From: Cenarchaeum sp.
GTDB lineage: Archaea; Thermoproteota; Nitrososphaeria; Nitrososphaerales; Nitrosopumilaceae
DNA length: 64,000 nt
Direction of reading: 5' to 3'
NCBI GenBank assembly: GCA_965206845.1
Contig: OZ242221.1
Span: forward strand, 480,001-544,000
Of this stretch, positions 1 to 64,000 are shown one piece after another. The notes under the pieces were generated by a model. It was not told the origin of the DNA. It saw nothing but the letters and a program-made list of their open reading frames with translations, and ran no database searches. Both the position numbers and the translations under genes were made by a program. Each line of letters opens with the position of its first letter. The stretch's first letter is position 1.

Positions 1-702
1 GACTATGCCGTGTTCGGGGAGCCCAGCGGTCTGGACAAGGTCACGGTGGCATACAAGGGAAGGCTGGCCATCAACCTGCGGGTCAACGTGGGCGACAGCG
101 CGCATGCCAGCGCGCCATGGCTTGCCAAGAACGCCATCGAGGAGGCCGTCACGTTCACCTCAAGGCTGAAGGAGAGGATGTGCGCCGGGCAGGAGGGCAA
201 GAGGCGCACTATGATGCTGACGTCTGCGCTGACCGAGATCAAGGGCGGCTCAAGCCACAACGTCACCCCCCGGGAGTGCGAGGCCACCATGGACATACGG
301 ATACCCGTGGGCGCCAGCTGCAACGCCGTGGAGGAGATGGTTGCAGACACGGTGCGCACGGTGGCCTCAGAGAGGCAGGTGGAGGTCTTTCACTCCATCA
401 TAGACGAGACGGAGCCCTTTGAGGCGCCCCTCAGCTCGCCGCTGGTTCGGGCCCTGGGGCTGGGCATCAGGGACGTGGAGAGCAAGCCCCCCACGCTGAT
501 CCGCAAGACCGGTACCGGGGACATGAATGTGATCGGCAACCAGATGAACGTGCCCGTGGTGACCTACGGCCCGGGGGACCCCCACATGGCGCACACCATA
601 GACGAGAGGGTGTCCGTAAACGAGTACCTCCGGGGAATCGAGGTCCTCAAGAGGATGATGCACCATCTGAAGCGCCTCCACCACAGGAGGGCGCGCTCCT
701 AG
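1..702 (+). CDS. lysK: M20 family N-acetyl-lysine/ornithine (LysW-) deacetylase, 5' partial
   Basis: Frame open from position 1; GEPSG, HASAPW, KTGTGDMN and YGPGD..AHT.DE motifs of ArgE/LysK M20 peptidases. Confidence 0.8.
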   Translation, partial: DYAVFGEPSGLDKVTVAYKGRLAINLRVNVGDSAHASAPWLAKNAIEEAVTFTSRLKERMCAGQEGKRRTMMLTSALTEIKGGSSHNVTPRECEATMDIRIPVGASCNAVEEMVADTVRTVASERQVEVFHSIIDETEPFEAPLSSPLVRALGLGIRDVESKPPTLIRKTGTGDMNVIGNQMNVPVVTYGPGDPHMAHTIDERVSVNEYLRGIEVLKRMMHHLKRLHHRRARS

Positions 703-1739
703 TGCTCTGGTTTGTCGGGCTGGGAGTCTCCGGCCGCATATCGACAGATGTTGCAGACGTCCTTGGATCATCAGACCACGTCTACCTGGAGCAGTTCACA
801 AGCCCCGTGGGAGAGCACACGGTATCGGCCATACAGGAGATCACAAAGGGGAGACTCTCTGTGGCAAAGAGGTGGCAGGTGGAGGACGGTTCCGAGATAC
901 TAAAGAACGCAAAAGACGGCAGGGTGGCCCTGGTCTCGTACGGGGATCCGATGATCGCCACCACGCACGCGGAGCTGATGACCCGGGCGGTATCTGAGGG
1001 CATAAGAACGCACATGATCCACGGGGCATCGGCCGTGACCGCCACGGTCGGCGAGTGCGGCATGCACTACTACAAGGTGGGACGGGTCGCCACAATAATG
1101 AACGACGCCAAGTCCGTGGGCACCCCCTACTACGTGATACACAGGAACCTGGTCGAGGGCAACCACACCGTGCTGCTCCTGGAGTACAACCACGAGGAGG
1201 GCTTCTTCCTGGGCCCCGGCGACGCGCTGGCGCTCCTTGTCGGGGAGGAAGCGGAGCAGAGGAGAAACGTCATCAGGCCCGACACGTTTGCGGTGGTGGC
1301 CTCCAGGGTGGGCACGCCGGAGGCGGCCATAACCGGGGGGCAGATCTCGCACCTTGCGGAAAGGGACTTTGGTGGGCCGCCCCACAGCATCATAATCCCC
1401 GGCAGGATGCACTTTACGGAGTCTGACGCGCTCCGGGCGGTGGCGGACTGCATCGACGAGCCCCTGGACAACTCCAGGAGTGCAGAGAAGGTATCCGTCC
1501 AGATGATCAAAAAGTACGCCCCCATGATAAGAAAGGCCATCTCAGACGCAGAGCCGTACCGCGCCTCTGCCGGGGCCGCACTCGTGCTGGAGAACGCAGA
1601 GTGCTACATGCAGGACGCCATGCGGTTTTTGGAGCAGGGCAAGGACGACCTGGCGGTCCTGAGCATCGGGTACGCCGACGGGCTGCTGGACGCCCTGCGG
1701 ATGGTCCGGGACGCAGAATCGGAGGGCGGCGCCGCATGA
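702..1739 (+). CDS. dph5: Diphthine synthase with C-terminal DUF357-like domain
   Basis: LWFVGLG, YLEQFTS, GDPMIATTH, HTVLLLE, FGGPPHSIIIPG.MHFTE; C-terminal ENAECY..DA..F...G...LAVLSIGYADGLLDALR. Confidence 0.9.
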   Translation: MLWFVGLGVSGRISTDVADVLGSSDHVYLEQFTSPVGEHTVSAIQEITKGRLSVAKRWQVEDGSEILKNAKDGRVALVSYGDPMIATTHAELMTRAVSEGIRTHMIHGASAVTATVGECGMHYYKVGRVATIMNDAKSVGTPYYVIHRNLVEGNHTVLLLEYNHEEGFFLGPGDALALLVGEEAEQRRNVIRPDTFAVVASRVGTPEAAITGGQISHLAERDFGGPPHSIIIPGRMHFTESDALRAVADCIDEPLDNSRSAEKVSVQMIKKYAPMIRKAISDAEPYRASAGAALVLENAECYMQDAMRFLEQGKDDLAVLSIGYADGLLDALRMVRDAESEGGAA

Positions 1740-1755
1740 CGGGCGGGGTGGGGCG

Positions 1756-2370
1756 TTGAACGTCATAGACAATGCCGTCCTGACTGCCATGTTCGTCTCG
1801 CAGTTTGACGGCAGCGATCCGGTGGCTGCGGTAAGGGCCCGGTGCCGCCTGGACGAGGAGTACGTCAGGGACCGCATAGGCGGCCTCATCTCCAACGGGC
1901 TGGCGGACTCTGACACTGCGCTCAGCGAGCTCGGAAGGAGCTCGCTGCGGGTGGTCCTCGCAGGCGGCGTGTTTGACATAATCCACCCGGGGCACATACA
2001 CACATTGAGGGCGGCAAGAAACCTCGGCGACGTGCTCGTGGTGGTGGTGGCCACATCAGGCACCGCCAAGAAGATGAAGAAGCGGATGCCCCTGCACAGC
2101 CAGGACCAGAGAAGGGACCTGGTGGGGGCGCTCTCGACTGTGGACCTGTGCCTGGTGGGAGAGGAGGGCGACATCTTTCGGACGGTGGAACGCGTAAGGC
2201 CCGAGGTCATCGCCCTGGGGTATGACCAGATCCACCAGGAAAAGTTCATCACCGACGGGTGCCGGAGGATCGGCCTTGACGTCAAGGTCGCAAGGCTGCA
2301 GTCGCCGGTGCCGGAGATCTCAAGCTCCAGGATAGAGCAGGAGTACGGCGACTCGATACACGGCATCTGA
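1756..2370 (+). CDS. ribL: FAD synthetase / cytidyltransferase-family nucleotidyltransferase
   Basis: GGVFDIIHPGH (HxGH), ALGYDQ, ISSSRI; adjacent to ribK. Confidence 0.8.
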   Translation: MNVIDNAVLTAMFVSQFDGSDPVAAVRARCRLDEEYVRDRIGGLISNGLADSDTALSELGRSSLRVVLAGGVFDIIHPGHIHTLRAARNLGDVLVVVVATSGTAKKMKKRMPLHSQDQRRDLVGALSTVDLCLVGEEGDIFRTVERVRPEVIALGYDQIHQEKFITDGCRRIGLDVKVARLQSPVPEISSSRIEQEYGDSIHGI

Positions 2371-2381
2371 CGGCCACGCTA

Positions 2382-3062
2382 TCAGCCTACCTGCACGGAG
2401 ATGGTGACCTCGGAGCCGTCCTTGAGTCCTGTTGCCTCCCGGATGCTCTCCCTTGCGATGATCTCGACGATGGACGGCTCGTGGTGCGTCCTCTCCAGGC
2501 GGATGAGGTGGCACGGTATCGTGCCGTTGACGGTTCCCGGAAAGCACTTTACCCACCCGTAGGCCCTCACCCCGTCATGGAACCCGTCGATCATGATGCC
2601 GTCCAGGGCGTCAAACTGCCGGCTTGACTCGACAAACTCCCTCTCCTCCAGCCTCACGTTGAGCGTTCCCGGAAACGGGACGTAGCCGATCCTCTTTACG
2701 AACTGCCTGGAGTACCCCTTGAGCGACATATAGTAGGCTCCCTCGCTCATGCCTGAGACCAGCAGGCCCTGGAGCTCGATCCTGGAGGGCGAGGCCGCCA
2801 GACTCGCCTGCAGCGTGCCCGATATCTTGAGCAGCTGCGAGTACCCCTCGGGCGTGATCCTGACCGAGATGCCCCTGCCGCTCTTTATGCGCTGGATAAA
2901 GCCGTATTTCTCAAGATCCACTAGGTGCTTTGATGCGGACTGCTGGGACCTGCCGACGTTCCTTCCGAGGGACGAGGTGGTGACCGGAACAAAGTTGTGC
3001 TCTGCCCCTTGGGAAAGAAGAAAAGAAAGGGTTAGGAGGTGTTGGATCTTTAAGCTTGTCAA
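2382..3062 (-). CDS. ribK: CTP-dependent riboflavin kinase with N-terminal wHTH
   Basis: SQQSASKHL..LE HTH; SGMSEGAYYM, PFPGTLN, ERTHH motifs. Confidence 0.9.
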   Translation of the reverse strand: MTSLKIQHLLTLSFLLSQGAEHNFVPVTTSSLGRNVGRSQQSASKHLVDLEKYGFIQRIKSGRGISVRITPEGYSQLLKISGTLQASLAASPSRIELQGLLVSGMSEGAYYMSLKGYSRQFVKRIGYVPFPGTLNVRLEEREFVESSRQFDALDGIMIDGFHDGVRAYGWVKCFPGTVNGTIPCHLIRLERTHHEPSIVEIIARESIREATGLKDGSEVTISVQVG

Positions 3063-3068
3063 GATACA

Positions 3069-4211
3069 CTATACAATACCGAGATCCGCGAATGTCTTCA
3101 GGTTGATGCCGCCCTTGTTTGAGAGCCTTGAGAGCCGGTGTCCCACCAGGTACTCGACCCCGGTCTTCTTGGCGCTCTCCAGGAGTCTTGGCGTTATGAT
3201 GCCGTCCAGTACCAGGTACTTGATGCCCGACTGTCCGGCCATCTTGTTCACAAGCTCGCTGATCGGCACCCTGAAGATCTCGGCCTGCTTGTCGTCTAGC
3301 GCGACTGCTTCCAGGGTCTCGTTGAGGTCAGGATATATCTTCCCGATTGCGTCTGCAAGCGGCTTGTCCTTCTTGTTCTTCAACGACGGGGGCTTGCTGC
3401 CTTCCTTGATCTCCTTTGCCACCGGTTCCAGAATCTCTGAGATTCTCTGCGGTGTGAGCTCCTCGACCTCGATTCCCGGATCCGCCCGCAGCTCATAGTC
3501 TATGGGCACCATGGATTTCAGCTCCCGAAGGATGAACCCGCCGGACCTGTCGCCGTCTAGAAACGCAACCACGGTCGCCTTGGCCGAGCATATCTCCTTT
3601 ATGGACTCGTCGATTCGCGCCCCCTCGATTGCAAGCGTGTTGTCGTAGCCTGCCCGAAGGAGGTTGATCACGTCGGCCCTTCCCTCGACCAGAATTATCC
3701 AGTCCGAGGTCTTGATGCCGGATCCGCAGGACAGCTTTGATGGCCCGTACGAGTCGATCTTGCCCGTGCGTCCCTCGTGGACATCCTTGAGTACCGTGTC
3801 GCCTTCGCTGACTGCCCGGGTCTTCCACTGCTGCTTGATCTCCTTTGCTCGCTTTGCGATCTCGTCCTTCTTCTTTGCCCTTATGTCATCGATGGTCTCC
3901 ATCTTGAACTTGCAGTTAAAGGGCCCGACCTTGTCGATGCTCTCTATGGACGCCGCTATCAGCGAACAGGTGTCGATGTTGGTACTCATGGGAATGAGTA
4001 TGTCGCCTGAGGTGGTGCTCGCCGTGGTAGAGAGGATGACCTCTATTCTGCCAACTTTGGAGACGCGCTGCAGCTCGTTTAGGTCATTCTCCGGCCCGAA
4101 GAGTCCCTCGGTCTGGCCGAATATGGCACCTATCATGTCGTTCCGTTCTACTAGACCATCGACTTCAAAGGATAGCTTAACGTGATACTTGACAATTCCC
4201 GATTGAGGCAT
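3069..4211 (-). CDS. dnaG: Archaeal DnaG primase-like protein (TOPRIM)
   Basis: GAIFGQTEGL, IILVEGRADV, FLDGDRSG, VEEL, DGIITPRL. Confidence 0.95.
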   Translation of the reverse strand: MPQSGIVKYHVKLSFEVDGLVERNDMIGAIFGQTEGLFGPENDLNELQRVSKVGRIEVILSTTASTTSGDILIPMSTNIDTCSLIAASIESIDKVGPFNCKFKMETIDDIRAKKKDEIAKRAKEIKQQWKTRAVSEGDTVLKDVHEGRTGKIDSYGPSKLSCGSGIKTSDWIILVEGRADVINLLRAGYDNTLAIEGARIDESIKEICSAKATVVAFLDGDRSGGFILRELKSMVPIDYELRADPGIEVEELTPQRISEILEPVAKEIKEGSKPPSLKNKKDKPLADAIGKIYPDLNETLEAVALDDKQAEIFRVPISELVNKMAGQSGIKYLVLDGIITPRLLESAKKTGVEYLVGHRLSRLSNKGGINLKTFADLGIV

Positions 4212-4796
4212 AATTTATTCATCTCTATTAACGGCAAGAATCTCCCCTATAAATTACATGAGATGTGTAGAATGCGCTCCTTTGGTAAGCGCTCACGTCC
4301 ATTCTCGATCTGTGCCCATAGGCATGTATGGGCGGGTGACAGCTGGGCGTGGATTAAGGGTGGACGTAAATGCTCGTCACGAGTAAATGCCGCTCCGAAC
4401 CGAGGTTGCCCATGATTTCCATAAACCAATTGCATAACTGCCAAAAAAACTGCTGGTCGGTTCTTCTTTAAACTGCTTTTAGCGGTGATGTTGTCCCTCC
4501 GGAACGTGGATCTTCACGGTTGTGCCCAAAACGAGGCGGGTCTGTACGGATCTGAATGTTTATGCGCAGATCCCCCTGCGCTCCTTCGGGAAAGAAGGCA
4601 GACGCCTGTTGCGCCTCCATGTGGCGGAGTAGCGGGCCGTGGCCGGTTCCTTGGCTTCTTACCGACGGCGTTGCAGCAGGGCCTGCAGGTCAGGCTCTTC
4701 GTCAGGGGAGAGCGATCGCCATGGACCGGCGGGTTTGTAGTCGACACAGAACGGCAACTAACGCCCCATCGCCCGCACCTTACGAGGAATCCGACA

Positions 4797-5864
4797 TCAT
4801 GGCTTTTTTTCATCATCGACAGGCCGGCCACCGTGTTGCTCTTCATCGCGTAGTCTGGAGAGAATCTCGCGCATTTTCTCCTCCAAGACACCCACCCTTC
4901 GACGCATCTCCGCCTCCTCTCTCTCAATACAGCGTCGTGCATCCCTATCCCCCTTCTCTAACCTACGTATATTCTCCATGTTCCTTGCGCGGTCGTTCAC
5001 CAGCAGGGACGGCTCGAACTTCAAGTATTCATCCAGCTTCTCCTCATCTGTCAGCCTGTCGTATTGCAGGGGATACCCCTTCTGCCCGGCAAAGTATTTT
5101 GCCAAATTGGGGTCGTGTCCGGATACCTGCGTTATGAAGAACGCCCGAAACGAGCGTGTGGTGACCACATTGCGCCCGTTTGTTCCGTACTTGTCATTAA
5201 TCCCCATCTTTTTTAGCAGCCTCCTGAGATATGCCGCCTCCCCAGCAGCCCCTATTCGGGCGTCCTGGTGGGTGCCAAAAACTAGGTCGGAGCCACCTAT
5301 CTCCTTCAACCTAGGCACGATCAGTCCGGCGGCCTCTGTGCTAAAGAACGTGGTCCTGACCTGTTTCTTTTTCGTGAACGCCGCAGGAATCCTTACCATC
5401 AGTCTTTCCATACCAGTGTGGATGTCCTTCTTCTTGAGCCGTATTATCTCGCCTATCCTCATCCCGCTTGAAGACTGCGCCAGGTACAGCATCCTTCTTT
5501 TGTAGCTACACCATTCCAATATCTGCTGGAATGTGGCGATCTCCAGCGGGTGCAGCTCCTCTTCGCGCTTTGTTGGAAAGTCCAGGTTGCGCTTAGTGTC
5601 CAGCGGGTGCATCTCCACCCCGCGGTAGCGCATGTATTTCCGTATCATGATAAAATATGTCTTTATGGTGGATGGGTCTTTTTTGTCCTCTTTCATGCGG
5701 TTTATCCACTGTTGTAGGTAGTCGTAGACTTGATCCTTGCCCGGCCTGCCATCTATGAATTTCTCAAGATCTGTAAAGCTCCTGTAGGCAATCATAAACA
5801 CAGTCTGGGTCGATGAGGAATTGACTTTGATGCGCTTGCGGTATGTCGACAGGCTTCTTTCCAT
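4797..5864 (-). CDS. Solitary tyrosine recombinase/integrase
   Basis: SSGMRIGE catalytic Arg, TTRSFRAFF box II, AGQKGY..QY; ATG at 5864 chosen for an AT-rich TATA-like box ~25 bp upstream (ORF track extends to 6122). Confidence 0.85.
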   Translation of the reverse strand: MERSLSTYRKRIKVNSSSTQTVFMIAYRSFTDLEKFIDGRPGKDQVYDYLQQWINRMKEDKKDPSTIKTYFIMIRKYMRYRGVEMHPLDTKRNLDFPTKREEELHPLEIATFQQILEWCSYKRRMLYLAQSSSGMRIGEIIRLKKKDIHTGMERLMVRIPAAFTKKKQVRTTFFSTEAAGLIVPRLKEIGGSDLVFGTHQDARIGAAGEAAYLRRLLKKMGINDKYGTNGRNVVTTRSFRAFFITQVSGHDPNLAKYFAGQKGYPLQYDRLTDEEKLDEYLKFEPSLLVNDRARNMENIRRLEKGDRDARRCIEREEAEMRRRVGVLEEKMREILSRLRDEEQHGGRPVDDEKKP

Positions 5865-6470
5865 GCATTTAATGTGCGGCAGTAGTATATTACGACCGTG
5901 ATTTTGTTCTCTTAAAACACATAAACTTGTCTGATCGTCAATCCGGCCTGGCCCGTCAGATCCCCGTGGCACTGCCGTGCCTGGCAGAACGGGCGCACCG
6001 CAAGCAGGACTGTGCCTGTGGGCCTCTGGCATCCGTGCCACTTCGGCGCTGAGATGTGATTCGTAATTAGCACGCAGGCACATCAGCGCACGATCTTTGG
6101 CATAATCATACGAAAGTTGCATGCTTTGGAGCGCACATCTGTAAGATTATGGGCATCGAAGGCCCGATTCTTAATTGCGGATCATGTCTCTGCTCGAGTC
6201 GCCCATGCCTGGTTTGCAGGCAGCACGCGCCTCTTGGATCGCGTGATCCGGGAGGTTTCAGATGGAATGGTGCCCGACTCCCCGCCCTGGCAGGCCGGCA
6301 CGCCGGGGTTTGAGAGGGTATGCCGTTGCATGGCATCCGGGGCCGCGTCATTTTCACCCGGGCAGGAGGATTCACGCCAGGGATATCTCACGCCCGGTCC
6401 GATGTGGCGAGCGAGATGGTGCCGCATGACTGTTAAAAAATCAGAGTGAAAAAGGAGAGATGAGGTTGGA

Positions 6471-6821
6471 CTATTCGGTACTAAACGAGTGGCCGCACGA
6501 GCATGACTTTGTCACGTTCGGGTTGTTTATCTTGAATCCGGAGCCCATCAGGCTCTCAATGTAGTCGACGTTTGCGCCCCCAAGTGAGTCCTTGCTGTAG
6601 CTGTCCACCAGCAGTTTGATGCCTTCTTGCTCAATGACTATGTCGTCCTCGTCTGGCTGCTTCTCAAATCCCATCCCGTAGGAGAGACCGGAACAACCGC
6701 CGCCCTGAACATAGACCCGCAGATACTGCGATTTTTCGGCTTCTTCTGCCATAAACTCCCTGATCTTTTCTGCCGCCTTTGGGGTTACAGTGATCAGTCT
6801 CTGAGTTTGTTCTGTTGCCAT
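6471..6821 (-). CDS. erpA: HesB/IscA/ErpA Fe-S cluster assembly protein
   Basis: GGGCSGLSY and NPN..SCSCGHSF motifs. Confidence 0.92.
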   Translation of the reverse strand: MATEQTQRLITVTPKAAEKIREFMAEEAEKSQYLRVYVQGGGCSGLSYGMGFEKQPDEDDIVIEQEGIKLLVDSYSKDSLGGANVDYIESLMGSGFKINNPNVTKSCSCGHSFSTE

Positions 6822-6866
6822 GTGTGGAGATCCAGGTGCAAATTATAATAATCTTTGCTCTGGTGG

Positions 6867-8095
6867 GGCTGTGTCCTAGAGACATAACCCCACAATCATC
6901 CGCCGTCGTCGCGTCGGTACGGGTATTCTTCGAATTCTTGGGATTGCGGTATTTTTCCCACATCTCCGGCTTCAAACGCTGTCCGAAACCGTAAAATCCC
7001 ATCCGATCCAAGGGATGGTGCGCAGGCTCCCCTACGGGCGGCGCGGGTGTCTCCGCGCCGGTTATGCAGCCATTGCAGTGAGCGACTCGTGCGTGAGCCT
7101 GCCGCTTTTTACGTGCGATCGCGCGACTACCTCTATGTTGTAACAAATGATCCGGATTGCAACCTCTCGGTTCTGCCGGACGAGCCTCCTGCCCCGGAGG
7201 TGGTTCCCGTACATCTTCTTGATTGCCCCAAAGACGGCTTCGATTATGCTGCGCTGGTGGTACTCTGCCATGAACCTGTCAAGGTCGTCCCTGTGGGTCC
7301 GGGTCATCTCGCCCCAGGCCTGGCTGCCGCCGTTCTTGCAGGTAGTGTTGGATTTGGGCAGGATGCGGGGCGTCATGCCCATGCCGGCTATCGCGTCGCA
7401 TATCAGTCTGGCCAGGTAGGCCGAGTCCAGGCAAAAGTTGCCGTTCCCGTCCGCAAGCCGGTCCAACATGGGCCACATGCCGGTGATGTCGGAGGTGTAT
7501 CCGTCGGTGACGTGATAGTCCAGGATGGCTCTGGTCGCGATATCGATGATGCTGTGAAGCTTGATCCACCCGCGCTTGGTCTTGGCCTGGCTGTGGCGGA
7601 TGCTGAACCAGCGGACGAACCGGTTGCCTGAGTAGCCGGTGCTGTCCCCGGCCAGCGAACCGGCCACGATGTCGCCTGTGATCCTCAGGTGAACCTCGCG
7701 CAGGTACGACTCGGGGATCAGGCCGTAGGCGCGCCATATGGTGCTCTTGGAGGGTATCCCGGACAGTCCGATCCTGCTGACAAGATCCGGGTGCATTCTG
7801 AGGCAGCCCACCGTCTTCCTGTAGGTCTTCATCTCTGCCTCCATCATGATGCAGACAACGGCCATGGCCTTTGGCGGATAGGCGGTCATGCCGCCCAGTC
7901 CAGGTCTGGCTTGGTAGGGGTCACCCATCTCCTTGACGGTGTTCAATATGGTGCTCAGTATCAGGCCCGGCAGGTACTGCTGGACAATATTGAATGGTCG
8001 CTGATCGCGTCTTCCATCTGTCATTGGCGGGGCCGCGATCCGCCGATCAATATACCCTGCTATTTAGAGATGATCTATATCTGTAGGACACAGCC
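6867..8095 (-). mobile_element. IS5-family insertion sequence, complete copy A
   Basis: TIRs GGCTGTGTCCTAGAGACATA / GGCTGTGTCCTACAGATATA (18/20); 9-bp TSD CTCTGGTGG at 6858-6866 and 8096-8104. Confidence 0.92.
7062..8024 (-). CDS. IS5-family DDE transposase
   Basis: GDSTG, KLH, CLDSAY, YHQRSIIEAVFGAIKK: D-D-E triad intact. Confidence 0.9.
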   Translation of the reverse strand: MTDGRRDQRPFNIVQQYLPGLILSTILNTVKEMGDPYQARPGLGGMTAYPPKAMAVVCIMMEAEMKTYRKTVGCLRMHPDLVSRIGLSGIPSKSTIWRAYGLIPESYLREVHLRITGDIVAGSLAGDSTGYSGNRFVRWFSIRHSQAKTKRGWIKLHSIIDIATRAILDYHVTDGYTSDITGMWPMLDRLADGNGNFCLDSAYLARLICDAIAGMGMTPRILPKSNTTCKNGGSQAWGEMTRTHRDDLDRFMAEYHQRSIIEAVFGAIKKMYGNHLRGRRLVRQNREVAIRIICYNIEVVARSHVKSGRLTHESLTAMAA

Positions 8096-8188
8096 CTCTG
8101 GTGGGATCCGATCCGGCAGGACTCTGCACCGCGCAGAATGGCTGCCTTTGGACGCATCTTAAATTGCCGGCATGCGTAATGCCGGCAG

Positions 8189-8371
8189 TTGGACCGGAGA
8201 CTGATGATCGGGCTGGGCATACTGGCGCTGGGGGTCGCCTGGACCGTGTACGGGGCTGTGCAGTTCGATAGGACAAGCGGCATCTTTACGGACAACACCG
8301 TCGGGCTTGGCATAGTGACCATTGTGATGGCTGCCTTCATTCTGGGCAAGGCAGCTCTCAAGAAAAAATAG
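8189..8371 (+). CDS. Small two-TM membrane protein, hypothetical
   Basis: Two hydrophobic segments and basic C-terminus; TATA-like cttaaatt ~25 bp upstream. Confidence 0.55.
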   Translation: MDRRLMIGLGILALGVAWTVYGAVQFDRTSGIFTDNTVGLGIVTIVMAAFILGKAALKKK

Positions 8372-8544
8372 CAGGCCTACCGGCGCCACACAGATATCCC
8401 GGGTCAGGGGCGGACACATCAGAACCGTCTTCGGGTGCAAGGATTTCCCCGGTCGGCGTCAGATCCTGTGGCTTTCTGAAGGCATACGCCATGGCGCAGC
8501 GCATCAAGATACGTGCAGGGAAAATAAAGAAGAGTGGCAACAGG

Positions 8545-9303
8545 CTACTTTGACCTGTTTACAAAGGCCTTCATGCGCTGTTCCCGATCGGGATGGGTGA
8601 AGCAGTTTCTCCAGGACAGGAGCTCTATTGACAGGCCCGTCTCCAGGTCTGCGTTTCTGCCGTGGTTGATTGCCAGCTTTGACATCTGTACCCCCATGGA
8701 CGAGTTGCGCGCGATGCTGTGGGCCATCTTCAGTGCCGTCTCCTGCAGGGACGCTAGGGGCACCACGTGGTTGACGAGTCCGATCTCCCGGGCCTCGTCT
8801 GCTGCGATCTTTTTGCCCGTGTACACCAGCTCCTTTGCCTTTGCTATACCCACGATCCTCATCAGCCTCTGCGTTCCGCCCCATCCGGGCGGGATGCCGA
8901 TGGTGACCTCGGGCTGGCCCAGCTTTGCCGTGTCTGCCGCTATTCTGATGTCGCAGGACATTGCGACCTCGCAGCCGCCGCCCAGTGCAAACCCGTTCAC
9001 GGCGGCAATCGTCGGCTGCCTTACGGACTCGATTGCGGCGGTAACCCGCTGGCCAAGCCTTGCGTACTCGACTGACTCGTCGGCGGTAATCTCGGACATG
9101 TACGCGATGTCTGCGCCGGCAGAGAACGCCCTTTCGCCTGCGCCTGTCAGTATGATGACCTTGATGTTGTCGTCCCGGCCAATCCTCTCAAAGGTGTCTA
9201 TCAGCTCTAGGGCCACCTCGGTGTTCATTGCGTTGAGCTTGTCCGGACGGTTTATCGTGACTGTGCAGATGCCGTCGGCCTCCGATGTTGTGACTACTGT
9301 CAT
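8545..9303 (-). CDS. Enoyl-CoA hydratase (likely 3-hydroxypropionyl-CoA dehydratase / crotonyl-CoA hydratase of the 3HP/4HB cycle)
   Basis: [43 protein letters not shown]; paired with the ADP-forming CoA ligase as in Nitrosopumilus. Confidence 0.9.
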
Positions 9304-9375
9304 GAACTAGCCGGAATGTGGCCGACTTAAAGGTGTAACGAAGGGAAATTATATAGTTAAGTGAACTGCCGCCGC

Positions 9376-9832
9376 GGGGCCGGTAAGTTCCGGTGACCTG
9401 CCCAGGGTGGCGGAGTAACCTGGGAATGGATAAGAGAGGAGATCAGGCGGAGCCTTGGCCGCCTTAATGAGGGTCTTCCACTGTTGGCGTCCTCGGCCTC
9501 GATACCGGCGACCTGGGCCAAGGTGGTGTTGTCAGGCAGCCCAAGGTGTGGCCTGACAAAGTTGTGGTAGAGACGTAGCCTGGAGAGGATCGCCGAGTCG
9601 TCTTTCTTGAGGCTGCAGGTGACCTTCTCGCGCTGCCGCAGTGTGTTGCCGTTGAAGGACTCCATCTGGTTGTTGTTCATGGCGCCCGCCGTGTGGATGT
9701 GCCGCTCATACGTAGACTACTTGTGAAGGAAATTCGTGGCCTTGTGCTGCTTGTGGGCGCGCCTGAAGTTGAGTGTCCCATTTGATACCAGCGTCTCCAA
9801 CATGATCTAGGTCACGTCAACTTACCAGCCCC
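9376..9832 (-). mobile_element. Nested IS6-like mini-element carrying a decayed DDE transposase C-terminus
   Basis: 24-bp TIRs GGGGCCGGTAAGTTCCGGTGACCT / GGGGCTGGTAAGTTGACGTGACCT (20/24); 8-bp TSD GCCGCCGC at 9368-9375 and 9833-9840; absent from copy 2. Confidence 0.85.
9440..9800 (-). pseudogene. DDE transposase remnant (IS6/IS240-like archaeal type)
   Basis: TLVSNGTLNF (expected Asp is Asn), in-frame stop, NNNQMESFNG.LRQREK, YHNFVRPH.GL, frameshift before WKTLI; 5' truncated; boundaries approximate. Confidence 0.8.
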
Positions 9833-10270
9833 GCCGCCGCATGTCCATGGCCTCCCGTTCAGGCAGATCATGCGGTCCGGCAGACCGGTCTTCCCGGTTC
9901 CGGACTGGCCGGCGACTGCCCCGGGTTTTCCGACGCCGGCCGGCATCCCGGGGCAGGCAGGAGCCCGGGAAGGCGGCTGCCAGGCCGCGCCTCTCACGCG
10001 GGCAAACGCCGGATCCGCATGGGGTGCCGTCCCAAACGGTTCCGGCATGCGCAAGGCGGCAGCCGCATGCGAAAGCGGACAAAACCCGTCCTTTTCGGGC
10101 CTTCCGCCATGAGGGCCGTTCCCGCGCGGCGCCGGCTCGGCCCCAGTGGCGGCCGGAAACGCGCGGGCAGGCGCGGCGGAAATGATGGATGTGACAGTGC
10201 GGACGGTCCGCACGGCCGGAGCGGCACCGCCATGTTTCCTTTTATACTCGGCTGGCATTTGCATGCGGTA

Positions 10271-12007
10271 ATGAGACCCGTCATGGCAGAGGCAGAGGCA
10301 GAGGCAGAGACAGCAGCAGCAACGGAGCAGGCGGATGCAACCCCAACAGCGGCATCCGCGGCGCCTCCGGAGCAAAAAAAGAAGTCAGGGCGCGCGAGGG
10401 AAGGCACCACGGTGCGCACCATAAAGGTGAACTTTGACCAGTCGGCCGAGCTGTCGGATCTCATATCCCGCCACATGGACCAGCAGAGGTGGGCATACAA
10501 CATGGCGGTGCGGGAGAAGCTGAAAGACCCGAGGACAACCAAGTTCGACCTCAACAACATGCTCACCAAATGGAGGGACGAGAGGGCGTGGCTCGTCCAT
10601 GACAAGGAGGCGCTGGCCGCGGGACGCAAGGAGGCCTGTGATACCAGGGTGCAGCGGGCCGGCCTCAGGCAGGGCCTCGACGCCGTGGATAAGTTCATGG
10701 CATCCAACGGGAAAAAGCGCCGCAACAAGTCCCTGTGGAAACACCTGGCCAGGCTCTATCGGGAAAGGGAGGGCATTGAGGATATCGACACCGCTCCCAA
10801 CCTGCCGTCCAACAAGTGGAGCATCAAGAGGAACAAATGGACCCGCAGGGACTCCCTGTTCAGCAGAAAGGGCGAGATGAAGTCCCTGACGGTCTTTGAG
10901 AAGCCCGTCTACAAGGGCAACAACATGGTGATGCTCCCCGGCATAGGTACCGTAAAAGTCCACGGCGACGTTGAGGATCTTGATATGCGCTCCTTCCAGC
11001 TCGTCGAGACGACAAAGAGGACCACAAAGCGCACCGAGGACCGCAACAGGACGTACCGGCTCCACATCCAGATCAGGATAAAGGCCCCAGAGCCGCCGGA
11101 ATCCGCGGTTATCAGGGGCGTCGACATGGGCATAGTGCACGGCGCCGCCACGGTGGATCTGGACACGGGCAGCCACGCGTTCCATGACCTCCCAAAGGAC
11201 TGCAGGAGGGCAAAGGATGATGACATATCGAAGATGTACTCCGAGCTCTCACAGAAACGCGGCGGGAGGGGCAACCGCAGGATCAGGCAGGACGCCAATG
11301 AAGGCGCGGATGGCGGAAACAGCGGTAGCGGCAGCAGCAACAACACGAGCGGCCACAACAGGAACAAAACAAGGAAGCCCAAGTCCAGAAGCTACAAGGA
11401 GCTCCAGAGGAAGATCAAGAATAAGCGCGAGAGGCTCGCCAACCGCCAGACCAACTGGGAGCGCCACGCCTCCAAGAGTATAGCGGACGGCGCCGGCACG
11501 GTGGCAATGGAGGACTTGGACCTCGTGAACATGACTGCAAGGGCCAAGGGCAAGGGAAGCTCGGCCAAGACGGGGCTCAACCGCGAGATGGCGTACTCAA
11601 GGCCCGGGACGTTCCAGAGGCTGATCAGGGGCGCCTGCGAGAACGCCGGAGTGGCCGTAATAATGGTGGACCCCAAGGGCACCAGCATCACATGCCACCA
11701 GTGCGGCCACAGGGACGAGAACTCCCGCGCGTCGCAGGCAAGGTTCCGGTGCACCAATGACAGATGTGAGAATGACGTCAACGCGGACATCAATGCCGCG
11801 TATAATATTGCCTCCAAGGCGGAAGCCGTGGCAGCAGGGCGGCCGGGAAGGTCGTCTGAAGGCGCGAGACACCAGCGCGGGATTGCTCCCGCGCGTTCCC
11901 CAGACAGGGCGCGAGAGCCAAGCGCCGGGGGGTTGCAAGAGCGCCAGCAAAAGGCATGGGTGCTGTACACTCATGTATATAATTCCCTAACGAAGGAACT
12001 ACTTTGA
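10271..12007 (+). CDS. tnpB: TnpB-like RNA-guided RuvC endonuclease (~578 aa)
   Basis: RWAYN helix, RuvC-I GVDMG, RuvC-II AMEDL, Zn finger CHQC..CTNDRC, Ruv[14 protein letters not shown]; TTTATA at 10241 supports ATG 10271 (ORF track starts 10019). Confidence 0.9.
11835..11987 (+). ncRNA. Candidate omegaRNA/reRNA scaffold, copy 1
   Basis: ~150 nt near-identical between the two copies despite a frameshift; hairpins GCGCGGGA/TCCCGCGC, GGCGC/GCGCC, CATGGGTG/CACTCATG; position matches TnpB reRNA. Confidence 0.55.
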
Positions 12008-14110
12008 GAACTTGCCCCACTGGGCAAGTGCTGATGCCGCGGCGGCCCAGTCCCTCAGGTCGTCATACACCGGAACCCCCCTCTCCTCGATCATCTTGGA
12101 GACCTTGTTGGTGTATGGGCCCCCGTTTGCGCCCACCAGGAGCGGCTTCTTCCTGTTGGAGAACTCTGCCAAATAGTCTATGATGACCTCCCCGAGCGGA
12201 TCGTCCTGGAACACGAACCAGGGCATCACGACGTCAACGCCGGAGTCGCCCATGAACGTCTCGATCACAAACCTGTAGTCGTCTGCACTGGCGCCGCCGG
12301 TGACGTCAGCGGGGTTTCCGTTGCCTAGGACATAGGTGGGCGGAAAGTGATCCTTCATGCGCTTGAGGGACTTTGCGCTCACGCGGGCAAGCTTCAGGTT
12401 CAGCCTGTCAAAGTGATCCATGGCGCCGATCATGGGGCCTGCGCCGTTGCTGGTCATGGACACCCTGCTGCCCCTTGCCGGCGGCTGCCATGCCAAGGCT
12501 TTTGCGACTGCGGCCAGTTCCTGGTAGCTGTCAACGGAGATGATTCCCGCCTGCTTGAATGCGCCCATGATTATCGCGTTTGAGCCGCCCAGGGAGCCCG
12601 TATGGGATGCCGCCTGCTTTGCGCCCAGCGCCGTCCTCCCGCTCTTCCATATGACCACGGGCTTGTTCTTCTCCCGCATCACCCTCTTTGCCGTATTGAT
12701 GAACTTGCGGCCGTCGCCGAACCCCTCCACGTACAGGACGATCACCTCGGTCTGCGGATCGCTTGCCAGGTACCAGATCATGTCGGCCTCGTCGACGTCA
12801 GACCGGTTGCCGTAGCTGACCATCTTGGACAGGCCAAACGAGTCTGCGGTCTCGAGGAAGCTGATTCCCATCGTGCCGCTCTGGGAGAGCAGGGCCACAG
12901 GGCCCAGCCTGGAGCGGATCATTCTCTCCTGGCCCTGGAACGCGCAGTCAAGGCGGTTTGCCGCATTGAACATGCCGATGCAGTTTGGGCCGATTATCCG
13001 GATATTGTGCTTCTCTGAGAGGCGCTTTACCTGTGCCTCATAGTCAGCCCTCTTGCCGCCGAGCTCCTTGCCGCCGCCGGACACCACCACCACGTTGTGA
13101 ACCCCCTTCTTTGCACAGTCCTCAAGGACGGGCGGGGTCACTGAGAGGTCGACTGACACCACGACCAGATCCACAGGATCCGGTATGGCGGTAACCGAGG
13201 AATAGCACTTTAGATCGAATATCTTGTCGGCCTTTGGGTTGATCGGGTACACCTTTCCCTTGTAGTCGTAGTTTGCCAGGCTGTCCAGTATCGAGTTTCC
13301 GATCTTTCCCTTGGTGGTAGACGCGCCGACTAGCGCCACCGAGCTTGGCGTGAAGAACTTTTCCATGTGGTCTGCGTTGGGTTTTGCCCGGGAGACGGAG
13401 TTCTTCTTTATCTCCGGGTTCAGTATGATCTTGGCATCAACCACAAAGTGGGATCCCGGATAGACCACCACCGGGTTAAAGTCCACGCTGTTGATATAAT
13501 CTGCATTCTGCATGCCCATCTTTCCTATCCGGACCAGCATCTTTGCTGCCATGTCAAGGTCGATGGGCTCGCTTCCCCGGAATCCCTTGAGAAGTACCGA
13601 GCCCTTCAGCTCGTTTAGCATCGATTTGGCGTCAGAGGCGGTGATCGGAAGCATCCGAAACGCCACGTCCTTCATCACTTCGGTCATGATCCCGCCCATG
13701 CCCACCATGATTACGGGGCCGAACTGGGGATCGTTTTGCAGTCCGACGATGAGCTCGACGCCCTTGGGAACCATCTTCTCCAAAAGGATTCCCTTGACGT
13801 CAACGCCCTTTTGTTTTGAGAGCCTGCCGTACATGTCGTTGAAGGTCTTCTTCACGTCCTGTATCTTGCCTATGCCGACCTTGACTCCGCCGACCTCGGT
13901 CTTGTGCAGGATCTGCGGGGAGACCACCTTCATCACCAGGGGAAAGCCGATCTCCTTGGCCGCCCTTGCGGCCTCTGCCGCAGAGGTAACAAGGGCATAG
14001 GGCGGGACGCTCACGCCGTACTCGCGCAGGATTGACTTTGACAGCTCCTCTGTGATCACCTTGTGATCCGTGTTGATTACATCCTCAAAAATTTCTTTTA
14101 CCTTCGACAT
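11999..14110 (-). CDS. ADP-forming acyl-CoA ligase (likely 3-hydroxypropionate-CoA ligase)
   Basis: N-terminal ATP-grasp (HKTEVGGV), CoA-binding [25 protein letters not shown]. Confidence 0.88.
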
Positions 14111-14280
14111 CAGTCAACCGTTCAAAAAAATCAGTCTGTATATTAAACTTGGGGATAGGCGGTTGCGGCGGCGGGCGCGGGTGCCAGGTGCAGGAGGGAC
14201 CGCCGCGGCGCCAGAAAGGGGATCGGGTCCTGTTGCCCGGGCATTGTGGCTCCCGGCGTGGCAGGCGGCCCCGCGCTGGT

Positions 14281-14601
14281 CTAGGAGGGATCCGGATTCA
14301 GCAGGGGGAACTTTTTTGCCGCGGCCCTCTGGTATACCGAGAACGTGTCTGGCATCTCGGAGCACTTTCTGCATATGCAGATATCAGACACCGACTCGAT
14401 GTCGCAGTCGTCCCGGAACTCGCACATGCCGCAGCCCGCAGGCCCGCCGCACACGATGCACGCAAGCGCCTTAGCCTGCACGCACCCCTCGTGCCGGACG
14501 CCCACGCCACGCGCCCACATTCCCGTCTCGTTTGCGTTGACCTTCTCGCCGCACACCACGCAGTCGCCGGGAAACCTGATGGTCATCCTAACCCAGCTCA
14601 C
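14281..14601 (-). CDS. Cys-rich zinc-binding hypothetical protein
   Basis: GTG overlapping the rfcL stop (GTGA); CVVC..H..C..CIVC..CGMC..C..CICRKC. Confidence 0.7.
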   Translation of the reverse strand: MSWVRMTIRFPGDCVVCGEKVNANETGMWARGVGVRHEGCVQAKALACIVCGGPAGCGMCEFRDDCDIESVSDICICRKCSEMPDTFSVYQRAAAKKFPLLNPDPS

Positions 14602-15755
14602 GCCCTTGCCATCTCCTTTCTTAGCGCGGACTCGTGGGACTCGTCCAGCCCAAGATCCAGGTGCCCGCCCTTCATCATGTGCAGCATGTATGGCAGGCAG
14701 AGAGTGGCGATGGTGCTGCGGGACGTGTGCATCGCCTCTGCCAGGATGCCGGAGACCGACCTTAGCTTCTTGCCGTCCCATATGATCCGGTTCAGGACGG
14801 GCCAGGAGAGGTTGTACTTTGCGTACCCTATGTTTGTGCCGGGCAGGTACACCCTGAGCAGTATCTCGTTGAGGTACCGCAGCAGGCGCCACTGCTGCGT
14901 TCGGATTATCCTGCCATACAGCATGTCGGCCTCGGAGATCGCCTGCAGCATCGTGCTCCGGGCCTCGGGCCCGATGCCTGCCATCACGATGCTGGAGTAG
15001 AAGGCGTTTATCTTCTCCCGCGGGTCAGAGCCTATCGAGTACAGGATGCGCCGCGCCTCCTCGACGGACTCGGCCTTGAAGAAGGCGGCAACTCCCGCCT
15101 CTACGTTTAGTGTTCCGTGCGACTTGCCGGTATCGGGGGTGAATCCCGTCTCCAGGGACTGGGCCAGGTTCATCATGGAGCGTATGTCGCCTCCGGACCT
15201 GTTGATTACCTGTATGATCGAGCCCGGGCCGAGCTCTGCATTCTCTTTCTTCAGTATGCCCCGCAGGTAGACGCGGAGCAGTCGCGGCGACAGCTTCTTG
15301 AAGTAGACCGTGGTTACGGCCTTTTTGATGCCCCTCATCTTGTTTGAGGCGTCCGAGTTTGCCGCCAGTATGATCGGCACCACCGGGTTCTTTAGTATCT
15401 TGATCAGCGCCTCGGCGCCGCCAAAGTCTGACCGGCCATGGATTCCGTCGACCTCGTCGATGAATATCAGCGGGGATCCGAGGATGCCGACGTTTCCCAG
15501 CACCGGTTCGAGGATCTCGCTGATCTTTGACTTGCTCCTGACGTCGCTTGCATTGAGGCCGATCATGTCATACCCAAACTGCGGCGCGACCAAGTTTGCA
15601 ACGGTGGTCTTGCCCGTTCCAGGCGGCCCCACAAGAAGAATGGGCCTTGTTCCCTTCTTCCATTTTGCAAGCCATCCGACCAGAGTGGCCCGGGCCTCCT
15701 CGTTTCCGACCATGCCAGAGACAGAGCCCGGCCGGTGCTTCTCAGACCACATCAC
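14598..15755 (-). CDS. rfcL: Replication factor C large subunit
   Basis: WSEKHRP, GPPGTGKTT, LNASDVR, IDEVDG, GDIRS. Confidence 0.92.
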   Translation of the reverse strand: MMWSEKHRPGSVSGMVGNEEARATLVGWLAKWKKGTRPILLVGPPGTGKTTVANLVAPQFGYDMIGLNASDVRSKSKISEILEPVLGNVGILGSPLIFIDEVDGIHGRSDFGGAEALIKILKNPVVPIILAANSDASNKMRGIKKAVTTVYFKKLSPRLLRVYLRGILKKENAELGPGSIIQVINRSGGDIRSMMNLAQSLETGFTPDTGKSHGTLNVEAGVAAFFKAESVEEARRILYSIGSDPREKINAFYSSIVMAGIGPEARSTMLQAISEADMLYGRIIRTQQWRLLRYLNEILLRVYLPGTNIGYAKYNLSWPVLNRIIWDGKKLRSVSGILAEAMHTSRSTIATLCLPYMLHMMKGGHLDLGLDESHESALRKEMARA

Positions 15756-15761
15756 GGCACA

Positions 15762-16877
15762 TCACCGCGGGAGGCCGGACTCGAACCTGGACCAGAGGTT
15801 GGCCTTTGCGAGTTTTTTGTGCCAGAACCGGTTGTAGTGGTCCACGGTAAGAAACAGAAACTCCAGAAACTCCCGGTGGGAGAACCCGTCCGGCAGAAGA
15901 TCCAGCGCCAGCCTGGCGTCCTGCAGGTACAGCTCGCTCTTTTGCAGGGTGGTGTCAAACCCCTTCCTCACGTCGCCGGCAAGGAGCGAGTAGTAGAGCG
16001 GCCAGGACGGAACCTTGACCATGCCGTTCTTTATCGAGTCCTCGATCTCGTTTCCGCAGCCCACGCCCTCGGCCGCACGGGCCATTCCGAGGTAGAATAT
16101 CTCCCCCAGGGGCCTCTCCGCCAGGGCCATGTTGCGGCCGGCAGTCCCCATGACGGCGCGGTACTTTTTGTAGCAATAGTCCATCTCCTCCTCGGTGATC
16201 GAGGTGGGCCGTGACTTGAGCAGGGCATCCATGCGCTGGCCGTCCAGGGCGTCCCTGAACCCCTCCTCAAACGCCTTTAGCACCTGCGGGCCGCCCCGGG
16301 ATATCCTGTCCCTGGCCAGCACCAGTATGTATGGAACCATGAGCTTGTAGTCGTCGAGGTACTCCAGATCCTCGTCCCGGTCCACTATACGATCCATGGG
16401 CTCGCTCAGGTCTATCGCCATTATGTGGCCGTCCACCATGTCCTGCCTCATCTGGGCATCCTGCTCGCCTGCGTGCCCGGCGGCCGCGTCATACAGCGCG
16501 TTGAATACGGGAAACGTCATCTTGACAAAGTTGGAGTTTAGTATCCGCATTACGCGATCCTGCATCACGTCCGCGCTCTCCAGCTTTGATCTTATCGATG
16601 CGGCCTCTGATGCCGGCAGCGCCATCTCAGAGGAGCCGATCTCGTCTGCAAAGACCTGCTGCGTGTGGCCCGGGTTGGGGTCTGCCTTGATCGCCTTTAG
16701 CAGGTCTGACGCAAACCGCCTGGCAAACTCTGGAAACTCGCGCTCTGCCTCCTCCTTGTATCTGGTAAACAGCTTGAAGCCCTTTGACTTGAAGAGCCCC
16801 TGCCGCAGGATCTGCTTTCCCGGCTTTGTGCTTGCCAGGGCCTCACGACTGACCACAGACGGATCTTTTCCGCTCAC
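15762..16877 (-). CDS. Hypothetical protein (371 aa)
   Basis: Long ORF co-oriented with and 6 bp upstream of rfcL; no family recognised. Confidence 0.75.
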   Translation of the reverse strand: MSGKDPSVVSREALASTKPGKQILRQGLFKSKGFKLFTRYKEEAEREFPEFARRFASDLLKAIKADPNPGHTQQVFADEIGSSEMALPASEAASIRSKLESADVMQDRVMRILNSNFVKMTFPVFNALYDAAAGHAGEQDAQMRQDMVDGHIMAIDLSEPMDRIVDRDEDLEYLDDYKLMVPYILVLARDRISRGGPQVLKAFEEGFRDALDGQRMDALLKSRPTSITEEEMDYCYKKYRAVMGTAGRNMALAERPLGEIFYLGMARAAEGVGCGNEIEDSIKNGMVKVPSWPLYYSLLAGDVRKGFDTTLQKSELYLQDARLALDLLPDGFSHREFLEFLFLTVDHYNRFWHKKLAKANLWSRFESGLPR

Positions 16878-16947
16878 ACAGCCTCAGATGCCAGCTTGTT
16901 ATTTATGCGTTCGATGTTCCTTGACTTAAATAACAAGGGACGGGAAA

Positions 16948-17757
16948 TTGTCCGTGGAGACTGTGGAGATCCTGCGGGAGGCGGCCGCAAGGGTGTATGA
17001 GAATGTCCGGGGCATGGCCGGCACCGCGGATGCCGCAGGCGATTTTGGAGTGGGTGCCGGGGGGGACATCTCCCGGAGAATAGACATAGTTGCAGAGAAG
17101 ACCGTACTGGACTGCCTCAGGGAGAGGAATCTTGACTGCACGGTCCTGGGCGAGGAGTGCGGGCGCGTCAGGCTGTCAGAGAGTCCCAATGGTTTTGTGA
17201 TCATGGACGCGATAGACGGCTCGGCCAACGCCGTAAGGGGCGTGCCGTTCTTCTGCTGCTCCCTTGCCTTTGCCACACACGACAGGCTCAGCTCCATAAC
17301 GGATGCGGTCGTGGCAGACCTGACAAACGGCGACCAGTACTGGGCATCGGAGGGGAAGGGCGCGTATCTCAACGAGGAGCGAATCCGGACTCACGGCGCC
17401 GATCCGATCTACAGGATTGTGGGCATAAGCACGTCGGGCCTCATGCCGGGCACGATGGAGAGGCTGCAGCCCGTCTTTGAGCAGTGCAACCACACCCGGC
17501 ACTTTGGGGCAAACGCCCTAGAGATGTCCATGGTGGCATCGGGCCTGATGGACATCCTCATAGATCTGAGGTGCAAGATAAGGGTGCTGGATCTGGCTGC
17601 AGGGTACCTCATAGTAAGGGAAGCCGGCGGGCTTGTGCTGGACGGGAACCTGGATCCCCTGGACTCGGATCTCGAGTACACCACCAAGCTGTCCTTCTTT
17701 GCTACGGCAAACCGGAAGATCCTGGACGACATCATGGCGCAGATAAACCGGCAGTAG
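16948..17757 (+). CDS. Inositol monophosphatase / FBPase family protein
   Basis: GAGGD, D.VAE, GEE, DAIDGSAN, DLAAG.LIV.EAGG. Confidence 0.9.
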   Translation: MSVETVEILREAAARVYENVRGMAGTADAAGDFGVGAGGDISRRIDIVAEKTVLDCLRERNLDCTVLGEECGRVRLSESPNGFVIMDAIDGSANAVRGVPFFCCSLAFATHDRLSSITDAVVADLTNGDQYWASEGKGAYLNEERIRTHGADPIYRIVGISTSGLMPGTMERLQPVFEQCNHTRHFGANALEMSMVASGLMDILIDLRCKIRVLDLAAGYLIVREAGGLVLDGNLDPLDSDLEYTTKLSFFATANRKILDDIMAQINRQ

Positions 17758-17765
17758 AGTAATTG

Positions 17766-17843
17766 TGGCGCCCTTGGCGGGATTTGAACTCGCGTCTCAG
17801 CCGTGACAGGGCCGAATTCTGGACCTGGCTATACTACAAGGGC
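17766..17843 (-). tRNA. tRNA-Asp(GTC)
   Basis: rc GCCCTTG..CT-GTC-AC..GTTCAAATCC..CAAGGGC-G-CCA; cloverleaf with encoded CCA. Confidence 0.95.
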
Positions 17844-18118
17844 TCAAAATATCCCCGTAACGATTCAAGTTTAAAGTTTTCCCAACATGCCCGCCCTAGG
17901 CTTGGGATTTGCCGGTGCGCACCAGCATCCAAGCAGAGACTGAGCCGACCTTGTGTGAAGGACTGTGCCATCAGATTCGTGCCCGCGGGATCCGGACACG
18001 GTGCCACGCCTTCAGGAATGCATCCGCAAATGTGTCACGACAGGCTCGGACACTGGCAGGCAAGATGCGCGCCAGGCCGGGTAAGAGATCCAGACAGCAT
18101 AAAAGGTCATGGGCCGCC

Positions 18119-18280
18119 CTACAGATCAAATATCTGATTGCACGCGGCACACTTTGCCTTCTCTTGTCCGGTCTGCCCTATGACGAATATGCGGCCGATT
18201 GTGTTGCACATTGGGCACATTCCCGTAGTCACGTTCTTTGGCCCTGTTCTGATAATCTTCTGGGTCTTTCGTCGTCCCAT
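18119..18280 (-). CDS. Small zinc-ribbon protein (53 aa, below ORF-track cutoff)
   Basis: MGRRKTQKIIRTGPKNVTTGMCPMC...KCAACNQIFDL; TATA-like ttaatata ~25 bp upstream. Confidence 0.7.
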   Translation of the reverse strand: MGRRKTQKIIRTGPKNVTTGMCPMCNTIGRIFVIGQTGQEKAKCAACNQIFDL

Positions 18281-18336
18281 GGACACCATGGCACATCTAG
18301 ATTATATTAACTCTAAGCTGAAGCGGGGAACAGATA

Positions 18337-18423
18337 TGGCGCGGGGAGGGGGATTCGAACCCCCGTGTCCTTGCGAACATGGGATTAGCAATCCCACGCC
18401 CTACCAGGCTAGGCGATCCCCGC
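18337..18423 (-). tRNA. tRNA-Ser(GCT)
   Basis: rc GCGGGGA..GGGA-TT-GCT-AA-TCCC, long variable arm, GGTTCGAATCCC, CCA. Confidence 0.95.
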
Positions 18424-18456
18424 ACACAACTGCCTGAATTGCATCTGTAAATAAAT

Positions 18457-19203
18457 TCACTCTTCGCCAAAGCGGGTATAGTTTCGGACGATGTCCTCGA
18501 TGGGCATCCGCTCACCGCCCACAATCTTCAGGTCCACCTGGATCTTCCTGTCCTCGACGGTCACTATGTTGTAGGTGTTAGCAAAGAGGCCGCGGACGCG
18601 CTTGGACGTGGCGGTTCCGGCGTTGACGATCTCCAGGCTGCCAAAGTTCCATATCCAGGGCCGGTGCTTGTGGCCGCAGAGGACCAGGTCCACGTCGGTG
18701 GCAAGTATGGTCCGGAGCACGTCGCCGGCATCGATCACCGTCACCATGTTCGAGCCCGTGTCTGGTATCTCGATCAGGTGGTGGTGCATCGCCACTATCT
18801 TGACGCGATCAGAATGTTCCCTCATGGTCCGCTCAAGCCAGAGGTTCTGCCTGTACCCCACCTCGCCCTGGTTGCGGTCTGGCCTGGCGGTCCCCAGCGT
18901 CACCAGCACCACGCCGCCGCCCAGATTGTTTACGCTGTTGAACGGAAAGTACTTTTTGAAGACCAGGTAGCCGGTGTTCCTGTAGTCGTGGTTTCCGCTC
19001 ATCGGTATGATCTTCTTTGCGTTAAACCTGGACACGAGATCCCGCGCCATCTCGTACTCCTCGATGAGCCCCTCGTTTGTGAGGTCGCCGGTAATCACTA
19101 TTGCGTCCGGCTCAAGCCCGTTCACCTCGTCCACAACCCTGTCAAAGACATGCGGCTGGAACTGGGATCCCACATGGATGTCGGACAGCTGCACCAGCAT
19201 CAT
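18457..19203 (-). CDS. Metallophosphoesterase (Icc/CpdA-like)
   Basis: SDIH, TGDLT, GNHD, MHHH, CGHKH. Confidence 0.9.
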   Translation of the reverse strand: MMLVQLSDIHVGSQFQPHVFDRVVDEVNGLEPDAIVITGDLTNEGLIEEYEMARDLVSRFNAKKIIPMSGNHDYRNTGYLVFKKYFPFNSVNNLGGGVVLVTLGTARPDRNQGEVGYRQNLWLERTMREHSDRVKIVAMHHHLIEIPDTGSNMVTVIDAGDVLRTILATDVDLVLCGHKHRPWIWNFGSLEIVNAGTATSKRVRGLFANTYNIVTVEDRKIQVDLKIVGGERMPIEDIVRNYTRFGEE

Positions 19204-19818
19204 TACAGCACGATCGTCCACAGCGTTAATAAGTTCAGTCTAAATGGAGGCTGTGTCCTATGAATAAAAGCCACCACTCCCTGCATGGTGACTGAGGCAC
19301 CGGGCCCAAGCCTCCCGGCCCCGCGCAGAATCAAGCGGTCATCGCCGTCTGACCGTGCAATGTAACGACATTGCAAGCCCTCCATGGCATGCGTAACCGG
19401 GGCACCTAAAACACACGACATGCGCGGTGCGTAAAATTCCTCACCGCCGGCACAAAAAATTACCCTCGACATGGCGTGGCACGTTATTTAGCTTCATGAA
19501 ACCGATCAGTTACATAAGGTTCCTTTTTTTTTATCCCGCTGTCCGTGATGCCATAACAGGCCGCCCGTGTCTGGGAGCATCGTTTGAGCCAAACCTGTAG
19601 ATTCTGCACAGGTCGATCTATTTTTGCCGTCCGACGGCGCATCTGCCGGACTGGTCTCATGTTGACGCGGCAATGGCCGTCAAGAGTGCAGGATATCCCC
19701 GCCATCATGCAGTCCCGGCTTGCCGCCACTGGGGGCCGGGCACTGGTGCAGGTATTCCGGACTTGAGGACACGCAGTCTAGGTAGGTATAATAGTGCCTG
19801 CTGGTCTTTTAAAGTTAA

Positions 19819-20676
19819 TTGTCCAGATACGAGTCTCCAAGAGTCAATGCCGGTGCGGCAAAGGTGGTCTTAATAGTGCTCATCGTACTGGTTGTGGTGG
19901 GCTTGGTGGCTGCTTCTTCGGTAAAGATTGTGGATGCCGGAACAAGGGGCGTCCTGCTTCACTGGAGTGCGGTAGATCTGACACAGCCGCCACTTGAGGA
20001 GGGCTTGCATTTTGTGACACCATTTGCCGATGATGTCATCAACATAGAGGTTAGGACACTCAAGTATGAGAAATCTACAACGGCTGCCTCCAAAGACCTG
20101 CAGACTGTCAGAACCACAGTGACCGTAAACTATCACCCTGAGAAGGAGATGATCCACTACCTCTACAAGGATCTGGGACTTGACTATGAGAACAGGGTCA
20201 TCCAGCCGGCAATCGAGGAGACAGTCAAGCAGGTAACTGCCAACTATAACGCAGAGGAGCTCATCACAAAGAGGCCGCAAGTAAAGGCAGACATCCAGGA
20301 CGAGATCACCGACAGGCTCAACGCGTTTAACCTGGCAACAGAGGTAATCTCGATTACGGACTTTGAATTTTCACTCCTATTCTCCCAGGCAATAGAGTCA
20401 AAGGTGGAGGCAGAGCAAAAGGCATTCAGGGCGGAGAACGACCTGTTAAGAATCCAGGTTGAGGCGCAGCAGCAAGAGGCCCAGGCCTTCGGCATCGCAA
20501 ACGCCAACATTGCGGAGGCAGAGGGAGAGGCAAAGGCGATCAGGATCATCAACCAGGCCCTAGCAGAGAACCCGAACTACCTGGAGTGGTTCAAGACACG
20601 GGCATGGGATGGAAAGCTGCCGCTGGTGGTCGGCAGTGGCGGAACCCCGTTCATTCAGATACCTGTTACCCCGTAA
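19819..20676 (+). CDS. Prohibitin/SPFH domain membrane protein
   Basis: N-terminal TM, EGLHF, SKDLQ, AEELITKR, AIE.K..AEQ, WDGKLP. Confidence 0.92.
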   Translation: MSRYESPRVNAGAAKVVLIVLIVLVVVGLVAASSVKIVDAGTRGVLLHWSAVDLTQPPLEEGLHFVTPFADDVINIEVRTLKYEKSTTAASKDLQTVRTTVTVNYHPEKEMIHYLYKDLGLDYENRVIQPAIEETVKQVTANYNAEELITKRPQVKADIQDEITDRLNAFNLATEVISITDFEFSLLFSQAIESKVEAEQKAFRAENDLLRIQVEAQQQEAQAFGIANANIAEAEGEAKAIRIINQALAENPNYLEWFKTRAWDGKLPLVVGSGGTPFIQIPVTP

Positions 20677-21590
20677 CGCTGGGGAATTGCATGCCATGAA
20701 CGATACAAATAGTAACAGTTCGGTCTCATGAAGCAAAATCGCGCAACTTGAACAAGAATTATTCTGCGATACATGTGCCTTGTTCGAAACATATTTAGCT
20801 GAGAGTATTTTCTGACAAGGCGTGAACCTCGGACTTGATCCGACTCGAGTAGATTGGAACGATCCCAGCGTAGAATACTTGCTGAAGTACTTTAAGATGA
20901 CAACGACTGATCGTGATGACAAGCTTGAGTCACTGATGAGATCAAACAACCAGATGGCATCTGAAAAAGAACAGATGGCATCCAAGAACAAGGAACTGGA
21001 AGAAGGGTGCTCGCACCTTGAGGCAAAATGCGGCAGACTCATCGAAATGTACAACAGATTGCTTGACGGTGCCAGCAACGGCGTCGCCTCTGGCAATCCC
21101 CCGGAAGATCCTGACGCAGGATCCAAGACGACGCCCAAGCAGCGCCCCGAAGGTGGCAGGAAGAGCAGCTACAACGTGAGGGAGCTTGCCGGATATCCCC
21201 GGCCCAAGCCTCCTGCAAGAAGCGAGAATGGTCATCTACGGAGAGACCACGTGGTGCACGAGACGATGACTGCAGACGAGCTTGCATGCCGCAAGTGCAG
21301 ATTCACGCCATCCCGGCCCACGGCCACGTACACAAAGACCACCGAGTATCTGGTGGATCGCCAATGGCAAGAGGCAGCCCGGGTGATCACGCGGAGGTAC
21401 TGCAAAAAGTGCCGCAGGCAGCAAGCGGCCCGGACCGGGGGCGTCCTGCCAAACGAGCACTACGGGATAAACGTCATGGCCCAGACAGTGACACTGCGGT
21501 GCATGATCGACTCGTTTGAAAGGATCCGCAAGATATTCCACATGTTTCACGGGGTGCTCATCCCAAGGTACCTGGTAGAGTTAAATTATG
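20673..21590 (+). mobile_element. Truncated IS66-family element
   Basis: GTAACG.. IS66-type left end at 20673; internal ORF with coiled coil and CxxC..CxxC zinc finger; no DDE core and no right end; right boundary approximate. Confidence 0.65.
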
Positions 21591-21610
21591 ACCCAGGATA
21601 CCCGTGGTAA
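20822..21610 (+). pseudogene. IS66 transposase N-terminal fragment
   Basis: Coiled coil, CRKC...RRYCKKCRR, VLPNEHYGIN; ends before the catalytic domain. Confidence 0.7.
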
Positions 21611-21612
21611 AA

Positions 21613-22647
21613 TTGTCAAAAAAGGCCGTGGTGATGCGGGGCGACGGAATTGGCCCCGAGATCGTCGATGTGATGCTCAGGATACTTCGGGACTGCAACC
21701 TGCAGTCGGAGATCATCATGTGCGAGGCGGGATCAGAGCAGTGGGACAGAAACGGCAGAAGGGACGAGTCGTACATCCCAGACGGGACCATGGACATGCT
21801 AAGGGAAGTCGACGCCTGCTTCAAGGGGCCCACCACGACCATTCCGGTTCCCGGAGCCCCCAGGAGCGTGGCAGTCACGCTGCGGCAGAAGTTTGATCTG
21901 TACGCAAACATACGGCCCACAAGAACCTACGACAGGCTGACCCCCAACACAAGGCTGGACTGCGTCTGCTTCAGGGAGGCCACGGAAGGCCTGTACGCTG
22001 GCGTGGAGGCCAGGATCACAGATGATGCGGCAATCGCCATAAGAAAGATCACAAGGAATGGCTGCAGGAGGCTGATGGCCGCCGCAGCAGACTGGGCCAG
22101 GCAGCGCCACATGACAAAGTTTGTAGCGATCACAAAGAGGAACATCCTCAAGCAGACCGACGGCATATTCTGGGAAGAGGCACAGCGCGGCGTAAAGGAC
22201 GTGCCCGGCGCCCGGATTTCAGAGATATACATAGACAACATGGCGCAGCAGATGGTCGTGGCGCCAGAACAGTTTAACGGCGCGGTGCTGGTCAGCACAA
22301 ACCTGTTCATGGACATAATCTCGGAGCTTGCGTCTGGGCTGGTGGGCTCCATCGGGCTCATCTACTCGGCAAACATCGGCGACTCGTACGCCATGTTTGA
22401 GGCGGCCCACGGCAGCGCGCCCTCCTTTGCGGGGCAGAACCGGGTCAATCCCACGGCCGCCATACTCTCCGGGGCGTGGATGGCCGAGTACCTGGGCGAG
22501 GCGCCGGTGCGAGACGCCATATTTGAGGCGACAGAGCGCGTCATCAACGAGGGAAGGTATGTCACGTTTGACATAGGCGGAAGCGCCGGAACCGACCGGA
22601 TGGCAAGCGAGATATCCGCAGTAGCGCAAAAGCTGCTAAGAAGATAG
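21613..22647 (+). CDS. Isocitrate/isopropylmalate dehydrogenase family protein
   Basis: GDGIGPEI, LRQKFDLYANIRP, REATEGLY, K.NILK.TDG, FEAAHGSAP, NPTA. Confidence 0.92.
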   Translation: MSKKAVVMRGDGIGPEIVDVMLRILRDCNLQSEIIMCEAGSEQWDRNGRRDESYIPDGTMDMLREVDACFKGPTTTIPVPGAPRSVAVTLRQKFDLYANIRPTRTYDRLTPNTRLDCVCFREATEGLYAGVEARITDDAAIAIRKITRNGCRRLMAAAADWARQRHMTKFVAITKRNILKQTDGIFWEEAQRGVKDVPGARISEIYIDNMAQQMVVAPEQFNGAVLVSTNLFMDIISELASGLVGSIGLIYSANIGDSYAMFEAAHGSAPSFAGQNRVNPTAAILSGAWMAEYLGEAPVRDAIFEATERVINEGRYVTFDIGGSAGTDRMASEISAVAQKLLRR

Positions 22648-23169
22648 CCGGGCCTCCACCAGGATCAGCTCCTCAAAGAAGAGCCTCTTTTTTGCAAGTA
22701 TGCGGGTCCGCATCCCCAGCCCCTCGGTCTGCCGGATCAGCCCGGGATAGTCTGACAGGGACGAGGTGACGAAGAGGAGCCTGCCGCCGGGCTTGAGGCG
22801 CGGGACCGCAGACCTGATCATCCGCAGCGGCGCCGGAATCCCGCCGGACCCGCCGTCGGTCGCAACGTCTAGTATCACATCCGTGGCAAGGTACGGCGGG
22901 TTGCACACTATGAGGTCAAACCGGCAGGAGAGTGCATCGGCGCCGCTGCAGCACACCAAGTTCTCCGTCCTGTATGACTGGTTTTGGAGGGCGTCAAGGT
23001 TGATGTCCGTCCCGACCACCAGGTCAAAGGATCTTGCAAGCGTTCGCGTGAGGTATCCCGAGCCGCTGCCCATGTCTAGCGCGCGCTCCCCTTGCAGGCC
23101 CAAGATATGATCCTCCAGAAAGAAGGTGTCCTCTGCGGGAAGGTATGCGTCACCTGATCGTCTCTGCAA
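22636..23169 (-). CDS. HemK2/PrmC-like methyltransferase
   Basis: Y.PAEDT, LDMGSGSG, NPPYL, DGG.GG, FFEEL. Confidence 0.88.
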   Translation of the reverse strand: MQRRSGDAYLPAEDTFFLEDHILGLQGERALDMGSGSGYLTRTLARSFDLVVGTDINLDALQNQSYRTENLVCCSGADALSCRFDLIVCNPPYLATDVILDVATDGGSGGIPAPLRMIRSAVPRLKPGGRLLFVTSSLSDYPGLIRQTEGLGMRTRILAKKRLFFEELILVEARLSS

Positions 23170-23842
23170 TCCTGACTATCTCCTCGTCGGTAAGCTCGTC
23201 AAGCCTCTGGCTGCCCTCATACTCGACGCCAAACTCCTTCAGGATGTTCCGCACCGTCTTTCTCCTGTGCGAGAACAGTCGGTTGATGGCAGATACCATG
23301 TCCCGGGTGGCGCGGTTCCTCTGCGTGACCCTGAGTACCACAGAGTCCACCTCCGGCGGCGGTTCGAACCCGTCCCCGGGGACGCTGTGCAGGGCCTCCA
23401 TGTCAAAGGCCCAAGAGGCCAGAACTGAGATGGCCCGGCGGTCCCGGTCCTTGGCGGTCAGCTTGTCGGCAAACTCTTGCTGAACCATGATGATGGCCTT
23501 GGAGAACTCCTGTCGGGAGAGCCACTCCACAGCCCTGCGGCTCTGTGAGTAGGGCAGGGCCGAGACGAGTATGTCAAATGATGCATCATCAGAGAACCCG
23601 TCCCCGCAGACAAGGTCCAGGTTGCCGGGGTTTGGCTTGCTCTTCAGGCACATGTACAGGTAGCGATCCAGCTCCACTGCGGTCACCTTTTTTGCGCGCC
23701 TGCAGATGTGGCCTGTGAGCTCCCCCCTGCCGGGCCCTATCTCCAGCACCGTGTCCTGGTCCGTTATGCCTGCGGCATCGACTATGCGCCTGGCGGCATC
23801 GTCGGATTTTAAAAAGTGCTGGCCCAGTCTTCTCCTCTTCAT
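23150..23842 (-). CDS. rsmA: 16S rRNA adenine dimethyltransferase (KsgA/Dim1)
   Basis: LGQHFL, LEIGPG.G, LPY, Q.EFA, F.PPP.VDS, RRKT. Confidence 0.93.
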   Translation of the reverse strand: MKRRRLGQHFLKSDDAARRIVDAAGITDQDTVLEIGPGRGELTGHICRRAKKVTAVELDRYLYMCLKSKPNPGNLDLVCGDGFSDDASFDILVSALPYSQSRRAVEWLSRQEFSKAIIMVQQEFADKLTAKDRDRRAISVLASWAFDMEALHSVPGDGFEPPPEVDSVVLRVTQRNRATRDMVSAINRLFSHRRKTVRNILKEFGVEYEGSQRLDELTDEEIVRIAETIR

Positions 23843-24411
23843 CTCTTGACGAAGAGGTTTATTCTTGTCTCGCCGCTGATCTCTTCCATGATTCTCTGCG
23901 AGATGTGCTTTATGGGCTCCTTGAACCCCACCCTCTCGTACAGCTCGTCAAAGCTCTCGAACTTTTTCTTCTCCCGCTCCTCCAGCATGGTCTGCATGTA
24001 TGTCTTGCCGATTCCCGGAATGAGATCCAGAGCGTGGATTCTCGGGGTCAGCGGCTGGGCCGTATTGAGGTATTCGATGAACCGCCCCTCATTCTCGGTC
24101 ACTATCGTCTCCACTACGGATGGAAGCTCGCCCTGCGCCGCGTGGGATATTCTCGAGTACTCGATCTTGCCCAGCACCGACTGGACCTTCTTTCGCCCCT
24201 CCTTGCCTATGTAGATCTTCTCGCCCATCGTAAACGTCGAGTTTTCGGCTCCCAGGATCTCCAGCAGCGTAAACCTGTCCTCCCCGATGGCGGTGACGAT
24301 GATCCCCTCTCGCCCCCGCACGGTAACCGATTTGGCCCTGGGGTTGAAATCCAGCACATAAGCCCGCTCCTCATACCTCCTAGGTGGCATGTGTACTCTC
24401 TGCAAGCCCAC
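23839..24411 (-). CDS. DUF655 family predicted RNA-binding protein
   Basis: E.AYVLDF, FTLLE, N.AQP.TPRIH.L.L.PGIGK; conserved rpl21e-rpoF-DUF655-ksgA order. Confidence 0.9.
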   Translation of the reverse strand: MGLQRVHMPPRRYEERAYVLDFNPRAKSVTVRGREGIIVTAIGEDRFTLLEILGAENSTFTMGEKIYIGKEGRKKVQSVLGKIEYSRISHAAQGELPSVVETIVTENEGRFIEYLNTAQPLTPRIHALDLIPGIGKTYMQTMLEEREKKKFESFDELYERVGFKEPIKHISQRIMEEISGETRINLFVKR

Positions 24412-24420
24412 ATCCGCCGC

Positions 24421-24747
24421 CTAAGAGTTCTCCTTGAGGATCTTTAGTATCTTTTCAAGCGTCTCTGCAAGGATTAGCTTCTTCCAGCCAAAGGTAAACG
24501 AGCGCAGCTCAGTCATCGTGGTGGGCAGTATGTTCACTATCTCCACTGCCTCTTCCTCGGTCAGGTCGCACTCACCCACCAACCGCTGCATCATTACTTT
24601 TGCGCTGTCGTGATCCACCTTGCCAAACTTGGAGACGTAATCAAACGTCCAGCGCTGTATCTGATCCATGGAGTCAGGCTCGTTCCTGCCCAGTATCTCC
24701 TTTACCACCGATACGGGCACCGGTTGCTTCTTTTTTACTTCTTCCAT
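24421..24747 (-). CDS. rpoF: RNA polymerase subunit Rpo4 (RpoF)
   Basis: DQIQRWT.DY..KF, A.EIVNILP...ELR; synteny. Confidence 0.9.
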   Translation of the reverse strand: MEEVKKKQPVPVSVVKEILGRNEPDSMDQIQRWTFDYVSKFGKVDHDSAKVMMQRLVGECDLTEEEAVEIVNILPTTMTELRSFTFGWKKLILAETLEKILKILKENS

Positions 24748-24750
24748 CTC

Positions 24751-25050
24751 TCATACACCAAACGGTTTGATATGGTCAAGCCTAGTGATTAAGGTTTTCG
24801 GCTTGGATCCCAGCTTTACGTTCAGGGTTACGGCCCTGCGGCCGACTGCCATGACTATTCCCACCTTGCCGTGGTACCGCCTGTGCGGAAGGCCCTTATG
24901 CTGACGCGGGTCGATGATCACAAGTGCCCGATCCCCCAGGTGGTACTCCTGCATCAGGAACGACACCCCGCGAGGATGCTTTTTGGTCATCAGCGATCTG
25001 GACTTGTGCCTGAAGCCGTGGGATCTGCCCGAGGGCTTTTTTGTGGTCAT
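24751..25050 (-). CDS. rpl21e: 50S ribosomal protein L21e
   Basis: SHGFRHKSR, HKGLPHRRYHGKVG, K.LI.R.DHIKP; ATG at 25050. Confidence 0.95.
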   Translation of the reverse strand: MTTKKPSGRSHGFRHKSRSLMTKKHPRGVSFLMQEYHLGDRALVIIDPRQHKGLPHRRYHGKVGIVMAVGRRAVTLNVKLGSKPKTLITRLDHIKPFGV

Positions 25051-25305
25051 ACCTGTGTTGGGCGCCCCGAACCCTATTTTAAGACTTTGTGGCCTTTCAG
25101 TCAGACAAATGTCTGGCTGCGCCCGCAGTGATGCGCCAAGCCGAATCAGTGGCACCCGGGGACAGGCATAGCCCGCACACTTCGGCTCGCGCCTGCGCGC
25201 AAACAAAGGCAGGGCAGCCGTCCGGGATGGGCGCCTCCCAGAATTTTGGTGGTTGCTTTGAAAAAAAAATGGGACAAGTGTCCCATGGGTGGTTATGATC
25301 GGCAT

Positions 25306-26394
25306 CTACTCGAGGTCGTCCGTGTCTGGAATGTCGTCGGGTGCGTCATTTGATTTTGCACCCTTGGGTGCCTTTTTGGCAGTCTCCTCTGCTTTGATGG
25401 CTTCCTTCTCGAGTTTCTTCAGGTGATCCTCTGTGTCTTGCACGCCTTTCGCGCCAAGCTCAAAGACCTCTTCAGATGCTGGGTGGTGCGGGCTGTCAAC
25501 AATCTTGGCAACTCGCTTGTTCTTTCCGCCTTTTCTAAAGTAGATCCTGTACGTGCTTGCGTGCCCCACGATGTTGCCACCTACGGGCTTTGTGGGATCC
25601 CCAAAGAACGTGTCTGGACTGGTCGAGACCTGATTTGTTGCCACAACGGCACAGTTGTACATCTCTGCAATCCTTGCCAGCAGTCGTATGTACCTTCCAA
25701 GCTTCTGCTGCCTGTTTGCCAGTGTTCCACGCCCCAGATACTCTGCTCTGAACAGTCCGGTTGTGGAATCAGACACGATCAGCTTGATGTTCTCTTCTCG
25801 GATTATCTTGCCTGCCTCTTCCAGTATGAGGACCTGGTGCGCGCTGTTGTATGCCCGTGCAACAATTATGTTGTCCAGGGCCTTGGAGGGATCCATGTTG
25901 TGCACCTTTGCGATCTCTATGATCCTCTCGGGACGGAACGTGCCTTCGGTATCGATGTACAGCACGCCTCCTGCCAGTCCTCCCTCTTCCAAGGATTTCT
26001 GGACCGTTACACAGAGGGCGTGACAGAACTGTGTCTTTCCACAGCCAAACTCGCCGTACACCTCGGTTATTGCCTGGGTCTCTATGCCGCCCAAAAGAAG
26101 GCTGTCAAGGGAATCGGTTCCGGTGGTTATTCGTCCGATGGACTGCCGCTTTTTGTAGATCTCAGACGCGGACGCAAAGTCCTTTGTGATTGCGCCGGTA
26201 TCTACAAGATGCCTTCTTGCCAGGGCGACTATCTTGCCGCATGTCTCCGTGGTCATGTTTGAGATCTCCTCAAGCTCTACTGGTCCTCTGACGACTATAT
26301 CCATCAGGTTATGAACCCCTGCGTCCTCTAGTCTCTTTTTGGTTACTGGTCCTACCCCGTCAAGGTCGGACAAGTCGAAGTTATCAACACTCAT
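25306..26394 (-). CDS. radA: DNA repair and recombination protein RadA
   Basis: GGIETQAITEVYGEFGCGKTQ, YIDTEGTFRPERI, FRAEYLGRG.LA.RQQ, TNQV; no intein. Confidence 0.96.
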   Translation of the reverse strand: MSVDNFDLSDLDGVGPVTKKRLEDAGVHNLMDIVVRGPVELEEISNMTTETCGKIVALARRHLVDTGAITKDFASASEIYKKRQSIGRITTGTDSLDSLLLGGIETQAITEVYGEFGCGKTQFCHALCVTVQKSLEEGGLAGGVLYIDTEGTFRPERIIEIAKVHNMDPSKALDNIIVARAYNSAHQVLILEEAGKIIREENIKLIVSDSTTGLFRAEYLGRGTLANRQQKLGRYIRLLARIAEMYNCAVVATNQVSTSPDTFFGDPTKPVGGNIVGHASTYRIYFRKGGKNKRVAKIVDSPHHPASEEVFELGAKGVQDTEDHLKKLEKEAIKAEETAKKAPKGAKSNDAPDDIPDTDDLE

Positions 26395-26439
26395 ACAGTA
26401 TGGTACGGTACTGCACATATAAACATAACGAAAGAGTTA

Positions 26440-27574
26440 GTGTGTTGCATAATTCCCCCTGCTCGCTTAGAACATGCACGGGCCTTGCATATTTTGGACT
26501 ACACCGCACCTGCCCCCATGTCTACCAGCCTATTGTACGTGGCCACCTTGATCCTGACTTCCTGCACCACGTTCTTCCACTTTAGCGAGTACAGGTGCTC
26601 GCCGAACATCCGCTTGAATGCAGAGAACACGATCTCCGCCAGCCATCTCTTGCCGTACTCGACCTTCTTTTTCCATTCCTCCCGGAAGCGCCTTTTCTCG
26701 CCGTCTGACACCTTCCACACGTGGTTGTCAGCGGATCCGCCAAGCTGCTTCCTGACTGCGATCCCCCATGCGTCGCCGGTCCCTTTCCCGCGCGCCATCG
26801 AGTTTACCCTGAGCTTGATGCGCGAACCCACGCCGCGATCCCCGCATGCAGTCACGTTGCTTCTGGAAGCGTAAGCGGCATCCCCGTGCAGGCAGCATCC
26901 TGCGTCTGCCGGCCCGGCGGCGGAATCCTGCGCCTGGCCTGTCCGCATCGCAACCTCCAAGGCCTCGTCAAGCAGCGGAATGAGCATCGGCGAGTCTCCG
27001 GTTCTGTCGTCGGTGACCTGGACTGCCAGTATCTTCTTCGTGTCCACGTCCACCATCACGTGGAGCTTGACGAATCCTCTCCGGACCTTCCATTTGTGTC
27101 TGATCCACTCCCCCCTGTTGTGCTGCTTTAGGCCGGTGGAGTCGACTGCGAGGCGGACCGGCACTGTCCCGCCGCCCGTGACGGTAAACACGCTGCCATT
27201 CCTTTTGACCTCCAATGCCTGGAACCTCCTGCATATGGTCGTGTAGCAGGGCGTGTCCCAGTCACCTAGCGTCTCAATCAGCATTCCCTGCAGGTGCCTG
27301 TACGGCAATCCTGTCATCGATTTTACCGCCGCCAGGGCCGCAAACAGTGACTCGGCGTACTGGAACGGCGCGCCCACCTTGTTCCTGTTGGCGACCATCA
27401 CCTCCTCGTGCCTTTGCGGATCGTCCCGGATGATCAGCGCTTGGCCGCGCTTGACGTATTTCTCGTTGTCAGTCATCAGCAATCTGTGTCTGATCCACTG
27501 ATCCTTAGCTTTTTCGGTCTCGGACGGAGTGGGGATATTCACGGTAATGTGCTAGGAGGAATTATGCAACACAC
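26440..27574 (-). mobile_element. IS5-family (IS903/ISC1058-like) insertion sequence
   Basis: TIR GTGTGTTGCATAATTCC(C/T)CCT at both ends, flanked by TA. Confidence 0.88.
26499..27542 (-). CDS. IS5-family DDE transposase
   Basis: AVDSTGLK..RGEW, KLH, GDAAY, YGKRWLAEIVFSAFKR. Confidence 0.9.
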   Translation of the reverse strand: MNIPTPSETEKAKDQWIRHRLLMTDNEKYVKRGQALIIRDDPQRHEEVMVANRNKVGAPFQYAESLFAALAAVKSMTGLPYRHLQGMLIETLGDWDTPCYTTICRRFQALEVKRNGSVFTVTGGGTVPVRLAVDSTGLKQHNRGEWIRHKWKVRRGFVKLHVMVDVDTKKILAVQVTDDRTGDSPMLIPLLDEALEVAMRTGQAQDSAAGPADAGCCLHGDAAYASRSNVTACGDRGVGSRIKLRVNSMARGKGTGDAWGIAVRKQLGGSADNHVWKVSDGEKRRFREEWKKKVEYGKRWLAEIVFSAFKRMFGEHLYSLKWKNVVQEVRIKVATYNRLVDMGAGAV

Positions 27575-27739
27575 TAGATCTTAAAGACAGCCCCCGCAGT
27601 CCGAAAAGTAGCACATTTCCCGTGTGGGACACCGTTACCGGAGAGCGCCGTGTCGTGGAAGACGCCTGTCAGGGTGCGGCACCTAGCGTAAGGATCCAAT
27701 TCCCCTAAGGTTAATTTAAGACAAGATCAGAGGGATCCC

Positions 27740-28492
27740 ATGAGACTGCAAGACAAGGTTGCAATCGTTACCGGCGCGTCAAGCGACATCGGTGTCAGCA
27801 TAACAGAGCGGTTTGTCCAGGAGGGAGCCAGTGTGGTGCTTCTCGGACGGGATCTTGGGCGCCTGAAGCGCGCCGCAGGAGGCAGCAAGAATGCGGTACC
27901 GATGACATGCGACGTCACCAGCGAGGCGCAGGTAATACAGGCAATAGACCAGATAATGGACAAGTACGGCAAGATCGACATACTGGTAAACGGGGCAGGA
28001 GCCATCAACGATCCTGTGCACCTGCACAAGATGCCCGATGCCGAGATAGATCGTCTGCTGGACGTGAACCTCTACGGCGTCCTCAGGCCGACCAAGGCCG
28101 TGCTGGCCAAGATGAGCGAGGCGCGCAGCGGATCCATAGTCAACATCGGATCCATCAGCAGCGAGCGCGCCATTCCACGGGTGCACTTGGCGGTGTACTC
28201 TGCAGCAAAGGCGGCAGTGAGCATGTTTACAAAGGCAGTAGCAGTGGAGTATGCCAGGCGCAACATCAGGTGCAACTGCGTGAACCCGGGCATCATCAAC
28301 TCGGGAATGATCAAGCCGTATCTGGAGGATCCCAATGCCCGGAGGGTGTTGGAGGACAGGCTCCCGCTGAACAGGGTGGGAGAACCGGAAGACGTCGCAA
28401 ACGCCGTGCTCTTTCTGGCGTCAGACGAGGCAAGCTGGATTACAGGGGTCGTGCTGAACGTGGACGGCGGCAAGACGGCATCCGAGGGCTAG
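27740..28492 (+). CDS. SDR family oxidoreductase
   Basis: TGASSDIG, NGAG, YSAAK, N.V.PG, VDGG. Confidence 0.92.
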   Translation: MRLQDKVAIVTGASSDIGVSITERFVQEGASVVLLGRDLGRLKRAAGGSKNAVPMTCDVTSEAQVIQAIDQIMDKYGKIDILVNGAGAINDPVHLHKMPDAEIDRLLDVNLYGVLRPTKAVLAKMSEARSGSIVNIGSISSERAIPRVHLAVYSAAKAAVSMFTKAVAVEYARRNIRCNCVNPGIINSGMIKPYLEDPNARRVLEDRLPLNRVGEPEDVANAVLFLASDEASWITGVVLNVDGGKTASEG

Positions 28493-29040
28493 CCGGAAGC
28501 GGTTCTGGCAAGCAGCTGCGCAACGCGGAGCGGCTCTGGCCGGGAGCCCTGCAGTGTAAGCCCGCAGAGAAGCTGCTGCGCGTCCTCTGCCGTGCATCCC
28601 TCGCACCTAACAAAGACATCGGATGCGCCAAGCGAGATCTGCTGGCGCCTTGCAAGGCTTTTGTATTGCACCATTTTTTTTGCACCAAACCTGCCCTCTA
28701 CGTCCCGTATGCCGCCTGAGTCACTGTAGGTGACGCCGATTACCGGGATCCCAAGGCTCCGGTGGATCCTCCCAATGTCGACTATGTTGTACCGCGAGAT
28801 GATCAGCCCCGAGAGCAACACATAGCTGATGTCCGGCCTGCCAAGCCTGCCATACATGTCCAGTACGGTGTCTGTGGCGTCGTCGCCTGAGAGCGTCGCA
28901 TGCCCCAGGACAAAGCCGTCGATCACAAGGTCCCTCCTCATGACGACGCCTGCCAGCACCGATCTGCGTGATCCGGGGGCAAAGCTCTCCGCGATGGCCA
29001 GTCCCCTCAGGCCCCTCTTCTCAAGGTGCAGGTGTCTCAT
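28489..29040 (-). CDS. DUF99 family (endonuclease V-like) protein
   Basis: GVVMRRD..IDG, G.DATD, YNIVD, PEPLRVA. Confidence 0.85.
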   Translation of the reverse strand: MRHLHLEKRGLRGLAIAESFAPGSRRSVLAGVVMRRDLVIDGFVLGHATLSGDDATDTVLDMYGRLGRPDISYVLLSGLIISRYNIVDIGRIHRSLGIPVIGVTYSDSGGIRDVEGRFGAKKMVQYKSLARRQQISLGASDVFVRCEGCTAEDAQQLLCGLTLQGSRPEPLRVAQLLARTASG

Positions 29041-29140
29041 GTCTCCTCCTGTAGGCCCTGTATGCCACAGCCGAGGCGGTGATCAGAATGCCTGAAACCA
29101 CGGACCACACAAAAAACGGGACAGCCTCTGACTCTACCAT
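29021..29140 (-). CDS. Possible small single-TM protein
   Basis: MVESEAVPFFVWSVVSGILITASAVAYRAYRRR: hydrophobic stretch plus basic tail. Confidence 0.4.
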   Translation of the reverse strand: MVESEAVPFFVWSVVSGILITASAVAYRAYRRRHETPAP

Positions 29141-29192
29141 ACCATACCAGAAGCTAATAACATCTAAATACATTTGACAATCACGCCAGACT

Positions 29193-29402
29193 ATGCCTGA
29201 AATCATATGCGGCGTATGCGGGGTGCGAATGTTCCACGAGAACGAGACCACCCTCAAGGTGGAGAATGCCATTCACAAAAAATTCTGCAGGAAGAAGCCC
29301 GGTGAGACCCACAGCTACATGCACCGGGATGTGGAGCACCAGGGCCCCTTTGACGCAGAGCGGGAGAGCGACGCCCAGGGCAACCCGGTTCTAAAAAAAT
29401 AG
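29193..29402 (+). CDS. Small hypothetical protein (CxxC..H...C)
   Basis: 69-aa ORF, CGVC...H..FC; AT-rich sequence upstream. Confidence 0.6.
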   Translation: MPEIICGVCGVRMFHENETTLKVENAIHKKFCRKKPGETHSYMHRDVEHQGPFDAERESDAQGNPVLKK

Positions 29403-29518
29403 GCGCACGACAGATGGCGCCTGATCCTTCAAAGGCGGGCACTGCCGATCCGGTTGCGCCTGATCCCGCAAGATCCCCAGGGGCCTGCAGGCATCAGCAG
29501 AACTGAATTATATCCGGC

Positions 29519-30781
29519 ATGGTTCAGGGTGTGGCATTGGATACTTTTGATCTGGTGGTGGTAGGCGGAGGGCCCGCGGGATCCTCTGCGGCATATGCGG
29601 CCGCCCGGGCAGGCCTCGATGTTGCCCTGATAGAGAGAGAGGAGTCCATCGCGCACTCGGTCAGGACAAGCGGCGTAACATGGATGGAGTCAGTCAGGGA
29701 GTTTGGCATACCGGCTGACTGCTACAACCCGATAAGGAACTATGCCTTCTGCTCCCCGGGCAACAGGGTGGAGATATCAGACGATACTCCCAGGGCGGCA
29801 GTGCTGGACGTCCGAGGGACGTACAGGTTTCTAGCAAAGCAGGCGCAGGGGCATGGCGCCAAGATCTTTCTCAGCACCAGGGTGACCGGTGTGCGTAGGG
29901 ACGACGGCGGGAGAATCTGCGGGGTGACCGCAACGTCCCCGGACGAGGAGGTCGAGTTTCGCTCCAGAATGGTGATTGACGCCAGCGGCTTTGCATCCGT
30001 AGTTGCCAGGTCCATGTCGCTGGTGAACCGGTGGAGGAGGTTCGGCGTCGGCGCCGAGTGGGAGGTGAGGGTGGAGAGCCTGCGCCCGGACACCTGGTGG
30101 CTCATGGTCGGGGAGCAGTACTCCCCTGCGGGGTACGCCTGGATATTTCCGGTGGGCCGCAACACGGCCCGAATCGGCGTGGGCGTGGGAAGGCCGGAGT
30201 CAGAGGCCGACCCAGTCGAGAAGCTCCGGGACATAATGGAGAGGGGGGTGGGACCCATAGGGGAGCTTGGCAGGATCGAGCCCATCGAGTTCCACTACGG
30301 CCTGATCCCCAACGAGGGGCTGATAAGAAAGACAGTGTACGACAACCTGATTCTGGTGGGCGACTCGGCGGGGCAGGCAAACCCGCTGGTGCTTGAGGGA
30401 ATAAGATATGCGGTGCGGTATGGCAGGGTTGCCGGGCAGGTGGCAGCCGACGCGATACGCCGCAATGACACCTCGGAAGGGTCGCTTGAACCATACGAGA
30501 AACGATGGCGCCGCGACATCCAGTCCAAGGTAAACTCTGCGGGAAGGGTGCAGAGCAGGTGGATCGGCCTGACTGACCGGCAGTGGGACCGGGAGCTTGA
30601 CATAATCCGGGAGCTGTCCGCAGACGAGTTCCTGGACTTTATCAGGGCCGACTTTGGCCTGTCAGATGCGGTAAGGCTGGCAGCGCGCCACCCGCGGCTG
30701 GCAGTCCGGCAGCTCTTTGGCATGGCAAGGCAGCGGAGCCATGCGGCAGCCGGCGACGCACATCCGGCAGACTCCCAGTGA
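29519..30781 (+). CDS. Geranylgeranyl reductase-family FAD oxidoreductase
   Basis: GGGPAGS, IDASG, GYAWIFP, GDSAGQANP...EGI. Confidence 0.88.
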   Translation: MVQGVALDTFDLVVVGGGPAGSSAAYAAARAGLDVALIEREESIAHSVRTSGVTWMESVREFGIPADCYNPIRNYAFCSPGNRVEISDDTPRAAVLDVRGTYRFLAKQAQGHGAKIFLSTRVTGVRRDDGGRICGVTATSPDEEVEFRSRMVIDASGFASVVARSMSLVNRWRRFGVGAEWEVRVESLRPDTWWLMVGEQYSPAGYAWIFPVGRNTARIGVGVGRPESEADPVEKLRDIMERGVGPIGELGRIEPIEFHYGLIPNEGLIRKTVYDNLILVGDSAGQANPLVLEGIRYAVRYGRVAGQVAADAIRRNDTSEGSLEPYEKRWRRDIQSKVNSAGRVQSRWIGLTDRQWDRELDIIRELSADEFLDFIRADFGLSDAVRLAARHPRLAVRQLFGMARQRSHAAAGDAHPADSQ

Positions 30782-30842
30782 CAGGTGACTTTCGCTACCC
30801 GACAACAATTTAATTGACACAAGCCAGGAGTCAGGCAGTCAC

Positions 30843-31508
30843 ATGCCCGGCACTCCCACCACACCCGATCCTGCACCCGCGACAGACGGAGTAAGCCGGC
30901 TGTTTGATCAATGGGCCGAGAGCGGACGCTCAGAGCACCTGGAAAGAGAGCACTCCAAGACCGTCCTGAAGTTTCTGGATGGGATCCGCTTCAGGGACTC
31001 GTTCTCATTTCTGGACGTGGGCTGCGGAAACGGGTGGGTGGTAAGGCGGGTGGCCCAGATGGGTTCCTGCAGGCGCGCCGTAGGAATAGACAAGAGCCCG
31101 GGCATGATCAAAAAGGCGGTATCAAGACGGCAGAGTGGCAAGGAGAGCTACCGCGCAACGGATGTCGAGTCCGTAAGATCTGGCAGGTTCGACTATGTCT
31201 TCTCCATGGAGACCATATACTATGCGGCGTCGGTCGAGGCGGCGGTCAGGAAGATATACCGGTTGCTAAAACCCGGCGGGGTGTTCTTCTGCGGCACGGA
31301 CTTTTACAGTGACAACCGGGCCACAAACAGGTGGGCAGGCACATGCCCTGTCAAGGTGCATCTGCTGTCGCGCAGCGAGTGGAGGAGTCTCTTTGAGGAT
31401 GCCGGCTTTGAGACAAGAACCATGCAGGTAAAAGACGAGGATGAACGCCGCAGATGGAAGAGGGAGCAGGGAACACTGTTCATTGTCGGGACGAGGCCCG
31501 GCCCCTGA
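30843..31508 (+). CDS. Class I SAM-dependent methyltransferase
   Basis: LDVGCGNG, GIDKS, LLKPGG. Confidence 0.88.
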   Translation: MPGTPTTPDPAPATDGVSRLFDQWAESGRSEHLEREHSKTVLKFLDGIRFRDSFSFLDVGCGNGWVVRRVAQMGSCRRAVGIDKSPGMIKKAVSRRQSGKESYRATDVESVRSGRFDYVFSMETIYYAASVEAAVRKIYRLLKPGGVFFCGTDFYSDNRATNRWAGTCPVKVHLLSRSEWRSLFEDAGFETRTMQVKDEDERRRWKREQGTLFIVGTRPGP

Positions 31509-33954
31509 CCTTTACCAGGTATACGGCGATGGCAGCGGCCACCGCTGCCGCCACTCCCACAAGCGCATACACATACTCCTGGCCGCCTGCATCTGATGCG
31601 CCCGTATCCTCTGCCTTCACATCCAAGATTCCGCGATCCACTTCCAGCGCCAGGAAGCTGATGGTGTAGATGTCAGGCCGGAGCACCTCGTCAGATATCA
31701 CGAACAGCTTCAGCTCGTTCGAGCCCGGCCGCAGCATGGAGGATGTGTCCCCATCCAGCACCAGCGTGAACTCATCGTCCAGAATGCTGTCGGTGCCTGT
31801 CAGTATCTGCTCCCCCAAGGCGTTTGTCACAAAGTAGTGAATCGTGGTGGCATCCTTGGTTGTAACAGGGATCTGGGCCTCATTGCCGATCTGGATCACG
31901 TCCGGAAGCTGCACCGAGAGTATCTCGGGAAATTTGCCCTCCTCAAAGGCTGCCCAGTGGCCCGCCTCAATGGGATATGACGGGTCGTCAAAGGCACGGA
32001 TCTTGATCAGTCGCGACTCGGGCGAGTACCCATCCAGATAGAACGGGCCGTTGCTGATTACCGCATGGTCGCTCTCCTGAATCCACCTTATGGCAGCGTC
32101 GTACCTGGCTGCTGCGTATTCGGCGCCTATGCGGCCTGCCAGGGCCGCCGGAATGTGGCCCGAGTCCCTAGAGTCCTCCAGGTATCCCAGGATCATCTGC
32201 GTGTCGTCGGGGATCAGCAGCGAGAGCCAGCTCACATTCTTGCTGGTGGCGCCGGATCGGGAGAACGACGTCTTGCCGTCCAGTACTGCCTGCTCCATGG
32301 CCACATACACCTCCCAGGGCATCGTGCTCCACAGGGAGGCCCAGTCGGCAATCTCCGAGTCGTCAAAGTGCCAGTAGTCGACGTACACCTGCACCGTGTC
32401 GTGATCCAGGATCCGGACGCCCTTTAGCGTATTCACGTACTGGGACGTCCGCGGCGTAAACTCGGCATCAAACGTGCGGTCGTCACCCTCTTGGGCCGAG
32501 CCCCACTCCAGCGTGAAGTACAGCCCGTACAGGATGTCGTTGATATCCATCTCCTGCCCGTGGTGCCAGTTGCTGAAGTCCAGGTCAAAGACGACGCTGC
32601 TTGTGGCCTGCGAGCCTGCAGGCACGGGTTCCCAACTCTGGCTGGCGACGTTCCAGAGTATGGCATCTGCGGGAACGTCAAGGCTGCCCCCGGATCCCGC
32701 GGTGTCGATATCCCAGCTGCCCCGGACCGGGACGAGCTCGCCGTTGAAGGGGTGATTGAGTGCTATGGGATCATAAAGGCTGCGCCAGATGTAGGCGCTG
32801 TAGACGTCGCTGAATCCCACCACCGGATTCCACGATCCCTGGTATATCTGCTTGACGCCCACCACCAGCGAACCCGAGTCGGTTCTGGCATTGATTGGTG
32901 TAAGCCTGGTGGTCACGCCGGCGCCAAAGTCGTTGATCACGCCCTCGACCCCGTCGTTGGCCACATACTGCTCGGTCCTGCTGGCAAGAAATATCCTCAC
33001 GGACTCCCTGACCCCTTCCAGTGTTGCGTCCTGTATGAGTTCTGCCCGCTCTTGGGCCGAGGTAAAGTTTCCCGCGTATATGCTCTTTGTCAGGCCGTCC
33101 AGATACTCGTTCTCATAGTTCCAGTTGCTGGGATCGTTGGAACCCGGCATGTTCGAGAACCACGGCGAGTACATCTGCCCCAGGCCCGTCGAGTCGTACT
33201 TGACAAAGGCAGAGCTGCCCCAGCCCTCGGTGTATATGTGCCACTGTAGATCCGCCGGGTTGGAGCCGTACACGACCACAAACGCCTTGTTGAGATCACC
33301 AAAATCCCTGTGTACCACAAATCCCACTGCCTTAAGCTCCGCTGCCAGTATCTCCCCTATCGACTTTCTGACCGGATCGTCGCTGCGGATGAATATGTTA
33401 ATCTCGATTGGCTGATCCTCATAGTGCCATATGCCCTCGGACTCTGTCGCGCCGTACTCCAGCAGAGCCTGCGTGATCATCTGATCCGCCAGTGCCGGGT
33501 TGTACCTGAAGCTAAAGGACTCCAGCTCCTCGATTATGTTGAGGTAGTCGGGATCGTGGGGCCCGTAAAACGAGATTTTGGACATGCCAAACCCGCCCAT
33601 GAGCTCGTTTACTATCAGATTTCTGTCCACCAGATAGTTCAGCGCAAACCGCACCTCCTGCAGATGGAACGGGTTGAACCGATCGGATACGGCGGGATTG
33701 ATCAGTATGCTGTTGGTGCCTCCCGAGGATTCGAATACCTGGATGCCGGTGCGGGACTCGGAGCTCTCTATTCTGTTCGAGGGGACTGTATAGTAGTAGA
33801 TGTCCAGGTTGCCGTTGCGCACCTCCTCTAGCGCGGTGTTCTCATCCAGATACTGGATGAATGTCACCTCGTCGACAAAGGTGCCCTTCTCTGCATATGC
33901 CGCATACGTCATGCCCAGAGACAGGGCCGCAACCAGAAAGAGCAGGGTTTTCAT
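31480..33954 (-). CDS. ABC transporter substrate-binding protein, family 5
   Basis: Signal peptide MKTLLFLV.., NPF...VRFALN.LVDR, ISNGPFYL, C-terminal TM anchor. Confidence 0.88.
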   Translation of the reverse strand: MKTLLFLVAALSLGMTYAAYAEKGTFVDEVTFIQYLDENTALEEVRNGNLDIYYYTVPSNRIESSESRTGIQVFESSGGTNSILINPAVSDRFNPFHLQEVRFALNYLVDRNLIVNELMGGFGMSKISFYGPHDPDYLNIIEELESFSFRYNPALADQMITQALLEYGATESEGIWHYEDQPIEINIFIRSDDPVRKSIGEILAAELKAVGFVVHRDFGDLNKAFVVVYGSNPADLQWHIYTEGWGSSAFVKYDSTGLGQMYSPWFSNMPGSNDPSNWNYENEYLDGLTKSIYAGNFTSAQERAELIQDATLEGVRESVRIFLASRTEQYVANDGVEGVINDFGAGVTTRLTPINARTDSGSLVVGVKQIYQGSWNPVVGFSDVYSAYIWRSLYDPIALNHPFNGELVPVRGSWDIDTAGSGGSLDVPADAILWNVASQSWEPVPAGSQATSSVVFDLDFSNWHHGQEMDINDILYGLYFTLEWGSAQEGDDRTFDAEFTPRTSQYVNTLKGVRILDHDTVQVYVDYWHFDDSEIADWASLWSTMPWEVYVAMEQAVLDGKTSFSRSGATSKNVSWLSLLIPDDTQMILGYLEDSRDSGHIPAALAGRIGAEYAAARYDAAIRWIQESDHAVISNGPFYLDGYSPESRLIKIRAFDDPSYPIEAGHWAAFEEGKFPEILSVQLPDVIQIGNEAQIPVTTKDATTIHYFVTNALGEQILTGTDSILDDEFTLVLDGDTSSMLRPGSNELKLFVISDEVLRPDIYTISFLALEVDRGILDVKAEDTGASDAGGQEYVYALVGVAAAVAAAIAVYLVKVRGRASSRQ

Positions 33955-34180
33955 GAAATGAAGAGAGCCTGCATAAAAATAAAGGTATGCCGCCCGAACT
34001 GTGCAGCCAGCCACGATATCTGCCAAGATGCAGGCATGGGGGCATTGAGCTATCACTCTGCTGTTTTTTTAACTGCGCTGCTCAGCTGGCAGTCCTGCAG
34101 ACCAGTAGCATAACTGGGGAAGCTGTTGCCCATACGCCAACACTACTAACGGCACCCGATTGAGGCGCCACATCGTGCAG

Positions 34181-34342
34181 TCATGGTTTCATCTTACTGT
34201 ATTTGTCCCGCGCCTTTAGGTACTCCTCAAGAATTTTATGACAAGTGTCACAGATCATTATCTTCTCCCCGATCTCCTTGTCGTGGTGCACTGTAAGTGA
34301 CTTAATGCTCTTGCAGCAAGGACATATTCCCAAACCGCCCAT
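34181..34342 (-). CDS. Small zinc-binding protein with HNH-like motif (53 aa, below ORF-track cutoff)
   Basis: MGGLGICPCCKSIKSLTVHHDKEIGEKIMICDTCHKILEEY..; TATA box TTTAAATA (34371-34364) 21 bp upstream. Confidence 0.7.
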   Translation of the reverse strand: MGGLGICPCCKSIKSLTVHHDKEIGEKIMICDTCHKILEEYLKARDKYSKMKP

Positions 34343-34371
34343 AGCAGGGATATGAAATGTACTTATTTAAA

Positions 34372-34527
34372 GGGAATTATATACATGAGTGTACAGTACC
34401 CATGCCTTTTGCTGGCGCTCTTGCAACCACCCCGGCGCTTGGCTCTCGCGCCTTGTCTGGGGAGCGCCCGGGAGCAATCCCGGACTGTGGCCTCGCGCCT
34501 TCAGACGACCATCCCGGCCGCCCTGCC
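34372..34527 (-). ncRNA. Candidate omegaRNA/reRNA scaffold, copy 2
   Basis: Homologous to 11835-11987; hairpins retained (GTCCGGG/TCCGGGC, CATGGGT/ACTCATG). Confidence 0.55.
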
Positions 34528-35990
34528 GCTTTCACGGCAATATTATGCGCCGCGTTTATGTCGGCGTTGATGTCATTGTAACACTTGTCATTGGTGCAGA
34601 GGAACCTCCATTGGGAGATCCTGGATTCCTTGTCGCTGTGGCCGCACTGGTGGCATGTGATGCTGGTGCCCTTGGGGTCCACCATAATTACGGTCACGCC
34701 AGCATTGGCGCAGGCGCCCATGATCTGCCGCTGGAAAGTCCCGGGCCTTGAGTAGGCCATCTCGCGGTTGAGTCCCGTCTTGGCCGCGCTCCCCCTGCCT
34801 TTTCCCTTGACCGTCATGTTGTTTAGGTTGAGGTCCTCCATGGCCACGACGCCGGCGCCGTCCGCTATCCCCTTGGAAACGTGTCTTTCCCAGTTCGTCT
34901 GGCGGTTGACGATCTTCTCGCGTTTCTTCCCGATATTCCTCTGGAGATCCTTGTAGCTTCTTGACTTTGGCTTCCTCGGCTTGTTTTTGTTGTTACTGTT
35001 ACCGTTCCCGTTCCTGCCTTCATAGGCATCATGCCTGATGCGCCTGTTCCCGCGTCCACCGCGCTTCTTTGAGAGTTCTGAATACATCCTGGATAGGTCG
35101 TCATTCTTGGCGCGTCTGCAGTCCTTTGGGAGGTCGTGGAACGCGTGGCTGCCCGTGTCCAGATCCACTGTAGTGGCCTCGTGGATGATTCCCATGTCAA
35201 CGCCCCTGACAATTGTGGACTCGGACGGCTCTGGAGCCTTGGTTTCAACCTGGATGTGGAGCCGGTACGTCCTGTTGTGGCTCTCGGTGCGCCTCGTTGT
35301 TTTCTTGGTCGTCTCCACCAGCTGAAAGGATCGCATGTCGAGCCCCTCCACGTCGCCGTGCACCCTCACGGTGCCTATGCCAGGAAGGTGCAGCATGCCG
35401 TTGCCCTTGTATGTGGGCTTCACAAACACCGATAGAGACCGCTGCTTCCCCTTCCTCTTGAACAGGGAATCACTGTGGCGCCACCTGTTCCTCTTGTTGC
35501 TCCACTTGTTCGATGGCAAATTTTCCGCCGCGTCAATATTCTCGACACCATCCTTTTCCCTGTAGCGCCTGGCCAGGTACTTCCACAGTGACTTGTCTGC
35601 GCGCTTTTTCCCGTTGGATTTCATGAACTTCTTTACAGCGTCCAATCCTTGCAGGAGCCCTGCCCTCTGGACAAGGACGCCGCCCTTCATCCACTCCTTT
35701 TCGTTTCTCCACTTCGTGAGCATCTTGTTGAGGTCAAACTTGGTTGTCCTCGGATCGTTGATCTTCTCCCTGACGGCCATGTTGAAAGCCCACCTCTGCT
35801 GGTCCATGTGGCGGGATATGAGATCCGACAGCTCCGCCGACTGGTCAAAGTCCACCTTTATGTTGCGTATCATGGCGCCCTCCATTTGGCGCTTTGACCA
35901 CTTTTTTGGCGCCGGCCCGGTTGCAGCTGCGGCTACATCCACATTCTCCATTGTTGCCACTGTTGCAGCCGGCGCGATTGCCGTTGCCAT
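34377..35990 (-). CDS. tnpB: TnpB-like RNA-guided RuvC endonuclease (~537 aa)
   Basis: GVDMG, AMEDL, CHQC..CTNDKC, NADINAAHNI; stop TAA lies inside the TIR; start chosen from TTTAATA box at ~36020 (ORF track 36026). Confidence 0.9.
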   Translation of the reverse strand: MATAIAPAATVATMENVDVAAAATGPAPKKWSKRQMEGAMIRNIKVDFDQSAELSDLISRHMDQQRWAFNMAVREKINDPRTTKFDLNKMLTKWRNEKEWMKGGVLVQRAGLLQGLDAVKKFMKSNGKKRADKSLWKYLARRYREKDGVENIDAAENLPSNKWSNKRNRWRHSDSLFKRKGKQRSLSVFVKPTYKGNGMLHLPGIGTVRVHGDVEGLDMRSFQLVETTKKTTRRTESHNRTYRLHIQVETKAPEPSESTIVRGVDMGIIHEATTVDLDTGSHAFHDLPKDCRRAKNDDLSRMYSELSKKRGGRGNRRIRHDAYEGRNGNGNSNNKNKPRKPKSRSYKDLQRNIGKKREKIVNRQTNWERHVSKGIADGAGVVAMEDLNLNNMTVKGKGRGSAAKTGLNREMAYSRPGTFQRQIMGACANAGVTVIMVDPKGTSITCHQCGHSDKESRISQWRFLCTNDKCYNDINADINAAHNIAVKAAGRPGWSSEGARPQSGIAPGRSPDKAREPSAGVVARAPAKGMGTVHSCI

Positions 35991-36236
35991 GGCGTGTCTT
36001 GCCATGCGTTTAATATTAAACATCACATAAAAGCCGGCGGCCGTACCATGCGGGCAGTGCCGGCCGGCGTCGTAAAACCTGGAACAATCGCCGGCCAGTT
36101 AGGAACCTGGAAGACCGGTCTGCCGGACAGCATGATCTGCCTGAACGGGAAGCCCCGGCCATGCAACAGCGCCGGCAGTTCACTTAACTATATAATTCCC
36201 TATTTAAACAGGAAAGGTAGGTGAGTCTGGCCACTG

Positions 36237-37154
36237 CTAGGGGGATCCTCTCAGGGATGCCAGAAGCGCCTTTTGCGTGTGGAGCCGGTTCTCCGCCTCA
36301 TCCCACACCGCAGACTGTGGTCCGTCAATTACCGATGCAGTAACCTCTTGTCCGCGCTTTGCAGGAAGGCAGTGCATGAATATCGCATCCGGTTTTGCCT
36401 CCCCCATCAGTGCGGAGTTTACCTGGAACTTTGGAAGGAATCTTTTGATCTTTGATGGGTCCATGTTGTGAATGGATGAAAAGGTGTCAGTCATCACCAC
36501 ATCCGCATCCTTTGCTGCGGTGGCAGGACTTGTGACCAGCTGCACATCGGTTATCCGAGCCGAGTCTTCCACCACCTTCGGGTCGGGCCGAAACTCCTCC
36601 GGCGTGGCAACGGAGATGCCCATGCCGGTGCCGGCGCAACCCAGTATCAGTGAGTTACACACGTTGTTGCCGTCCCCGATCCAGGCAACCTTCAGGCCTG
36701 CAAGGTTCTTCTTCCTCTCCTTGATGGTCATCAGATCCGCCAGGGTCTGGCACGGGTGAAACGAGTTAGACAGTCCGTTGATTACCGGGACGCGCGCGGC
36801 AGCCGCCAGGTCCTCCACCATTTCGTGGTCAAAGACCCGAGCCATGATATAGTCCACATATCCAGAGAGCGTCCTTGCGGTGTCTCCGATCGTCTCCCCC
36901 CGCGATAGCTGCATATCGTTTGATGAGAGCACCACCGCGCTACCTCCCAGCTGGTACATTCCCACCTCAAAGCTCACACGTGTCCTGGTTGATGGTTTTT
37001 GAAATATCATTGCAAGTGTCTTGTTCTTCAAAAGCGGTTTTGATACGCCGCTCTTTAGATCCTTCTTGAGGCCTGTAGCGAGATCAATTAGGGAGCCAAT
37101 CTCGTCTGGGGAGATTTCGTCAAACCGAAGAAAGTCCTTTGTTTGTAGGCTCAT
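36237..37154 (-). CDS. argF: Ornithine carbamoyltransferase
   Basis: STRTRVSF, HPCQ, GDGNNV, FMHCLP, EAENRLH. Confidence 0.96.
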   Translation of the reverse strand: MSLQTKDFLRFDEISPDEIGSLIDLATGLKKDLKSGVSKPLLKNKTLAMIFQKPSTRTRVSFEVGMYQLGGSAVVLSSNDMQLSRGETIGDTARTLSGYVDYIMARVFDHEMVEDLAAAARVPVINGLSNSFHPCQTLADLMTIKERKKNLAGLKVAWIGDGNNVCNSLILGCAGTGMGISVATPEEFRPDPKVVEDSARITDVQLVTSPATAAKDADVVMTDTFSSIHNMDPSKIKRFLPKFQVNSALMGEAKPDAIFMHCLPAKRGQEVTASVIDGPQSAVWDEAENRLHTQKALLASLRGSP

Positions 37155-38794
37155 CATCTAAACCTTCCAAAGAGTCCCTTTTTCTTTTTTGCCTTTTCTG
37201 GCTCCTTCAGATCGTCCTTTTGTGGCTCTTCCGTTGAGGATTCCTTCAGATCGACATTTTGTGGTTTTGGCGCCTCGTCTGGAGCGGGCCTGTTGTCTGA
37301 TATCCACCTTCTGACCTTGTCTGCAAGCAGGGCGGCCCGGCGGTCATCCTCTGGTGGGGCGACATCGTAAAGATCAGAGTACAGGACAATGTCTGCGGTG
37401 TTGATTCCCTCAAAGGGATCGCCCTCTGATTCTGCGGCTTTCTGTTTTTTGGGCTCTGTCTCTTCTCGCACCTGCGGGGATTCTGCAACAGTCTGCTCCC
37501 GGGTCTCCGCCTCGGCTGCCTTCGGTATGCCGCCGATCTCGCCCACAAGCCCGTCTTTGGTATCCGGCTTCTCTGCAGTCGGCTCCTCTGTGGGTTCCGC
37601 CATGGATTCTGGTTCTGCTTCGGTGTCCGGCTCTTCTGGAGTGTCAGGCGCCTCTGGAGCAGTCGGCTCCTCTGGGGGCTCTGCCATGGGCTCTGGCTCC
37701 ACTTTGGTAGCCGGCGTCTCTGCGGCGATCGGCTCTTCTGGAGATCCTGCCTCGGGTTCTGGCACATTCCCGGCATCCGGCTCTGCGGCAGGCTCCTGTC
37801 TGGCCTCCTCACCTGGGGCCGGTTCCATGGCATCTCCCGCACCGGCAGGCGCCCTCTCAGGCAGCGCGGCCTCCAGATCCACCCCGTCCAGTGAGCCAAA
37901 CACCGTCTTTAGAAAGACGTCCTTGTCAAAGGGCGCAAGGTCGCCGTACTCCTGGCCCACGCCCACAAAGATCACCGGCGTCGAGGTAACCTTGACGATG
38001 GAGAGCGCAGCTCCCCCGCGGGCGTCCGCGTCGCTCTTTGTCAGAATGGACGCGTTAAACTTTACATGGTTGTGAAACTCCCGGGCCTGGTTTACCGTGT
38101 CGTTGCCTGCCAGTGAGTCGCCGACGAATACCGTCAGGTCTGGCCTCACCACGTTGGTTATCTTTACAATCTGCTCCATCAGGTTCTTGCTGGTCTGCAT
38201 CCTTCCCGCGGTGTCGATCAGAATGCAGTCGATCTTGTGGGATCTCGCATACAGCACGGCGTCCCGGGCCACCGCCGCGGGATCCGCCCCGTAGTTCTGC
38301 GCGATAATCTTGAGGTGCAGCCGGTTCATGTGCTCCTTTATCTGCTCGATGGCGCCGGCCCTGAAGGTGTCCGAGGCCGCCACAGCAACAGAGAGCTTGG
38401 AGTTCTTCAGCAGGTGCGCAACCTTGGCCACCGTGGTGGTCTTTCCCGTCCCGTTGATTCCCACAAACAGTATGATGTAGGGATCCGGCGACTCCTTCTT
38501 TGCCCGGATCTCTTCCAGCACGTCCACCGTGCCCGCATCATCAAACATCCCGGATATGAGTCGGATCAGTCCGCTCCTGACAAATGCAGACACCTCGGAT
38601 TTGTCGACCCTGGAACTCACCAGCCTACCCTTGAGGTCGTCCTTGATGGAGTTGATGACCTCAGATGCCACGTCGGATTCCAGCAGGGAGACCTCCAGAT
38701 CAAACAGCACGCCGTCGATGTCATCTTCGTTTAGCTCCTTCTCGCCCAAGTTCTTTGCGACATTTGAAAACGCGGTTCGAAGCTTGTCAAACAT
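37154..38794 (-). CDS. ftsY: SRP receptor FtsY with acidic C-terminal extension
   Basis: GINGTGKTTT, DTFRAGA, DTAGR, TKSDADARGG, GVGQ.Y.DL. Confidence 0.95.
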   Translation of the reverse strand: MFDKLRTAFSNVAKNLGEKELNEDDIDGVLFDLEVSLLESDVASEVINSIKDDLKGRLVSSRVDKSEVSAFVRSGLIRLISGMFDDAGTVDVLEEIRAKKESPDPYIILFVGINGTGKTTTVAKVAHLLKNSKLSVAVAASDTFRAGAIEQIKEHMNRLHLKIIAQNYGADPAAVARDAVLYARSHKIDCILIDTAGRMQTSKNLMEQIVKITNVVRPDLTVFVGDSLAGNDTVNQAREFHNHVKFNASILTKSDADARGGAALSIVKVTSTPVIFVGVGQEYGDLAPFDKDVFLKTVFGSLDGVDLEAALPERAPAGAGDAMEPAPGEEARQEPAAEPDAGNVPEPEAGSPEEPIAAETPATKVEPEPMAEPPEEPTAPEAPDTPEEPDTEAEPESMAEPTEEPTAEKPDTKDGLVGEIGGIPKAAEAETREQTVAESPQVREETEPKKQKAAESEGDPFEGINTADIVLYSDLYDVAPPEDDRRAALLADKVRRWISDNRPAPDEAPKPQNVDLKESSTEEPQKDDLKEPEKAKKKKGLFGRFR

Positions 38795-38802
38795 CGCGGA
38801 TC

Positions 38803-39216
38803 TTATTTTTGTGCGGGCTGGATCATCCGGGTCATCTGCTGCCTGGTACTCTCCAGCTGCTCTCCGATCTGCTGCCTTCTTGCGGACACATCCCTCAGGC
38901 CCGCATCGATCTCCTTTAGCCGCGCTTCAAGATAATTCAGAGTGTACGCAGAGTCCTTCTCCAGCACAACGCCGGCGCCCACATTCAGAACCAGCTTGTC
39001 GGCAGGCGAGATCTTTGCCTTCACAAAGGTCCCCTGCCCCACAGGCAGCAGGGTCTCCGTCTCCGCCTCGCCGCTTATCGCCCTTACCGCCTCGATGGCA
39101 GCTGCAGTGTCACGGATGATGCCGTACATGGACTCCTCTCGCTGCACCAGCTCTGCGTAGTAGCCTTCCAGCATCTGTGCCTGCTGCAGCATCTTTTGAA
39201 CATCTTCCTCACTCAT
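38803..39216 (-). CDS. pfdA: Prefoldin subunit alpha
   Basis: E.LLPVG.G.FV.A, VGAGV..EK; next to ftsY. Confidence 0.92.
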   Translation of the reverse strand: MSEEDVQKMLQQAQMLEGYYAELVQREESMYGIIRDTAAAIEAVRAISGEAETETLLPVGQGTFVKAKISPADKLVLNVGAGVVLEKDSAYTLNYLEARLKEIDAGLRDVSARRQQIGEQLESTRQQMTRMIQPAQK

Positions 39217-39494
39217 TAACACAGGAGGCCATTCTGTGTGTTATAAATTCACTTGTGGATGCGGCAAGCATACCTCCGTGGGCCACGATTGAAGGGGCGC
39301 GTATCGTGGCAGAGTGCAGGGTCTGTGGAGGCGGCTCCCACGGTTGGCATGGGCGCATCCGCAGGATGGCGCTGCGCCAGGCGACGCAAGGACTCCGGTT
39401 GGCCATGACGGCCATGCGGCCCTGGCAGGCCGGAGTTTTGCCTCCTAGCGATCCGCAGGTATGGCGCAGAAAAATAAAAAAGAAAGAAGGGGAG

Positions 39495-40115
39495 CTACTG
39501 TGCCCTTGACAGCCTGTCGTCAACCTCGTCCCAGTTGACGACGTTCCACCATGCGGCTATGTATGCAGGTCTCCTGTTCTGGTAGTTCAGGTAGTATGCG
39601 TGTTCCCACACGTCGCATCCAAGCAGGGGAACGAGCCCCTCGGTTCTTGGACTTGTCTGGTTGGGCATCGCCTTATACTCCACGCTGCTGGATGACGGGT
39701 TGTAGACCAGCCATCCCCAGCCGCTGCCTTGGATGACTGCGGTGGTCGAGGAGAACTTTTCCTTAAAGTCGGCAAAGCCCCCAAAGGACGAATCGATGGC
39801 ATCTGCCAGCGCGCCTCCGGGCTCACCGCCTCCTGCAGGACTCATGTTGTTCCAGAATAGTCGGTGGTTGTCAAAACCGCCGCCGTTGAAGTTGATTGCG
39901 CCTCTTTGACCCTCGGGCACCGTACCGAGATCGGCCAGGATCTCAAGAATGTCCATGCTTTGAACGCTCTCGGGGCACTGAGACAGTGCGGCGTTCAGCT
40001 TGTCGGTATACGTCTGGTGGTGCTTTGTGTGGTGAATCTCCATGGTTCTGGCGTCGATGTGAGGTGCCAGCGCGTCGTATGCGTAGGGCAGTTTTGGAAG
40101 TGTATAGTCACTCAT
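39495..40115 (-). CDS. sod: Fe/Mn superoxide dismutase
   Basis: HHTKHH, NH..FW, GSGWGWL, DVWEHAYY. Confidence 0.96.
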   Translation of the reverse strand: MSDYTLPKLPYAYDALAPHIDARTMEIHHTKHHQTYTDKLNAALSQCPESVQSMDILEILADLGTVPEGQRGAINFNGGGFDNHRLFWNNMSPAGGGEPGGALADAIDSSFGGFADFKEKFSSTTAVIQGSGWGWLVYNPSSSSVEYKAMPNQTSPRTEGLVPLLGCDVWEHAYYLNYQNRRPAYIAAWWNVVNWDEVDDRLSRAQ

Positions 40116-40194
40116 AGGTTATGCTCGATTCTCATTCAATTTATTGTTTGTTCAAACAAAGTTGATTTTTACTAGAGAACGACACCGGTAGGGT

Positions 40195-42255
40195 GTGATG
40201 CTTCGGTCTGCGGTACTGCTTGGTCTGGTGGCAGCCATCGGCATGGCGCTGCTGTACCAGGGCACAGGCGGGCAGGATGCCGTCACGTACCTGCAGGACA
40301 GCGTGCCGTACATAGGGGCAGACGTGCCGCAGGAGTTGGGGTACGGCGGAGACGGAATAAGGGTGGCAGTGGTCGACACCGGGGTGGATCCCACGCATCC
40401 GGATCTCTTCGGGTTTGGCCCCGACGGCAAGGTGCGCGGAAGGAGCTTTGTGGGACAGGCCGAGGTTCCCTTTGACTCCAACGGCCACGGCACCCAGGTG
40501 GCCGGAATCATAGCGGCCAACGGCGGCATGCAGGGAATCGCGCCCGGATCAGTCATCTACTCCTACAAGGTGTCCCATGACGGCGACGCGGTATCGTCGG
40601 ATCTGATAGTCAAGGCGGTCAGGCAGGCCATTGCCGATGATGTGGATGTGATCAACATCAGCCTTGGGGTAAACAGGACCAACCGACAGATCGACGAGGC
40701 GGTAAATGAGGCCACAAGGGAGGGCATCGTGGTCGTGGTGGCCGCGGGAAACGACGGACCCGGAGCCGGCACCATCGGCAGCCCGGGAATCAATCCAAAC
40801 GCAATCACGGTGGGCGCCACGTACAACAACATCACGTCCAGCCTGGTGGCCACCTTGGAGGTTGACGGGGAGCTCTTTGAGGTGATCCCCATGGTCGGCG
40901 CCGCGCCCCTGAAGAGCGCCATATCCGCGCAGGTAGTCGACGGCGGCTACGGCAGGGTAGCGGATCTTGAGTCCGGCGACCACGATGGCAAGATAGTTCT
41001 CGCAGAGCGGGGCAGTGACACGGAGGGCGACGTAGTGTACTTTTCTGACAAGGAGTTCAACACTGCCAATGCCGGCGCGCTGGCGCTCTTGGTGTACAAT
41101 AACGTCGAGGGGCTCTTTTTGGGGGAGCTGATACACGAGTTTGTGGACGCAGACTATGCACCCAGGATTCCCACCGTCTCCATGTCCAGGGAGGACGGCC
41201 TGAAGATCAAGGACTTGTTGGAGGACGGAGCCGCAGGCACGCTGCACATCTTCAGAAACCCGGACTTTGTGGCCCATTTCAGCTCCCGGGGTCCCGCATC
41301 GCCGTTCTACATCAAGCCCGACATTGTGGCCCCCGGCGTCTTTATCAACAGCACGTCCCTTGGCGGCGGCTACAACTACACCTCAGGCACAAGCTTTGCG
41401 ACGCCGCATGTAAGCGGGGCCGTAGCCCTGCTGCTTGAGAAGAACCCCACGCTGGGGCCGTCGGAGATAAAGTCGATCATAGTCACAACGACAGACCTGG
41501 CATCAGACGAGCACGGAGAGCAGTTTCCCGTCGAGGTGGCAGGCTCCGGAAGGCTCAACGTCACCAGGGCGTTTAATGCGGAGCTGATCATATTCCCCAC
41601 CTCCCTGGCCTTTGACATCGCACTGCCGGGGACTGCGGACACGGAGGCGCTCAGAGTCCGGACCACGGATCCTCCGGTAGGCGACATAGGGGTACGAATA
41701 TCGGCACCCGATGCCTTTGATGTATCCCACGAGACATCAGGCGACGGGGTGGCATTCACGGCACGGATGGTGCAGGGCGTATCCGGTGAGTTTGCGGGAA
41801 GGATATTCCTTACCCACAAGGCAACCGAGTACAGCATACCGTTTGTCATCAGGACGTCAGAGGGCGCCATTACGGCCTCAAGCGACTCGGGAACGCTGAG
41901 CCTTGGAGTTGACGCGCCGGGGTGGTCGTTTGCTAGGATATACGTCACGGACTCAAAGACCGGCTACACCGATGCGGTGTCTGCGGTGCCGGGCCGGGAC
42001 GGCCAGCTCAGGGTGTACGATCCTGGCACGTACTGGATAGAGGCCAGGGTTACGGCAGGGGACCGGACGTACAGCATCTACGACAAGATAGGCGTGACCC
42101 AAGCAGCAGAGAGGGGTGCAACAGATGTGCTGGACATAGGCCTGCCCTATAGGCAGATGATCATATTGGCAGGAGTCACAGCCGCAGTGGCGGCATCGGG
42201 GGTGGCGCTCTCAAGATACAGGTCCGATAGCCCTGCTGCGGATTTATCGTCCTAG
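40195..42255 (+). CDS. Membrane-anchored S8 subtilase with PA domain
   Basis: DTG, HGT, AAGN, GTSFATPH triad; signal peptide and C-terminal TM. Confidence 0.92.
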   Translation: MMLRSAVLLGLVAAIGMALLYQGTGGQDAVTYLQDSVPYIGADVPQELGYGGDGIRVAVVDTGVDPTHPDLFGFGPDGKVRGRSFVGQAEVPFDSNGHGTQVAGIIAANGGMQGIAPGSVIYSYKVSHDGDAVSSDLIVKAVRQAIADDVDVINISLGVNRTNRQIDEAVNEATREGIVVVVAAGNDGPGAGTIGSPGINPNAITVGATYNNITSSLVATLEVDGELFEVIPMVGAAPLKSAISAQVVDGGYGRVADLESGDHDGKIVLAERGSDTEGDVVYFSDKEFNTANAGALALLVYNNVEGLFLGELIHEFVDADYAPRIPTVSMSREDGLKIKDLLEDGAAGTLHIFRNPDFVAHFSSRGPASPFYIKPDIVAPGVFINSTSLGGGYNYTSGTSFATPHVSGAVALLLEKNPTLGPSEIKSIIVTTTDLASDEHGEQFPVEVAGSGRLNVTRAFNAELIIFPTSLAFDIALPGTADTEALRVRTTDPPVGDIGVRISAPDAFDVSHETSGDGVAFTARMVQGVSGEFAGRIFLTHKATEYSIPFVIRTSEGAITASSDSGTLSLGVDAPGWSFARIYVTDSKTGYTDAVSAVPGRDGQLRVYDPGTYWIEARVTAGDRTYSIYDKIGVTQAAERGATDVLDIGLPYRQMIILAGVTAAVAASGVALSRYRSDSPAADLSS

Positions 42256-42302
42256 ACAGGCATCTGCATCGGGAGCGGCGCCTTCAAGGTACAGGCAGCG
42301 CT

Positions 42303-43901
42303 CTACACGTCCTGGGACGGTCTCGGACCGCTGGCCAGCACCTGCGGCGACACGCCGCCGAACTTGGTAAAGTTGCGCACAAACATCTGCGCCAGCCTTT
42401 CTGCTGCCTGGTCGTACGAGTCCCTGTCGGGCCAGGTCATCCTAGGGTTCAGGACGTCTGCGGGCACGCCAAGACACTCGATGGGAACGTCGATGTTGAA
42501 GAGATCGTCATGCCTGTAGGGAACCGCATCCAGTGCGCCTGACAGCGCGGCGGTAACCATTGCACGGCTGTGCCTTATCTTGATTCTGGATCCCGCACCG
42601 TAGGGGCCGCCGGACCATCCCGTGTTTATGAAGTATGTCTTTGCGCCGTACCTTTTGATCCTCTCACCAAGCATTCCTGCGTATACGGCAGCATGTCTTG
42701 GCATGAACGGCGCCCCAAAGCACTCAGAGAAGGTCGCCTTGGGCTCCTTGATTCCGCGCTCGGTGCCTGCAAGCTTGCTGGTGTACCCGGACATAAAGTG
42801 GTACATGGCGCCCATCTCTGTCAGCCGAGATACCGGAGGCAACACGCCCATGGCGTCTGCCGTAAGGAATATGATCGTCTTGGGGTTTCTCCCGATGCTG
42901 GGAGTCACGGCTCCCGGGATGTGATCCAGGGGGTATGCCACGCGGGTGTTCTCCGTAAGCTTGCCGTCATCAAAGTCTGGCCGCAGTGTCCTGCTGTCGA
43001 TCACAACATTCTCCAGAACCGCGCCGGATCTGATGGCGTTCCAGATCTCCGGCTCTGCCTCCCGACTCAGGTGGATGCACTTTGCGTAGCAGCCGCCCTC
43101 AAAGTTGAAGATGCCACGATCAGACCAGCCGTGCTCGTCATCTCCGATCAGCATTCTGTCTGGATCCGTGGACAGTGTTGTCTTGCCGGTGCCTGACAGC
43201 CCAAAGAAGAGCGCCGTATCGCCGCCCCGACCCATATTGGCAGAGCAGTGCATCGGGAACACGCCCCTTGACGGCAGGACAAAGTTCATTGTGCTGAACA
43301 TGGACTTTTTCATCTCGCCTGCATAGCTGGTGCCCCCGATTAGAACTATCCCCCGGGAGAGATTGAGGATTATGAAGACGTCGGAGTTTGTTCCGTCTTC
43401 CTTTGGTATGGACTCAAAGTCGTTGATGCACATAATGGTAAAGTCAGGCTTGTGTGACCGGAGCTCCCCGGTAGAGGGCCCCACAAAGAGCTGCCTGGCA
43501 AAGAGGCTCTGCCATGCGCGATCATTGATCACCCTGATGGCCAGCCGGTTCCCGGGATCCGCCCCCACAAATCCGTCAAACGCAAAGAGGTTCTTGCCGG
43601 TGACGAATCCCTTCATCTTCGCAAGCAGCCTGTCAAACTTGTCCTCTGGGAAGGGATGGTTGATCTTCCCCCAGTCTACCGTGTCCTGCGTCAGATCATC
43701 ATACACGATATATCTGTCGTCTGGGGAGCGGCCGGTGTACTTGCCGGTTCGAACAGACAGCGCCCCTGTGGATGTCACCGCGCCCTCACTTTGGGACACC
43801 GCCATATCTACCAAGGCGCCTACCGGGAGGTTTCGGTGAATCGTTCTTGGCGCAATGCCAAACTTGGCTATCTGTTGTGCAAACATGGTGGCAGTCTGCA
43901 C
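42303..43901 (-). CDS. pckA: Phosphoenolpyruvate carboxykinase (ATP)
   Basis: TGRSP, YAGEMKK, GLSGTGKTT, IGDDEHGW, NFEGGCYAK. Confidence 0.96.
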   Translation of the reverse strand: MQTATMFAQQIAKFGIAPRTIHRNLPVGALVDMAVSQSEGAVTSTGALSVRTGKYTGRSPDDRYIVYDDLTQDTVDWGKINHPFPEDKFDRLLAKMKGFVTGKNLFAFDGFVGADPGNRLAIRVINDRAWQSLFARQLFVGPSTGELRSHKPDFTIMCINDFESIPKEDGTNSDVFIILNLSRGIVLIGGTSYAGEMKKSMFSTMNFVLPSRGVFPMHCSANMGRGGDTALFFGLSGTGKTTLSTDPDRMLIGDDEHGWSDRGIFNFEGGCYAKCIHLSREAEPEIWNAIRSGAVLENVVIDSRTLRPDFDDGKLTENTRVAYPLDHIPGAVTPSIGRNPKTIIFLTADAMGVLPPVSRLTEMGAMYHFMSGYTSKLAGTERGIKEPKATFSECFGAPFMPRHAAVYAGMLGERIKRYGAKTYFINTGWSGGPYGAGSRIKIRHSRAMVTAALSGALDAVPYRHDDLFNIDVPIECLGVPADVLNPRMTWPDRDSYDQAAERLAQMFVRNFTKFGGVSPQVLASGPRPSQDV

Positions 43902-43995
43902 ATTACTACCCGTATCAAAGCCCCCTGCATTTGTATTCGATCCGCTTAAAGCTTCCTTAATATCTCTTTTGGGAATTATTGGCTGTGTCCTACTA

Positions 43996-44223
43996 CAGTA
44001 ATCCCAGATGTGCCAGATCTAGCACCTGTGAGAGTTTAGGTCACCCCCATCATGCCCATGAAGAGCTCAATTTGGCATGGGTCAAACCCCCGTATTCTGC
44101 CGCACGCGTCATCATTTGTGCCTAAATCTACATGAAATGGCCAAAAATATCTGAGTGGGACCAACCCTCCACTCAGTCAAATGGTGGCGACTTAACCTCT
44201 TACTGGCACATCTGGGATTACTG
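43996..44223. mobile_element. MITE with CAG-terminal TIRs (ISH3/IS701-like)
   Basis: Perfect 21-bp TIR CAGTAATCCCAGATGTGCCAG; 5-bp TSD TACTA at 43991-43995 and 44224-44228; no ORF. Confidence 0.85.
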
Positions 44224-44246
44224 TACTAAGATATACCTGTCCAATA

Positions 44247-45481
44247 GGCTGTGTCCTAGAGACATAACCCAACAATAACCGGCTGACGCGGCGCCGGTAC
44301 GGGCATTATCAGAATTCCCAAGATTTGCAGTCTTTTTCGGATGTTGCCGGTTCAGGATCTGGTTCGCAACCGTAAAATCCCGCCCTGCCTGACATGGCAC
44401 GCGCAGGCTCCCCCACGGAACGGCGCGGCGGTCACCGCGCCAGTCCGGCAGCCATTGCAGTGAGCGACCCGTGCGTGAGCCTGCCGTCTTTTACTTGCGA
44501 GCGCGCGACCACTTCGACGCTGTAGCAGACGGCCCGGATTGCAATCTCCCGGCCCTGTCGGCCGCGCCTGCGGCTCCGGAGGTGGTTCCCGTACATTTTC
44601 TTGATTGCCCCAAAGACGGCCCCGATTATGCTCCGCTGGTGGTATTCGTCCAGGAACCTGGCCATCTCGTCCCTGTGCGTCCGGATCATGTCTCCCCACG
44701 CCTGGCTGCCCCCGTTCTTGCAGACGGTGTTGGATTTGGGCCGGATGCGCGGTGTCATGCCCTTGTCGGATATGGCGTCGCATATCTTCCTTGCCAGGTA
44801 GGCCGCGTCCAGGCAGAAGAGGTCGGTACCATCTTCGAGCCTGCCCAGCATCGGCCACAGTCCTGCGATGTCAGAGGCGTACACGTCGGTGACCAGGTAG
44901 TCTAGGGCGGTCCTGGTGGACACGTCGACTATGCTGTGCAGCTTGACCCAGCCGCGCTTGAGCCTGACCTGGCCGTGGCGGATGCTGAACCACCTGGCGA
45001 GCCTGTTGCCGGAGTAGCCGGTGCTGTCCCCGGCCACCGAGCCGGCCACCATGGCGTCGCCGATGATCCTAGTGTGGACCTCCCGCATGTACGGCTCGGG
45101 GATCAGTCCGTAGGCGCGCCAGATGGCGCCCTTGGAGGGTATCCTGAGCAGCCCCACCATCCGGGCCAGATTCGGGTTGATCCTGAGATGGCCCACCGTC
45201 TTTCGGCAGGTACGCGCCTCTGCCTCCATGAGGGTGCAGACGACAGCCATGGCCTTTGGCGGGTAGGCGGTCATGCCGCCCAGTCCGGGTTTGGCCCGGT
45301 AGGGGTCACCCAGATACTCGACTATCCTCAGTACCGTGTTCAGTATGGGGCCCGGCAGGCGCTGCCGGACCAGTTCGTAGGGTCGCTGATCGCGTTTTCT
45401 TTTTTTCACTGGATCGGGCCGCGATCATCGGATCATTGTGCCTTGCGATTTTGAGGAAGCATATGTCCGTGGGACACAGCC
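44247..45481 (-). mobile_element. IS5-family insertion sequence, copy B (relative of 6867-8095)
   Basis: Ends GGCTGTGTCCTAGAGACATA / ..GGGACACAGCC; no flanking TSD. Confidence 0.88.
44432..45409 (-). CDS. IS5-family transposase, catalytic Glu replaced by Gly
   Basis: Homologous to 7062-8024 but QRSIIGAVF instead of QRSIIEAVF. Confidence 0.85.
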   Translation of the reverse strand: MKKRKRDQRPYELVRQRLPGPILNTVLRIVEYLGDPYRAKPGLGGMTAYPPKAMAVVCTLMEAEARTCRKTVGHLRINPNLARMVGLLRIPSKGAIWRAYGLIPEPYMREVHTRIIGDAMVAGSVAGDSTGYSGNRLARWFSIRHGQVRLKRGWVKLHSIVDVSTRTALDYLVTDVYASDIAGLWPMLGRLEDGTDLFCLDAAYLARKICDAISDKGMTPRIRPKSNTVCKNGGSQAWGDMIRTHRDEMARFLDEYHQRSIIGAVFGAIKKMYGNHLRSRRRGRQGREIAIRAVCYSVEVVARSQVKDGRLTHGSLTAMAAGLAR

Positions 45482-45526
45482 GGCCGTTGGGGAACGTATT
45501 TATTTCAAATTTCACCAGTTCGCAAT

Positions 45527-45925
45527 ATGCCAATCAACCGCGACAGGCTTGAGCAGCGCAGCAAGCTGGCGGCCCACAGGCCGGAGTTTAAGCGTCCCGA
45601 GAGCTGGAGATACAAGCGTCTGGACACCACCTGGAGAAAACCCAAGGGAATAGACAACCACATCAGAAAGCAGCTGAGTCGCGGCCGCCCGGGTGTTGTC
45701 AAGGTGGGCTTTGGCGGACCCAAGGCCGCAAGGGGCCTGCACCCGTCAGGCTACACCGATAACCTAGTCTTCAACCCGGACGGCCTAAACGGCCTGAACC
45801 CAAAGGTCGACGGGATACGGATAGGTCACACCGTGGGGATCAAAAAGAGAAGGGAGATAGTCCAGGCGGCCATAGAAGGAAAGTTCAAGGTATTCAATGC
45901 CAGGGTGAGCAAGGTTGGTAGTTAA
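45527..45925 (+). CDS. rpl32e: 50S ribosomal protein L32e
   Basis: F.R.ESWRYKRL..WRKPKGIDN, GLHPSG. Confidence 0.96.
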   Translation: MPINRDRLEQRSKLAAHRPEFKRPESWRYKRLDTTWRKPKGIDNHIRKQLSRGRPGVVKVGFGGPKAARGLHPSGYTDNLVFNPDGLNGLNPKVDGIRIGHTVGIKKRREIVQAAIEGKFKVFNARVSKVGS

Positions 45926-46370
45926 TCTCAGTGCAAAGAAGAGGCTGGCGGCCCGGGTTACAGGGTATGGGATCCACCGGATCACGTTCAGCCCCGATCA
46001 CCTGGAGGATATCGCAGACGCCATCACGCGGCAGGACATACGGGGCCTGGTCACCGCAAACAAGATCACCATCAAGAAGGTGCAGGGCACCTCCCGCGGC
46101 AGGGCCCAGCTCAAGCACCTGCAAAAAAAGAAGCGCGGGACCAAGGCAGGCTCCAAGCACGGAAGAAAGGGCGCTCGCATGGGCAAGAAGGAGACCTACG
46201 TCAAGAAGGTAAGATCCCTCAGGTACCTGCTGGGTGTGGCAAAGGACAGGTCCGATATAGACAACAAGGAGTTCTGGTCGCTGTACAAGAAGGTGAGAGG
46301 AAACACGGTACGAAACAAGGCCCACCTGAGGCAGCTCATCGAGACCGCAAAGCAGTCCAGAGAAGCCTAG
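45915..46370 (+). CDS. rpl19e: 50S ribosomal protein L19e
   Basis: KRLAA, AITRQDIR.L, G.SRGR, GSK.G.KGAR, LY.KV.G. Confidence 0.96.
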   Translation: MVVNLSAKKRLAARVTGYGIHRITFSPDHLEDIADAITRQDIRGLVTANKITIKKVQGTSRGRAQLKHLQKKKRGTKAGSKHGRKGARMGKKETYVKKVRSLRYLLGVAKDRSDIDNKEFWSLYKKVRGNTVRNKAHLRQLIETAKQSREA

Positions 46371-46648
46371 AAGTGGTGCACCCTCTTCTCAAAGTCCAGT
46401 ATCTTGCGGCCCCTGATCTCCACCCCCTCGTCTGTTAGCATGTTGATCTTGATATCCTGCCCGTAGGCATAGCCGCCCACGCCCCCGTCGGAGAGCACCA
46501 CCCTGTGGCACGGAACCACGCCGGGAAACCTGTTTCTGTTCATTATCCGCCCTATGACGCGCTGTCCGTTTTTGAGCCCCACTGCCCTGGCCAGCTCCCC
46601 GTATGTGGTAACCTTGCCCTCGGGAACCTGCATCAGCTTCTTGTACAC
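46367..46648 (-). CDS. MGMT/Ogt family DNA alkyltransferase domain protein
   Basis: VP.GKVTTYG.LA, PCHRV. Confidence 0.88.
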   Translation of the reverse strand: MYKKLMQVPEGKVTTYGELARAVGLKNGQRVIGRIMNRNRFPGVVPCHRVVLSDGGVGGYAYGQDIKINMLTDEGVEIRGRKILDFEKRVHHF

Positions 46649-46662
46649 GTCATCATCCAGGG

Positions 46663-47439
46663 TCAGAGCCGGATCACCTCCAGATCGGTGTCTGCGACCA
46701 GATCCAGGACCTTCTGCTTGTGGGGCCCGAGCCCCTTCCAGTCAAGGAGCGCCGCCGTGGCCCCTGCGTTGCGCTCAAGAATGTGCGAGAAGAGGTCGCA
46801 GTCAAGATGGCCGAGGTCGCGCCGCGGCACCACGGTTCCCAAGGCAAACTCGCCGTGTAGCAGCTCCTGGGTAAAGGCGCGCGGATAGTGCGTTCCTCCA
46901 AAGCATATGCCCACGGGATACCGGCCGGGATCCTGCCGCATTGCCTCGTCTACCACCTCTGCCACCCTGCCACACAGGTCTCCATCATCCCACTGCACCT
47001 GCGTGGTTCCCACCTCTATGAAGAGTGATGGCTTTGAGAGCGCCGTGGGGCCGTGGTGCGTTGCCTCGATTGTGATCTGAAAGTCCGCAAAGTCCCCCTG
47101 TCGCGCCTTTAGCAGGCGGAGATACCTCTTCTGCAGATCAGGGTATGGCACTGCCACCTGCCGGTCGCCCCCTCCAAAGGCGGCATGCGCAAAGTTTCCC
47201 GTGGAGTGGCAGGTGAGCGCCAGAACCCCGGAGCTTGCGGCATGCTTTGAGAGAAAGACGTAGCCGTCGTACCGGTACTCCTGCTCCAGCCAGTCCGCAG
47301 AGATTGCGGGCGTCGGTATCTCCGTCAGGTCATAGTCAGAACCCGAGAGCACGCTACCGTTTCGCCTCATCTTCTGCGACAGGTGCTGTGCCATGCTGTG
47401 TCCTGCCGGATCATCGCTGTAGGCGACCAGGATATTCAC
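46663..47439 (-). CDS. dtdA: D-aminoacyl-tRNA deacylase (archaeal DTD2)
   Basis: SKH, LTCHSTGN, EATHHGP, FIEVG, GGTHY. Confidence 0.92.
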   Translation of the reverse strand: MNILVAYSDDPAGHSMAQHLSQKMRRNGSVLSGSDYDLTEIPTPAISADWLEQEYRYDGYVFLSKHAASSGVLALTCHSTGNFAHAAFGGGDRQVAVPYPDLQKRYLRLLKARQGDFADFQITIEATHHGPTALSKPSLFIEVGTTQVQWDDGDLCGRVAEVVDEAMRQDPGRYPVGICFGGTHYPRAFTQELLHGEFALGTVVPRRDLGHLDCDLFSHILERNAGATAALLDWKGLGPHKQKVLDLVADTDLEVIRL

Positions 47440-47476
47440 GATAAGAGATATAAAGATATCATATTAAAGCTCGCTG

Positions 47477-47647
47477 ATGAATATTATGAAAACATTGAGG
47501 AACATGGAGAATACCATGAAGATGGCAAGAAAGCCGGACAAGGAAGAGTACAAGCAGCACCTGCGCCTGGTCCTACTGGGAATCGGCGCCGTGGGGGCCA
47601 TAGGGTTTACCATCCAGTTCGTGTTCTCGGTAGTTACATTTACTTAA
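47477..47647 (+). CDS. secE: Protein translocase SecE/Sec61-gamma (56 aa, below ORF-track cutoff)
   Basis: MKMARKPDKEEY...LLGIGAVGAIGFTIQF; directly upstream of spt5. Confidence 0.9.
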   Translation: MNIMKTLRNMENTMKMARKPDKEEYKQHLRLVLLGIGAVGAIGFTIQFVFSVVTFT

Positions 47648-47656
47648 GTGGAAAAG

Positions 47657-48112
47657 ATGTCCCAAGAAATAAAATCACACCTCTTTGCCATAAGAACCAC
47701 AGGCGGGCAGGAAAAGGTCGTCATGAGGATACTCGAGTCCAAGTCCAGGGCAGACGCAGTCGACATCCAGTCGGTTCTGCTCGTGGAGAACCTCAAGGGA
47801 TATGTGGTAATAGAGGCCATGGAGCCCAGCGCGGTCTTCAAGGCAATCCAAGAGGTGCGACACATACGCGGCCAGCTCCGCGGGGAGCTGCAGTTTGAGG
47901 ATATCGAGGGATACCTCATCAAAAAATCCACGGTATCCACCCTGCAGGTAGACAACGTAGTGGAGATCGCAGGAGGCCCATTCAAGGGAATGAAGGCCAC
48001 AATCACAAGAATAGACCACGACAAGGAGGAGGCCACGGTAATACTGCTGGACGCCCCGTACCAGCTTCCGGTTACGGTCGATGCCAACTACCTCAAGGCA
48101 TCACCAGGTTAG
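47657..48112 (+). CDS. spt5: Transcription elongation factor Spt5
   Basis: TTGGQE, KGYV.IEA, KOW GGPFKG. Confidence 0.95.
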   Translation: MSQEIKSHLFAIRTTGGQEKVVMRILESKSRADAVDIQSVLLVENLKGYVVIEAMEPSAVFKAIQEVRHIRGQLRGELQFEDIEGYLIKKSTVSTLQVDNVVEIAGGPFKGMKATITRIDHDKEEATVILLDAPYQLPVTVDANYLKASPG

Positions 48113-48149
48113 GAAGGATTAAATTTTCAGGAGATACGGTGAGGGTATA

Positions 48150-48629
48150 ATGGGAGAACCGCAATCAGTATCTGCTCTGGTAACCGGCGGAAAGGCGTCG
48201 GCAGGACCGCCGCTGGGTCCCGCACTGGGCCCGCTGGGAGTGAACATCATGGAAGTGATCGGGGCCATCAACGAAAAGACCATGGGCTTTGAGGGAATGA
48301 AGGTTCCCGTCACGGTAGTTGTGGATACGGACACAAAAAAGTATGAGATCGAGATCGGCATACCGTCGTCTGCTGCCCTCATAATGAAGGAGATCGGAAT
48401 CACAAAGGGCTCCGGAGCGTCCGGCACCGAGTGGGTAGGCGACGTATCCATGGACTCGATAGTCAAGGTTGCAGGCACGAAGCTGGAGGCATCATATGCC
48501 ACCTCGCTAAAATCGGTTGCAAAGACCATAGTAGGCACCTGCCTTGCCCTGGGCATCAAGGTGGAGGGCAAGACACCCAAAGAGATAACCGCCGAGATCA
48601 ACGAAGGCAAGTGGGACGAAAAGATATAG
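48150..48629 (+). CDS. rpl11: 50S ribosomal protein L11
   Basis: GGKASAGPPLGPALGPLG, GTC..LGI. Confidence 0.97.
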   Translation: MGEPQSVSALVTGGKASAGPPLGPALGPLGVNIMEVIGAINEKTMGFEGMKVPVTVVVDTDTKKYEIEIGIPSSAALIMKEIGITKGSGASGTEWVGDVSMDSIVKVAGTKLEASYATSLKSVAKTIVGTCLALGIKVEGKTPKEITAEINEGKWDEKI

Positions 48630-48632
48630 AGG

Positions 48633-49403
48633 CTATGCGTCATACAGCCACTGGGTGACGATATCAGACACCAGCTGCTCCACGCTGCACTCCTCTTCCT
48701 CGGCCTCGGCCGCAAGCCTTGCCAGCAGCGGGCCGGACAGATCCAGCTTCATGTTTTTGTTGTAGTATCTGTTTGACTTGTGAACCAGCTGCGCGTGTGT
48801 GTCGTCCGGGTTGTCGACCACGGCCTTGATGTACCTGCTCCTCTTTGCCATGTCGTACTTTGCTATACGGTTTGCAACCTCCACTGCGTGAGCCGTGTTG
48901 CCAGAGGCGCGCATCAGGTGTATTGCCTGGTCGCGCGAGAGCAGCTCCGGCACCATGTCCTTGAGCTGGGACGGCACGGCGTCAAACCCCAGGTACCGCT
49001 CCAGCGTTCTTGCAGATATCCCCAGGTACCGGTGCGTCTTTGCCTTGCCGTTGCGGTCCACCAGAAACCGCACCGCCTTTGAGATCTCCGCCCCGGTCAT
49101 GTTGCGCCGCTGGAGGTTCTCTATAAGGGACGTGGTCTTGGCTCCCGTCACATCCTGCCCGTCATCTAGCACCAGGGCCTGAATGGTGTACATCTTCAGG
49201 GATATGCATGCGGCCAAGCGCCGCTGGCCCGATATCAGGACATAGCCGTCCTCCTCCTCCTGCACCAGGGGCGGATTCTGGAGGCCGTCTGCCTTGATCG
49301 AGCGCGCAAGCTCGTCGATGCCCTCCCTGTCAAGGCTTCGCGCCTGTGCCTCGGCCCACACGCGAATGGAATCCAATGGAATCTCCCGTAGGTGGTATCT
49401 CAA
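48633..49403 (-). CDS. ParB/Srx N-terminal domain protein
   Basis: I.ELA.SI...GLQNPP.V, LISGQRRL.A, SL.ENLQR, HTH-like segment. Confidence 0.85.
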   Translation of the reverse strand: MRYHLREIPLDSIRVWAEAQARSLDREGIDELARSIKADGLQNPPLVQEEEDGYVLISGQRRLAACISLKMYTIQALVLDDGQDVTGAKTTSLIENLQRRNMTGAEISKAVRFLVDRNGKAKTHRYLGISARTLERYLGFDAVPSQLKDMVPELLSRDQAIHLMRASGNTAHAVEVANRIAKYDMAKRSRYIKAVVDNPDDTHAQLVHKSNRYYNKNMKLDLSGPLLARLAAEAEEEECSVEQLVSDIVTQWLYDA

Positions 49404-49640
49404 TGCAATTATTTGTTTGAGGATAGTATTTTAAACTCTTGCGGTATTTGCCTGGCGCGAGGCGGGTAGATCCCCCTTGCTCAGGCACAAACCTGCACGA
49501 CTGGATAGAGTCTTACGTCTGCTCGGCTGGACAGGCGCCATGCACATGCCGGCACGGCTGCATCGAGTCGGGCGCAGAACCCACTCCTCAGACGCGCATA
49601 TCAGGATGAGGGCGCAGTGGCATGACTGGTGCGCGTACCG

Positions 49641-50111
49641 TCATGGCTTGCGCGGCCACAGGCGCACGTGATCCTTGCTTACCTTCTGCAGCTCCACAAA
49701 GGTCTCCGTGTTCTGGATTCCGTTTATCCTGCCGATCTTCTCGATCACCACGTTGTGAAGCCGTTCCAGATCGTCCGCAAACACCATGACCATCATGTCA
49801 AACCGGCCGGTAACCTCCGAGACGGACAGTACCTCTGCAGTGTCCAGCAGCTCCCTGTGAATCTCGATCTTGAGCTTTGGATCGCGGTTGACTCCCACCA
49901 TTGCCCTGACTCCGATTCCCAGAAGCGAGTCGTCGATCTCTATGGTAAACCTCTTGATCAGGCCCTTCTTGGTCATCCTCTTGATCCGGCTGTAGATGAC
50001 AGACGGGTTGACATGTATCTTTTTGGAGAGAACCGGTACGGAGATCGAGCTGTCTGCCGAGAGCTCGTAGAGCAGCTGCATGTCCAGATCGTCAAAGCGG
50101 TGCATTGTCAA
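49641..50111 (-). CDS. Lrp/AsnC family transcriptional regulator
   Basis: DDLD..LL..L HTH, RIKRM...G.I..F, EVTGRFD. Confidence 0.92.
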   Translation of the reverse strand: MTMHRFDDLDMQLLYELSADSSISVPVLSKKIHVNPSVIYSRIKRMTKKGLIKRFTIEIDDSLLGIGVRAMVGVNRDPKLKIEIHRELLDTAEVLSVSEVTGRFDMMVMVFADDLERLHNVVIEKIGRINGIQNTETFVELQKVSKDHVRLWPRKP

Positions 50112-50274
50112 TAATAGATCACCGAATGTAATAAGTGTAGATATATTAGTGTATAACTGCGATGTGTCGTAAAAACTTGTGTCAAAGCAGACAATTAATG
50201 AAAAAATCTTCTACTACTCACCCCGCTGCCATCCCTAAACGATTTTAAATAGTCAAAAACGATGACCTGTCGTA

Positions 50275-50931
50275 ATGGTAAGTGAGGAAGAGCTGGGCTC
50301 GATGATAAAGGAGGCCAAGGGCTCAGGCAAGGAGCGCAAGTTTACCCAGTCCGTAGAGATCATCATGAACTTTAAGGATATTGACGTAAAGAAGGGGTTT
50401 CAGATAAACGAGACGGTCCAGCTCCCAAAGACCACGTCGCCTGCCCGGGTCTGCGTAATAGCGTCCGGCGACATGGGCATCAAGGCAAAGAGCGCCAGCG
50501 CCGACCGGGTGATAGACACGGACGAGCTCAGCACGTTTGCAGAGAACAAGAGGGCCGCACGCAAGTTTGTCAACCAGTATGACTTTTTCCTGGCGGACAC
50601 AAAGATGATGCCCACCGTGGGAAAGGTCCTGGGCCAGATTCTGGGACCGCGGGGGAAGATGCCCACGCCGGTTCCGTTCAATGCTCCCATCGAGGCATTT
50701 CTGGACAGGTTCAGATCGTCAATGCGCGTAAGGGTACGCGGATCACTGTCGCTCTCGTGCAAGATTGGCAACGAGACCATGGACGAGGCGGCCCTGACTG
50801 CAAACGCAATGGCGGTAATTGGCGCAGTGGAGAAGAAGCTTCCAAACGGTGACAAGAATATGAAGCGGATCATGATCAAGACGACCATGGGCGGCGCAGT
50901 AAAGCAGAAGATACAGACGAGGCGGAAATAG
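50275..50931 (+). CDS. rpl1: 50S ribosomal protein L1
   Basis: RKFTQSVE, LGPRGKMP, KTTMG. Confidence 0.97.
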   Translation: MVSEEELGSMIKEAKGSGKERKFTQSVEIIMNFKDIDVKKGFQINETVQLPKTTSPARVCVIASGDMGIKAKSASADRVIDTDELSTFAENKRAARKFVNQYDFFLADTKMMPTVGKVLGQILGPRGKMPTPVPFNAPIEAFLDRFRSSMRVRVRGSLSLSCKIGNETMDEAALTANAMAVIGAVEKKLPNGDKNMKRIMIKTTMGGAVKQKIQTRRK

Positions 50932-51797
50932 TGCACCAGAACAGAAGCACGTACCCAGAAAGGAAGACCAGGATGCACCAGCAGCTGCAGGCGACTCGAG
51001 GCAGATACAAGGTTCTGGCCCTGGTAAAGATGGACAAGGTAAGATCGTCGCAGATCCTGCCGCTGAGAAAGAGAATGAAGGGCGAGGCGGAGCTTGTAAG
51101 CATCAAGAACCGCATTGCAAGAAAGGCGCTGGAGGGCGCCGGCACCGGCGGAATCAGGCAGTTTGTGGACAATCTCACAGGCCAGTGCATGCTGGTACTC
51201 ACAGACATGTCGCCGTTCAAGCTCAACATGCTGCTGACAAAGAACAGAATAATGCTGGCCGCCAGGGCAGGCGATACGGCCAGCGTGGATGTGGTGGTAA
51301 AGAAACAGAACACGGGCATTGCGCCGGGACCCATGCTGACCGAGTTCAAGGATGCAAAGATCCCCACAAGGATAGATCAGGGAACCATCTGGATTACAAA
51401 GGACACCATTCCGGTAAAGAAGGGCGATGTGATCTCAGAGCAGCTTGCGCCTCTTTTGACCAAGCTCAACATCAAGCCCGTGGAGGCCGGAATTGCCCTA
51501 GAGTACGCACTGGAGGACGACATGCTGTACGACAGGAGCGATCTAACGATCGACGTGGATGCGGTCCGCAACGAGCTTGCGCTGTGTCAGCAAAGGGCGC
51601 TAAACCTGGCGGTCGAGGCAGCCTATGTCACGCCTGAGAGCGTTGCAGCCGTGCTGGCAAAAGCGTCGCATGTGGCCAGAAGCCTGTCTGTAGAGTCCGG
51701 CCACATGACCGACGAGACGAAGGGCGAGGTACTGCAGAGGGCCCACCTGCGGGGCAGGGCGCTTGCAGGCAGCGCAAAAGGATACGCGCCGGCATAG
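50931..51797 (+). CDS. rpl10: 50S ribosomal protein L10 (P0)
   Basis: KN, ARAG.A..DV, TGIAPGP, G.I.I..D, L.I.P. Confidence 0.95.
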   Translation: MHQNRSTYPERKTRMHQQLQATRGRYKVLALVKMDKVRSSQILPLRKRMKGEAELVSIKNRIARKALEGAGTGGIRQFVDNLTGQCMLVLTDMSPFKLNMLLTKNRIMLAARAGDTASVDVVVKKQNTGIAPGPMLTEFKDAKIPTRIDQGTIWITKDTIPVKKGDVISEQLAPLLTKLNIKPVEAGIALEYALEDDMLYDRSDLTIDVDAVRNELALCQQRALNLAVEAAYVTPESVAAVLAKASHVARSLSVESGHMTDETKGEVLQRAHLRGRALAGSAKGYAPA

Positions 51798-51996
51798 CAT
51801 GTGCAGGGCCGGCAGGCCATCTTCTGATATAGGGCGGATTTTACTGTGCAGCTGGCGCGTAGTTGCGTATGAAGCCAAAGCCCCACTCACTTGCGCGCAG
51901 GCCTTTGCATCCAGACATGCCTTCGCGCCGAGTACGACAGATGGGTGCGTGCGCAGAGTCAGGATCTAGAGACGAAAAATTTCAGACGCGATGCGC

Positions 51997-52302
51997 TTAT
52001 CCGAAGAGTGACGAGAGTCCTTCCATTGCGGACTCTTCTGCCTTGGAGTCTGCCTTTGGTTCCTTTTCCGGGGCCGCTTCCTTTGCGCCGGCATCATCCT
52101 GCGCAGGGGCTGCCGCAGGTGCCGCAACCGGTGCTGCCTTGAGTGCCTCGTCGATGTTAACATCGGCCAGTGCTGCAACTAGTGATTTTACCTGGGTCTC
52201 GTTTACGTCTGCTCCCGAGGCCTTTACCACGTTGGTAATGTTCTCCTCGCTGACATCCTTCTGAAGTTTGTGAAGCATCAGGGCCGCGTATACATATTCC
52301 AT
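51997..52302 (-). CDS. rpl12: 50S ribosomal protein L12 (P1)
   Basis: MEYVYAALMLH, Ala-rich hinge, GLSSLFG C-terminus. Confidence 0.97.
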   Translation of the reverse strand: MEYVYAALMLHKLQKDVSEENITNVVKASGADVNETQVKSLVAALADVNIDEALKAAPVAAPAAAPAQDDAGAKEAAPEKEPKADSKAEESAMEGLSSLFG

Positions 52303-52379
52303 TGTAGCAAATCCGCCCCATGAGTAATATAAAACTAAGGATCAGCATTTCACGCCCGATCCGTGCCAAAACGCGCACG

Positions 52380-52868
52380 TCAGTTCAGGATCTTCAGGCT
52401 CCTGCATACGGAGTAGAGGTTCCGCTTCAGGTTCCTATCAAGCAGCGTGTCCATCTTCTGTCGCAGCGTTCTCTTTGCCGCATCACGCTCGACCCCCTGC
52501 GGCAGGGACAGCACATTGTTTATCAGCTCCGGAAGATCCTCCCTGATCCATCCGTCCAGGTTCGAGTGGACCTTGGGCGGAATTATCTCTACCTTATCCT
52601 GTGACATGTCAAGCACCCCCGTAAAGCTGTCGTGTTCCACCCGGAATATCAGCGCATGTATGCAGTTCTCCGCGGTGGGGTTCTTCAGCACCTCCGCTGA
52701 GCGGACTCCGGCCTTGTCTTGGGCCACCTTGTTTTTGAGCCCCACGGGATCCACTACGACGCCATTTATGCCCATTCTGTCCCCGTCTACCCCGGTCACC
52801 ACGCCAAAGACAAACCTTGCGTACTGGCCGTCCGGTCGGGGGGCAAAGACATGGGAGCCCTCCGTCAT
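52380..52868 (-). CDS. Hypothetical protein
   Basis: Protein-like ORF C-terminal part; start uncertain (ORF track extends to 53081). Confidence 0.7.
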   Translation of the reverse strand: MTEGSHVFAPRPDGQYARFVFGVVTGVDGDRMGINGVVVDPVGLKNKVAQDKAGVRSAEVLKNPTAENCIHALIFRVEHDSFTGVLDMSQDKVEIIPPKVHSNLDGWIREDLPELINNVLSLPQGVERDAAKRTLRQKMDTLLDRNLKRNLYSVCRSLKILN

Positions 52869-53014
52869 GGCTGGTTTTTTGCCAAACACGAGCTTGTTTT
52901 CCTTGGCGTACGTATTTAACTTGCGCCGATATTCGGCGGCTCCTGGTGCTGCAGGTGGCCAGGCGCCAGGTGCGTCCTTTAATTTTTTTATTCTACCGCG
53001 GCGCAAGGCAGGAC

Positions 53015-53320
53015 ATGGCGCGCCTCGGAACCGTGGGACTGCTCTTTTTGGCGGCACTGATACTCGTGTCTGCCCCGGCATCGGCGTACGGGTGGAAGTC
53101 GCTCATCTTTCACCTGCAGGAGGACTGCATCGTGGACTGCAACCAGTGGTATGGGAGTCTGGGATCCTCTTCCCCCGCAAATGTAATCATAGTAGTGGCC
53201 GGCATGTTTCTGTTCTACAGCATGGGCAGACTGAAAAAGTTTGAGACCATCGCCATGCGCTGCAGCAGCTGCGGCAGGTCAACCCACGGGCTCAAGTGCC
53301 CCCTCTGCAGCGCAGGCTAG
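53015..53320 (+). CDS. Small membrane protein with C-terminal zinc ribbon
   Basis: Signal-like N-terminus, TM segment, CSSC....KCPLC. Confidence 0.6.
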   Translation: MARLGTVGLLFLAALILVSAPASAYGWKSLIFHLQEDCIVDCNQWYGSLGSSSPANVIIVVAGMFLFYSMGRLKKFETIAMRCSSCGRSTHGLKCPLCSAG

Positions 53321-53469
53321 GCTCCGGCGCGCAAAGGCGCCTGCGGGTCGGGCGCGCGGACTCTTCCTGAAATGGGCGCATATTCTCAAGCAAGGGCGGA
53401 GCTGATCCCGTGCGGCCGCGATCCTAAAATGACATAAGTATCAGATGATGCCAGTATAGACGAGGTGGT

Positions 53470-54423
53470 TTGGTGGAGATAGTGATGGGCAGGGGACCTG
53501 TGCATATTCTTCGCGAGTCCCCGTTTTATGTCCACATACTAAAAAAGTACCTAGCCTACAAGCTGTTTGACAAGAGGAGCCCGATATACGGCTCTGCGGA
53601 CATCATCAACGTCTGCAACCTGCACTGCGAGCACTGCTACTGGTGGCTGAACAGGAAGGAGAACGACGAGTTGAGCCTGCAGGACTGGAAGAGGGTTATC
53701 GACGAGAAGTTCAAGAGGAACCACATCTTCATGGTCACCGTCGTGGGCGGCGAGCCGCTGATGCGAGGGGACGTGGTAGAGCTGTTTGCGGACGAGTTTC
53801 CAAAGCGTACCTGCGTGGTGACCAACGGGACATACCCGATTCCGCACCTCAAGAACATCTACTTTTACTGGGTGTCGATCGACGGGGACCAGAAGACCCA
53901 CAACGAGATACGGGGCGACGGGGCGTGGCAGAAGACCAGGAAGAACGTGCTGGACTATGTAAACGGCAAGAAGAACGCCAAAAAGGACATATGGATTTCG
54001 ATGACGGTGAACTCAAAGAACTACAAAACCATCCCCCAGGTGATCGAGGACTGGAAGGATCACTCCAACAAGATCGGCTTTCAGTTCCACACCCCGTTCA
54101 TGGAGGGGGATCCGCTCTGGCTTCCGTTTGGCAGAGAGCGCAACGAAGCAATCAACTACATTCTTGAAAGGCAGAGTGGAGATCTGAAGGACTATATCGT
54201 GAACCCCAAGCACAATCTGGAGATTATGAGGGCCAGTTGGGGCGGAAAGGGCACCACGCCGATCGACTGCCCCACATGGGCCATAATCTCCGTGGATCAT
54301 CGCGGAAGGGAGAAGATGCCGTGTTGCATCGGCAGTGCGGAGAAGGACGGAATGAAGCCGAACTGCGAAAAGTGCGGTGTCGGGTGCTACTCTGTCATGA
54401 TGGGCTATGGCCTCAAGGGGTAG
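53470..54423 (+). CDS. Radical SAM protein with Cys-rich C-terminus
   Basis: CNLHCEHC, GGEP, TNG, SIDG, C-terminal C..CC..CEKCG.GC. Confidence 0.9.
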   Translation: MVEIVMGRGPVHILRESPFYVHILKKYLAYKLFDKRSPIYGSADIINVCNLHCEHCYWWLNRKENDELSLQDWKRVIDEKFKRNHIFMVTVVGGEPLMRGDVVELFADEFPKRTCVVTNGTYPIPHLKNIYFYWVSIDGDQKTHNEIRGDGAWQKTRKNVLDYVNGKKNAKKDIWISMTVNSKNYKTIPQVIEDWKDHSNKIGFQFHTPFMEGDPLWLPFGRERNEAINYILERQSGDLKDYIVNPKHNLEIMRASWGGKGTTPIDCPTWAIISVDHRGREKMPCCIGSAEKDGMKPNCEKCGVGCYSVMMGYGLKG

Positions 54424-54471
54424 CCGGTGTGAATTGACGCACCGCAGCGGTTGCGCCTGCCGCGCGTGGCC

Positions 54472-54870
54472 CTAGCGCGCGGGCACGTCAAAGGCCATCT
54501 CGTTGCCGTATCTCCGACGGATGTCGTCATAAAGAGCCTTGCGCTCCGGATCCAGGTTCCCGCTCCCGTCATACATCTTTGTGAAAAAGCACGCCAGCAC
54601 ACGCGCCCCCTGCTCGTCAAAGAACTGCACGCTGAAGCTGGTTCGTCCGGGTTTCTGCTCCTCTACGAACTTGGCCTTCCGGATCAGGTCGGCGTTCACA
54701 TGCATATGACATGGTCCGTCATTGTCACCTATTGTTATCCACTTCTCTTTCTGTCTGATTCCCAGCGAGTTGCTGCGGATCTCGCTTACCGCTCCGTTGG
54801 ATCTGACGATCAGCAGGACGTTCTGCACACGTATGACATCTGACAGGACACTTTGTAGCACAGATGACAT
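54472..54870 (-). CDS. ChuX/HutX family heme-binding-like protein
   Basis: GAVSE, HMH, SVQFFD..G..V..F pattern of HutX/HemS-type fold. Confidence 0.7.
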   Translation of the reverse strand: MSSVLQSVLSDVIRVQNVLLIVRSNGAVSEIRSNSLGIRQKEKWITIGDNDGPCHMHVNADLIRKAKFVEEQKPGRTSFSVQFFDEQGARVLACFFTKMYDGSGNLDPERKALYDDIRRRYGNEMAFDVPAR

Positions 54871-55215
54871 GCCAGACAGCGGCTATTAAAGCAGGCTGTG
54901 AGTCTTGCGCATCCGAATAAAAGGCGGAAGGTCTTGCCGCAGTCGGTGCGCCAGGACTTCACTTGCCGTGGCGCGGCACCCACATGCCGGCAGACGCCAT
55001 CCTAATGATGCCAAGGTCTCAGCATGCCGATCGCCGGGCATACTGATCCTGTGCTTCGATATGCCCGGGCTAGCCCCCGGTTGCCGCATCAAACAGGGCG
55101 CACTCGCACCTGTCGCGCTCGCCGCAGTACTGGCACTTGCAGTGGCAGTGAAGCAGCTGTATCTCGCACCGGTCGCAGCTGTCATACCCCTCTGCCCATA
55201 CAAGTGATCTGGCAG

Positions 55216-55488
55216 TCATGCCGCCTCCGGGCACCACTCTGCCGGCAACAGCGTCAGGGTGGATCTGACATGCAGCATGCTGCGGATCTTCCAGACTATG
55301 GTGCGCTTGAGTGACTCGGGGGTATCTGACTGCACACTAGCAACTATGTCGTACGCGCCGCTGACGCTCCGGACATCTGTCACGCCCTTCACATTCCTCA
55401 GGCTGTCAGAGACCTCCTCGCACTTGTACAGGTCGCAGTTTATGAGCACATGCGCCATGGGCCTTACCAGTATCTTCTGTGTTGACAT
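55216..55488 (-). CDS. Stand-alone Lrp/AsnC ligand-binding (RAM) domain protein
   Basis: AHVLINC, V.GAYDIVA, IR....VRSTLTL. Confidence 0.85.
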   Translation of the reverse strand: MSTQKILVRPMAHVLINCDLYKCEEVSDSLRNVKGVTDVRSVSGAYDIVASVQSDTPESLKRTIVWKIRSMLHVRSTLTLLPAEWCPEAA

Positions 55489-55614
55489 ATTATACTATAC
55501 AGTATCAGGTATTTTAAGAGGATCAGCTAATAGATATAAACATATAAGATATTTACGAAAAGAACCATACAAGTATTAAGATAATCAGCTGTTTAGGCAC
55601 ATCGTACAAGATGC

Positions 55615-55790
55615 CATAACGGCACGCAAAAGTTCGTGCAGTGTGTAAGCAGACCGTAAGACTTTGATACGCTCAAAAATCCACTTATGGAATCAAATCC
55701 TTCATGGAATACACTGTTTTTTTGACCAGTTGTGATCGATTCCAATAGGTGCTGGTCAATGTTCTGCACGAATTTACGATCGGCGCTATA
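55615..55790. mobile_element. Degenerate IS630-like MITE (same family as 63416-63615)
   Basis: Right end rc TATAGCGCCGATCGTAAATTCGTGCAG matches the 63416 end (27/30 including flanks); decayed left end CATAACGGCACGCAAAAGTTCGTGCAG. Confidence 0.65.
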
Positions 55791-56206
55791 CGACGTCTCA
55801 GGGAGAGCCTCGTGGTGGTGTCACGCATGAAACCGCCGCATCGCCATACCTGCCCCGGCCATGGCAGGATTGCTGACGGTATCCCGGAACCATAGGTGAG
55901 TTCGGGCCAAACCGGCAGATGCACGGTTTTTATCATACTGCCCCTAGGTGCGCAGCCAGTGGCAGTCGCAGTTGCAGCCCTGCTGGCATCTGACCCTCCT
56001 GCAGTCAGAACACAGCTTGCTCCTCCAGAACGACGCGATGTTCATGCCATACATCCATTATTTTGTATAAAAGCCTGCAATGAGCAGGGTGGCCCATGTA
56101 AGGATCCAGGGAATGCGGCCGTTCCGGCGGCGCACCAAGGTATTGCCTGCCGCCCCATATCTGCAATTAGGAATTTCTTAATATCCGAAGATCCGAGAGT
56201 CCTGCA

Positions 56207-58975
56207 ATGAGAAAATCCGATATTCTCAGGGAGTTCTCCGCGGATCCGGACAGGTACTACAGGGTGAATCTCTTTGAGGAGCAAGGGTTTGAACGGAAGA
56301 GGTGCAAAAGGTGCCGCAGGTACTTTTGGACGATGGATGCGTCACGCCGGTTCTGCCCTGACGACGCGCCGGACATCTACTCGTTCATAGGCCAGCCGCC
56401 CACCGCAAAGCGCTTTGACTACACAGAGGCTTGGAGGCAGGTCGAGTCGTTCTTTGTAAGAAACGGTCACACGTCCATAAGTAGGTATCCAGTGGTGTGC
56501 CGCTGGCGCGACGATCTCTTCTTCACCATAGCCAGCATAGTGGACTTTCAGAGGGTGATGGGCTCAAAGGTGGTCTTTGAGTTTCCCGCAAATCCGCTGG
56601 TGGTGCCGCAGACATGCCTGCGCTTTAAGGACCTGGAAAATGTGGGCGTTACCGGACGACACTTTTCCAGCTTTTGCATGATAGGTCAGTGCGCGGTTCC
56701 GGATCAGGACGGGTACTGGAAGGACCGGTGCGTGGAACTGGACTACCGGCTGGTAACAGAGCAATTCGGGATCCCCGGCGAGGAGGTCACGTTTGTCGAG
56801 GATGTCTGGGTAGGCGGCGGCTCGTTTGGATCCTCGCTGGAGTACTTTGTCCGCGGCCTGGAGCTGGGCAATGCCGTATTTACCGAGTTTCAGGGAGAGC
56901 TGGGAAAGCATACGACCTTGGACCAGAGGGTCATAGACATGGGCGCCGGCCTTGAGAGGCTGGCCTGGATCACCGCGGGCACGCCCACCGCGTATGACTG
57001 CTGCTTTGGACCTGTCATTGGCAGGCTGTTTGAGATGGCCGGCGTGGATCCCGAAGCGGGAGCTCCGGTAGCATACTTTACAGAGATCGCAAAGGCGCTG
57101 GACAGGCTCGACCCGCGGGATCTGCGGAGGCGTGCGGCATCTCGTGCTGGAATTGCGGAGGATCAGATAAGCCGGCTGGTCGTACCCAGAGAGGGCGCGT
57201 ACCTGATAGCGGATCACCTTCGAACCCTGATCTTTGCCATCGCCGACGGCGCCCTGCCAAGCAATGTTGGGGGCGGGTACAACCTGCGCATAATGCTGCG
57301 CCGCATAAGCGGAACCATAAACAAGCTGGGGATCAGGCCAGACATCCCGGAGCTGGTGGATCTGCACATCGACTACCTTATGAGGACGTACCCGGAGCTG
57401 GACGCCCGGAGGGACGACGTCAAGACGATCCTGGATATCGAGTCCAGGAGGTACGAAGAGTCAAAGTCCAGAATGGGCAGGATTGCGCACAGGATAAACA
57501 GGAAAGATCGGCCGCCTACCGTGGACGAGCTGATAACGCTCTACGAGTCGGACGGCATCACGCCGGACTACCTCATGGAGACGGGGGTCATCCAGGAGGT
57601 TCCTGCCACGTTCTATACCAGGCTGTCACAGCTGCACCAGGACAGAAGGGAGGGTGCTGCGGTGCATCTCCCACTGGAGGGGCTGGACGAGACTGCGGCA
57701 CTGTACTATGCAGACGATCCCGCCACATTCGATGCCATGGTGCTGCGGGTGATCGATGACATGGTGGTGCTGGATCGGACATCGTTCTATCCAAGGGGCG
57801 GGGGGCAGGAGCCGGACCACGGGAAGATAGACGGCTTTGCGGTAGCCGATGTACAAAAGCACGCAGGCATCATACTTCACAGGCTGGAGGGGGGCGTGCC
57901 CCGGGAGGGCAAAACGGTTTCGTGCAGCGTTGACCAGAAGAGGAGAGCGGGCATCACAAAACACCACACCGGCACCCACATCCTGAACGCATCGTCCCGG
58001 AAGGTCCTGGGTTCCTGGGTCTGGCAGCACTCGGCTTTCAAGGAGGAGGATCATGCAAGACTGGACATTACGCACCACTCCTCGCTGACCGGCGAGCAGG
58101 TGCAGAGGATAGAGGATGAGGCAAACGCACTGGTAGGGGAGGACCTCCCGGTGACCGTGGAGAATCTTGATCGAGGATCCGCAGAGCAGAGGTACGGCTT
58201 TAGGATATACCAGGGCGGTGTCGTTCCCGTCAAATCGGTGAGGATAGTCTCGATCCAGGACCGCGACGTGGAGGCCTGCGGGGGTACCCATGTAAAGAGG
58301 ACAGGCGAGATCGACCTCATAAGGATCACAAGGACCAAGAGAATCCAGGACGGCGTTGTGCGCCTCGAGTTCGTATCTGGAGAGGCCGCAACAAAATACG
58401 TAGCAAGGGTGCACAAACAGGCAGCGCAGGACGCCGCAGAGGCCAAGAGCAGGGAGCGCGTACTCGCGGAGAGGGAGGAGCAGAGGAGCGTGGCCCGGCA
58501 GGACATACCGGTGCTACTAGCTGGAATATCTGCCAGTGCCGAACCGCAGGAGCCCGGCCAGTGCCGCGTCATACGCACAAGTAGCTCCCGTTTTACCATA
58601 GAGGAGTGCGGGAACCGGCGGGCCCACCGCACCGGCATAGAGCGGTGGCGCACCGGCACCGGGTGGTTCTACCGCACATCAGACCAGAGATACGGCGAGC
58701 GCTTTCACATAAAGATGGGCAGGGACCTGGTGAATGCAGAGCCTGGTTCGACATACTGCGGCCTGCTTGAGGCGGGTCCCACGGTCAGGATAATGGTATA
58801 TGCGGGGGAGCAGGTAAGCGCGGACCGGTCGGCGGCTGCCATCGCCGAGGCGGCATCGCTGGCCCTCGGCGGTTCCGGTGGCGGCAACGCCTCATTTGCG
58901 CAGGGCGGCGGAAGGAACACATCTAAAATAGAGGAAGCTCTGGACATAGCAAAATCAATGGCTGTTGGGATGTAG
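56207..58975 (+). CDS. alaS: Alanine--tRNA ligase
   Basis: YPVV.RWRDD, GRH.S.F.M, GLELGN.VF, HT.TH editing motif, ACGGTH, GGSGGG..FAQGGG. Confidence 0.97.
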   Translation: MRKSDILREFSADPDRYYRVNLFEEQGFERKRCKRCRRYFWTMDASRRFCPDDAPDIYSFIGQPPTAKRFDYTEAWRQVESFFVRNGHTSISRYPVVCRWRDDLFFTIASIVDFQRVMGSKVVFEFPANPLVVPQTCLRFKDLENVGVTGRHFSSFCMIGQCAVPDQDGYWKDRCVELDYRLVTEQFGIPGEEVTFVEDVWVGGGSFGSSLEYFVRGLELGNAVFTEFQGELGKHTTLDQRVIDMGAGLERLAWITAGTPTAYDCCFGPVIGRLFEMAGVDPEAGAPVAYFTEIAKALDRLDPRDLRRRAASRAGIAEDQISRLVVPREGAYLIADHLRTLIFAIADGALPSNVGGGYNLRIMLRRISGTINKLGIRPDIPELVDLHIDYLMRTYPELDARRDDVKTILDIESRRYEESKSRMGRIAHRINRKDRPPTVDELITLYESDGITPDYLMETGVIQEVPATFYTRLSQLHQDRREGAAVHLPLEGLDETAALYYADDPATFDAMVLRVIDDMVVLDRTSFYPRGGGQEPDHGKIDGFAVADVQKHAGIILHRLEGGVPREGKTVSCSVDQKRRAGITKHHTGTHILNASSRKVLGSWVWQHSAFKEEDHARLDITHHSSLTGEQVQRIEDEANALVGEDLPVTVENLDRGSAEQRYGFRIYQGGVVPVKSVRIVSIQDRDVEACGGTHVKRTGEIDLIRITRTKRIQDGVVRLEFVSGEAATKYVARVHKQAAQDAAEAKSRERVLAEREEQRSVARQDIPVLLAGISASAEPQEPGQCRVIRTSSSRFTIEECGNRRAHRTGIERWRTGTGWFYRTSDQRYGERFHIKMGRDLVNAEPGSTYCGLLEAGPTVRIMVYAGEQVSADRSAAAIAEAASLALGGSGGGNASFAQGGGRNTSKIEEALDIAKSMAVGM

Positions 58976-61840
58976 ATGCGCATAAACTGGAGCGACATAG
59001 AGGGAAAGTGGAGAAGGAGATGGCAGGAGGCCGGCCAGTTCGAGGCCGACACGGAAGACAGGCCAAAGAAGTTCATCACGGTGGCGTATCCCTACCCCAA
59101 CTCGCCGCAGCATGTGGGGCATGGCCGCACGTACACGATAGCCGACATCCACGCCAGATTCTACCGCATGAACGGATACAACGTGCTCCTTCCCATGGGG
59201 TTCCACTACACCGGCACGCCCATTCTGGGCATGGCAAAGATGGTAGAGGCAAAAGACAGGGAGCTGCTAAACGGCCTGAGGGACATATACCACGTACCCC
59301 AGAAGGAGATCGAGACCTTCGTCGAGCCGATAAGGATTGCCGACTACTTTCACGCAGAGATAAAGGCAGGCATGATAGAGATGGGCTACTCGATAGACTG
59401 GAGGCGGGAGTTTACCACCATAGACCCGGCGTACCAGAGGTTCATCGAGTGGCACATCAGCAAGCTCAAGGAGAAGGGCCTGATAATACAGGGCTCACAT
59501 CCGGTCGGCTGGTGTCCGCAGGATCAGAACCCAGTATCGCAGCACGACACACTGGGCGACGTGGAGCCCGGGTTCACAGAGTACATGATGATAAAGTTTC
59601 AGTGGGAGGGGTACGTGATTCCCACCGCCACGCTAAGGCCGGAGACGATATTTGGTGTGACAAACCTGTGGGTAAATCCGGATACCACCTACAGAAAGGT
59701 GACGGTCAACGGCCAGAAGTGGATCGTGTCAAAGGAATGCGCGTACAAGATGGGGTTTCTGGGCATGAAGGTAACAGACGAGGGCAGCATCCCCGGCTCC
59801 CAGCTTGCCGGAGGCACGGCCACATCCCCCCACAACGGCGCCAAGGTTCCGATACTGGAGGCCGGCTTTGTGGATCCGAACACCGGCACCGGTCTTGTAA
59901 TGTCTGTTCCCGCGCACGCCCCATTTGACTATCAGGCGCTAGCAGACTATGAGAAAGACCGCCCCTACGTGGGCCGCCGCATCGAACCCATTCAGGTTAT
60001 ATCCACCGACGGATACGGCAGCGTCCCTGCCAAGGAGGCAGTGGAGAAGTCTGGCATCACCAGCCAGAACGATCCCCGGCTGGACGAGGTATCGGCCGAG
60101 GTGTACAGCAAGGAGTTTTACGGCGGCACACTGCTGCCAAATACCGGGCAGTTTGCGGGCAGGGAGGTGTCTGATGCCAAGGACGACATAAAGAAATGGC
60201 TCGCCTCCTCCGGATACTGCGATATACTGCTGGAGCTTGCGAGAACGGTAAGGTGCCGCTGCGGCGCCCAGTGCGTTGTAAAGATATTCTCGGATCAGTG
60301 GTTTCTCAACTATGCCGACGAGGGCTGGAAGAATATGGGCAGGGAGTGCATTGACGGCATGAGCATACTGCCCCCCGAGATCAGGGGCGAGTTTCACAAC
60401 GTGATCGGATGGTTACGGGAACGCGCCTGCGCAAGACAGCGCGGCATGGGGACAAAGATCCCATGGGACAGGAACTGGATCGTGGAGAGCCTGGCAGACT
60501 CGGTGATATACATGGCGTACTACATAATTGCCAAGTACGTCAACGAAGGGAGAATAGACGGCGCGGTCCTGCCTCCCGAGTTCTTCGACTATGTGCTCTT
60601 AGGCGCCGGAACCGCCGATGAGATTCCCGGGGTGCCGGCGGATGTGGCGGTGGAGATCCGCAACGAGTTTGCGTACTTTTACCCTGTGGACTCGCGCCAC
60701 TCGGGCCGGGATCTGGTTCCGAACCACCTCACGTTCTTTGTTCTGAACCACGTGGCCACGTTCCCCCAGAAGCACTGGCCGCTACAGATTGTGGTAAACG
60801 GCTCCGTTCTGAGTGGCGGAAAGAAGATGTCAAAGAGCATGGGAAACGTGACACCGCTGAGGCAGGCGATCCGGGAGCACGGGGCGGATCCCATCAGGCT
60901 CACCATCATAATATCCGCCGAACTCCTGCAGGATGCAGAGTTCAACTTCGAGTCGGTGGCTGGAATCACCCGCAAGCTGGAGACGATGGTGGACGTGTGT
61001 TCGGGACTGAAGGGTCACGGCGCCGAACCTCCGGCCATGGTCCACGCAGAAGATCGATGGATCCTCAGCAGAATGCACAAGCTCGTCGCAGACATCACCG
61101 ACAGCACAAAAAACATGAGACTCCGGGAGGCGCTTCACCACATTCTGTTCTCGTTCGAGTCGGATCTCTCATGGTACGCCGCGCGGGCAAAGGCCAAGGG
61201 CAGGTACGAAGACGCCGACTGCATGGGCATACTGCACCGGGTGTACACCGCCCGGGTAAAGATGCTCGCCCCCTTTGCGCCCCATATAGCCGAGGAGATG
61301 TGGGAGGTGTTGGGAAATCCAGGGATGGTGTCCCGGTCCGACTGGCCTGTCGCTCCTCAGGATCTGGACGACGCAGCTGTCCTGACAGAGGACATGCTTC
61401 GAGCCGCCGTAGATGACATCACGAACATACTCAAGGTTACAAAGATCACGCCGCGCCGGATCACGGTGTACACTGCCAGTCCCTTCAAATCAAAGGTGTA
61501 TCGTGCAATACTGAAGATCATGGCATCGGGCCAGATCGCCATGGGCGCCATAATGAGGGAGCTGATAGAGGATCCCGAGATGGGTGGCATCAAGAGGCAC
61601 TCTGACTTTGTTCAAAAGGCCATCAAGGATGTGCTGTCGGAGTCAGAGGAGATCAGGCGGCTCAGAGCTGAGACTTCGCTGGATGAGAGGCAGATACTTG
61701 CAGGCGAGCTTGGTGCCCTGGTCCAGAGGGAGTTTGGTGCACAGGTATCCGTACATGCCGAGGATGATGAGGATGTTTATGACCCAAAGGGCAGGGCTCG
61801 ACATGCACGGCCGTTCAAGCCGGCTCTGCTCATAGAGTAG
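58976..61840 (+). CDS. leuS: Leucine--tRNA ligase
   Basis: AYPYPN..HVGH, TATLRPET, GTG.VMSVPAHAP.D, KMSKS. Confidence 0.97.
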   Translation: MRINWSDIEGKWRRRWQEAGQFEADTEDRPKKFITVAYPYPNSPQHVGHGRTYTIADIHARFYRMNGYNVLLPMGFHYTGTPILGMAKMVEAKDRELLNGLRDIYHVPQKEIETFVEPIRIADYFHAEIKAGMIEMGYSIDWRREFTTIDPAYQRFIEWHISKLKEKGLIIQGSHPVGWCPQDQNPVSQHDTLGDVEPGFTEYMMIKFQWEGYVIPTATLRPETIFGVTNLWVNPDTTYRKVTVNGQKWIVSKECAYKMGFLGMKVTDEGSIPGSQLAGGTATSPHNGAKVPILEAGFVDPNTGTGLVMSVPAHAPFDYQALADYEKDRPYVGRRIEPIQVISTDGYGSVPAKEAVEKSGITSQNDPRLDEVSAEVYSKEFYGGTLLPNTGQFAGREVSDAKDDIKKWLASSGYCDILLELARTVRCRCGAQCVVKIFSDQWFLNYADEGWKNMGRECIDGMSILPPEIRGEFHNVIGWLRERACARQRGMGTKIPWDRNWIVESLADSVIYMAYYIIAKYVNEGRIDGAVLPPEFFDYVLLGAGTADEIPGVPADVAVEIRNEFAYFYPVDSRHSGRDLVPNHLTFFVLNHVATFPQKHWPLQIVVNGSVLSGGKKMSKSMGNVTPLRQAIREHGADPIRLTIIISAELLQDAEFNFESVAGITRKLETMVDVCSGLKGHGAEPPAMVHAEDRWILSRMHKLVADITDSTKNMRLREALHHILFSFESDLSWYAARAKAKGRYEDADCMGILHRVYTARVKMLAPFAPHIAEEMWEVLGNPGMVSRSDWPVAPQDLDDAAVLTEDMLRAAVDDITNILKVTKITPRRITVYTASPFKSKVYRAILKIMASGQIAMGAIMRELIEDPEMGGIKRHSDFVQKAIKDVLSESEEIRRLRAETSLDERQILAGELGALVQREFGAQVSVHAEDDEDVYDPKGRARHARPFKPALLIE

Positions 61841-61996
61841 CGGCGCTGGCACACCTGTATCTCTGGCATCTGCAGCCGAGGTGGCAGGTTTTGGGTAGCG
61901 GCCTGTGGCCTGGAGGAATGACACAATGCGGCTGCACATGCCCACACGGCAGAACCAGCCATGTCGGGAAAAGTGCCAAAGAGATACCGGGCCGGA

Positions 61997-63178
61997 TTAT
62001 GCATCAGGACGGCTTTCCTGCCGATCGGTACTCTTGGGTAACTCTGATTTCTGCTGCTTTTTTTTGTCCGCCTGAGCCGGTAGGTCACGGGACGAGTTGC
62101 GGTATGAGGGACGGGCTGGTCGGTCGCCGGACGATGGGCGCTCTGGCCGGTCACGGGACGAGTTGCGGTATGAGGGACGGGCTGGTCGGTCGCCGGACGA
62201 TGGGCGCTCTGGCCGGTCACGGGACGAGTTGCGGTATGAGGGACGGGCTGGTCGGTCGCCGGACGATGGGCGCTCTGGCCGGTCACGGGACGAGTTGCGG
62301 TATGAGGGACGGGCTGGTCGGTCGCCGGACGATGGGCGCTCTGGCCGGTCACGGGACGAGTTGCGGTATGAGGGACGGGCTGGTCGGTCGCCGGACGATG
62401 GGCGCTCTGGCCGGTCACGGGACGAGTTGCGGTATGAGGGACGGGCTGGTCGGTCGCCGGACGATGGGCGCTCTGGCCGGTCACGGGACGAGTTGCGGTA
62501 TGAGGGACGGGCTGGTCGGTCGCCGGACGATGGGCGCTCTGGCCGGTCACGGGACGAGTTGCGGTATGAGGGACGGGCTGGTCGGTCGCCGGACGATGGG
62601 CGCTCTGGCCGGTCACGGGACGAGTTGCGGTATGAGGGACGGGCTGGTCGGTCGCCGGACGATGGGCGCTCTGGCCGGTCACGGGACGAGTTGCGGTATG
62701 AGGGACGGGCTGGTCGGTCACGAGATGAGTCGCGGTTTGGTCGGTCGCTATACGGGGTGCGATTTGGTCGGTCGCTATACGGGGTGCGATTTGGTCGGTC
62801 GCTATACGGGGTGCGATTTGGTCGGTCACCGGATTCTGCACCGTCAGGATTTTTTGCATCTCGCCTCCTCTGCCCTATCCTAGCATACTCCTGCTGCTGC
62901 ATCTCCTCGCGCTTGCCTGCCTCGCACAGCTTTATCTCTCCATTGCGATCATGTACGCACTCCAACACACTACTTGACAGGAGAAACCCCGACGCCATCA
63001 GGGCCTCGTCTTCTGTCATGCCAAGCTTGAACGCAACTGTCTTCAGTTTGGTAAAAAACCCCATGCGGGAGTTTCGAATTACAAAACTCTTGATTCGATC
63101 ATCGGCACTCTCAGTCTTCCTTCTAGGACCCCTGCTGTCAAACTTTCTTCCAAACTGCTTTTTTGGTCTAAATGACAA
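61997..63178 (-). CDS. Hypothetical protein with long Arg/Ser/Pro/Asp-rich tandem-repeat tail
   Basis: Globular-looking N-terminus plus 9-aa and 22-aa repeats; TTG at 63178 with TATA-like cttataac ~25 bp upstream. Confidence 0.7.
   Translation of the reverse strand: MSFRPKKQFGRKFDSRGPRRKTESADDRIKSFVIRNSRMGFFTKLKTVAFKLGMTEDEALMASGFLLSSSVLECVHDRNGEIKLCEAGKREEMQQQEYARIGQRRRDAKNPDGAESGDRPNRTPYSDRPNRTPYSDRPNRTPYSDRPNRDSSRDRPARPSYRNSSRDRPERPSSGDRPARPSYRNSSRDRPERPSSGDRPARPSYRNSSRDRPERPSSGDRPARPSYRNSSRDRPERPSSGDRPARPSYRNSSRDRPERPSSGDRPARPSYRNSSRDRPERPSSGDRPARPSYRNSSRDRPERPSSGDRPARPSYRNSSRDRPERPSSGDRPARPSYRNSSRDRPERPSSGDRPARPSYRNSSRDLPAQADKKKQQKSELPKSTDRQESRPDA
62083..62827. repeat. Coding tandem repeats: 66 bp x ~9.7, then 27 bp x ~3.4
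   Basis: Identical 66-mer GGTCACGGGACGAG...CTCTGGCC starting at 62083, 62149 ... 62677; 27-mer TTTGGTCGGTCGCTATACGGGGTGCGA from 62736. Confidence 0.95.
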
Positions 63179-63415
63179 TAGATAAGAGATTATTTGCACT
63201 GTTATAAGCCTTAGAAAACATCGCTTGTGTGTGGTCGCCTGCCACATCGAACCAGACATGTAGGCTCTGGAATGCGTGCCGCATAAGAAAGAAAAGCAGA
63301 CGCCATACCGTCACCGCGCGGGCAAACAGAGACGACACTGTGGATCAGGATACAGATAGAACCTCACTTGAGAGTAGTCACAACTGACAATCAGTATTAC
63401 TGATTTCCCGTCACG

Positions 63416-63615
63416 TATAGCGCCGATCGAAAGTTCCTGCAGAGTATATCGCTGGCTTCGATCACGTTTGTCTCAAACATGGACACCAGCCATTGACAAT
63501 TGCCGCCTAATCCGTTCCTAATCTTGGCAGACATAACGTTCTGGTATGTGACTTTGCAGGGAAGCCTAACTGAAATGATTCGTGGATTCTGCAAGAACTT
63601 TTAGTCGGCGCTATA
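63416..63615. mobile_element. IS630-like MITE (TA target)
   Basis: TIRs TATAGCGCCGATCGAAAGTTCCTGCAG / TATAGCGCCGACTAAAAGTTCTTGCAG (23/27) with TA at both termini. Confidence 0.82.
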
Positions 63616-63990
63616 GTACCCACTGCCAAAGACGTACCCGTCGTGTAGAATCAGCATGGTGCGCTTGGATTCCACCTCGCCGGTGGCAGGGTTTCTAAAG
63701 TCATATACCATCCAGACCTTACCCTCTTCCTCCAGTGTGGTGCTGATTACATCCACAGATGGGTTCGGATCGAGATTAGTAATACGTAGAGAACCAACAA
63801 GAGAGGGATCCGCCCCGTGGGCCAACACAGTTCCCTCCAAACCGAACACAAGCGCATAGTACTCGTCTGTGCTGGACACGGTCAGTGCATCAAGGCAGCT
63901 CTCATCACATATTGCAATTGCATCGGCAATTAACTGTCTTACCAGTTGTTCCTTGTCTGCATCGCGTTTTTCCTTCATGGTGTCATCCAT
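63601..63990 (-). CDS. Cache-like domain protein, probably 5' partial
   Basis: G.VLAHGA.P.LVG, W..Y.F.NPATG..E.K, YVFGSGYY; frame open to the window edge. Confidence 0.7.
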   Translation of the reverse strand: MDDTMKEKRDADKEQLVRQLIADAIAICDESCLDALTVSSTDEYYALVFGLEGTVLAHGADPSLVGSLRITNLDPNPSVDVISTTLEEEGKVWMVYDFRNPATGEVESKRTMLILHDGYVFGSGYYSAD

Positions 63991-64000
63991 CTCACCATTC

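Follow-up and report, generated by a model that had tools for sequence, protein, structure and literature searches.

The present analysis indicates that a compact TnpB element in the genome of a sponge-associated archaeon (1.65 Mb, 57% G+C) is probably a non-autonomous, passenger-only member of a TIR-bounded lineage with autonomous relatives of the IS1595 family, mobilised in trans and possibly retained by TnpB-omega-RNA homing. The lineage is marked by GGGAATTATATA(C) termini and A/T-rich 8-bp target duplications, and its autonomous members in a sister genus (g18) encode an IS1595-family DDE transposase.

Architecture of the element

The element, hereafter copy 2, lies in a window of 64,000 nucleotides, the whole stretch of DNA that was analysed, together with a sister copy (copy 1; Table 1). 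An initial annotation had described a 1829-bp element (34372-36200) with TIRs, a TSD, a short leader and an intact tnpB, and direct reading and a script re-check confirmed each of these. The two ends, GGGAATTATATACATGAGTGTAC and GGGAATTATATAGTTAAGTGAAC, are identical at 19 of 23 positions, the first 12 being perfect, and the 8-bp TSD is TATTTAAA, at 34364-34371 and 36201-36208. With up to one mismatch, the 12-mer terminus occurs four times in the window, at both ends of each copy, against 0.05 expected. The tnpB stop codon lies inside a TIR, as had been stated; however, this is the right TIR only in the orientation of tnpB, being the left end on the plus strand. The leader, which may act as a promoter, carries an internal deletion of ~210 bp in an alignment with the class-A leaders of sister copies.

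Table 1. Features of copy 2 and of its sister copy in the window
Feature	Position	Strand	Details
Sister copy 1	9344-11987 (2644 bp)	+	TSD TAACGAAG at 9336-9343 and 11988-11995
IS6-type remnant nested in copy 1	9376-9832 (457 bp)	minus	TIRs GGGGCCGGTAAGTT / GGGGCTGGTAAGTT, TSD GCCGCCGC
Putative guide template (flank at tnpB-3' end)	34352-34371	minus	begins with the 8-nt TSD copy 34364-34371
TIR, tnpB-3' end	34372-34394		GGGAATTATATACATGAGTGTAC; contains tnpB stop TAA 34377-34379
Omega-RNA-like scaffold	34372-34550	minus	overlaps tnpB 3' end
tnpB	34377-36005	minus	ATG 36003-36005, TAA 34377-34379; 542 aa + stop
Leader	36006-36177 (195 bp to 36200, TIR included)	minus	A/T-rich TATA-like stretch just upstream of ATG
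TIR, leader end	36178-36200		reverse complement, GGGAATTATATAGTTAAGTGAAC
Second TSD copy	36201-36208		TATTTAAA
TAM-like base	36209	minus	G in tnpB orientation (C on + strand), directly 5' of leader-side TSD

A conserved nuclease under purifying selection

Judged by its sequence, the tnpB product of copy 2 belongs to the IS605-type RNA-guided nucleases; it carries the RuvC D/E/D motifs as well as a zinc finger. It matched NF040570 at 122.8 bits (cut-off 100) over profile positions 2-387 of 389 and PF07282 at 53.9 bits (cut-off 26.3; 2e-14), and scored 23.8 bits against PF01385, below the cut-off of 30.5. Cas12f/TnpB structures matched at 1e-9 to 1e-10, and no Fanzor structure was among the PDB sequence matches at E <= 0.01. 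The RuvC E and last D align with Cas12f structures, and the first D was assigned from the motif alone. All 12 intact copies of the genome keep the RuvC motifs RGVDMGI, AMEDL and NADINAA and the zinc finger C-x2-C...C-x4-C. The two proteins of the window have indeed diverged, as the initial annotation had noted (dN 0.152, dS 0.767, plus indels), yet both retain the RuvC motifs and CxxC...CxxxxC. RNA-library contigs of two runs fall on 34662-35840 of tnpB, although such contigs cannot prove transcription; 33900-34369 and 35874-36437 are uncovered by them, which is not evidence of a transcript boundary.

The genome yielded 25 tblastn matches, and 15 full-size TnpB-only copies were delimited by TIR pairs. 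Ten of these have perfect 8-bp TSDs, three have TSDs matching at 6-7/8 and two have none. The tnpB ORF is intact in 12 of the 15, at dS ~0.75; since no two copies are near-identical at this divergence, there has been no recent burst in the genome. Core dN/dS (NG86) had a median of 0.23 and a range of 0.18-0.32 over the 66 pairs of intact copies, which agrees with the earlier proposal that the nuclease is under purifying selection. Five copies have the transposase-less leader architecture of copy 2 (a sixth, E1053k, has it in part), and their dN/dS against copy 2 is 0.18-0.20. Therefore, selection acts in transposase-less elements.

Since no cognate transposase is proven for the genome, the strong purifying selection might also mean that the tnpB copies are domesticated host genes, acting as RNA-guided regulators or in defence and no longer for the element; domesticated TnpB relatives are known (PMC10705468). 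We consider this improbable, since the 15 copies are dispersed and carry intact TIRs and TSDs, the insertions are strain-polymorphic and the guide region is different at every copy. Furthermore, the copies retain both their zinc finger and the catalytic D/E/D, unlike the domesticated forms of TnpB that are known, which are nuclease-dead.

Mobility is evident from polymorphism between strains. The flanks of a further copy, at locus L029, are ~99% identical to the genome sequence and have the TSD TAACGTAG as their overlap, so that the genome holds the empty site of this sister copy. Besides, two end-flank junctions from public runs sit at sites that are empty in the genome. The three polymorphic sites are near genome positions ~534896, ~976878 and ~980503. 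Both junctions of copy 2 are bridged by DNA contigs from two studies; no contigs joined across it, as an empty allele would give, were seen, and contigs cannot show absence. In the same-genus genome G006, the flanks are ~70% identical and lie on different contigs. Relatives were found at one locus in a genome-contig database and in none of the metagenome contigs. Among 100 genomes of the family they appeared only as distant matches, in G064, and no match reached 1e-60 in 400 genomes of the class. A protein database contained 202 relatives, without genomic context.

Ends shared with IS1595-type elements

The termini GGGAATTATATAC, together with an 8-bp TSD, also occur in another genus, g18. The terminal 13-mer was found 24 times in the present genome and 8, 2, 22, 25, and 40 times in the g18 genomes sampled (5/5), against at most one occurrence in each of the other 95 genomes and 0-1 for a reversed-pattern control. 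In g18, elements encoding PF12762 DDE_Tnp_IS1595 are enclosed by the same ends and 8-bp TSDs (E 2.6e-35 to 2.9e-40; elements L109-L112, L115, L141-L143, and L145), and these sister elements with identical termini encode a Zn_ribbon_IS1595 domain as well. The cargo between the shared ends in g18 is a transposase alone, a transposase with an N6_N4 methylase, a methylase alone or TnpB alone. Because its termini are those of IS1595-bearing elements in g18, we interpret copy 2 as non-autonomous and of IS1595 type, TnpB being its passenger. The copies have further features of the IS1595 type, namely GG-initial TIRs and A/T-rich 8-bp direct repeats (71% A+T, in a genome of 57% G+C), and the ends presumably match the end consensus of the ISNwi1 group. 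Apart from the elements, a 7.6-kb stretch of the genome between two solo ends (1300194-1307807) holds ordinary host genes.

A DDE_Tnp_IS1595 transposase between the ends is absent from copy 2 and from all 15 copies. The genome encodes one intact IS1595-type transposase (genome 27542-28456), 58-61% identical to those of g18, with no exact TIR beside it. There is also a broken copy, whose start lies ~60 nt inward of an exact end. An IS1595 transposase and tnpB were not found in one element; the two close pairs inspected, L118 and L119, are neighbouring separate elements. Two groups of other TnpB length gave little by way of ends: eight of nine loci of the 440-aa group of G099 have no end pair and one has a poor pair, with 0/8 TSD, and two loci of the 444-aa group have no end pair either. 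The initial annotation had pictured loss of the transposase from these elements. Since the ends match those of g18 IS1595 elements, a passenger-only member of an IS1595-type lineage, mobilised in trans, fits better.

Transposases inside the copies are nested insertions

No cognate transposase was found in cis in about 40 TnpB elements examined. Copy 1 is transposase-less, with tnpB running from about 10271 to the element end, and the IS6-type remnant inside it preserves ~65 codons from the 3' end of a PF13610-type transposase gene. At L029, a 443-aa IS66 transposase ORF lies upstream of tnpB, within the TIRs of the element. On these grounds, the element could be a decayed composite IS, which once had its own IS6- or IS66-type transposase beside tnpB. 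The IS6 family makes 8-bp TSDs. The same length is made by IS66 (PMC3916326).

However, both transposases are nested independent insertions with their own TIRs and TSDs (TTCGGTAG for the IS66, GCCGCCGC for the remnant in copy 1). The IS66 at L029 (1692-3681) has GTAAC... TIRs, the end type also of the IS66 copies in G064, and is itself split by a ~140-bp MITE. Thus, neither was accepted as the cognate transposase. Moreover, GGGAATTATATA ends were found on none of 27 IS6-type loci inspected; the tally of this family, 41 of 101 genomes, includes G076, G091 and G092, whose loci were left out of the inspection. Nine resident IS families were likewise rejected as a source of the ends, 0/9 having GGGAATTATATA-type ends (four DDE_Tnp_1 groups, rve, IS110, DDE_Tnp_4, IS630, and one frameshifted IS5-like); their boundaries, set by an automatic BLAST procedure, are approximate in four families of 2-3 copies each. 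Copy 2 has neither the GTAA... ends of IS66 nor PF13610 inside its TIRs, as an IS6 element would. A composite origin is therefore very improbable.

A structured RNA-like region at the tnpB 3' end

The last ~55 codons of tnpB have a dS of 0.20 and a dN/dS of ~1.1, i.e., they evolve like non-coding RNA. The scaffold region forms seven helices (34383-34550) and an unpaired 11-nt tail up to the element end. RNAalifold gave 41 pairs, 10 of them compensatory, with 97.6% of cells paired. The covariation score was 0.237, compared with 0.120 in shuffled alignments (0/500 shuffles reach the observed score) and at most 0.095 in slid ones. Some pairs are G-U throughout the 17 sequences, which favours the sense strand. 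In g18, the terminal hairpin is present too, as are blocks such as GGGCGGCnGGGAnnGTCGTCC. A search of Rfam returned no family and one chance match (E = 0.71). As a conserved structure, this region has the layout of a predicted omega-RNA scaffold of ~180 nt, overlapping the 3' end of the ORF and running to the TIR. The flank at 34352-34371 would then be read through from the scaffold as guide.

A one-sided G beside the leader-side TSD

Across two clades, 33 of 35 TnpB elements have a G directly 5' of the leader-side TSD. In the present clade, this base is G in 16 of 16 elements of this genome and L029 and at one of two further strain-specific junctions (together 17/18); in a second TnpB clade, from g18, it is G in 16 of 17 elements. 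The exceptions are a T at one of the 18 junctions and an A in one of the 17 elements, the latter count having left out those with a TSD below 7/8 (L127, L128, L129, and L137, whose -9 bases are G, A, A, and C). In non-TnpB elements with the same ends, G was found in 2/10 on that side and on 4/20 sides in all (Fisher p = 1.6e-4 for the TnpB elements versus the first six non-TnpB elements, four having been added later). The one-sided G occupies the position expected for a TAM in the empty allele, a hint, at the level of sequence, that the nuclease aids persistence of the element.

One explanation is that G reflects the target preference of the transposase, TnpB being a passenger conserved for some other benefit than homing, e.g., stimulating transposition or recombination. 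Characterised TAMs have 4-5 nt, well above a single conserved base, and here only one base is conserved. The bias within the TSD, whose first position is T in 11/14, could come from the transposase. A clear flank motif is also lacking in two further TnpB subfamilies that share the ends, where G was found in 0/5 (A or T) and 0/4 (mixed); this fits clade-specific TAMs, though no motif of their own can be made out in samples of this size. Nevertheless, the ends are symmetric over 23-128 nt in many copies, and over at least 16 nt in g18, yet G is confined to the tnpB-5' side: just 3/14 have a C at the mirror position, and the non-TnpB elements with these ends, as given above, rarely have it. Transposase preference is thus unlikely to account for the G.

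Another explanation dispenses with a DDE transposase altogether: TnpB would make the insertions itself, its staggered RNA-guided cuts being filled in to give the 8-bp duplication. The want of a cis transposase in the TnpB elements and the fixed distance between the G and the junction would suit such a process. However, methylase-only and transposase-bearing elements share the ends and the TSD length, which points to a transposase; a guide derived from the old flank could not choose many unrelated new sites; and no conserved motif was found 15-25 nt upstream (positions -20 to -10). We regard insertion by TnpB as extremely improbable.

We tentatively suggest, with somewhat less than even confidence, that G is the footprint of a minimal TAM. 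Cut-and-paste TIR/TSD elements of these archaea would survive only where their own TnpB-omega-RNA can cut the empty allele, and the 8-bp TSD would form the seed. Because copy 2 is a TIR/TSD element, its empty site regains a single copy of the TSD, the would-be seed of the target. A cycle of the following kind can be envisaged for the trans-mobilised, IS1595-type passenger element. An IS1595-type transposase acting in trans would move the element, making the 8-bp TSD. Transcription through the scaffold into the flank would yield a guide consisting of the TSD and the next bases. On an empty allele (5'-G + TSD + flank), TnpB would meet the TAM-like G beside a full match and cut, and recombination with a filled copy would restore or spread the element. 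On a filled allele, the right copy of the TSD is preceded by the ...CCC of the TIR, and the match at the left copy is limited to 8 nt; the element would thereby spare itself. A role for TnpB in retention or homing, which the initial annotation had put forward, is thus a plausible candidate.

Relation to known TnpB systems

The best-understood TnpBs are those of IS200/IS605 and IS607 elements, whose excision leaves no scar. Homing or retention by cutting vacant sites is a published model for IS200/IS605 TnpB (10.1101/2023.03.14.532601, PMC10690162). With IS200/IS605-IS1341 elements, as described there, the present lineage shares the NF040570 nuclease, an omega-RNA-like region reaching from the last part of the ORF to the boundary of the element, and the frequency of tnpB-only copies. 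IS200/IS605 elements insert 3' of a 4-5-nt motif. According to a 2026 review (PMC13565253), they have no TIRs or TSDs and rely on Y1 TnpA; copy 2, in contrast, has 19/23 TIRs and an 8-bp TSD, and 10/15 copies have perfect TSDs, so it falls outside that family.

TnpB branches linked to DDE transposases have already been published, as have solo TnpB copies bearing the same ends (Altae-Tran et al. 2023, PMC10691335). As in the branches described there, TnpB lies inside inverted-repeat elements, the tnpB 3' end is <250 bp from the transposon end, and solo TnpB copies are bounded by the ends of transposase-bearing relatives. Unlike in those DDE branches, no cis pairing was found here. The main text of that study names IS630 as a DDE partner and contains no occurrence of 'IS66', and its passages on DDE-linked TnpB do not describe a one-sided flank base. 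The same review (PMC13565253) gives ISL2, IS630 and IS1031 as TnpB-linked DDE families. Judging by titles and abstracts, none of nine papers that mention both terms treats a link between IS1595 and TnpB.

Several traits are shared with IS1595 ISs, namely GG-initial TIRs, A/T-rich 8-bp repeats and passenger genes. Passenger genes are carried by the ISNwi1 group of the IS1595 family (ISfinder). A/T-rich 8-bp repeats are reported for an IS1595-family IS, ISApl4 (PMC12561309). Copy 2 differs in having no transposase, and its passenger is a predicted RNA-guided nuclease whose putative guide scaffold is integrated in one TIR. Fanzor in eukaryotic DDE transposons offers a likeness, being a TnpB-family nuclease in TIR/TSD elements that are often non-autonomous (PMC3627910, PMC10530073); the host here, by contrast, is archaeal.

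The association of TnpB with DDE transposons has been described as rare in prokaryotes and of unclear benefit (PMC13565253). The present lineage provides a compact natural test case, with dozens of TnpB-only elements that have IS1595-type ends, TSDs, strain polymorphism and a flank signature. If G is the TAM, this would explain how homing works despite a TSD, and the nuclease would combine a very permissive TAM with a defined scaffold of ~180 nt. If it is not, the case still corrects an easy misreading of nested ISs as the element's own transposase. Should the proposed reading be true, the TnpB modules would be free-riding passengers of the IS1595 lineage and an archaeal counterpart of Fanzor-bearing elements, and the flank signature would be natural, population-level evidence for RNA-guided homing with prokaryotic DDE-type transposons.

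Results

The initial annotation had reported a 1829-bp element with terminal inverted repeats (TIRs) matching at 19/23, a target-site duplication (TSD) and an intact tnpB whose stop codon, TAA, lies inside a TIR. On re-reading of the TIRs and TSD, these observations were borne out. The ends of this element, copy 2, are GGGAATTATATACATGAGTGTAC and, read in reverse complement, GGGAATTATATAGTTAAGTGAAC, perfect over the first 12 nt, and TATTTAAA lies on either side. A search of the window for the 12-mer terminus, allowing at most one mismatch, gave four occurrences (0.05 expected), namely both ends of copy 2 and of its sister, copy 1. The sole long ORF of copy 2 is tnpB (542 aa), whose product matched NF040570 at 122.8 bits (cut-off 100) over almost the entire profile, PF07282 at 2e-14, and Cas12f/TnpB structures at 1e-9 to 1e-10 across RuvC-II, the zinc finger and RuvC-III; by these matches, the protein is a TnpB. 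The insertion site is an intergenic gap, and neither neighbouring ORF is disrupted.

Coordinates of copy 2, its relatives and other features
Feature	Sequence	Position	Strand
Copy 2	window	34372-36200	
tnpB start codon, ATG (copy 2)	window	36003-36005	minus
tnpB stop codon, TAA (copy 2)	window	34377-34379	minus
Neighbour: 53-aa CxxC...CxxC ORF	window	34181-34342	minus
Neighbour: 3' end of putative ornithine-carbamoyltransferase-like gene (read by eye)	window	36237-37157	minus
Contigs from RNA libraries (two runs of one study)	window	34662-35840	
Copy 1	window	9344-11987	
IS6-type remnant, 457 bp (copy 1)	window	9376-9832	
IS66 remnant, 5' piece	window	20712-21569	
IS66 remnant, 3' piece	window	19311-19513	
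~230-bp MITE-like repeat	window	43996-44226	
1.24-kb IS	window	44247-45481; 6864-8099	
Right-end junction (RNA library)	genome	534896 (window 54896)	
Left-end junction (DNA run)	genome	~980503-980510	
Element L008	genome	1188043-1189924	
Element L015	genome	1049606-1051551	
MITE-like derivative, 706 bp	genome	938659-939364	
MITE-like derivative, 369 bp	genome	1178387-1178755	
MITE-like derivative, 318 bp	G064	1710543-1710860	
Intact IS1595-type gene	this genome	27542-28456	
Exact end near broken IS1595-type copy	this genome	1467226	
Nested IS66-family IS	L029	1692-3681	
~140-bp MITE-like repeat	L029	1969-2112	
~230-bp MITE-like repeat	L029	5318-5548	

The host genome is complete (1.65 Mb, 57% G+C), and two of the public runs containing window DNA are labelled sponge metagenome. 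It is very repeat-rich, with 156 merged repeat intervals of at least 400 bp. We observed 25 tnpB matches by tblastn and 17 paired end sets, with TIRs ranging from 13 to 128 nt among copies. Full-size elements account for 15 sets (1829-2644 bp, copy 2 being the shortest); TSDs are perfect 8 bp in ten of them, 6-7/8 in three and absent in two. Twelve tnpB ORFs are intact; eight of these terminate at the TIR-borne TAA, and three overrun the element end. Besides, MITE-like derivatives with the same ends hold only scraps of tnpB or of the 3' region, one of them in G064, a genome with distant TnpB relatives.

Several junctions bear on mobility. L029, a sister element on a separate contig, carries the TSD TAACGTAG, and this genome holds that 8-mer once at the matching place, which marks an empty site. 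Over its flanks, L029 shares ~99% identity with this genome, and so does the whole 9.8-kb locus, insertions aside; its contig, labelled a Dehalococcoidia MAG, is probably mis-binned. Furthermore, public runs yielded end-flank junctions at two places that are empty in this genome, and DNA contigs from two studies span both junctions of copy 2.

Selection on tnpB was estimated by comparing the 12 intact genes pairwise (66 pairs). In the core (444 codons), median dN was 0.151, dS 0.751 and dN/dS 0.23 (range 0.18-0.32), while the tail (last ~55 codons) gave dS 0.20 and dN/dS 1.1. Thus, the core is under purifying selection, and the tail is constrained as nucleotides rather than as protein. A homologous transposase-less leader is common to copy 2, copy 1 and the further copies E375k, E972k, E1075k and, partly, E1053k; copy 2 has an extra ~210-bp deletion relative to them. 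Between copy 2 and these copies, dN/dS was 0.18-0.20 at dS 0.67-0.79; therefore, purifying selection holds in elements without a transposase. The interpretation in the initial annotation is partly supported; its claim of a lost transposase is not supported as worded, as the transposases inside sister elements belong to nested ISs.

Upstream of tnpB in L029 lies an IS66-family transposase (PF03050, 4.9e-26; NF033517, 186.9 bits, cut-off 180). It was rejected as cognate enzyme, being part of an IS with its own GTAAC... TIRs and TSD TTCGGTAG, inserted 13 nt inside the end of the TnpB element; IS66 copies in G064 have ends of the same type. Similarly, copy 1 holds a 107-aa ORF that corresponds to residues 354-418, the C-terminus, of a 433-residue IS6-type transposase, whose relatives carry PF13610; it was rejected because the remnant has its own TIRs and TSD GCCGCCGC. 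The GGGAATTATATA ends are absent from all nine resident IS families examined in this genome.

No intact copy of the L029-type IS66 IS was found in the genome. Its 5' piece in the window begins at the GTAACAG end and extends through ~260 codons from the transposase start, with 88% identity to the L029 ORF (443 aa) across residues 1-176; the other piece is the 3' end of the transposase gene. Of two MITE-like repeats, one splits the L029 IS66 transposase (~140 bp, at least 35 genome copies) and the other interrupts the L029 tnpB (~230 bp, five genome copies, the one in the window adjoining a 1.24-kb IS). This IS encodes a 325-aa DDE_Tnp_1 transposase, has TIRs GGCTGTGTCC... and is present in 12-13 genome copies.

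The ends pointed elsewhere. The 13-mer GGGAATTATATAC occurs 24 times in this genome, 8, 2, 22, 25 and 40 times in the five sampled genomes of g18, another genus of the same family, and at most once in each of the other 95 family genomes. In g18, elements with these ends always have 8-bp TSDs. They include TnpB-only elements (1.4-1.6 kb), one methylase-only element, and elements with an IS1595-family transposase (PF12762, 2.6e-35 to 2.9e-40) and IS1595 zinc ribbon, some holding just the transposase (about 2.0-2.1 kb) and others adding an N6/N4 DNA methylase or larger cargo. No element with both IS1595 transposase and tnpB was found; the two close pairs examined were separate neighbours. A single intact IS1595-type gene is present in this genome, 58-61% identical to those of g18 and without the exact ends, besides a broken copy whose start lies ~60 nt inward of an exact end. 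The g18 loci L109-L113, L115, L143 and L145 carry N6/N4 DNA methyltransferase genes, one HNH-fused, plus larger cargo, as in a 7-kb element with ORFs of 734 and 414 aa. L109 also contains an IS630-type gene, and L145 a similar ORF of 336 aa.

The terminal 200 nt of 17 copies were aligned, and this 3' region folded into seven helices with 41 pairs, ten of them with compensatory changes. Paired cells amounted to 97.6%, against 91.3% in shuffled alignments and 32-52% in slid structures; the covariation score was 0.237, against 0.120 (0/500 shuffles reaching 0.237) and at most 0.095. Several pairs are G-U in 17/17 sequences, as expected if the RNA is transcribed in the tnpB sense rather than from the opposite strand. 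The last helix is built with the inner half of the TIR, followed by 11 unpaired bases up to the element end. Sequence blocks of this region are also present in the sister genus, whose proteins share ~36-40% identity with that of copy 2 over the C-terminal part, and Rfam gave no family match. We read the region as a putative omega-RNA scaffold. In L008 and L015, the terminal ~127 nt, amounting to some two thirds of this region, are duplicated in inverted orientation at the leader end, so an outward transcript could in principle carry a scaffold fragment beside the other flank.

All elements were then compared with tnpB running left to right, scoring the base directly 5' of the left TSD.

Occurrence of G directly 5' of the left TSD
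Group	G
15 elements of this genome plus L029	16/16
Two run-derived junctions	1/2 (other T)
g18 L114-clade elements, TSD at least 7/8 (excluding four rows of lower TSD match, which have G, A, A and C)	16/17
Ten non-TnpB elements, same ends	2/10 on that side; 4/20 sides
Third TnpB subfamily	0/5 (A or T)
Fourth TnpB subfamily	0/4 (mixed)

Binomial p for G was about 7e-9 and 3e-9, one per clade, and 33/35 against the first six non-TnpB controls gave Fisher p = 1.6e-4. At the mirror-image base directly 3' of the right TSD, C was found in only 3/14 elements of this genome. Two empty sites with the base read or inferred both have G. The fourth subfamily (L165-L168, in G064; 461 aa, 1407-bp elements, ends GGGAATTATCGG...) has G+C-rich 8-bp TSDs and no conserved flank base, whereas TSDs of the other groups are A/T-rich.

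Discussion

The termini of the copy 2 lineage presumably resemble the ISNwi1-group consensus (ISfinder), a group that often carries passenger genes (ISfinder). Judging by the shared ends, we read copy 2 as a non-autonomous relative of IS1595-type elements, with an IS1595-type enzyme as its putative cognate transposase. A/T-rich 8-bp repeats are on record for an IS1595-family IS (PMC12561309), and TSDs in this genome are 71% A+T. Copy 2 encodes a member of the TnpB family. Its TIRs and TSD set it apart from IS200/IS605; therefore, copy 2 is not an IS200/IS605-type transposon.

In an empty allele, the G would lie directly before the match of a read-through guide (TSD plus flank), that is, at the position of the TAM, the motif beside the target. 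Transposase ends that are nearly symmetric should give a symmetric preference. The one-sided G therefore favours, without proving, a TnpB-linked cause.

Published accounts already describe TnpB with DDE transposases and inverted terminal repeats, and solo TnpBs with the ends of transposase-bearing relatives (PMC10691335). ISL2, IS630 and IS1031 are named in a 2026 review that discusses the rarity of DDE association (PMC13565253), and for IS605-type elements homing is an established model (10.1101/2023.03.14.532601, PMC10690162). An IS1595-TnpB link was not found in the literature searched, judged by title and abstract, and supplementary data may name the family. TnpB-carrying TIR elements are thus known as a kind; what our study adds is the flank signature, previously unnoted and testable.
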